A stretch of 27,588 nt of DNA from the IMG/VR virus record IMGVR_UViG_3300033067_000363, positions 1 to 27,588 of that record, one strand, 5' to 3'. A program made the translations under genes and the position numbers. Below are positions 1 through 27,588 of the stretch, piece by piece (position 1 is the stretch's first letter; every line of letters starts with the position of its first letter). The notes under the pieces were generated by a model that saw nothing but the letters and a program-made list of their open reading frames with translations, was not told the DNA's origin and made no database searches. The stretch comes from a virus (lineage: Duplodnaviria > Caudoviricetes).

Positions 1-197
1 GCTACTGTTGCACCTTTAATTAGATAATAATCTACAGATGAACGAGTGAAATATACATCTACAGTAACTGGACTAATGCTTGTATTTGCACAAGATAAAC
101 CAATAACTGTAGTTTGAGTAGAAGCGCCAACTGTTACTACAGTAGCAGGGGATGTACCTACGTTTTTATTTGCGTAAGATGTAAAATTATTTGCCAT
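1..197 (-). CDS. Putative virion/tail-associated protein, 3'-truncated by the window edge (not in ORF track)
   Basis: ATG at 197 with AAGGA upstream; reads MANNFTSYANKNVGTSPATVVTVGASTQTTVIGLSCAN... open to the edge; overlaps the end of the upstream endonuclease gene. Confidence 0.75.
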   Translation of the reverse strand, partial: MANNFTSYANKNVGTSPATVVTVGASTQTTVIGLSCANTSISPVTVDVYFTRSSVDYYLIKGATV

Positions 198-627
198 TTT
201 GTTTTTCCTTTGAATTTTCTAGATATTGAATAGCTTTTTGTAATAATTCAATATCATCTCTAAGATTACCTATACCTGTATTACAATTGCTACAAAGCAA
301 TCCTCGAATTTCTCCTGTATCATGGCAATGATCTACAGCTAAAGCTCTTGTCCTTCCGTTAGCAGTTCCGCAAATTGCACAACAACTATTTTGAGATTCA
401 AGTATTGCTAAATATTCTGTATAACTAATACCATAAGTACGTTTAAGTTTTATGTCCTTATCTCTTCCGTAGTCATAAGGTCGTTTATGTTTGTTCTTGT
501 GGAAACTCTTAAGTTCAGATTCTCGTCTACACTCTATGCAATGGGGTCGATAACCACCTTTGTAACCAGAACCTCTTGGAAAGAGTTCGAGAGGTTTCTC
601 TTGTTTACAAGTTTTGCAAATCTTCAC
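187..627 (-). CDS. Endonuclease VII-family (HNH-type) endonuclease, probably a free-standing homing endonuclease
   Basis: N-terminal CxxC motifs, then CAICG...VDHCHDTGEIRGLLCSNCNTGIGNLRDD, the EndoVII signature. Confidence 0.9.
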   Translation of the reverse strand: MKICKTCKQEKPLELFPRGSGYKGGYRPHCIECRRESELKSFHKNKHKRPYDYGRDKDIKLKRTYGISYTEYLAILESQNSCCAICGTANGRTRALAVDHCHDTGEIRGLLCSNCNTGIGNLRDDIELLQKAIQYLENSKEKQNGK

Positions 628-630
628 GAC

Positions 631-1122
631 TCATCCCAACGCAATTGCCATTGCTACACCTGTACCAGCAGGATCTGTTGCGCCGTAGAAGTTCCATAGA
701 GAACCATCCCATACATACATACCGTTTGAGGATGTATTCCAATATAATGCACCTACTAATAATGCGTTACCATCATTGTCTAATGTAGGCGCTGTTGACT
801 TAGCACCGAGCCATCTATCATCGAAAGCATCATATGAAGCAGCGGCTGCGTTTTGACTAATCAAAGCGGCATCTGCAGAAGCATCAGCAGCAATAGCACT
901 AGCATCGGCTTCGCCAGCTTTTGTAGTTGCAATACCAGCTTGTGTAGTAGCTGTACCAGCAGCGGTTACAGCAGTGTTTTTATTTGTTACAACTTCAGCT
1001 GCTACAGTATTAGTTTCAGTTGCGAAAGTAGGTAACGCTCCTAAGAAATCATCAGCTCTTGCGCTAAAGTTTGTTGGGTCGTCCCTACTCGGAGGCGTTG
1101 GTAGTGGAGTAATTGTTGACAT
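631..1122 (-). CDS. Tail fibre/tail-tip-associated protein
   Basis: PTPPSRDDPTNFSARAD N-terminus, Ala/Thr-rich helical region, FDDRWLGAK..APTLDNDGNALLVGALYWN fibre-type motif; lies downstream of the tail genes. Confidence 0.7.
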   Translation of the reverse strand: MSTITPLPTPPSRDDPTNFSARADDFLGALPTFATETNTVAAEVVTNKNTAVTAAGTATTQAGIATTKAGEADASAIAADASADAALISQNAAAASYDAFDDRWLGAKSTAPTLDNDGNALLVGALYWNTSSNGMYVWDGSLWNFYGATDPAGTGVAMAIALG

Positions 1123-1139
1123 TATTTGTCCTTTTTAAA

Positions 1140-2036
1140 TTAGATTAAACCTTCAAGTTCTAAGCTACAATAGCTAGTATCTGGATATGAAATCTCAATA
1201 GAGAATTCTCGATAAAACCCATACACAATGGCTGGCTCTTCATATAAAATATCATCTGTGGCAATCCATAGAACTGGTGTAGCCCTAAGACTTGACAATG
1301 TTCGATGTACTCTATTAAGTTCCGAGTTATGAATGAATACTCGACTTGATAGTTTCTTAGCGAAGTTTCGTTTAATGAATACACGTTGACCGAATTCATC
1401 TACATCTACTCTACTATAATCAGTAATACCAGCAGATGCTCCATATTCTGTTGTGCCTAACTTCTTAGTTTGACCGAATACGATCTGGCCTAATTCTAAA
1501 TCGGCGTTACCTTCAAGTTCAAAAGTAACATGAGCATTACCGTATAACGGTGGAAGATCTGTTAGAATAACTGTAGTACGAGCGTAATCGAATCCTGTGA
1601 AGAAATAAGAGAACCAATCGATAATGTTAGCTGAATCTAAACCGAATTCTTTTTCATATACAATGTTACCACCAAGATCATCTCTTACTGTAACTTTCAA
1701 GTAAGTTCCTTTTACAATATTTAATAAAGCAAAAGTATCAATGAATCCTGTTTTTAGTGTAACTGTAATGTTATCTGGATTTTTAGTAGTAGTATTAATT
1801 TCATTATCGAACATAGCATATAGATTGCTAGGTCCAACTCTAAACCACCATGTCGTAGACGTATCTGGTTGATGATTTGTATTACTACCAGCTAATGAAA
1901 TATAAGTTGAATTATTGTATACAACATAAGCATCTGCTGCATAAGTCGTACCAGAATTCCAATCAGGATAGATTTCAGTCACATTTTCTGAAATTAGCCT
2001 ATCCGAAGTAAAAGTTGTGGGTACTGTGAGCTTCAA
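1140..2036 (-). CDS. Tail-tip/distal-tail-like structural protein
   Basis: First gene after the tape measure; WNSGTTYAADAYVVYN CBM-like motif and GITDYSRVDVDEFG motif; TTG start preceded by GGGGA. Confidence 0.6.
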   Translation of the reverse strand: MKLTVPTTFTSDRLISENVTEIYPDWNSGTTYAADAYVVYNNSTYISLAGSNTNHQPDTSTTWWFRVGPSNLYAMFDNEINTTTKNPDNITVTLKTGFIDTFALLNIVKGTYLKVTVRDDLGGNIVYEKEFGLDSANIIDWFSYFFTGFDYARTTVILTDLPPLYGNAHVTFELEGNADLELGQIVFGQTKKLGTTEYGASAGITDYSRVDVDEFGQRVFIKRNFAKKLSSRVFIHNSELNRVHRTLSSLRATPVLWIATDDILYEEPAIVYGFYREFSIEISYPDTSYCSLELEGLI

Positions 2037-2083
2037 GATTATCCCCTAAGATTACCCATGTAGGGTTAATAAATATTAAGTTA

Positions 2084-2112
2084 ATTATATCACAAAATCT
2101 ATAATAAGTCAA
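2084..2112 (-). promoter_or_regulatory. sigma70-type promoter with extended -10
   Basis: TTGACT-17 nt-TATAAT, -10 preceded by TGA. Confidence 0.85.
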
Positions 2113-2136
2113 GATGTAATATACAAATAGTTACTG

Positions 2137-2170
2137 AAAAGAAAAACCCCAAGGCTTTCACCGAGGGGTT
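2137..2170 (-). terminator. Rho-independent terminator after the tape measure gene
   Basis: AACCCCTCGG-TGAAAG-CCTTGGGGTT followed by TTTCTTTT. Confidence 0.85.
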
Positions 2171-2177
2171 CTTTAAA

Positions 2178-5100
2178 TTAGATAACGATAGTCTGAACTT
2201 TAATAGTATCAGATTCTATCACTCTGTCTAATAGTTTAGCAGTTTTAGAAGTGTTAACAACTGTAGCTCTTGTCTCAGCGCGTAAACCATCAAGATTAGT
2301 ATTTAATCTATCAATAGCTTGCCACAGCATTTGACTATCTGTAGAGTTACTTGAGCTGATTGCACGTACACCCAATGAACCGTCTGGAAGCTTGTTTAAA
2401 GGCATAATTGCCTCTGGTCCAGCCTCACCCATTAACGCAGTGTTAAACAACGTTGGAGCATTGACGATACCATTTGAGAATGTGCCACCTTTAGCAAACT
2501 TTAACAAATCTTGTGGAATTGGAAGCTTGCTATAGTCAACCTGCTTGATACCTTGACTATTCTCGGACACAGCACTTGGGTACATCTTCTCAACTTCTTG
2601 AGCTAATACACCACGCTTAGTATCTGTACCTAAGATAGAACTGTAAGGAGACTTATAGTTGAAATCATAAAGATTGATACCATTTGGAAGAGTCTTATAT
2701 AAACTGATATTCTCTTTGATACGAGCATCACTGAATAAACTACTTACAAAGTTAGTTGCTTTCTTTACGGTACTTACACCAGTATCGATAACAGATCCAG
2801 CTGCACCACCAACCTTAGTAAAGAATCCGCCACCGCCACCAGATGATGAAGATCCACCAGCAGTTCGAATACCTTCTAAGACTTTACCGATTTCAGTTAA
2901 GTTCAAATTCATAGTATCGTAGAACTTATATGATCCTGCGATAGCATTGTAAACTGAACCTAATCCTTCTTTCTGTAAAGAGACTAATTGCTTAATCTGT
3001 TCATCAGCACTAGTTGCTGTCTTATTGGTATTTGTAGCAGTATTATCAGTACCTGATTTGATTAAACCTAATTCTGTCAAACTCTTAATTAAAGCGTTTT
3101 CAGTTCCATCGGTATTATAGTTAATTAAACCTAAAGTACCTTGAGCCTTTACAGCTTCAATATAAGCATCAGATGTATAATCACTGATTAGACCAAGTTG
3201 ATTTAAAGACTTGATCGCTTGTAAGTAACTATCTAAAGTATTCTTAGCAGTTTCGTCAGAAGCTACTGAAGTACCCTTTGTATAGGTTGCAATTAAATCT
3301 AACTTTAATAATACTTCGTCATTCCAGCTTTTAACTACTGGTAGAGCAGCAACTTGTGTTGCAACTTGAGCAATAGCTAATCTGTATTGAGCAGATGAAG
3401 TAGAAGCAGATCTTGCAGCATCTAAATATGCTTGAGCAGATGTTGTAACATTACCTAATGCTGTCTGATCACTTACTTGTGAAAGAGTTAAATCTTTTAA
3501 GTATTGTGAACGTGTGCTAGATAATGTTTGAGTTGGTGTAGCTGCAGAAGTTGTAGTTAACTTCTTCAACCAATCTGAAATTGATTCTCCAGATTTTCTC
3601 AATAAGTCATTAGCTGACTTTAAAGCATCTGCTGCAGCTTTCGCTAGAGAATCAGCTTGATCTTGCGCGGCTTTAGCGGCTTCATCGGAAGCTTTAGTTA
3701 CTGTAGAGAATGCTGAACTTAATTTAATAAGGTTTGCATAAGTCTCTTGACCAGATTCTGAATATAAGTTTTGTTGATTAACTAGACTTCTATAATCTTC
3801 AATAGTCTTTGGTAGTGTCAATCCCATGTCAGAGAAAGATTTTGTTAATTCCTCTAATGTTTTTGCATTTCTTTCTTGCTCTGTATAGAAGTTTTGATAG
3901 AAATCAGAAATAGAAGATTCAAAATCGGATAATGTACCAAATAGATTAACTAGACTATCAGCAGCCTTAGCTCCCTGTACTCCAATTAATTCGTAATTAG
4001 CATTTAAACGATTTGTTTGTAAATTAACATATTCTAATTGAGCAGCAGTTCTAGTTAATGTTTCGAAGTAACCTTCACCTACTTTCTGTAAGCTCTCAAG
4101 TCCCGGAACAATTGCCTGTGCAATCTTATCTGCTTCAGCTCCGAATACATTATTTAACTTCTCAGCAATAGCTTCACCGTTCAAGCCTTGTAAATCGATA
4201 TCACCTAAAGATACTACATAGTTAGATAACTTGGTATTTACAGAAGCAATACTTTCACCAAGTGCTAATGCTCCGTATTTAACAGCATCACCAACACCAG
4301 TTAGAATACTAGTGATTTGACGTTCAATCTCAGGGTCAAGCGAAGATTGGCGTTTGCTACCACTGGTATCGTATGTCATACCTAAAAACTTACTCTTCTC
4401 TTCAACGTTAGCATAGTAACTACCTTGGAATCCACCTTGTGAAATATTTCCTAAGTTTTGTGATGCAGATGTGATACCCGCACCCTTTATACTAATTGAT
4501 TTTCCGAATAGAGAAGTGTTAATACTTTTGAGAAGACCAGAAACAAAGTTTTTACCGATCACTGCCTCTAATGTATTAGCTCCAAGGTTCATGGCACTGC
4601 TAAGACCAGTGTCAAATTTACCAGTAGGAATACTTCCTGTTAGGTTTGATAAACCGCTTGATCGAATTAATAGATTTGTGAAACCATTAATGTTTGATTC
4701 AATATTAGATAAACTCTTAGCCATTTTCTGACTATAGTTAAGTGCCAATATTTCAGTATCATTTAATAACTCTAAGCTATTATTTAAGCTTTCGCTCTTA
4801 GCTGTAGTATCACCGAATACTGTTCCTGTTCCCATATTAGATGGAGCTGGACCACTATCGCCACCACCTACCATACCGACTGTAAAACCGATAGCAGCCA
4901 TAATAGCAGCCATAGCAGCCATACGTGGGAAGGCTGTGTAAGGATCTCCTTTGGATTGGTTAGCTACACCAGCAGCAGCAGCTGTTTGACCTTCCATTAA
5001 GTTGGCGGCAGCAGCTTTGATTGACATTGCCAATTGGAATACACGATATACTTTCTCAGCATTCTCCAAAGCTTTATAAGTCTTACTACCTTGTTTGGCA

Positions 5101-7979
5101 TATGACTTTAAACCACCAATCATATCACCGTATGACTTCATTTGTTCATACGAAGCTACAGTAGCAATTCGTTCTTGAATTTTACCAAATTTAATAATGT
5201 CTTTGCCGTTGGCTTTAAGGTTATCACTGTAAGCGGCAGCTGTACGTTCTTGACTTTTACCAATATCTTCAATCGCCGTAATAAACTTACCTGCACCTGC
5301 TAAAGCACCATCGAACATTGTACTTAGGTTAGCACCAGAGCCAATATTTTCAAAGGCTGCTTTAGTAGTACTACCTAATCGTTCCATAGCTCTAGCTGTC
5401 GATTCAATTGCCTTATCATCGATAACTTCGTTACTTGCTTTTACGCTTTCACCTAAATTATCATATGCAGCTCTAACGGATTCAATAGCAGCGACTCTTT
5501 GTTTTTCAAGAGCACTAGCGTCTTCAGGCGTTTTAGCATGAGCAGCTGCTCTACCGAATTCAGCATTAATTTTAGCTTCTTGAGTTCTTCTTGCAACTAA
5601 TAAATCTACATAATATTTATCATTAGCTTCAAGTTTGGCTTCATTTTGTTGCTCAATCAATGCTAGTTCGTTAGATAAATAAGCACCTTCTCTAGTAAGA
5701 CCTAAAGCATAATTTGATTTATTAATTGCTTGTTGCTTAGAGAATTCAGAATCGATCATTTTTGTCTGATCTGAATACTGTCTCTTTAATGCATCTAATC
5801 CTGTATCTTTTGGAATTAAAGCTGATGCACCTTTGCTATCTTTAATCTGTTTCTCAAATTTTATAGCATCGGCTGAGTTCTTAGCTTTTTCATCACCTAG
5901 TTGTTTCTGAGCATTGATCTGCTTACCTAAACTAGTTACGACTTCTTCGTAATATTTGATTTCTTCTTCGTTAGTTCTACCGAATCTAGAATACCAAGAC
6001 TTACCTTTTTGTGCTTCGATTAAACCAGCAGTGGCTTCTTTCATTTGATCTTGTAAAGTACCTTTACGACCAATATTTAAGATTGAATCCCACATTGATT
6101 TTGCAGCAGCACCGATACCGTAGAATACAGTTTCGAATACACCCATATCAGCTTTCATTTCTTCAGCTGCTTTTTTGAGAGATTTAGAATATGCATCTGT
6201 AGCTAATCTAGCAGCTTCAGTTTGTTTTCCAGCTAATTCTAAATTGCGTACTTGATTTAGAATCTCTACGTTAATAGTACCTAATTCTTTAGCGAATGGA
6301 ATTAAACCTTCTGTAGGCTTCTCAGAAATCTTACTAAAATTCTTAGCTAATTCCTGTGCGCTGATACCCGTGATCTTGCTAACTTGAACAATAGTCTTTG
6401 CTACTGTTTCTAGATTGTCACTTGTAACATATCCAGCTTTAGCAATTTCAGTAATAGCTTCTACATAGTTTCCAATATTACCTTTAGAGCCAGCATATGC
6501 AGCTGATAAACTCAAAGCCTTATCTTGGTTTAAACCTAGGCTACCACCAGTTAAGGCAACAGCTTTGCTTAATTCTGATTCTTGATCAATTACTTTGTTG
6601 AGTGCAACTAAATAAACACCAGCAAAAATAGCAGCAGCTGATAAAGCTACTGTACCAATTGACATTAATGATTGAATCATTCTACCTGAAGATAATTCCA
6701 TTAATCTTTGGTATCTTGTAGAAGAGATTAATCCTTCATTTAATTTATCTAAAGCATCTTTGGCTTCTGACAATCTCTTAAATGGTGCTACAATACCATC
6801 GTAAATAGTCTTTCCAGCACCGACAGCCATTGTTACTAGTAAACCACCTACAGCTAAAGAAACATCTTTAACACTAGATACCATAGATTTAGATGCTTCA
6901 ATTAACATCTTACCCATGTCTTTACCAGCTACGCCAGCTAATGCGAATTGATCTCGTAACTGACCACCTTGTTGTAGCATTACAGTTAAAGGTGCTTGAC
7001 CAGTTGCAAGACCAACCATAATGTCGGTAATCTGTGGACCTAGTGCGCGAGATAGATAATCAACCTGTCTATTACCACTAGCTTTTTGTAATTGTAATAA
7101 CTTCTGACGATATGTTTCTAATTGAGCTGTTTGTTCAGCTACTGTCATACCAGAAGATTTTAATGCCTTCTCGAATCTTAATAAAGCATTGTTAGTACCA
7201 GAAGATAATGTTTGATTTTCTTCCTTTAAAGCACTATCGACACGATATAATTCTTTAGTTAAATATTCATTAGCTTTAGTTGTATCTGTAATAGCCTTCA
7301 TCTGATTCTTCATAGAATTAGTACGAAGATCATTCTGGTTATTAATTTCAACACTTTGTCTAATTAGATTTTCATATTCAGCTGATAAGCCTTTTATATC
7401 TTTATTTTCAATCTTATACAAAGCAATTAGGCGCTCTTTCTCACGAGCGATATCTGTCATTTGCTTTTCAGTAAGACCTAAATTACGATTGAATAATGAA
7501 GTAACTTCAGAAGTTGTTTTATACTCATTCTGTAGCTTTTGCATTAAACCAATACTCTTATCAAATGGATCACCACCGATTAAAGTACGTTGTGTTTTTA
7601 ATGTATTATTTAACTCAAGCATTTGGCTGTCTAATGCGCCAGCTGCTTTATAAGTTGCCATGATAGAAGCTTGACCACGAGAGTTTCCTTGAGCCATATA
7701 CTCAAGAATTAGGTTTTGCTTCTCTAATACACTGATAGATTTCTTACCAGCTTCAGTACTCTTTTCCTGAGCTTTTTGCAACTTCTCAGCAGCAATAGCA
7801 GCTTTAACAGCAGCTTCTTCAGCCTTAGCTTGTTCCTTAGCAACTTTTGCAGTAGCGGCTGCACTTTCTGTCATCGGCTTATTTAGCTTCTGAACAGCAG
7901 CACCTAACGCTTCAAGTTTTACAGCAGCATCTTCTAGTTGTTTCGTATCAACTTTAAATCTTAGTTCTGCTAAATCCAT
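2178..7979 (-). CDS. Tail tape measure protein (1933 aa) with internal Peptidase_S74-like domain
   Basis: Long Ala/Lys-rich helical protein after the tail chaperones; lambda-type TMP motifs QITDIMVGLATGQAPLTVMLQQGGQLRD and C-terminal FAKGG...MGEAGPEAIMPL. Confidence 0.95.
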   Translation of the reverse strand: MDLAELRFKVDTKQLEDAAVKLEALGAAVQKLNKPMTESAAATAKVAKEQAKAEEAAVKAAIAAEKLQKAQEKSTEAGKKSISVLEKQNLILEYMAQGNSRGQASIMATYKAAGALDSQMLELNNTLKTQRTLIGGDPFDKSIGLMQKLQNEYKTTSEVTSLFNRNLGLTEKQMTDIAREKERLIALYKIENKDIKGLSAEYENLIRQSVEINNQNDLRTNSMKNQMKAITDTTKANEYLTKELYRVDSALKEENQTLSSGTNNALLRFEKALKSSGMTVAEQTAQLETYRQKLLQLQKASGNRQVDYLSRALGPQITDIMVGLATGQAPLTVMLQQGGQLRDQFALAGVAGKDMGKMLIEASKSMVSSVKDVSLAVGGLLVTMAVGAGKTIYDGIVAPFKRLSEAKDALDKLNEGLISSTRYQRLMELSSGRMIQSLMSIGTVALSAAAIFAGVYLVALNKVIDQESELSKAVALTGGSLGLNQDKALSLSAAYAGSKGNIGNYVEAITEIAKAGYVTSDNLETVAKTIVQVSKITGISAQELAKNFSKISEKPTEGLIPFAKELGTINVEILNQVRNLELAGKQTEAARLATDAYSKSLKKAAEEMKADMGVFETVFYGIGAAAKSMWDSILNIGRKGTLQDQMKEATAGLIEAQKGKSWYSRFGRTNEEEIKYYEEVVTSLGKQINAQKQLGDEKAKNSADAIKFEKQIKDSKGASALIPKDTGLDALKRQYSDQTKMIDSEFSKQQAINKSNYALGLTREGAYLSNELALIEQQNEAKLEANDKYYVDLLVARRTQEAKINAEFGRAAAHAKTPEDASALEKQRVAAIESVRAAYDNLGESVKASNEVIDDKAIESTARAMERLGSTTKAAFENIGSGANLSTMFDGALAGAGKFITAIEDIGKSQERTAAAYSDNLKANGKDIIKFGKIQERIATVASYEQMKSYGDMIGGLKSYAKQGSKTYKALENAEKVYRVFQLAMSIKAAAANLMEGQTAAAAGVANQSKGDPYTAFPRMAAMAAIMAAIGFTVGMVGGGDSGPAPSNMGTGTVFGDTTAKSESLNNSLELLNDTEILALNYSQKMAKSLSNIESNINGFTNLLIRSSGLSNLTGSIPTGKFDTGLSSAMNLGANTLEAVIGKNFVSGLLKSINTSLFGKSISIKGAGITSASQNLGNISQGGFQGSYYANVEEKSKFLGMTYDTSGSKRQSSLDPEIERQITSILTGVGDAVKYGALALGESIASVNTKLSNYVVSLGDIDLQGLNGEAIAEKLNNVFGAEADKIAQAIVPGLESLQKVGEGYFETLTRTAAQLEYVNLQTNRLNANYELIGVQGAKAADSLVNLFGTLSDFESSISDFYQNFYTEQERNAKTLEELTKSFSDMGLTLPKTIEDYRSLVNQQNLYSESGQETYANLIKLSSAFSTVTKASDEAAKAAQDQADSLAKAAADALKSANDLLRKSGESISDWLKKLTTTSAATPTQTLSSTRSQYLKDLTLSQVSDQTALGNVTTSAQAYLDAARSASTSSAQYRLAIAQVATQVAALPVVKSWNDEVLLKLDLIATYTKGTSVASDETAKNTLDSYLQAIKSLNQLGLISDYTSDAYIEAVKAQGTLGLINYNTDGTENALIKSLTELGLIKSGTDNTATNTNKTATSADEQIKQLVSLQKEGLGSVYNAIAGSYKFYDTMNLNLTEIGKVLEGIRTAGGSSSSGGGGGFFTKVGGAAGSVIDTGVSTVKKATNFVSSLFSDARIKENISLYKTLPNGINLYDFNYKSPYSSILGTDTKRGVLAQEVEKMYPSAVSENSQGIKQVDYSKLPIPQDLLKFAKGGTFSNGIVNAPTLFNTALMGEAGPEAIMPLNKLPDGSLGVRAISSSNSTDSQMLWQAIDRLNTNLDGLRAETRATVVNTSKTAKLLDRVIESDTIKVQTIVI

Positions 7980-8054
7980 ATGGTTCTCCTAGTTATGGAA
8001 AATATTTATATACTAGATATAATCTTTCTTATAGAGACTTATATAAATCCATAT

Positions 8055-8077
8055 AAGAAAGCCTCCGATAAGGAGGC
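8055..8077 (-). terminator. Rho-independent terminator after the tail chaperone
   Basis: GCCTCC-TTATC-GGAGGC followed by TTTCTT. Confidence 0.75.
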
Positions 8078-8082
8078 AATCT

Positions 8083-8475
8083 TTATTTCTTTTGCTGTTT
8101 TTGTTTTTCTGTTTCTGCTTGTTTGGCAAAAGCAGATAATGCAGAGGCATCGAACTTCTTTAATAACTCTAATTCCCAATCCTCTGGTTTTATTTCTATT
8201 AAATCAAAGTAAGATTTAATTTCAGTATAACTGATAGGATTAACACCAAACCCATTACTAGATCTAGCATTGTGAAGGTCTAAGAACCATTTCCAAACAG
8301 AGTAGCAACTTTCGGGTAACTCAACCATTTCTTCTAACTCTTTTGGTTTTTTACCCGTTTGTCTCCACACATTATGAAGTTGCTCTTTTAAAGAACCGCC
8401 AGATGATCGTTGACCAAAGGCGAATTCTTGTTTAGCATAATCAACAGCTTGGTCTATTTCACTTTGGGCGAAAGT
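8083..8475 (-). CDS. Tail assembly chaperone T-like ORF, probably expressed as a frameshift fusion with 8459..8872
   Basis: Frame is open from 8475, well upstream of the annotated GTG at 8370; WFLDLHNARSSNGFGVNPISYTEI motif; sits between chaperone G and the TMP. Confidence 0.8.
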   Translation of the reverse strand, partial: TFAQSEIDQAVDYAKQEFAFGQRSSGGSLKEQLHNVWRQTGKKPKELEEMVELPESCYSVWKWFLDLHNARSSNGFGVNPISYTEIKSYFDLIEIKPEDWELELLKKFDASALSAFAKQAETEKQKQQKK

Positions 8476-8872
8476 TTAAGAGTTGACTAGCTTCTTCCAT
8501 TACAGCTTCTTTAATCCAAGAATGTTCCTTGAATACACGTTCTGCATTTTCTTTAGAGAAAGCAACATCTGTCTTACCTTCGGAGATACCCTTCCAACCG
8601 ATTACACGGACAATAGCTGCTTCGATTGAAAGCTCTTCAGCTTCTTCAATTGTCATATCATCTACGTCTTTGCCACGGCGTTTGGCTTGTTGTTCACGTA
8701 ATTTAAATTCTGCGTACTTCTTACGAGCGTATGCTTTTACAGTCTTAGATTGGTCGCCGCGAACAGTGATAAATGCACCTGTTGGTTCGTTAGTTCCGGG
8801 CAATAGGAGTTCAAACTCGTAACCGACTTCAGCAGCTTCTGCAAAGTTATTTTTGTTTAGGTCAAATGACAT
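8459..8872 (-). CDS. Tail assembly chaperone (gpG-like)
   Basis: Directly after the tail tube gene; ITVRGDQS and VIGWKGI motifs, ...LLNF end; AAAGGA RBS. Confidence 0.85.
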   Translation of the reverse strand: MSFDLNKNNFAEAAEVGYEFELLLPGTNEPTGAFITVRGDQSKTVKAYARKKYAEFKLREQQAKRRGKDVDDMTIEEAEELSIEAAIVRVIGWKGISEGKTDVAFSKENAERVFKEHSWIKEAVMEEASQLLNFRPK

Positions 8873-8925
8873 AATATTCCTTTCAAGGTGTTAATAAATG
8901 GGTATGATCCCGCTATACAGGTATA

Positions 8926-8954
8926 ATTATATCATAAAATCTTAGAAAAAGCAA
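8926..8954 (-). promoter_or_regulatory. sigma70-type promoter with extended -10
   Basis: TTGCTT-17 nt-TATAAT, -10 preceded by TGA. Confidence 0.8.
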
Positions 8955-8973
8955 GATGTTATTGCTAATCTAT

Positions 8974-9008
8974 AAAAGAAAAAACCCCAAGGCTTTCACC
9001 AAGGGGTT
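8974..9008 (-). terminator. Rho-independent terminator after the tail tube gene
   Basis: AACCCCTTGG-TGAAAG-CCTTGGGGTT-TTTTCTTTT; near-identical to 2137..2170. Confidence 0.85.
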
Positions 9009-9044
9009 TAGACATAATGGCCTCTAAGGGCAACATTATCAAAA

Positions 9045-10256
9045 TTAAGCTACAGCTGAATCTTGGATTTGGATTGTAGTTGCAGGTAAACCAGCACTTG
9101 TTACATCGTTTAAGAGAGCTTGGAAGCTTGTAGAAGCAACTAAACCTAACTCTTGGTCATCCTTGCTGAAGCTACCGAGTTTGACTTTAGGGATGGTGAA
9201 TGTTACGAAGTCAGCATTTGCAGCAGTACTTGTAGTCATTGCCATTACTAAGCTAACAACAGTTTCATCTTTGAAGTAGTTACGGAATGTAGCATCTTGG
9301 AAGTAAACACTTAAGTTACCAGTAACACGTACACGACCTGTGAAGATATCAGCAACAGAGTTAGAACCAACAGCAGTAGCATTCTCAGTAGCACGTTCGA
9401 TTGTGAAATCGGCAGAAGTTACTAAAGCAACTGGTTGACCTTGTACTAACATTACACCGTTAACAGCAGCGAAAATACCGTTTGTATTTTGTGCAGTTGG
9501 TGAGCTGAAGTATTGTGAAGTACCTGTTTGTGTTAAGTCTTTACCAGCAAAGCCGATATCGATTGTGCTTAAACCAGTAGCTGGTAATTGAATAGCAACG
9601 CTATTAACTTTCATACCAGTGTAAACTTCTGATTGAGCAATGTCAGAATACCATTCTTCAACAGTATATGATTGATCAGTGTGACCAGTTGTAGGAACGT
9701 AAGTTACTTTACCAGTAGCTGTAACGGTTACAGATGCGATTGGACCTTCTTCAGCTAATAGTGTACCATTAACTACTGAAACAGTTAATTCTGTAGCAGT
9801 CATAGAAGCGATTAATAGGTTCTTACCAACGTTATCTACATCAAGACCTGCACCAGTTAAACGAACGACCATACCGACTAGGAAGCCATCGCTTAAGAAT
9901 GAACCAGTACCACGAGTGATAGTGAATAATGAACCAGAAGCAGCAATAGTTACTGAAAGGCTAGAAACAGTAGGCGCTGTAGTGAAATCACGAGCTACAA
10001 CTGAACCCATAAAATCTGCATAACTAGCAGGTGATAATTCACCATTTAAAGAACCTTCAGCACTGCGTACACCGTGACGGAAATCAGCTACTTGGCGATC
10101 TGTACGAATTTCATTTGATTCGTAAGTTTCTTTCATCAAGTTGAAGTTAGCAGTAACTCTACGAAGCAATTTACCAGAGGTATTGCCAGCAATTGTACCG
10201 AAAGTTGTTTCTTTTTTGTAGCCAACTTGTTTGGCTGTACCTTTTGAAATTGTCAT
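9045..10256 (-). CDS. Major tail tube protein
   Basis: KETTFG, ESNEIRTDRQVADFRHG and GRVRVTGNLSVYF tube motifs; strong codon bias; position. Confidence 0.9.
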   Translation of the reverse strand: MTISKGTAKQVGYKKETTFGTIAGNTSGKLLRRVTANFNLMKETYESNEIRTDRQVADFRHGVRSAEGSLNGELSPASYADFMGSVVARDFTTAPTVSSLSVTIAASGSLFTITRGTGSFLSDGFLVGMVVRLTGAGLDVDNVGKNLLIASMTATELTVSVVNGTLLAEEGPIASVTVTATGKVTYVPTTGHTDQSYTVEEWYSDIAQSEVYTGMKVNSVAIQLPATGLSTIDIGFAGKDLTQTGTSQYFSSPTAQNTNGIFAAVNGVMLVQGQPVALVTSADFTIERATENATAVGSNSVADIFTGRVRVTGNLSVYFQDATFRNYFKDETVVSLVMAMTTSTAANADFVTFTIPKVKLGSFSKDDQELGLVASTSFQALLNDVTSAGLPATTIQIQDSAVA

Positions 10257-10321
10257 GTTATTTTCCTTATTTAATTTACATTTTGCAAAATGTCTGATTC
10301 AGGTAATCAGCAACCATTTAA

Positions 10322-10729
10322 TTAGGCTGAATAAACTTCAGCTACTAATTCAATTATTACAGGACACACAAGCCTGTCAGATGCAACACTGGTTCCTGCA
10401 ATTTGCGGTGTACGCAAAACATGAATTCTAATATTGTCTTCTAACAAAGTCAAACCTTTATTGAAATGGTTTCTGACTAATTCGGCACGAGCTATAACTT
10501 CAGCTGTTCCCTTGTTTAATGCACCAGCAATAAATACTTGCATGGTGATTCGTTCACGATAAAAACCAGTTCCTAAAACAGGATCGTCTGGAGGTTGTAT
10601 TGTGAACTGAACTCTTTGATATAAGCCAGCAGGTGGTGTAAAGGTAACACCTTCATAACCTGTAGCTACAGTTGGCGCTAGAGTTGAAAGGTGTCTTTCA
10701 GTGGCTCTTTTAACTTCAATGATTGCCAT
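10322..10729 (-). CDS. Tail terminator/tail completion protein
   Basis: 135 aa immediately before the tail tube; beta-rich, EGVTFTPP and NKGT..VIARAELVRNHF pattern. Confidence 0.7.
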   Translation of the reverse strand: MAIIEVKRATERHLSTLAPTVATGYEGVTFTPPAGLYQRVQFTIQPPDDPVLGTGFYRERITMQVFIAGALNKGTAEVIARAELVRNHFNKGLTLLEDNIRIHVLRTPQIAGTSVASDRLVCPVIIELVAEVYSA

Positions 10730-11271
10730 TATGTCGCCTTATAAAATTCATTTAATTGTAATTGGTAAACACCTAAGATAGAATCTAGGGTAGGTTGCAT
10801 AATACCATTCGGTGCTTGATCAGAAGCGCCACTTTCCAATGACAATACTGGATCACCGTTTTTATAATGTGAGAATGACCATCCATCTGTACCAACATAA
10901 GGTACACTGTTAACCACGTATACTGTATCACCTAATTTATAATTTCTAGAATCATGTTCAGCGAAACTTTTTGTATTAGTTGCATTTTCACCATCGGCTC
11001 TAAGAGGTACAAGTTCTTTGGAATATTCATTCATCCAAATACCCCAACCACCTTTAGCAGAACCTTCAAATGGTTGCATGTACTTTAAGCGACTAGCTGC
11101 ATTATATAATTTGAAATAGTTTTGACTATCACCGTATGGTGTATTTTCAATTGCTTGCCATGCGATTTTATAGCTGAATATCTCAACCATATTTTCCATG
11201 CGTTTTACAGCATCTTTATGAAATTCCTGCAATTGCTTTAATAAGGCATCTGTATTGCATGATATTTTCAT
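10729..11271 (-). CDS. Neck/tail completion protein (HK97 gp10-like)
   Basis: NTP..., NSVPYV, LESGASDQAPNGIM motifs; position. Confidence 0.7.
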   Translation of the reverse strand: MKISCNTDALLKQLQEFHKDAVKRMENMVEIFSYKIAWQAIENTPYGDSQNYFKLYNAASRLKYMQPFEGSAKGGWGIWMNEYSKELVPLRADGENATNTKSFAEHDSRNYKLGDTVYVVNSVPYVGTDGWSFSHYKNGDPVLSLESGASDQAPNGIMQPTLDSILGVYQLQLNEFYKAT

Positions 11272-11274
11272 AGA

Positions 11275-11634
11275 TTAACCTTTTATGGCAACTAATCGAT
11301 ATAATACTAATTCACCTTTTGCTCGGTGTTCAACTAATGAATCGATTGTGAATGTTTCACCAGATACTGTAATCTTATCTCTAACAGCAGGAGTAAAAGC
11401 TAAACTATCATTAGCTAAGTAAAAGATAGCTGCTGTTTTTCCGATTAAATTTGGGTAGCTATACTGATTAGCACTAATATGCTTCTTATACATTTTTACA
11501 GTATAAGTTGTTTCAGTATTTGAAATTGAACCAGTTTCAATATTATAAGCGCCTTCTGCTACAGTAACGTAAGACATTGACTCGCCATGAATATTAATTA
11601 ACTTCTTTGTTGAGGCTAAGAACGCATTAGACAT
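11275..11634 (-). CDS. Head closure/head-tail joining protein
   Basis: 119 aa with GAYNIETG and TPAVRDKI motifs; position after the adaptor. Confidence 0.7.
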   Translation of the reverse strand: MSNAFLASTKKLINIHGESMSYVTVAEGAYNIETGSISNTETTYTVKMYKKHISANQYSYPNLIGKTAAIFYLANDSLAFTPAVRDKITVSGETFTIDSLVEHRAKGELVLYRLVAIKG

Positions 11635-11636
11635 TA

Positions 11637-12041
11637 TTATACCTCAAAGAAATTAGTTGGTAATGAGCTTTGACTTTCAGAAGGGGTTACGATAACATTA
11701 TTATCGCTATTTGCATTATTTGCATCCATGTCAGCTAAACTAATACCACCAGCATACGGCATAGCGTTATTATAAACTGGATTCATATCTGGATTAGAGA
11801 TATACATCTTCAGTGCTTGCATGTAGCTCTTAGATGCGCTAGAGCCTTTGATAGAGAAGATATCTACAGTTTCATCAGTACGCATTGACAATTTAAAAAT
11901 AATTGACTTGGCAGCATCCATAGCTGCTCTACGCATTGAGCCTGAGTTCTTATCTAGAAAATACTGATATTCTGAATCGGACATAACAGGCAGTGCAGTA
12001 TCAGTGTCGCCTAATTCGATTCTAAGATTTGCAACTGTCAT
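11637..12041 (-). CDS. Head-tail adaptor/connector
   Basis: LRIELGDTD...MSDSEYQYFL motif; first gene after the MCP. Confidence 0.75.
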   Translation of the reverse strand: MTVANLRIELGDTDTALPVMSDSEYQYFLDKNSGSMRRAAMDAAKSIIFKLSMRTDETVDIFSIKGSSASKSYMQALKMYISNPDMNPVYNNAMPYAGGISLADMDANNANSDNNVIVTPSESQSSLPTNFFEV

Positions 12042-12095
12042 ATTTGTTCCTTTATTAAATTTCTAACATAGAATCCTATTTCTAAGACTCTACAT

Positions 12096-12117
12096 TAGAA
12101 AGCCTCCCGAAGGAGGC
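12096..12117 (-). terminator. Rho-independent terminator after the major capsid gene
   Basis: GCCTCC-TTCG-GGAGGC (cUUCGg loop) followed by TTTCT. Confidence 0.8.
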
Positions 12118-12132
12118 AATCCCATCTAATGA

Positions 12133-13146
12133 TTAGTTAGAAGTTGTGACCTTAACCACAGCAGCAGGGCGGCGAATTAAGTTCAAGAAGTTTGATTCAG
12201 TTTGAATCTGGATCTCAACATCTTTTGGATCACGGTAAGTGAAAGCGTAAGCTTCTTCACCGAGAGTGTTTACGTGGCTGAAACGGTTAGCAGGTGAGAA
12301 GTATGTCTTGAACATATCAGCTGTACCTGTTGGTAACATTACGCCTTCGCCAGCAGGGATGAGGGCTGTACCGTTGAATGAACCACGGTATTCAATGTAA
12401 GTTACGCCACCGTGTTCAAAACGGCGATATAAACCAGAACCTAAACGGTTACGTAATGGCTCTTGTGTGCTAGTGTAATACTTGTAAGCTTCTTTAACAG
12501 TAGCGTGAGCGATTAACTTAGCGAAGAATGTTGGTGAGCAGAGAACGATCACTTGGTTCACGACTTCACCAGTTAAGATGTTGTCTTGAATGTGAGCGAT
12601 ACCTTCTTCAGACTTGGCGAGTAAGTCGGTAGTTGTAGTACCTAATACGAAGTCGATAGACTTTTGTGTAACGCCGAAATCGGTGAAGAAGTTACCAGAA
12701 ACTGTACCGTTTGGAGCGTAGATAGCGCCAGTAGTGAGTGCGTAAGCACGAGCAGCTTCGAGAGTGATAGCGTGGTTAGAACGGATACGCTCTAATTTAC
12801 GTGCTGTAACAGCAGCTTCGGTTTCAGCAGCATCTGCATTACCGTAAGCGCGTTTACCTTGTACGTCTTCTGGCTTGATAGCGTCATCAAGTGGGAAGTG
12901 AGGGATTGGGAAAGAACGTAATGCACGAGTGTCATCAGAGTTAACTGTGTTACGAGCGCCACGAACTTGGTCGGTTACTAAACCTAATGTACCTTGAGAA
13001 GACTCAACGGTTACTGAGTGTTGAGCTACAGATTCATTAGAGAAGATGCCTAATTCATTGATTAGACCCCATTTGTTAGGAACTAGTAAAAGTTCTTGTG
13101 TGTAGTCTACTAATTCAAATGGTTTTTCAAAACTGCGTACTTGCAT
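12133..13146 (-). CDS. Major capsid protein (lambda gpE-like, HK97 fold)
   Basis: IPHFPLDDAIKPEDVQGKRAYG, FEHGGVTYIEY, QTESNFLNLIRRP motifs; strong codon bias. Confidence 0.93.
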   Translation of the reverse strand: MQVRSFEKPFELVDYTQELLLVPNKWGLINELGIFSNESVAQHSVTVESSQGTLGLVTDQVRGARNTVNSDDTRALRSFPIPHFPLDDAIKPEDVQGKRAYGNADAAETEAAVTARKLERIRSNHAITLEAARAYALTTGAIYAPNGTVSGNFFTDFGVTQKSIDFVLGTTTTDLLAKSEEGIAHIQDNILTGEVVNQVIVLCSPTFFAKLIAHATVKEAYKYYTSTQEPLRNRLGSGLYRRFEHGGVTYIEYRGSFNGTALIPAGEGVMLPTGTADMFKTYFSPANRFSHVNTLGEEAYAFTYRDPKDVEIQIQTESNFLNLIRRPAAVVKVTTSN

Positions 13147-13180
13147 GTTATATATTCCTTATTATTTGTTGAAATTCAGA

Positions 13181-13582
13181 TTAGATTGCATCGTTGCAAT
13201 TGATACCCTTGGCTTCGAGAGCAGCGTATACTGCAGCTTTTTCAGCATCGAGGTTATAAGTTGCATCTAATACTAAACCAGCCTTTGATACGATAGCTGG
13301 ACCTTTGATAAGGACGAGTACCTTGGTGTCAGTAGTAGCAGCAATTGATTGCTCACCGATAACGATAGCGTCAGCGACTTCTGAACCGTCTGTAGCAGTT
13401 TGTACAGCGATTTTGTACTTACCACCATCGGTTACTTTACCGAGGACAGTTCCGGGAACGTATGACTTAGCTGCGCCTTCGTTCACGGTTACAACTGCAC
13501 GAGTGTAACCAGACTCTGACCATAATTCTTGCTTAACTACGTTTGATAGACGTTTAGCTTCTGTTGCGAATGGATTTGCCAT
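13181..13582 (-). CDS. Head decoration protein (lambda gpD-like)
   Basis: PGTVLGKVT..GKY, ATDGSEVADAI, LEAKGI motifs; immediately upstream of the MCP. Confidence 0.85.
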   Translation of the reverse strand: MANPFATEAKRLSNVVKQELWSESGYTRAVVTVNEGAAKSYVPGTVLGKVTDGGKYKIAVQTATDGSEVADAIVIGEQSIAATTDTKVLVLIKGPAIVSKAGLVLDATYNLDAEKAAVYAALEAKGINCNDAI

Positions 13583-13604
13583 TTTAATTTTCCTTTAATT
13601 TAAA

Positions 13605-14588
13605 TTACTTTGTAGCTTGCTTGGCTTTTAGCAATTTCGCCACAGCAGATTCTTGAATTGCAGGTTCTTCAGTAGTTGAAGCACCCTTTTCAACAAACAT
13701 CTCAGATGTTTCAACAGTAGTCATCATAGCTTGCATAGCAGCTAAGAATGCTGTAAAATCATCTTCAGATTCTAATGATAGAGCAGCCTTTGCGATTGCT
13801 TCTACTTTGCTTTCGTCTTTGACGATAGCTTTAACTTGTTCAGTTTTTGCTTTATTGATAGCTTCTTTTTTCTCAGCTTCAAAGGTAGCAATTGTATCTA
13901 AAGCTTTTTGTAACTGTACTTTTTGTTCTTCGAGAGCTTTTTGTACTAGTTCAAATTGAGCTTTTTCTACGGTTTCGATTTTTACATCTTCGTCCATCTT
14001 AGATTTCTCCAATTCTTCTTTGTTAACAGAGGTAGATACCTCTTCTTTAATAACCTCGCATGCGGGTGAGGTATCAGTACCTTCTGCAGAAGCAGCTGGT
14101 GCGGATTCGGTTGTAGACTTCTCTACTTTAGCTAATGCTTTTTCAATTAATTCTTGATCATTGAGCATAGCTAGATATTCTGTTTCATCTAAATCTGATA
14201 ATACGTCAGCTAGACTTTCTGCATCATTGGCAGATTTCAAGATTTCGAATGCTTCTAATTTAGATTGGATATAATCTTCGTAGTCTTGTGTTTTAACTTC
14301 ATCAGTTACTTCGGGTTTTTCGTAACCCATCATACGAGCTAAAACTTCAGCATCTTCATAGTATACTGAAAAGAATTTACGTAGAAAATCTGGTAATTCC
14401 ATAGTTACTCGAACTTGTTGCATTTTCTGTACAAATTCTTCACTGAACTTATTAGCTTTTAAAACTAAAGCGTAGTCATGGTTATTAGCAGGACCGCCTT
14501 GTTCTTTAGAAACTAAAGCTACGTGAGCGCCTTCTTTTTCAAAGCTAATATCAGAGAGTTTTCTCTTAGCCTTACGTTGTGTTGCCAT
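13605..14588 (-). CDS. Capsid scaffolding protein
   Basis: Acidic, Lys/Glu/Ala-rich coiled-coil between protease and decoration genes; N-terminal HVALVSKEQGGPAN motif. Confidence 0.7.
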   Translation of the reverse strand: MATQRKAKRKLSDISFEKEGAHVALVSKEQGGPANNHDYALVLKANKFSEEFVQKMQQVRVTMELPDFLRKFFSVYYEDAEVLARMMGYEKPEVTDEVKTQDYEDYIQSKLEAFEILKSANDAESLADVLSDLDETEYLAMLNDQELIEKALAKVEKSTTESAPAASAEGTDTSPACEVIKEEVSTSVNKEELEKSKMDEDVKIETVEKAQFELVQKALEEQKVQLQKALDTIATFEAEKKEAINKAKTEQVKAIVKDESKVEAIAKAALSLESEDDFTAFLAAMQAMMTTVETSEMFVEKGASTTEEPAIQESAVAKLLKAKQATK

Positions 14589-14590
14589 TA

Positions 14591-15388
14591 TTATTCCTCT
14601 TCAATTGTTTCGACTGCTGCCAAAGCACCAATACTTAAACCGTTAATATCACCTGATTTAATTAACTCCCAAAGATTGTCATCTAAGGCTTGTACAGTAG
14701 CTAACCACGTACCCTTTTTAACGAATTTATCACCAAGGACAAAATCACTAGGGCAACAGTAACTCTCACAAAATTCAAAAGTGCTTGTTTCAACTAAGTG
14801 AAATAAGTTGGCTTTCATTGAGTATTTATTAAAATTATGACAAGCTTTACGGACTTCAGATTCTGTGGTAGTATCACCATGAGCGTCTACTTCATCTGGA
14901 ACCATTACAATGAAAGTAGCTTGTTTTAATTCTTCATCGACAGCTTTTGTAATAGGTAGCTTGATACCTAGTAACTCATCTTCTGAGTTTAATTCTTGTT
15001 CTGTAATCTCTTTAGTATAAGATTTTACGATCTCTTCTTTCTTGAGAATTGATCTAGCCCACGCTTGACCAGCGGAACCACCCCAAAGTAACCATGCAAT
15101 AGTTCCTGCGGTTGGACCACCATCTGGCATTTTCTTTTTAGGAGCGTAGTTTGATTCGTGTCGGCTGAAGAAAGAATACATTCTTTTCACAGTATCTAAA
15201 CTTAGACTACCATTAATAATATCCCTAGCTCTAGCTACTCCAGAACCTACACCAGCATCGCTGGCTTGACCTGCACTAAGGCCACCTCTGTTCCATTTCT
15301 CACGTAATGCTAAACCTCTACGGGCATTATTTCGCATCGCGTCTGTGGGAGCAAAACTTTTAGCTTTGTTTAATTGTTCCATGCTCAC
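14591..15388 (-). CDS. Prohead protease (XkdF-like) with an extra N-terminal domain
   Basis: C-terminal VMVPDEVDAHGD...NLFH...KGTWL...WELIKSGDINGLSIG; N-terminal GVARARD/RMYSFFSRHE/AWLLWGG domain. Confidence 0.85.
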   Translation of the reverse strand: MSMEQLNKAKSFAPTDAMRNNARRGLALREKWNRGGLSAGQASDAGVGSGVARARDIINGSLSLDTVKRMYSFFSRHESNYAPKKKMPDGGPTAGTIAWLLWGGSAGQAWARSILKKEEIVKSYTKEITEQELNSEDELLGIKLPITKAVDEELKQATFIVMVPDEVDAHGDTTTESEVRKACHNFNKYSMKANLFHLVETSTFEFCESYCCPSDFVLGDKFVKKGTWLATVQALDDNLWELIKSGDINGLSIGALAAVETIEEE

Positions 15389-15410
15389 CTCTTATAAGTA
15401 TATAAACATA

Positions 15411-15439
15411 ATTATATCACATTTTTACTAAAAAATCAA
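15411..15439 (-). promoter_or_regulatory. sigma70-type promoter for the protease-scaffold-capsid operon
   Basis: TTGATT-17 nt-TATAAT, -10 preceded by TGA. Confidence 0.85.
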
Positions 15440-15451
15440 GTGTAAATTTCA

Positions 15452-15670
15452 TTACTTGAAGCCTAATTCGAAGAAATAGTCATACCAAGTTAAAATATCA
15501 CCTGTAAATCTATAAAAATACTCATGCCAGTTTCTAATTCCAGCATCATAAGTCTTTACCCAAACACCATCTTTTTTAACATATACATCGGTTGCAGGAA
15601 CCCAAGTAGAGTTAATTTTAATGGATGGTGTCGAGGTTGACCAGTAATCATCAATCTTAATTAGCTTCAT
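15452..15670 (-). CDS. Small fibre-associated hypothetical protein
   Basis: Repeated IKINSTW / YVKKDGVW beta motif. Confidence 0.6.
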   Translation of the reverse strand: MKLIKIDDYWSTSTPSIKINSTWVPATDVYVKKDGVWVKTYDAGIRNWHEYFYRFTGDILTWYDYFFELGFK

Positions 15671-15673
15671 GAT

Positions 15674-15913
15674 TTAGTACTTTATCCAAATATCCCCGTT
15701 TTCTCCCTGATTAACATCTGGATCATTTTGGGAAATAATAACATCACGTTGACCTAAAGTACCAACTGAGTCTAATTCCTTTAAGCTTCCATCTGAGAAT
15801 TTAATAATTAATTTACCTTGATGGGTATATAATTTAGTAAATCCTTCTGGTGGAGTAATACCGTCATCAGCAATATCTGGAATTTGAATAGGTGTTAATA
15901 AACGATAACTCAT
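15674..15913 (-). CDS. Small fibre-associated hypothetical protein
   Basis: Ends in ISQNDP...GENGDIWIKY, a motif common in fibre modules; ATGA overlap with the upstream gene. Confidence 0.6.
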   Translation of the reverse strand: MSYRLLTPIQIPDIADDGITPPEGFTKLYTHQGKLIIKFSDGSLKELDSVGTLGQRDVIISQNDPDVNQGENGDIWIKY

Positions 15914-17244
15914 GCTTTAACTCCTATAATAGTAACTGCCAAATCTGTGGTATCTATAGAAGTAGTAATTGTAAGTGAATTTACGTTTACTGAAGAAACT
16001 GCGGTTTGGACCTGAGAGCCAGATAACATGGTATTAATAGTAAACGCATCTTCATCGACTAAGCCTAGATTATGTGTAATAGTATATGCAGTATTTGCTA
16101 CAGTATTAATCTTACCAAAATAGGTTGAACTACTAGAAGTATTTATGCTGCTATTTTTCCATAGATGGGTATTTCCATCATATACTAATATTTCACCATC
16201 TACTGGATCAACAATTAAAACATCGTGAAGTTCATCTAATTCATAGCCGTTTTGAACTTTAACTTCAATAGTACCTTGATTTTGATGACTTCTAGTGACT
16301 ACACCTACATATACCATATGGTACGGTGCATGGTGTTTAGTTGTAGTGTATGCGCCAGCTGTCGTTGGGCTTAAGTATAACTGTACTCCTTCCGCAAACG
16401 CTGAGGTATCCAGACCTGCAACAATACCCACGATAGTAACATATCCATTTTGATTATGTAATATATTATTTGTAACTAAACCAAGAGTCTGAGCAGAAGT
16501 TTGATCACTGGTTGCAATTGCTTTACTGACAAGAGGTTTATTACCCGCTGCTCCAGAAATATAAACAGCAGTACCTTTTGTTAGAGTTGCACCTGTTTCA
16601 TTACGTACTTGAATAACAAGCGTTGAAGCAGGTGATGCTTCCGAAACTTGCAGGTGATAAGTATTTCCAGCTTTTACTACATTCAAACTTCCGTCAGGAG
16701 AATCAATAATAGTTTGATCAATATATGGAGTTACGCTTAAATCAAAAGTATTTCCATCTGAAACGATTGTTACACTATCGTCAGAAGATAATATTTGAGT
16801 ATTAGGAGCAATTGCAATATTTTGTTCAATACTGCTTAATGCTTCACTAGTAACAATCTTTTCACCAGTATCAAAGGTTAAGATTAATTTACCAGTAGAA
16901 TCGAAATCAGCTGCAATTAATGATCTAAGTACTCCAACTTGTAAAGCATTCTTTGGTAGAAAGGCTTGTTGAATATTAGTTTGCTTACTGATTTCGTTCA
17001 AATTTGGTTTGGTAGCATCTAAAATAGCTTTCAGGTGCGATGGAATAACTGGAGCAACTGCTTTCTTAGTAGAATTGAGAATTTTACGTTCTTCAATACT
17101 TACAGCTTGAGAAGCCGCGAATACAGCAGCTTGCTCATCTTGAAATTTACTAAAAGACTTATTAGCAGTTGTTATATAGATATTCTTTAGCTCTTTAGAT
17201 TTCCCCTGCATGGAGACAGGTAAGTTTGATTCACTCCAATGCAT
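15910..17244 (-). CDS. Putative head fibre/structural protein with a ChaB-like N-terminus
   Basis: N-terminus resembles 17254..17475; C-terminal half VRNETGATLTKGTAVYISG...ELDELHDV is a fibre-type module. Confidence 0.6.
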   Translation of the reverse strand: MHWSESNLPVSMQGKSKELKNIYITTANKSFSKFQDEQAAVFAASQAVSIEERKILNSTKKAVAPVIPSHLKAILDATKPNLNEISKQTNIQQAFLPKNALQVGVLRSLIAADFDSTGKLILTFDTGEKIVTSEALSSIEQNIAIAPNTQILSSDDSVTIVSDGNTFDLSVTPYIDQTIIDSPDGSLNVVKAGNTYHLQVSEASPASTLVIQVRNETGATLTKGTAVYISGAAGNKPLVSKAIATSDQTSAQTLGLVTNNILHNQNGYVTIVGIVAGLDTSAFAEGVQLYLSPTTAGAYTTTKHHAPYHMVYVGVVTRSHQNQGTIEVKVQNGYELDELHDVLIVDPVDGEILVYDGNTHLWKNSSINTSSSSTYFGKINTVANTAYTITHNLGLVDEDAFTINTMLSGSQVQTAVSSVNVNSLTITTSIDTTDLAVTIIGVKA

Positions 17245-17253
17245 GGGTATTCC

Positions 17254-17475
17254 TTATTCGTATTTAGATTTTAGAATATCTTCTACAGACTTCTTAACCT
17301 TTCCTTTTTTAAACGCTGATTCTGCATTTTTCATTGCAGCTAAAGAAGCAATACGTGCTTTCTCTTCTGAACCAGTATCTTTTAAGGTTTGGTTAAAGAC
17401 TCGAATAGCTACTTCTTGAACAGCATCTGACTTTTTACTAGCCCACTGTGGTGGGTTTGATTTTGAATATGGCAT
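17254..17475 (-). CDS. ChaB-like small protein
   Basis: MPYS..NPP......AIRVFN......EEKA...SLAAMK matches the ChaB pattern. Confidence 0.65.
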   Translation of the reverse strand: MPYSKSNPPQWASKKSDAVQEVAIRVFNQTLKDTGSEEKARIASLAAMKNAESAFKKGKVKKSVEDILKSKYE

Positions 17476-17477
17476 AA

Positions 17478-18956
17478 TTATCCTGCGTTTTCTAAGTTGT
17501 TTGAACTTGTATCAGCACCCGATGGGTTAGTAGAAGTACCTTCACCAGCCGTTGCCATACCATCACCACTACGTGAAGTATTAGCTGGCATTGCATCTAG
17601 GTTAGGCTCTTCGTCTTTAGGTAAAGAATCGATACCTACTGACTCACGTACACGGTTTAGAACTTCACGATCAATCTCAAGCATACCTGTACTTGCATAA
17701 CGCTGAATAGCTTTACTGAATGATTCTAAGTCTTCTGTCTGGATATTATCAAAGTCCATTGTACCCATGCGCGATGTATCCCATCCGTTGAGTTCATATG
17801 TCTGACGAATTAAATCATCATTAATAACTTGAGTAATCTTCTTTAACATTGCTTCAGCAGCATTACCAGATAGAGAACTTTTAATTTGACCTAGTGCGAA
17901 AGATCCACCGCCTGTTTGACCCATTACCAATAAGTCAGCAAATAAAGAAGTAAGAATTAAATTCTTGTAGTACTCTTTGATCTTGCTAGTATCCATTGCT
18001 TTACTACCGTTTAAGCTTAGTAGCTCTAAACTGAACAATGGTTGACGAGTATCCTGATCGTAAGCTTGTGGTAGAATCAAAGCGGATTGCTGATTCATCT
18101 GCAAGTTACGCATTACGTTTTCGTAATACGCACGAATTGATTTTTGTTCTGGTGATGCATCAGCAGCAAGATATTGAGGTGGTAACTTAAGAACTGGTAA
18201 ACCAGCTAAGTCTTTAGCTACACCGTTTGCTTCAATTTCTTCAATTACTGATAAGAAGCGCCACGCTAAGTAAGCGTCACGTAATGGAGACTTACCATAT
18301 GGATCACCCTTGTGCTTACCTGCGCGAAATAGCATGATCTTGCTACGAGGTAGTACGACTACGTTATCTGTACGCTTCGCATATCTATTATAAGGGTCTG
18401 CTACTTGTGTTAAGTCTTGACGTACACCTAAAATCTCATTACCATCATCTGAAAATACGAAACGTTGGATTGTCTCTTGATTTCTAATCGGTAGCTTTTT
18501 CCAACCGATGATACCATCGTTGAACTTTGAGCCGTTTGACTTTAAACGTCTACGGTATACCTTCTCATGAACAGAGAAACCAAAGACATTACAACTGAGT
18601 GCTTCGCTAACGAAATCAGCCCAAGTTTGACCATCCATGTCTTGCATCATTTCATTAATGATTTTAGCTTGCTCTAATTCGGCATCAGTTGCATCAGCTG
18701 GCGCTTTAAATTTCCAATCGGCTTTACCAATTAGGTTATCAAATAAAGTTAAAGCTGAATTAACTGTTGAATGATAAGACATTTGCTTATAAGTATTAAT
18801 ACTAGAAGGAAAGTTTAATTCTTTCTTGATTTCGTCTTGACTTAAGCCAGCATAGATATTTAAACCTAGATAACCAGTTTCAGATAATTTAAATCTTTCA
18901 GGTATATCGTTCATAGTAGCTTTAGCAACAGTTTCTTGTTTCTTTGGTCGTGCCAT
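17478..18956 (-). CDS. Portal protein
   Basis: After TerL; FGFSVHEKVY, PYGKSPLR, EANGVAKDLAGLPV, GGSFALG motifs. Confidence 0.92.
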   Translation of the reverse strand: MARPKKQETVAKATMNDIPERFKLSETGYLGLNIYAGLSQDEIKKELNFPSSINTYKQMSYHSTVNSALTLFDNLIGKADWKFKAPADATDAELEQAKIINEMMQDMDGQTWADFVSEALSCNVFGFSVHEKVYRRRLKSNGSKFNDGIIGWKKLPIRNQETIQRFVFSDDGNEILGVRQDLTQVADPYNRYAKRTDNVVVLPRSKIMLFRAGKHKGDPYGKSPLRDAYLAWRFLSVIEEIEANGVAKDLAGLPVLKLPPQYLAADASPEQKSIRAYYENVMRNLQMNQQSALILPQAYDQDTRQPLFSLELLSLNGSKAMDTSKIKEYYKNLILTSLFADLLVMGQTGGGSFALGQIKSSLSGNAAEAMLKKITQVINDDLIRQTYELNGWDTSRMGTMDFDNIQTEDLESFSKAIQRYASTGMLEIDREVLNRVRESVGIDSLPKDEEPNLDAMPANTSRSGDGMATAGEGTSTNPSGADTSSNNLENAG

Positions 18957-18967
18957 TTATAGGCTCC

Positions 18968-20440
18968 TTAATTAAATCCGATAGTTGTAAATTGTGGCAT
19001 TGATAATGTATGTCTAGGCATATTATCGAAAGGATTTGAACCCGTCATATCAGGCAATGAGAATATTGGCAATACAGTATCTTTATTTAAAAGAAGCATA
19101 CAGTCACTGCAACAGTCAACTTGGTCGTCTTTTTTCTTAGGATCACCATCAAAAACTTCTAGTTCATCAAAGAAGTCTTTATTCCAATTAGCTTTAACTA
19201 CGTTAACGAATCCAGCCTGTGCAATGCTAGAGAATGGGGCGAAACGAGTGATCTTAGATTTAACTGGTTTAGTTAATCTGCAAACGAATCCCATCTCAGC
19301 TAATTTACGTTGTAAATCTTTAGCGTATGCGCCAGCAGCAGCTGCGGGATCTAATGGAATTGAAATAATCACACCTTGACCATCATGCCTTGCTGTATCA
19401 AATACAAGTTTCTCTACTTCATGTACTCTATCTCGCATTGAAACAACATCTTCAACTGTATAAACTTTGGCATCATCTTTTGAGATTAATACACCTCTAG
19501 TCCAGTCTGGATTTGGATATTGTTCGGAAGGTTTGCTAAAAGCAAAGTCCCATGCTCGAATACGTTGTTTAGCTCGTCCATTTGGAAAGTCAACTAAACC
19601 ACACCATTCTCTTTTGAATAGTCCTGACGATTCCATACGAGCAAACCATGAGCCATCTAATAGTCTTTCCTTCTCAACACGAGGTAAGGACATTAATCTA
19701 CTGATATAATCAGGTTGTGCTTTCAATAATGGAGGATTGTCTCGACAAGTAGCGCCGATGAAAGTAAATGAACTGATACCAGATTCATCACCTTTTCCAT
19801 GAGCAGCTTCAGCTTCCTCTATGCTATTATACCACAACATGGTATTACCTTGACGGAAGAAGAAACGTTTATGTCCTGTTTTTTCAGCTAATGGGATACC
19901 ACTTTGCGGATCTAAATAATAATCTTGTAGCCAATGACGCAAGAAACTATTATAATCAGGGTTAGTCATCAAGAACATTTGAGGTCTGTAGTTAACATAA
20001 GCGTTTCGCATACGTGATAACAAATAGACTACCATTTCTTCTTCAAAGTCAGTTGCTTCATCGAAAATTACTAGACTGTACTGACCACCTTTGTGATCGT
20101 ACATGTTTGATGCGTGTTGCATATGGCTAAACTTCAGCAGAGCGCCATTAGGGAAGATAATTTCCAGTTCCCTACTGCGGATACGTAAATTTGGAAATAA
20201 CGCGCTGTAGAGGCTACAGGCTTCTTGCCAGATACTTCCGGGGGCTGTAAGCATCTTGGAAGTTCTACGGAAAATAACACCCGTAGCTCTAGGATGTTGC
20301 ATGAACCTTAAGGCAATGAGTAAAGCAGTATAAGTTTTACCAGAACCCGCTGCTCCACCAGCCAACGTAATCGTTGCATCACTGTTTAGGAATAATTCTT
20401 GCTTTTTACTAGCGGGTCCAATAACTACTTGTTGACTCAT
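18968..20440 (-). CDS. terL: Terminase large subunit
   Basis: Walker A GGAAGSGKT, Walker B IFDEA, MTNP coupling motif, nuclease RAWDFA and DDQVD. Confidence 0.96.
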   Translation of the reverse strand: MSQQVVIGPASKKQELFLNSDATITLAGGAAGSGKTYTALLIALRFMQHPRATGVIFRRTSKMLTAPGSIWQEACSLYSALFPNLRIRSRELEIIFPNGALLKFSHMQHASNMYDHKGGQYSLVIFDEATDFEEEMVVYLLSRMRNAYVNYRPQMFLMTNPDYNSFLRHWLQDYYLDPQSGIPLAEKTGHKRFFFRQGNTMLWYNSIEEAEAAHGKGDESGISSFTFIGATCRDNPPLLKAQPDYISRLMSLPRVEKERLLDGSWFARMESSGLFKREWCGLVDFPNGRAKQRIRAWDFAFSKPSEQYPNPDWTRGVLISKDDAKVYTVEDVVSMRDRVHEVEKLVFDTARHDGQGVIISIPLDPAAAAGAYAKDLQRKLAEMGFVCRLTKPVKSKITRFAPFSSIAQAGFVNVVKANWNKDFFDELEVFDGDPKKKDDQVDCCSDCMLLLNKDTVLPIFSLPDMTGSNPFDNMPRHTLSMPQFTTIGFN

Positions 20441-20449
20441 TTAAATCCT

Positions 20450-20803
20450 TTATGCTGCTTTTTCGTTATCGATTACGGTAAGCGAGAAAAGCGGTGCGTT
20501 ATGTTGTTGAATCTCAGTACCTTCAGTTTCATCAGCATCTTCACCATCGTAAACATCTAATGTAAGTCTACGGTAATTATCTAATAGTATAGTTGCCGCT
20601 TTTAATTGGTTCTGATGACTAGCTTCTTTATTCTGCATAATATCTGCAGCTTGTGTGATAGCTTTAGCTACGTGAGGTTTGATCTTACGGAGTAACATGA
20701 TCAATTCACGTTCTTTTAGATCACGATTTGTTGGCTTATCTAAAACTGATGACTTTTTCGGTCTACCGTTTGGATTACCAGATTGTCCTTTTTTAAAGGC
20801 CAT
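20450..20803 (-). CDS. terS: Terminase small subunit (probable)
   Basis: FKKGQSGNPNGRPK N-terminal motif; directly upstream of TerL; AAGGAG RBS. Confidence 0.75.
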   Translation of the reverse strand: MAFKKGQSGNPNGRPKKSSVLDKPTNRDLKERELIMLLRKIKPHVAKAITQAADIMQNKEASHQNQLKAATILLDNYRRLTLDVYDGEDADETEGTEIQQHNAPLFSLTVIDNEKAA

Positions 20804-20822
20804 ATATTCTCCTTGAATTAGT

Positions 20823-20974
20823 TCTGGTTACGATTCCAGAGTGCGCTTTTCGTAGCACCGCAAAACAATACGCTGTGTCCTTTGCAGTCTTATTTGGCAA
20901 TAAGACCCTAGAGTGTTACCTCCATGTTACCTCGCAACAGATTCGAGGGACACCTAAAACCGATGTGACTTCGG
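20823..20974 (-). ncRNA. Candidate structured RNA or leader upstream of terS
   Basis: Closing helix GTGTCC/GGACAC around three hairpins, plus flanking hairpins; no ORF in the track. Confidence 0.45.
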
Positions 20975-20991
20975 ACCCAAGGTAGGTTAGT

Positions 20992-21288
20992 TTAACCAGC
21001 TAGATTTTCATCTTCTGGTTTGTCTGCTAGTTTCTCCGCTACTGCACCTGCAGCTTTACGACCAGAGATACCACCTAATGTACCAACGCCCATAAAGGCA
21101 ATGGCTTTTAGAATTTCGAGGAATATTGCATCGATTGGTGCTAATACTGTAGATTGGTCTTCGAAGGCAATAGCCCACATAACACCCATTGCAATTAAAA
21201 ATACCATTGAAGTGATTGCTTTAACTACGAAAGCCCATACACGTACTTCAATTTGATCGGCAGTCATGCCTTTGTAACTATCTAACAT
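20992..21288 (-). CDS. Two-TM membrane protein, holin-like
   Basis: 98 aa, two hydrophobic segments, charged C-terminus. Confidence 0.55.
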   Translation of the reverse strand: MLDSYKGMTADQIEVRVWAFVVKAITSMVFLIAMGVMWAIAFEDQSTVLAPIDAIFLEILKAIAFMGVGTLGGISGRKAAGAVAEKLADKPEDENLAG

Positions 21289-21289
21289 A

Positions 21290-21616
21290 TTATTCCTTGT
21301 TTTTAGCTTTATTAATATCTTTGAGAAGCTGTTCGTTATATTTAATCATATCTTCAAGCTTTTCAACTTTAGTTGTCCATTGTTTATCACGGACTTCAAT
21401 CTTATGATTGTTTCTATCGGTAGTAATATACATATCTACTAATGGAGGTACTACAAGCAGTAAAGCTATTACGGCGGTAGCTGCTGCAATCATAGAAACT
21501 ATTGACGAGTTATTAGCTTTATCCATATTGCCCATATTTCTGCTAGGAACACTATTATTAGAAACACTGTAACCAGTTCCAGCTTTATTTGATTTTGTAG
21601 TTGCTCTCGTAGCCAT
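21290..21616 (-). CDS. Single-TM membrane protein with C-terminal coiled coil (start uncertain: 21616 or 21535)
   Basis: MIAAATAVIALLLVVPPLV hydrophobic segment; overlaps the upstream gene. Confidence 0.6.
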   Translation of the reverse strand: MATRATTKSNKAGTGYSVSNNSVPSRNMGNMDKANNSSIVSMIAAATAVIALLLVVPPLVDMYITTDRNNHKIEVRDKQWTTKVEKLEDMIKYNEQLLKDINKAKNKE

Positions 21617-22227
21617 CGCTCACCAGCTGCTTTCTTACGTTTTTCTATTTGAGCTAATTCTTGTTGCTCTTGGATAATACCTACTCGCTTAACAACCTTA
21701 GTGTATAAATCACCTAGTTCAGCTGGACTTTGATATACCATAGTTTCACGGATGGTTACCTGAAGCTTTTGTATCTCGATCATTGCATATTCAATATCAA
21801 TAGCAGAACTCATAAGTTCTTCATAACCTTGAGACTCTAGGGACTTAGTTTCAGCTTCGGCTAATTTAGCTTGCAACTGAGACATACAACTGAAGAATAT
21901 CTTTAGTTGTTCTATCAAACCTATCACAATAGATAGTTCATCTAATTGAACATCTTCTGCAGGTTTCTTTTTATTTTGTTTTGTAGGTTTAGTTGATAGA
22001 TTATCTAAGGCTAAATCTGCTATCTTCGGAAGTTCTTTCTTTTTCTTAGGGAACATCTTTTCCCATATGAATTTCCAGATACTGGTTACTTCTTTCGAAA
22101 TACCTTTTACTTCATCGAATGTTTTCTTAGCTTTGAGTACTGTACCTTTGTACTCTTTGTATAATTCACAGCCCTGTTGAATGGCTGATACTGCTGCATT
22201 TGCTGCAGCTAGGATAGCTAATGGCAT
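21499..22227 (-). CDS. Coiled-coil protein with C-terminal TM helix
   Basis: 242-aa ORF; LVTVFLIIVFLAEIWAIWI C-terminal anchor. Confidence 0.75.
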   Translation of the reverse strand: MPLAILAAANAAVSAIQQGCELYKEYKGTVLKAKKTFDEVKGISKEVTSIWKFIWEKMFPKKKKELPKIADLALDNLSTKPTKQNKKKPAEDVQLDELSIVIGLIEQLKIFFSCMSQLQAKLAEAETKSLESQGYEELMSSAIDIEYAMIEIQKLQVTIRETMVYQSPAELGDLYTKVVKRVGIIQEQQELAQIEKRKKAAGERWLREQLQNQIKLELVTVFLIIVFLAEIWAIWIKLITRQ

Positions 22228-22247
22228 ATCTCTACCCTGATAATAAA

Positions 22248-22325
22248 TGGTCCGTAATGAGTGATTTGAACACCCGATATCTCGGCCCCAAACCGAGTGA
22301 CTTAACCAGACTAGCCTAATTACGG
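22248..22325 (-). tRNA. tRNA-Pro(TGG)
   Basis: CCGTAAT/ATTACGG acceptor, CTCGG-TTTGGGG-CCGAG anticodon arm, TTCAAAT T-loop, encoded CCA. Confidence 0.92.
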
Positions 22326-22333
22326 ATATTAAT

Positions 22334-22374
22334 TGGTGGACAATCTTCGGCTGACCGTAGCCTATACATCGCCC
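22334..22374 (-). ncRNA. 41-nt tRNA-Ala-like minihelix with CCA end
   Basis: GGGCGAT/ATTGTCC-A-CCA acceptor-like stem with G3.U70; internal GGCT/AGCC hairpin; spaced like the neighbouring tRNAs. Confidence 0.6.
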
Positions 22375-22379
22375 ATATT

Positions 22380-22471
22380 TGGCGGAAAGCAGAGGAGTCG
22401 AACCCCATCCCCGTTAAGAGAACCTAGTTTTCAAGGCTAGTCGCAGGACCAACCCCGCTGCATTACTTTCC
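22380..22471 (-). tRNA. tRNA-Ser(TGA), atypical 8/4 fold
   Basis: GGAAAGTA/TGCTTTCC-G-CCA, loop CTTGAAA, long variable arm, GGGG-TTCGACT-CCTC T-arm. Confidence 0.85.
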
Positions 22472-22478
22472 ATATTAT

Positions 22479-22572
22479 TGGCAGAAGATACAGGATTTGA
22501 ACCTGTGGGCGGCTGTTACACCACCGTCTGTTTAGCAAACAGATGCCATAAACCTGACTCGACCAATCTTCT
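22479..22572 (-). tRNA. tRNA-Ser(GCT)
   Basis: AGAAGAT/ATCTTCT-G-CCA, TCTGT-TTGCTAA-ACAGA, long variable arm. Confidence 0.93.
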
Positions 22573-22981
22573 ATTTATTCTCTATTAAGTACTGTAAAGC
22601 TAATTTTAATAGTTCAGGGTCATCATTAAACTTACCTAAACCTGTATTACACTTAACACATAGTAGCCCTCGTACCTTACCTGTTAAATGGCAATGGTCT
22701 ACATTTGGCTTATCCATTGGAAGCAAGCAAATTTTGCATAAACCAATTTGTGTTTCAAGCATTGAAGTAAATTCTTCGAAACTTAGACCATACTTTTCTT
22801 TTAAATGTTTCTCATAGGTCCAAGGTGTAGCTTTATATCTACCATCCTTGTAGCCTTTTCTTTGATTACTTGTTTTACAACTTTTGCACTTACTATTTCT
22901 ACCGTCTTTGAATCCATTGTGAATAGAGAAACTTTCTAAATCTTTCTCTAAATGGCATTGCGTACAAATTTTAGTTGTCAT
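22571..22981 (-). CDS. Endonuclease VII-family (HNH-type) endonuclease inside the tRNA array
   Basis: KICTQC...CKSC...CKIC...VDHCHLTGKVRGLLCVKCNTGLGKFNDD; start placed at ATG 22981 because that aligns with the N-terminus of 187..627. Confidence 0.88.
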   Translation of the reverse strand: MTTKICTQCHLEKDLESFSIHNGFKDGRNSKCKSCKTSNQRKGYKDGRYKATPWTYEKHLKEKYGLSFEEFTSMLETQIGLCKICLLPMDKPNVDHCHLTGKVRGLLCVKCNTGLGKFNDDPELLKLALQYLIENK

Positions 22982-22982
22982 A

Positions 22983-23054
22983 TTAAATGCGAGGAATTTT
23001 CTCTGCGTATCCTGAGCCTTCATTTGAGATATCATCCCAACCTTCTTTATTCAT
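22983..23054 (-). CDS. 23-aa micro-ORF (MNKEGWDDISNEGSGYAEKIPRI)
   Basis: TAGGAG 5 nt before ATG; stop lies 1 nt before the endonuclease ATG. Confidence 0.45.
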   Translation of the reverse strand: MNKEGWDDISNEGSGYAEKIPRI

Positions 23055-23073
23055 ATTTGCTCCTATGTATATT

Positions 23074-23149
23074 TGGCGAACCAAGAAGGACTTGAACCTC
23101 CAACCCTCGAATTTGGAATTCGATGCTCTACCAGTTGAGCTATTGGAAC
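23074..23149 (-). tRNA. tRNA-Trp(CCA)
   Basis: TCGAA-TTCCAAA-TTCGA anticodon arm, canonical D and T arms, G73-CCA; two U.U mismatches in the acceptor. Confidence 0.88.
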
Positions 23150-23153
23150 GAAT

Positions 23154-23227
23154 TGGCAGAGGATGCAAGAATCGAACTTACGACAACGGGATCAAAACCC
23201 GTGGTTATACCATTTAACTAATCCCCA
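23154..23227 (-). tRNA. tRNA-Gln(TTG)
   Basis: ACGGG-TTTTGAT-CCCGT, TTCGATT T-loop, G73-CCA. Confidence 0.9.
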
Positions 23228-23233
23228 ATAAAC

Positions 23234-23312
23234 TGGCTCCGCACTCTGGAATCGAACCAGACTAATCATTGCTTAACAGGCAAGTCCTTGCACCATGCTT
23301 GAATTCTACGGA
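23234..23312 (-). tRNA. tRNA-Asn(GTT), atypical D-arm
   Basis: TTGC-CTGTTAA-GCAA, TCTGG-TTCGATT-CCAGA, TCCGTA/TGCGGA-G-CCA. Confidence 0.8.
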
Positions 23313-23318
23313 ATAATT

Positions 23319-23404
23319 TGGTGGATGCCCTAGGTAACGCTCCTAGCGAGTGCATAGACAAAGGTTTTACAGACCCTCCCGCCTCTTTAACGGAATATGC
23401 ATCC
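23319..23404 (-). tRNA. tRNA-Tyr(GTA), non-canonical T-loop
   Basis: AGGGT-CTGTAAA-ACCTT, long variable region, CTAGG-AGCGTTA-CCTAG, GGATGC/GCATCC-A-CCA. Confidence 0.82.
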
Positions 23405-23409
23405 AAATT

Positions 23410-23484
23410 TGGTACAGCATGGGAGAATCGAACTCCCCTTACAAGGATGAAAACCTTGTGTCCTAACCGATAGACGAATGCTGC
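23410..23484 (-). tRNA. tRNA-Glu(TTC)
   Basis: CAAGG-TTTTCAT-CCTTG, canonical arms, CCA. Confidence 0.93.
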
Positions 23485-23494
23485 TTAATTAATT

Positions 23495-23635
23495 GAGAAG
23501 ATTATAGCACAGAATCCAACGGATTAAATAGGCTATGAACAAATACTTGCAATCTTCTCGAAACTGATGTTCAATGTACACCTCTAACGACTTAATGTTT
23601 CTTGTGGGGCTTGCCGACATACCATTACATTGAAC
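23495..23635 (-). ncRNA. Two tandem ~65-nt stem-closed structured elements in a tRNA-array spacer
   Basis: GTTCAATGTA/TACATTGAAC (10 bp) and GAGAAGATT/AATCTTCTC (9 bp) terminal stems. Confidence 0.4.
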
Positions 23636-23641
23636 TAAAAC

Positions 23642-23717
23642 TGGTACAGAAAACTGGACTTGAACCAGTGGCCTAACGCTTATCAAGCGTTTGCTCTACC
23701 AACTGAGCTATTTCTGC
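23642..23717 (-). tRNA. tRNA-Ile(GAT)
   Basis: AACGC-TTGATAA-GCGTT, canonical arms, CCA. Confidence 0.95.
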
Positions 23718-23724
23718 ATTAATT

Positions 23725-23807
23725 TGGTGTCTCAGGTCAGACTCGAACTGACACGCACTAGGCACTGGTTTCTAAGACCAGCGTGGCTACCATTACACCA
23801 CCGAGAC
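23725..23807 (-). tRNA. tRNA-Leu(TAG)
   Basis: CTGGT-CTTAGAA-ACCAG, variable arm, A73-CCA. Confidence 0.94.
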
Positions 23808-23808
23808 T

Positions 23809-23892
23809 TGGTGCGAGAGGTGGGATTTGAACCCACAAGCCGTTAGGCGGCAGATTTTAAGTCTGCTGTGTATACCATTCCACCACTCTCGC
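23809..23892 (-). tRNA. tRNA-Leu(TAA)
   Basis: GCAGA-CTTAAAA-TCTGC, variable arm, A73-CCA. Confidence 0.95.
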
Positions 23893-23898
23893 TAAATT

Positions 23899-23983
23899 TG
23901 GTGCTGAAGGTGAGACTCGAACTCACGTAAGATTTCTCTGACGGCTTACAAAACCGTTGCAATTGCCGCTATGCGACTTCAGC
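23899..23983 (-). tRNA. tRNA-Thr(TGT) with long variable arm
   Basis: GCTGAAG/CTTCAGC-A-CCA, ACGGT-TTTGTAA-GCCGT, 14-nt variable region. Confidence 0.88.
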
Positions 23984-23997
23984 TAATCCTAGAGTAT

Positions 23998-24205
23998 ATT
24001 CGTATCTACAGAGGACTAGGCTCCATGTAGAACTAGTAGACTTCTGACTTTCGGTGTCTACAACCTCAGTAACGTTAGATTAAGTTACGTAGCTTCTGCT
24101 ATTGCCTTTTGTGCCGTTTGCTATTTGCGAACAGCGAATGTATTACAGTAGGTATTTAAAGCTCGGTTATTACTAACGGAAATCTTTAACGTTTATCCTA
24201 CCGTA
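23998..24205 (-). ncRNA. Candidate structured RNA(s) between tRNA-Met and tRNA-Thr
   Basis: 62-nt rod closed by TACGGTAGG/CCTACTGTA, followed by four further hairpins. Confidence 0.45.
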
Positions 24206-24209
24206 TATC

Positions 24210-24286
24210 TGGAAGCAATGGGACGGATTCGAACCGCCGATTTCCAGCTTATGAGGCTGGCGAGATGACCACTTCTCTACCCTGCT
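24210..24286 (-). tRNA. tRNA-Met(CAT) (Met vs fMet vs Ile2 unresolved)
   Basis: CCAGC-CTCATAA-GCTGG, GGCGG-TTCGAAT-CCGTC, CCA; one extra base in the 3' acceptor strand. Confidence 0.85.
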
Positions 24287-24323
24287 ATAACCGTTTAAAA
24301 CCCTTAGTCTCTTCACCTACGGT

Positions 24324-24518
24324 TCAGAAACCGTGAGAATCATCCCATTCATAGTGAATCTGCGCTGCAGTACGTCCACTAGGGTTTCTTAGAATCTCGA
24401 AATCAACTTCGGATTCTGAATCTACTTCATTCAATACTACGCTTGAGCAATCTTCGCACTCATAACCTTGGTTAAATGCATTTTGCTTAAAGTATTGACT
24501 GCACACGATACATTTCAT
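24324..24518 (-). CDS. Small acidic Zn-finger protein
   Basis: CIVC...CEDC pair followed by an acidic tail. Confidence 0.7.
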   Translation of the reverse strand: MKCIVCSQYFKQNAFNQGYECEDCSSVVLNEVDSESEVDFEILRNPSGRTAAQIHYEWDDSHGF

Positions 24519-24733
24519 GTTGTCTCGTTTCTTTTAGTTATTGTTCAATGTTAGTGCTGGTTACTTATCCAGCTTTCAGCTAGGTAACCTTGAAAGGAGT
24601 TTAGAAAGAGGTTACGAAACAGAAAAGGTTATTGTCGTAATAGTCTTTCAATGGGAATATGCGTAGCAGGGTATGTTCGCTTAATGAACATATTTACTAA
24701 TGCTTTAAATTGAAATTTACTACAACAGAGTTA

Positions 24734-24762
24734 ATTATATCATAACTTTCCTGAAATATCAA
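24734..24762 (-). promoter_or_regulatory. sigma70-type promoter heading the tRNA array
   Basis: TTGATA-17 nt-TATAAT, -10 preceded by TGA. Confidence 0.85.
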
Positions 24763-24818
24763 GTGCAATTCAATAAATATTACAATTATCAATCAAATAC
24801 ACCTATGTATTTTCCCTT

Positions 24819-25331
24819 TTAGTCAAATACACAATACCTACTTAATATTTTAGCATATTTCAATTGCAGCTTTACATACATCCTACGTACTACTACAATA
24901 TCTTGTATAACAAGTACTCTATCTTTACCATCTTCTCTCCAACACAATGTGTACGAGAACATATCTTGATGGTGAGGTACAATTTTCAAAGCTCCAGCTA
25001 AGTTGCGTTGTGCCTCTTTGACGGTATTATTTACTTTTCTAGATACAAGTCTAAGATTTTGTAAACGGTAGTCACTGAAGTCCAAGTTTCTGTGTAAGAC
25101 CACTTTATCTTTAGGTACAACTAACGCATTGCCTAATTCGATAGCTACTCTGTTAGCTTTTAACTTGTACTTCTTACCTTTCTTATAGAAGATTAAGTAC
25201 CCATCATCATCAGGAAATATCTTACGGTAAGGTTTGTTGTCTTTCAGGATGTAGAAAGTACCATCTAACGGTGAATAGTTTAAAATGTCATTTAGCATAA
25301 CTGCAGTTGCCTCTTTAAGTTTCAGGTACAA
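24819..25331 (-). CDS. Degenerate HNH endonuclease-like protein (start may be ATG 25298)
   Basis: LNYSPLDGTF...DGYL...ANRVA...VVLHRNLDFSDYRLQNLRLVS resembles phage HNH_3-type proteins with altered consensus residues. Confidence 0.65.
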   Translation of the reverse strand: MYLKLKEATAVMLNDILNYSPLDGTFYILKDNKPYRKIFPDDDGYLIFYKKGKKYKLKANRVAIELGNALVVPKDKVVLHRNLDFSDYRLQNLRLVSRKVNNTVKEAQRNLAGALKIVPHHQDMFSYTLCWREDGKDRVLVIQDIVVVRRMYVKLQLKYAKILSRYCVFD

Positions 25332-25503
25332 GTAATATACGTTTTATTGACGTTAGTTTAGGTTGACAGTCGTATTGCTGTAATGTTGTATTTAAACAAC
25401 AAACAAGCCTACAAACTATAAATAACATTTCAACTAAATAGCTGAAGTTTTAACTGCCGTATATGTATAGTTATATAGTATTGTAAGTTAGTCTTGTTAC
25501 GGC

Positions 25504-25565
25504 ATAAAATTTTTACCGTCTAAGTATAAAATTTTTACCGCTACGGGTATAATTTTTTTACCGTC
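25504..25565. repeat. Three 17-bp direct repeats (iteron-like), candidate replication origin
   Basis: ATAAAATTTTTACCGTC (25504), ATAAAATTTTTACCGCT (25526), ATAATTTTTTTACCGTC (25549); spacing 22 and 23 bp. Confidence 0.85.
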
Positions 25566-25950
25566 AGAAGGGTTCGTTATCGTTATACACTCTTTCAACT
25601 TTAGCTGAACCTGATCTGTAGACAGAGTAAAAATCCTTAACTTTATAACTGTAAGAAGTAACAGGGCTATTTGAACCTTCAACTCGTTTCTTAAATATCT
25701 CTAGAAGTCCTACAGTCTCCAACTTCTTGATGCAATTGCTAACGGTCATCTTAGTCATACCTAGCTCATCAGCAATCTCCTGCATGTTTTCGTGATACAC
25801 CTTCTGTTGTCTACTAAAGTAAACATATTTATCTAACATGTGAGCATACACTAACTTAGCATTAGCTGTTAAGTCAGTTCTACGCTTCAATGAATTAGAT
25901 ACACGCATCCACGTATGTTGCGGTTCTGTTGGTTTTACTTCAGGTTGCAC
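25564..25950 (-). CDS. Winged-HTH protein, putative replication initiator
   Basis: LTANAKLVY...MQEIADELGMTKMTVSNCIKKLETVGLL; start revised to GTG 25950 (AAGGAG 5 nt upstream). Confidence 0.75.
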   Translation of the reverse strand: MQPEVKPTEPQHTWMRVSNSLKRRTDLTANAKLVYAHMLDKYVYFSRQQKVYHENMQEIADELGMTKMTVSNCIKKLETVGLLEIFKKRVEGSNSPVTSYSYKVKDFYSVYRSGSAKVERVYNDNEPF

Positions 25951-25975
25951 AATTACTCCTTTATACGACTCCAAT

Positions 25976-26004
25976 ATGCTATCACAAGTTTTTGTATTTG
26001 TCAA
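25976..26004 (-). promoter_or_regulatory. sigma70-type promoter for the HTH gene
   Basis: TTGACA-17 nt-TAGCAT, -10 preceded by TGA. Confidence 0.7.
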
Positions 26005-26031
26005 GTTTTAACTAAAAATATTTTACAAGCC

Positions 26032-26060
26032 TTGATTATAACATGAAACTATGCTATAAT
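26032..26060 (+). promoter_or_regulatory. Divergent sigma70-type promoter
   Basis: TTGATT-17 nt-TATAAT, -10 preceded by TGC. Confidence 0.8.
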
Positions 26061-26091
26061 AAATCTTTATCAACCCTTAAAAGGAGTATAC

Positions 26092-26427
26092 ATGACAAAT
26101 GTTAAACGAATCGAATCCTACGGCCTCTATGATTTCTGCCAAGACGTTCAAGCAGCGTTGCAAGAAGGATATGTCTTTGATTTTGATACAAATGAAAACT
26201 TTCCTACGGCTTATGGCACTATGCTTACTTGCGGTCTTGTTAAGCCTAACGAAAATGTAGAAGTAGTAGAGACTGAGACTGAGATTGTATCTCAAGATGA
26301 ACAAACTACTGAAATTGTACAAGATGTTGAACAAGTAGTAACTGAAGTTGAAGCTGTAGTTACAGAAGTTGAGGAAGTATCCGAATCAGAACCAGCTAAA
26401 CGTGGTCCTAAACCAAAAGCTAAGTAA
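26092..26427 (+). CDS. Acidic hypothetical protein with basic C-terminal tail
   Basis: AAGGAG RBS; Glu/Val/Thr-rich repeats; ends KRGPKPKAK. Confidence 0.85.
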   Translation: MTNVKRIESYGLYDFCQDVQAALQEGYVFDFDTNENFPTAYGTMLTCGLVKPNENVEVVETETEIVSQDEQTTEIVQDVEQVVTEVEAVVTEVEEVSESEPAKRGPKPKAK

Positions 26428-26432
26428 ACGAT

Positions 26433-26454
26433 AGGCCCATTACGGGCCTTTCTT
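26433..26454 (+). terminator. Rho-independent terminator
   Basis: AGGCCC-ATTAC-GGGCCT-TTCTT. Confidence 0.75.
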
Positions 26455-26472
26455 ATTTCAACTAGGAGGTAT

Positions 26473-27258
26473 ATGAAAAGAAATCAAAAAGTTGCAGCAC
26501 AACGTATTCAAAAAGAAAAGTTCCAGCGCCAGCAATTCCCTGTGCTGTTACCAATGAATGCAAAGCAGACAGAGTTACTAGAAGCTTTAAAGTACAATAC
26601 ACTTGTGGTAGCTCGTGGTAGTGCTGGTACAGGTAAGACCCTCCTTGCAATTTGGCATGCAGCTAAGAAGTTGCACTTTGCAGATATTAAGAAAGTAGTA
26701 TTAATTAGAGCTTATCAACCATTGGCTGGTAGGTCTATTGGTTTTCTTCCGGGGACTGCGGAGGAAAAACTACTCCCTTTCTATCAACAAATGATTGACT
26801 ACTTCGAAGACTATCTAGGTAAAGCTACTACTGAGATTCATCTTAAGAACAAAACTATCGAGATCTGTAGCTTAGAAACCATCCGTGGTCGTAGCTGGAA
26901 CGATAGCATTATCATTGTAGATGAAAGCCAGAACTTATACGTTCCAGAGATCCAAGCCTTGACTACTCGTGTAGGTGAAAGCTCTCAGATTATCTTCTGT
27001 GGTGACAATACTGGTCCACAAACAGACGTAAAGAAGGGCATGGACGGTTTAACCTACCTTGAAAAGATTTGTAAGAAATACAATATTGACGACTGCAGTT
27101 TTACTACCTTTACTCGTGAAGATGTAGTACGTAGTGGATTAACTAAAGAATTCGTAATAGCTTTTGAAGATGAACTATTAGCTGAAGTTGATGGTACAGC
27201 CGTAATTCAGGAAACAACAAAGGAGAAAGTTAATGCGAGACAAGCTAAAAAAGTTTAA
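26473..27258 (+). CDS. phoH: PhoH-family ATPase
   Basis: GSAGTGKT, IGFLPG, IRGRSW, IIVDESQN, LTTRVG, DVVRSG motifs. Confidence 0.96.
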   Translation: MKRNQKVAAQRIQKEKFQRQQFPVLLPMNAKQTELLEALKYNTLVVARGSAGTGKTLLAIWHAAKKLHFADIKKVVLIRAYQPLAGRSIGFLPGTAEEKLLPFYQQMIDYFEDYLGKATTEIHLKNKTIEICSLETIRGRSWNDSIIIVDESQNLYVPEIQALTTRVGESSQIIFCGDNTGPQTDVKKGMDGLTYLEKICKKYNIDDCSFTTFTREDVVRSGLTKEFVIAFEDELLAEVDGTAVIQETTKEKVNARQAKKV

Positions 27259-27588
27259 AGATTTAAACCCTGTATATATTAAATTGGATGATGACGATGA
27301 CGATAATTCTAACAATCTGCTTGCTAATCAGTATTTACCTTATTTCCAAAGTACACAAGTTAATCGTTGCATCAAAGCATTTATTGACGAAGGCGTAAGA
27401 GAAGCTAAATACTATCGGAATCTTATTCATACTATTGATAGTCTAAGTGAAGATGATATTTTATGGTTAAGTATTAATACTTACGGAGGTCATTTAGATG
27501 GAGCTATTGCAATTATCAATGCAATTCAAAACACCAGTGCTAATGTACATTGTCATATCGATGGTATCGCTGCTAGTGCAGGTAGCCT
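27233..27588 (+). CDS. ClpP-like protease, 3'-truncated by the window edge (not in ORF track)
   Basis: AAGGAG RBS, ATG 27233; MRDKLKK...LSINTYGGHLDGAIAIINAI...IDGIAASAGS includes the ClpP catalytic-Ser motif. Confidence 0.88.
   Translation, partial: MRDKLKKFKDLNPVYIKLDDDDDDNSNNLLANQYLPYFQSTQVNRCIKAFIDEGVREAKYYRNLIHTIDSLSEDDILWLSINTYGGHLDGAIAIINAIQNTSANVHCHIDGIAASAGS

Follow-up and report, generated by a model that had tools for sequence, protein, structure and literature searches.

Why should a phage keep, among the genes of a tRNA array, a 41-nt unit that ends like an alanine tRNA yet lacks an anticodon? The window, that is, the whole stretch of 27,588 nucleotides analysed here, is a 27.6-kb piece of a tailed freshwater phage whose terminase shares 88% identity with its counterpart in Limnohabitans phage DC31. 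Its array holds 10 tRNAs called by ARAGORN and three read by eye (Ser-UGA, Tyr, and Asn). The features that bear on the question are as follows.

22248..24286, minus strand: phage tRNA array with 13 tRNAs, the mini-tRNA unit, and an inserted EndoVII-family nuclease gene
22571-23035, minus strand: EndoVII-family nuclease gene inserted in the array; the slot is empty of the nuclease in L006, L007, L009, and L012
22380..22471, minus strand: tRNA-Ser(UGA), upstream neighbour of the mini-tRNA, missed by default ARAGORN
22375..22379, minus strand: 5-nt AT-rich leader from tRNA-Ser(UGA) to the mini-tRNA; predicted RNase P leader (putative role in processing)
22334..22374, minus strand: 41-nt anticodon-less mini-tRNA unit with an alanine-type acceptor end (from sequence, fold, and simulation; kept in seven related contigs)
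22368..22374, minus strand: acceptor stem, 5' strand (positions 1-7, including G3 and G5; sequence, fold)
22349..22362, minus strand: inner 4-bp hairpin with a 6-nt loop (fold)
22338..22344, minus strand: acceptor stem, 3' strand (positions 66-72, including U68 and U70; sequence)
22334..22337, minus strand: discriminator A73 and encoded CCA, invariant in 6/6 distinct family sequences
22326..22333, minus strand: 8-nt AT spacer from the mini-tRNA to tRNA-Pro (position)
22248..22325, minus strand: tRNA-Pro(UGG), downstream neighbour of the mini-tRNA and last gene of the array

The minus-strand sequence of 22334-22374 is GGGCGATGTATAGGCTACGGTCAGCCGAAGATTGTCCACCA. The sequence, 7-bp stem, G3.U70 pair, A73, and encoded CCA that had been claimed in the preliminary description are exact. 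The stem is formed by G1-C72, G2-C71, G3.U70, C4-G69, G5.U68, A6-U67, and U7-A66, and thus contains beside G3.U70 a second wobble pair, G5.U68, on which that description was silent. RNA folding returned the 7-bp stem, followed by an internal loop and a hairpin of 4 bp, and left ACCA as an unpaired tail, with an energy of −15.0 kcal/mol (z of −2.55; 1 of 200 shuffles was equally good). The fold is therefore a single hairpin from which the D, anticodon, and T arms of the cloverleaf are absent, as had been proposed; set against a canonical tRNA-Ala, the unit has the acceptor stem with G3.U70, A73, and CCA and lacks the cloverleaf arms. Its inner hairpin is not a canonical T arm and is possibly a degenerate one. 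The inner 4-bp stem is identical in the relatives L008 and L010, with a different loop. When the whole window was simulated 500 times with a first-order Markov model, a form like the mini-tRNA appeared once, a count in which the array register was not yet required.

The spacers to tRNA-Ser(UGA) and tRNA-Pro measure exactly the 5 and 8 nt that had been stated, and no tRNA-Ala was found among the 10 ARAGORN and three eye-read tRNAs of the array, also as described. The expectation that standard tRNA finders would miss the unit was borne out in the window scan, since neither ARAGORN nor Rfam called it; RF00005 had no match at the mini-tRNA, and RF00023 and RF04321 had none in the window at E values up to 1. 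A promoter and terminator scan of the array gave no excess over shuffles (4 versus 5.4 and 2 versus 1.6). Among the RNA contigs listed, none spans the mini-tRNA, in a comparison of assembled contigs, where RNA ends are invisible. One RNA-library contig skips 46 letters at the mini-tRNA, and one unlabelled sequencing run, from which the window itself may derive, contains an exact copy of it together with the L007 variant.

The loci of related phages were retrieved through the small terminase and a neighbouring 242-aa gene, and 19 arrays were read gap by gap; three members of the mini-tRNA family had first been spotted by their 3' end, and all gaps were then read. The mini-tRNA is present in six of the 19 arrays, a 68-nt D-armless RNA with G3.U70 and A73 in three, a full tRNA-Ala(UGC) in one, and no alanine-type unit in nine, several of which are cut by contig ends. 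A pattern scan for the family gave eight hits. One of them (L153) matched the pattern outside any tRNA array and was dropped. The family thus consists of the window and seven contigs, with six distinct sequences of three types (40, 41, and 44 nt) that occupy three slots, Ser(UGA)-Pro, Asn-Ser(GCU), and Thr-Glu.

Across the six distinct sequences, 14/14 columns are invariant at the ends of the unit versus 4/30 in the middle, where identity falls to 6/26 and the inner loop differs in both length and sequence among the three types. Stem pair 6 switches from A-U to G-C within the family. The 44-nt type shows only 1 to 3 differences in 30 middle positions between phages whose TerL proteins are 60% and 88% identical to that of the window. 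On the terminase tree the mini-tRNA is patchy, occurring on distant branches with TerL identities of 60 to 95%. The mini-tRNA is therefore a selected and mobile unit of which the acceptor end is the conserved part, and we regard it with high confidence as a real, selected RNA gene.

Beyond these contigs the family itself did not extend. The exact 19-nt core pattern had no hits in IMG/VR, and blastn of the region, the mini-tRNA, and a 91-nt RNA of the clade against GenBank phages returned tRNA-Ser-type or chance matches only. A metagenome scan with 89 hits held no new member: 71 of the 89 were one repeated false anchor, and none of the 10 that followed a real tRNA had pairs 4-6 intact. As a separate observation, a relative carries a 26-nt CCA-ended hairpin that is not of alanine type between two tRNA-Ser genes (L011:155-195, plus strand).

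Units of the same architecture were nevertheless found in the arrays of unrelated phages. IMG/VR was scanned for short units running from GGG to TCCACCA that start no more than 12 nt after the end of a tRNA. This gave 107 loci, of which 63 follow a real tRNA without overlap; pairs 4-6 are intact in 33 of these 63 (21 end-types). Control patterns, run on 43 and 23 of the 64 IMG/VR parts, were paired far less often, with pairs 4-6 intact in 4/29 units with A or G at position 70 (p of 0.0005 against the G3.U70/A73 units) and in 2/17 units with U70 and a discriminator other than A73 (p of 0.003). For C70, the counts were 23/39 with A73 and 6/30 with another discriminator. Mini-units ending in ACCA are therefore real and widespread, and G3.U70 goes together with A73.

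Alanine is not the only identity among them. G3-C70/A73 mini-units are about as frequent in phage arrays as G3.U70 ones. Enrichment of the alanine type over G3-C70 is marginal (21 versus 12 end-types against a base rate of 16:27 in full tRNAs, p of about 0.04, with rows that are not independent). Anticodon-less G3-C70/A73/CCA units of 48 to 49 nt follow tRNA-Met in L270, L275, L290, L337, L353, L354, L368, L373, and L381, and further families of such units occur in L302 and L355 and in L351 and L364; mini-tRNAs of identities other than alanine thus exist. Several G3.U70 units share their array with a full tRNA-Ala. Hence the proposal of an alanine minihelix is partly supported: the unit of the window is conserved, lacks an anticodon, and carries the bacterial alanine identity set, but phage mini-tRNAs at large are not confined to the alanine type. 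The array search with covariation analysis that had been suggested recovered recurring, often well-paired units, but covariation within the window's own family is weak (15/500 shuffles reach the score, with few rows).

Of the roles considered, we tentatively favour that of a decoy: the mini-tRNA may be a conserved, gene-like tRNA mimic, likely processed and likely alanylated, that occupies defence enzymes acting on acceptor ends. Host RNase P and 3' trimming would release it from the array transcript, as they do the neighbouring tRNAs, and we consider such processing probable. The released RNA would be an 11- to 14-bp helix with ACCA, near the size of an acceptor plus T stem. Host AlaRS could then charge it with alanine, since G3.U70 and A73 need no anticodon; this step is somewhat less secure than processing, though still the likelier outcome. 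G3.U70 is described as the conserved determinant of alanine identity, and minihelices are substrates for charging (PMC9976931). Because no decoding is possible, the RNA would act as a competitor and spare working tRNAs from effectors, of which toxSAS/CapRel, GNAT acetyltransferases, and tail nucleases of the Cas12a3 type are examples.

Published observations point both ways on the decoy role. The toxSAS enzyme FaRel2 is reported to modify tRNA-mimicking minihelices and to read the acceptor stem, but it prefers stems with C2-G71 and G4-C69 (10.1101/2024.07.05.602228), pairs that the mini-tRNA lacks, which counts against the proposal. A truncated tRNA-Ala hairpin is reported to be cleaved by Cas12a3, but the truncated substrate is bound 62-fold more weakly than full tRNA (PMC12851939), which also counts against it. 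Within our own data, no defence system is linked to the mini-tRNA, and the related 91-nt RNA with A3-U70 in two clade members weighs against an alanine-only account. Moreover, the family keeps G5.U68 as strictly as G3.U70, although bacterial alanine identity does not rest on G5.U68; common descent can thus account for the wobble pairs in six sequences of three types. The patchy spread is typical of accessory genes and, with the changes of slot and the varied acceptor identities, fits an arms race. Since identities vary, with G3-C70 among them, decoys for different effectors fit better than one alanine-specific job.

The next explanation, which we consider unlikely, is that the unit is the relic of a shrinking tRNA-Ala-like gene, kept as processing punctuation in the polycistron or drifting near-neutrally. 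The clade offers a graded series from the full tRNA-Ala(UGC) of L019 to the 40- to 44-nt units, with the following intermediates.

L004:624-691, L006:4574-4641, and L009:3856-3923, plus strand: 68-nt D-armless RNA, located between tRNA-Asn and tRNA-Trp, with G3.U70, A73, and an irregular anticodon loop
G112:45392-45465, minus strand: 74-nt G3.U70 tRNA-like form, missed by ARAGORN
G010:47040-47130 (minus strand; the same as L652:9040-9130) and G111:25957-26047 (plus strand): 91-nt CCA-ended tRNA-like RNA, preceded by a lone tRNA-Met, with a non-canonical T-loop and the pair A3-U70

In L019, the tRNA-Ala(UGC) sits in the Thr-Glu slot where three other phages hold the mini-tRNA, with spacers resembling those of the 44-nt type, and for this reason descent from a tRNA-Ala-like gene is plausible. 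The 91-nt and 68-nt forms have arm sequences in common in alignment, and the last 16 nt of the 40-nt type (L008/L010) are the same as those of the 91-nt RNA of G010; the 91-nt RNA thus appears to be related to both the 68-nt form and the mini-tRNA. The alignment of the inner hairpin with the 68-nt forms is only suggestive of a degenerate T arm. The likeliest history may be that of a degenerating tRNA-like family in which the acceptor end was kept, perhaps with a remnant of the T arm, a picture that is suggestive and not statistically shown. The nine arrays without an alanine-type unit, several cut by contig ends, would also fit a relic. That arrays never hold two kinds of alanine-type unit is only suggestive of mutual exclusion, because the numbers are small and the phages are related.

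A full tRNA-Ala at the same slot in relatives, which would have spoken for a recent deletion, was not encountered: the same Ser(UGA)-Pro junction is present in five relatives as a bare 10- to 13-nt spacer, and so the mini-tRNA is not a fresh deletion of tRNA-Ala at its slot. This outcome for the Ser-Pro slot is qualified by the tRNA-Ala of L019 in the Thr-Glu slot. No decayed copy was found in any gap of the 19 arrays, the ends are fixed whereas the middles diverge, and the 44-nt type has hardly changed between the distant phages compared above. Nor is the unit needed as punctuation, since arrays without it keep the same neighbours with plain spacers.

The tRNA-anchored scan used on IMG/VR, applied to GTDB genomes, revealed a chromosomal counterpart. 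From 13 of 64 parts, 120 loci were obtained; 56 units follow a real tRNA, 26 of them are well paired, and 25 of these 26 are an alanine-type minihelix of 34 to 37 nt in an Ala/Ile/Val tRNA cluster. Of the 25 records, 23 are titled Saccharibacteria or Patescibacteria.

L482:1028-1063 (plus strand) and L498:1001-1036 (minus strand), with 23 further loci of the scan, and also G001:C1:77877-77912: Saccharibacteria minihelix with encoded CCA

In both loci scanned (2/2), the cluster lies downstream of 16S rRNA, and the minihelix accordingly looks more like housekeeping than anti-defence. Five of its 13 pairs covary, and 0/500 shuffles reach the score (nine equal-length copies of 23 aligned). When position 70 was left free, 12 of 101 genomes of the class matched, and all 10 true stems have U70 (10/10). 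The minihelix is patchy, present at 9/26 tRNA-Ala(UGC) loci in a set biased to the kin of the query. Its covariance model scores the phage mini-tRNA at 8 bits with E of 3, that is, without recognition, and it is therefore an analogue from another family. No description of this chromosomal minihelix was found in the literature searched.

These bacteria bear on a further role that the preliminary description had raised, in which the mini-tRNA would serve specifically to deliver alanine, outside the ribosome, to a tRNA-dependent transferase of the Fem/MurM or MprF type, for example altering the host envelope. An armless charged helix would suit such a task, by analogy to the non-proteinogenic tRNA-Gly of staphylococci, and FemAB-family genes are present in 5/5 of the minihelix-bearing Saccharibacteria first tested and in 11/12 of those in the class sample. 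Since these genes occur in 84/101 Saccharimonadia genomes regardless of the minihelix, the co-occurrence does not discriminate carriers. On the phage side the suggestion found no partner: the 82 proteins encoded by the window and by G007, its nearest relative, include no Fem, MprF, GNAT, or synthetase family, and among 421 ORFs no protein is common to all three mini-tRNA-bearing near-complete genomes and absent from six others. We rate the donor role as improbable, a little below a relic.

Less probable again is a tagless tmRNA-like RNA that would bind SmpB or EF-Tu and either block host trans-translation or free stalled chains untagged. The nearest natural precedent of the mini-tRNA is indeed the TLD-only (CDS-less) tmRNA of mycobacteriophage DS6A, which is likewise phage-encoded and anticodon-less with an alanine-accepting tRNA-like end, and a similar RNA is described as inhibiting tmRNA (PMC4131195 and PMC11915505). 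The DS6A RNA is, however, recognizably a tmRNA in these accounts, whereas the mini-tRNA has 41 nt and is without a canonical T-loop, a D-loop-like segment, or a match to the tmRNA model. In an unrelated phage, a 44-nt array unit (L188:832-875, plus strand) does match that model with 31.3 bits and E of 2.4e-9, below the gathering score of 47, and is by its sequence probably a very short tagless tmRNA head. No such match was obtained for the mini-tRNA of the window or for the three family loci L147, L150, and L154 (E up to 0.5 there). SmpB needs a canonical T-loop and a D-loop-like segment, and the unit of the window and these three loci lack both.

To the same slight degree, the unit could soak up host factors of the ordinary kind (AlaRS, EF-Tu, or the CCA-adding enzyme) and tilt translation to the phage. 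Its conserved part is what these factors read, and its helix of 11 to 14 bp has the length of the top half of a tRNA. ARAGORN found no tRNA-Ala in 3/3 near-complete genomes that bear the mini-tRNA, so a drain on AlaRS would hurt a phage that itself needs alanyl-tRNA. A chance hairpin or a DNA-level scar, such as an att site or a tRNA 3' end duplicated through nuclease action, for which one may cite the nuclease gene in the same array and a GTDB hit (L508) that is a hairpin beside a phage-type gene, is largely refuted and highly improbable given the 1/500 simulations, the unit's own complementary 5' strand, its presence in seven other contigs, and the control patterns.

With a decoy as the tentatively preferred role, the mini-tRNA can be set beside known RNAs. 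The synthetic tRNA-Ala minihelix or microhelix shares with it a short helix with G3.U70, A73, and CCA and no anticodon (PMC9976931); the mini-tRNA differs in being natural and genome-encoded, in its irregular inner hairpin, C4-G69, and G5.U68, and in that its charging is predicted. The armless mitochondrial tRNAs of nematodes and arachnids, down to 44 nt (PMC9976931), resemble it in length and hairpin shape, but they keep an anticodon arm and decode, whereas the phage unit has no recognizable anticodon stem, 7-nt loop, U33, or conserved anticodon. Allo-tRNAs with G3:U70, non-canonical and found in bacteria and phages, include some of alanine identity and some that are translation-inactive and near toxin-antitoxin genes, but they are full cloverleaves with an 8/4 or 9/3 acceptor branch (PMC5389517), and the mini-tRNA is a single hairpin. 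In PMC7609411, matching terms occur only in the references. Phage tRNAs that counter tRNA-targeting defences are, like the mini-tRNA, array genes with a proposed anti-immunity role; as presented, they replace cleaved host tRNAs in decoding (PMC11555353), whereas an anticodon-less unit could only be a decoy.

A survey of viral structured RNAs contains tRNA-like candidates with no mention of CCA or alanine minihelices in the text searched, and six of its supplementary files have no matching 3' motif, with three further files that may hold candidates (PMC10690425). No description of such mini-units was found in the literature searched, which did not cover subscription literature, including old work on stable small RNAs in T4 and T5.

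A broader proposal has about even odds, namely, that natural minihelix genes are an unrecognized class of 28- to 56-nt, anticodon-less, ACCA-ended RNAs that originated repeatedly both in the arrays of phages and in the tRNA operon that is linked to rRNA in Saccharibacteria, and whose alanine-type members, including that of the window, would be processed and charged in vivo for a non-decoding job as decoy or donor. Minihelices have so far been laboratory substrates and models of ancestral tRNA. A natural one, encoded in phages and in a bacterial lineage, would show that a gene can consist of just the top half of a tRNA. If the proposal is true, such RNAs would be the equivalent, in living organisms, of the synthetic minihelix that has long served to model primordial tRNA. 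Since tRNA finders and Rfam miss the mini-units, tRNA arrays are under-annotated. As tiny reagents, these units would allow us to ask whether phages counter toxSAS, GNAT toxins, and Cas12a3 by mimicry and not replacement, and whether alanine has a special carrier in Saccharibacteria.

Other elements were seen around the mini-tRNA and in related phages. The three genes between the array and the small terminase (window 20992-22227, minus strand; 242, 108, and 98 aa) are without a Pfam family and are found in some relatives, with no linkage to the mini-tRNA. Default ARAGORN and Rfam also miss tRNA-Asn(GUU) at 23234-23312 and tRNA-Tyr(GUA), which has a non-canonical T-loop, at 23319-23404 (both minus strand). 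Non-canonical tRNA-like RNAs occur in DC31 (PQ492658.1, about 46505-46600, plus strand), with two T-loop-like motifs, and in G114 after the tRNA-Arg at 27292, with a long insertion. The interval from tRNA-Ile to tRNA-Glu (23485-23641, minus strand) contains two long stem elements that lack CCA; L007 also has the first, and L004, L006, L007, L009, and L012 also have the second. Finally, tRNA-Met and tRNA-Thr are separated by 226 nt of non-coding sequence (23984-24209, minus strand), blocks of which are conserved in L006, L007, L009, and L010; one short hairpin of this sequence is found again in several further relatives, at different slots of the array.
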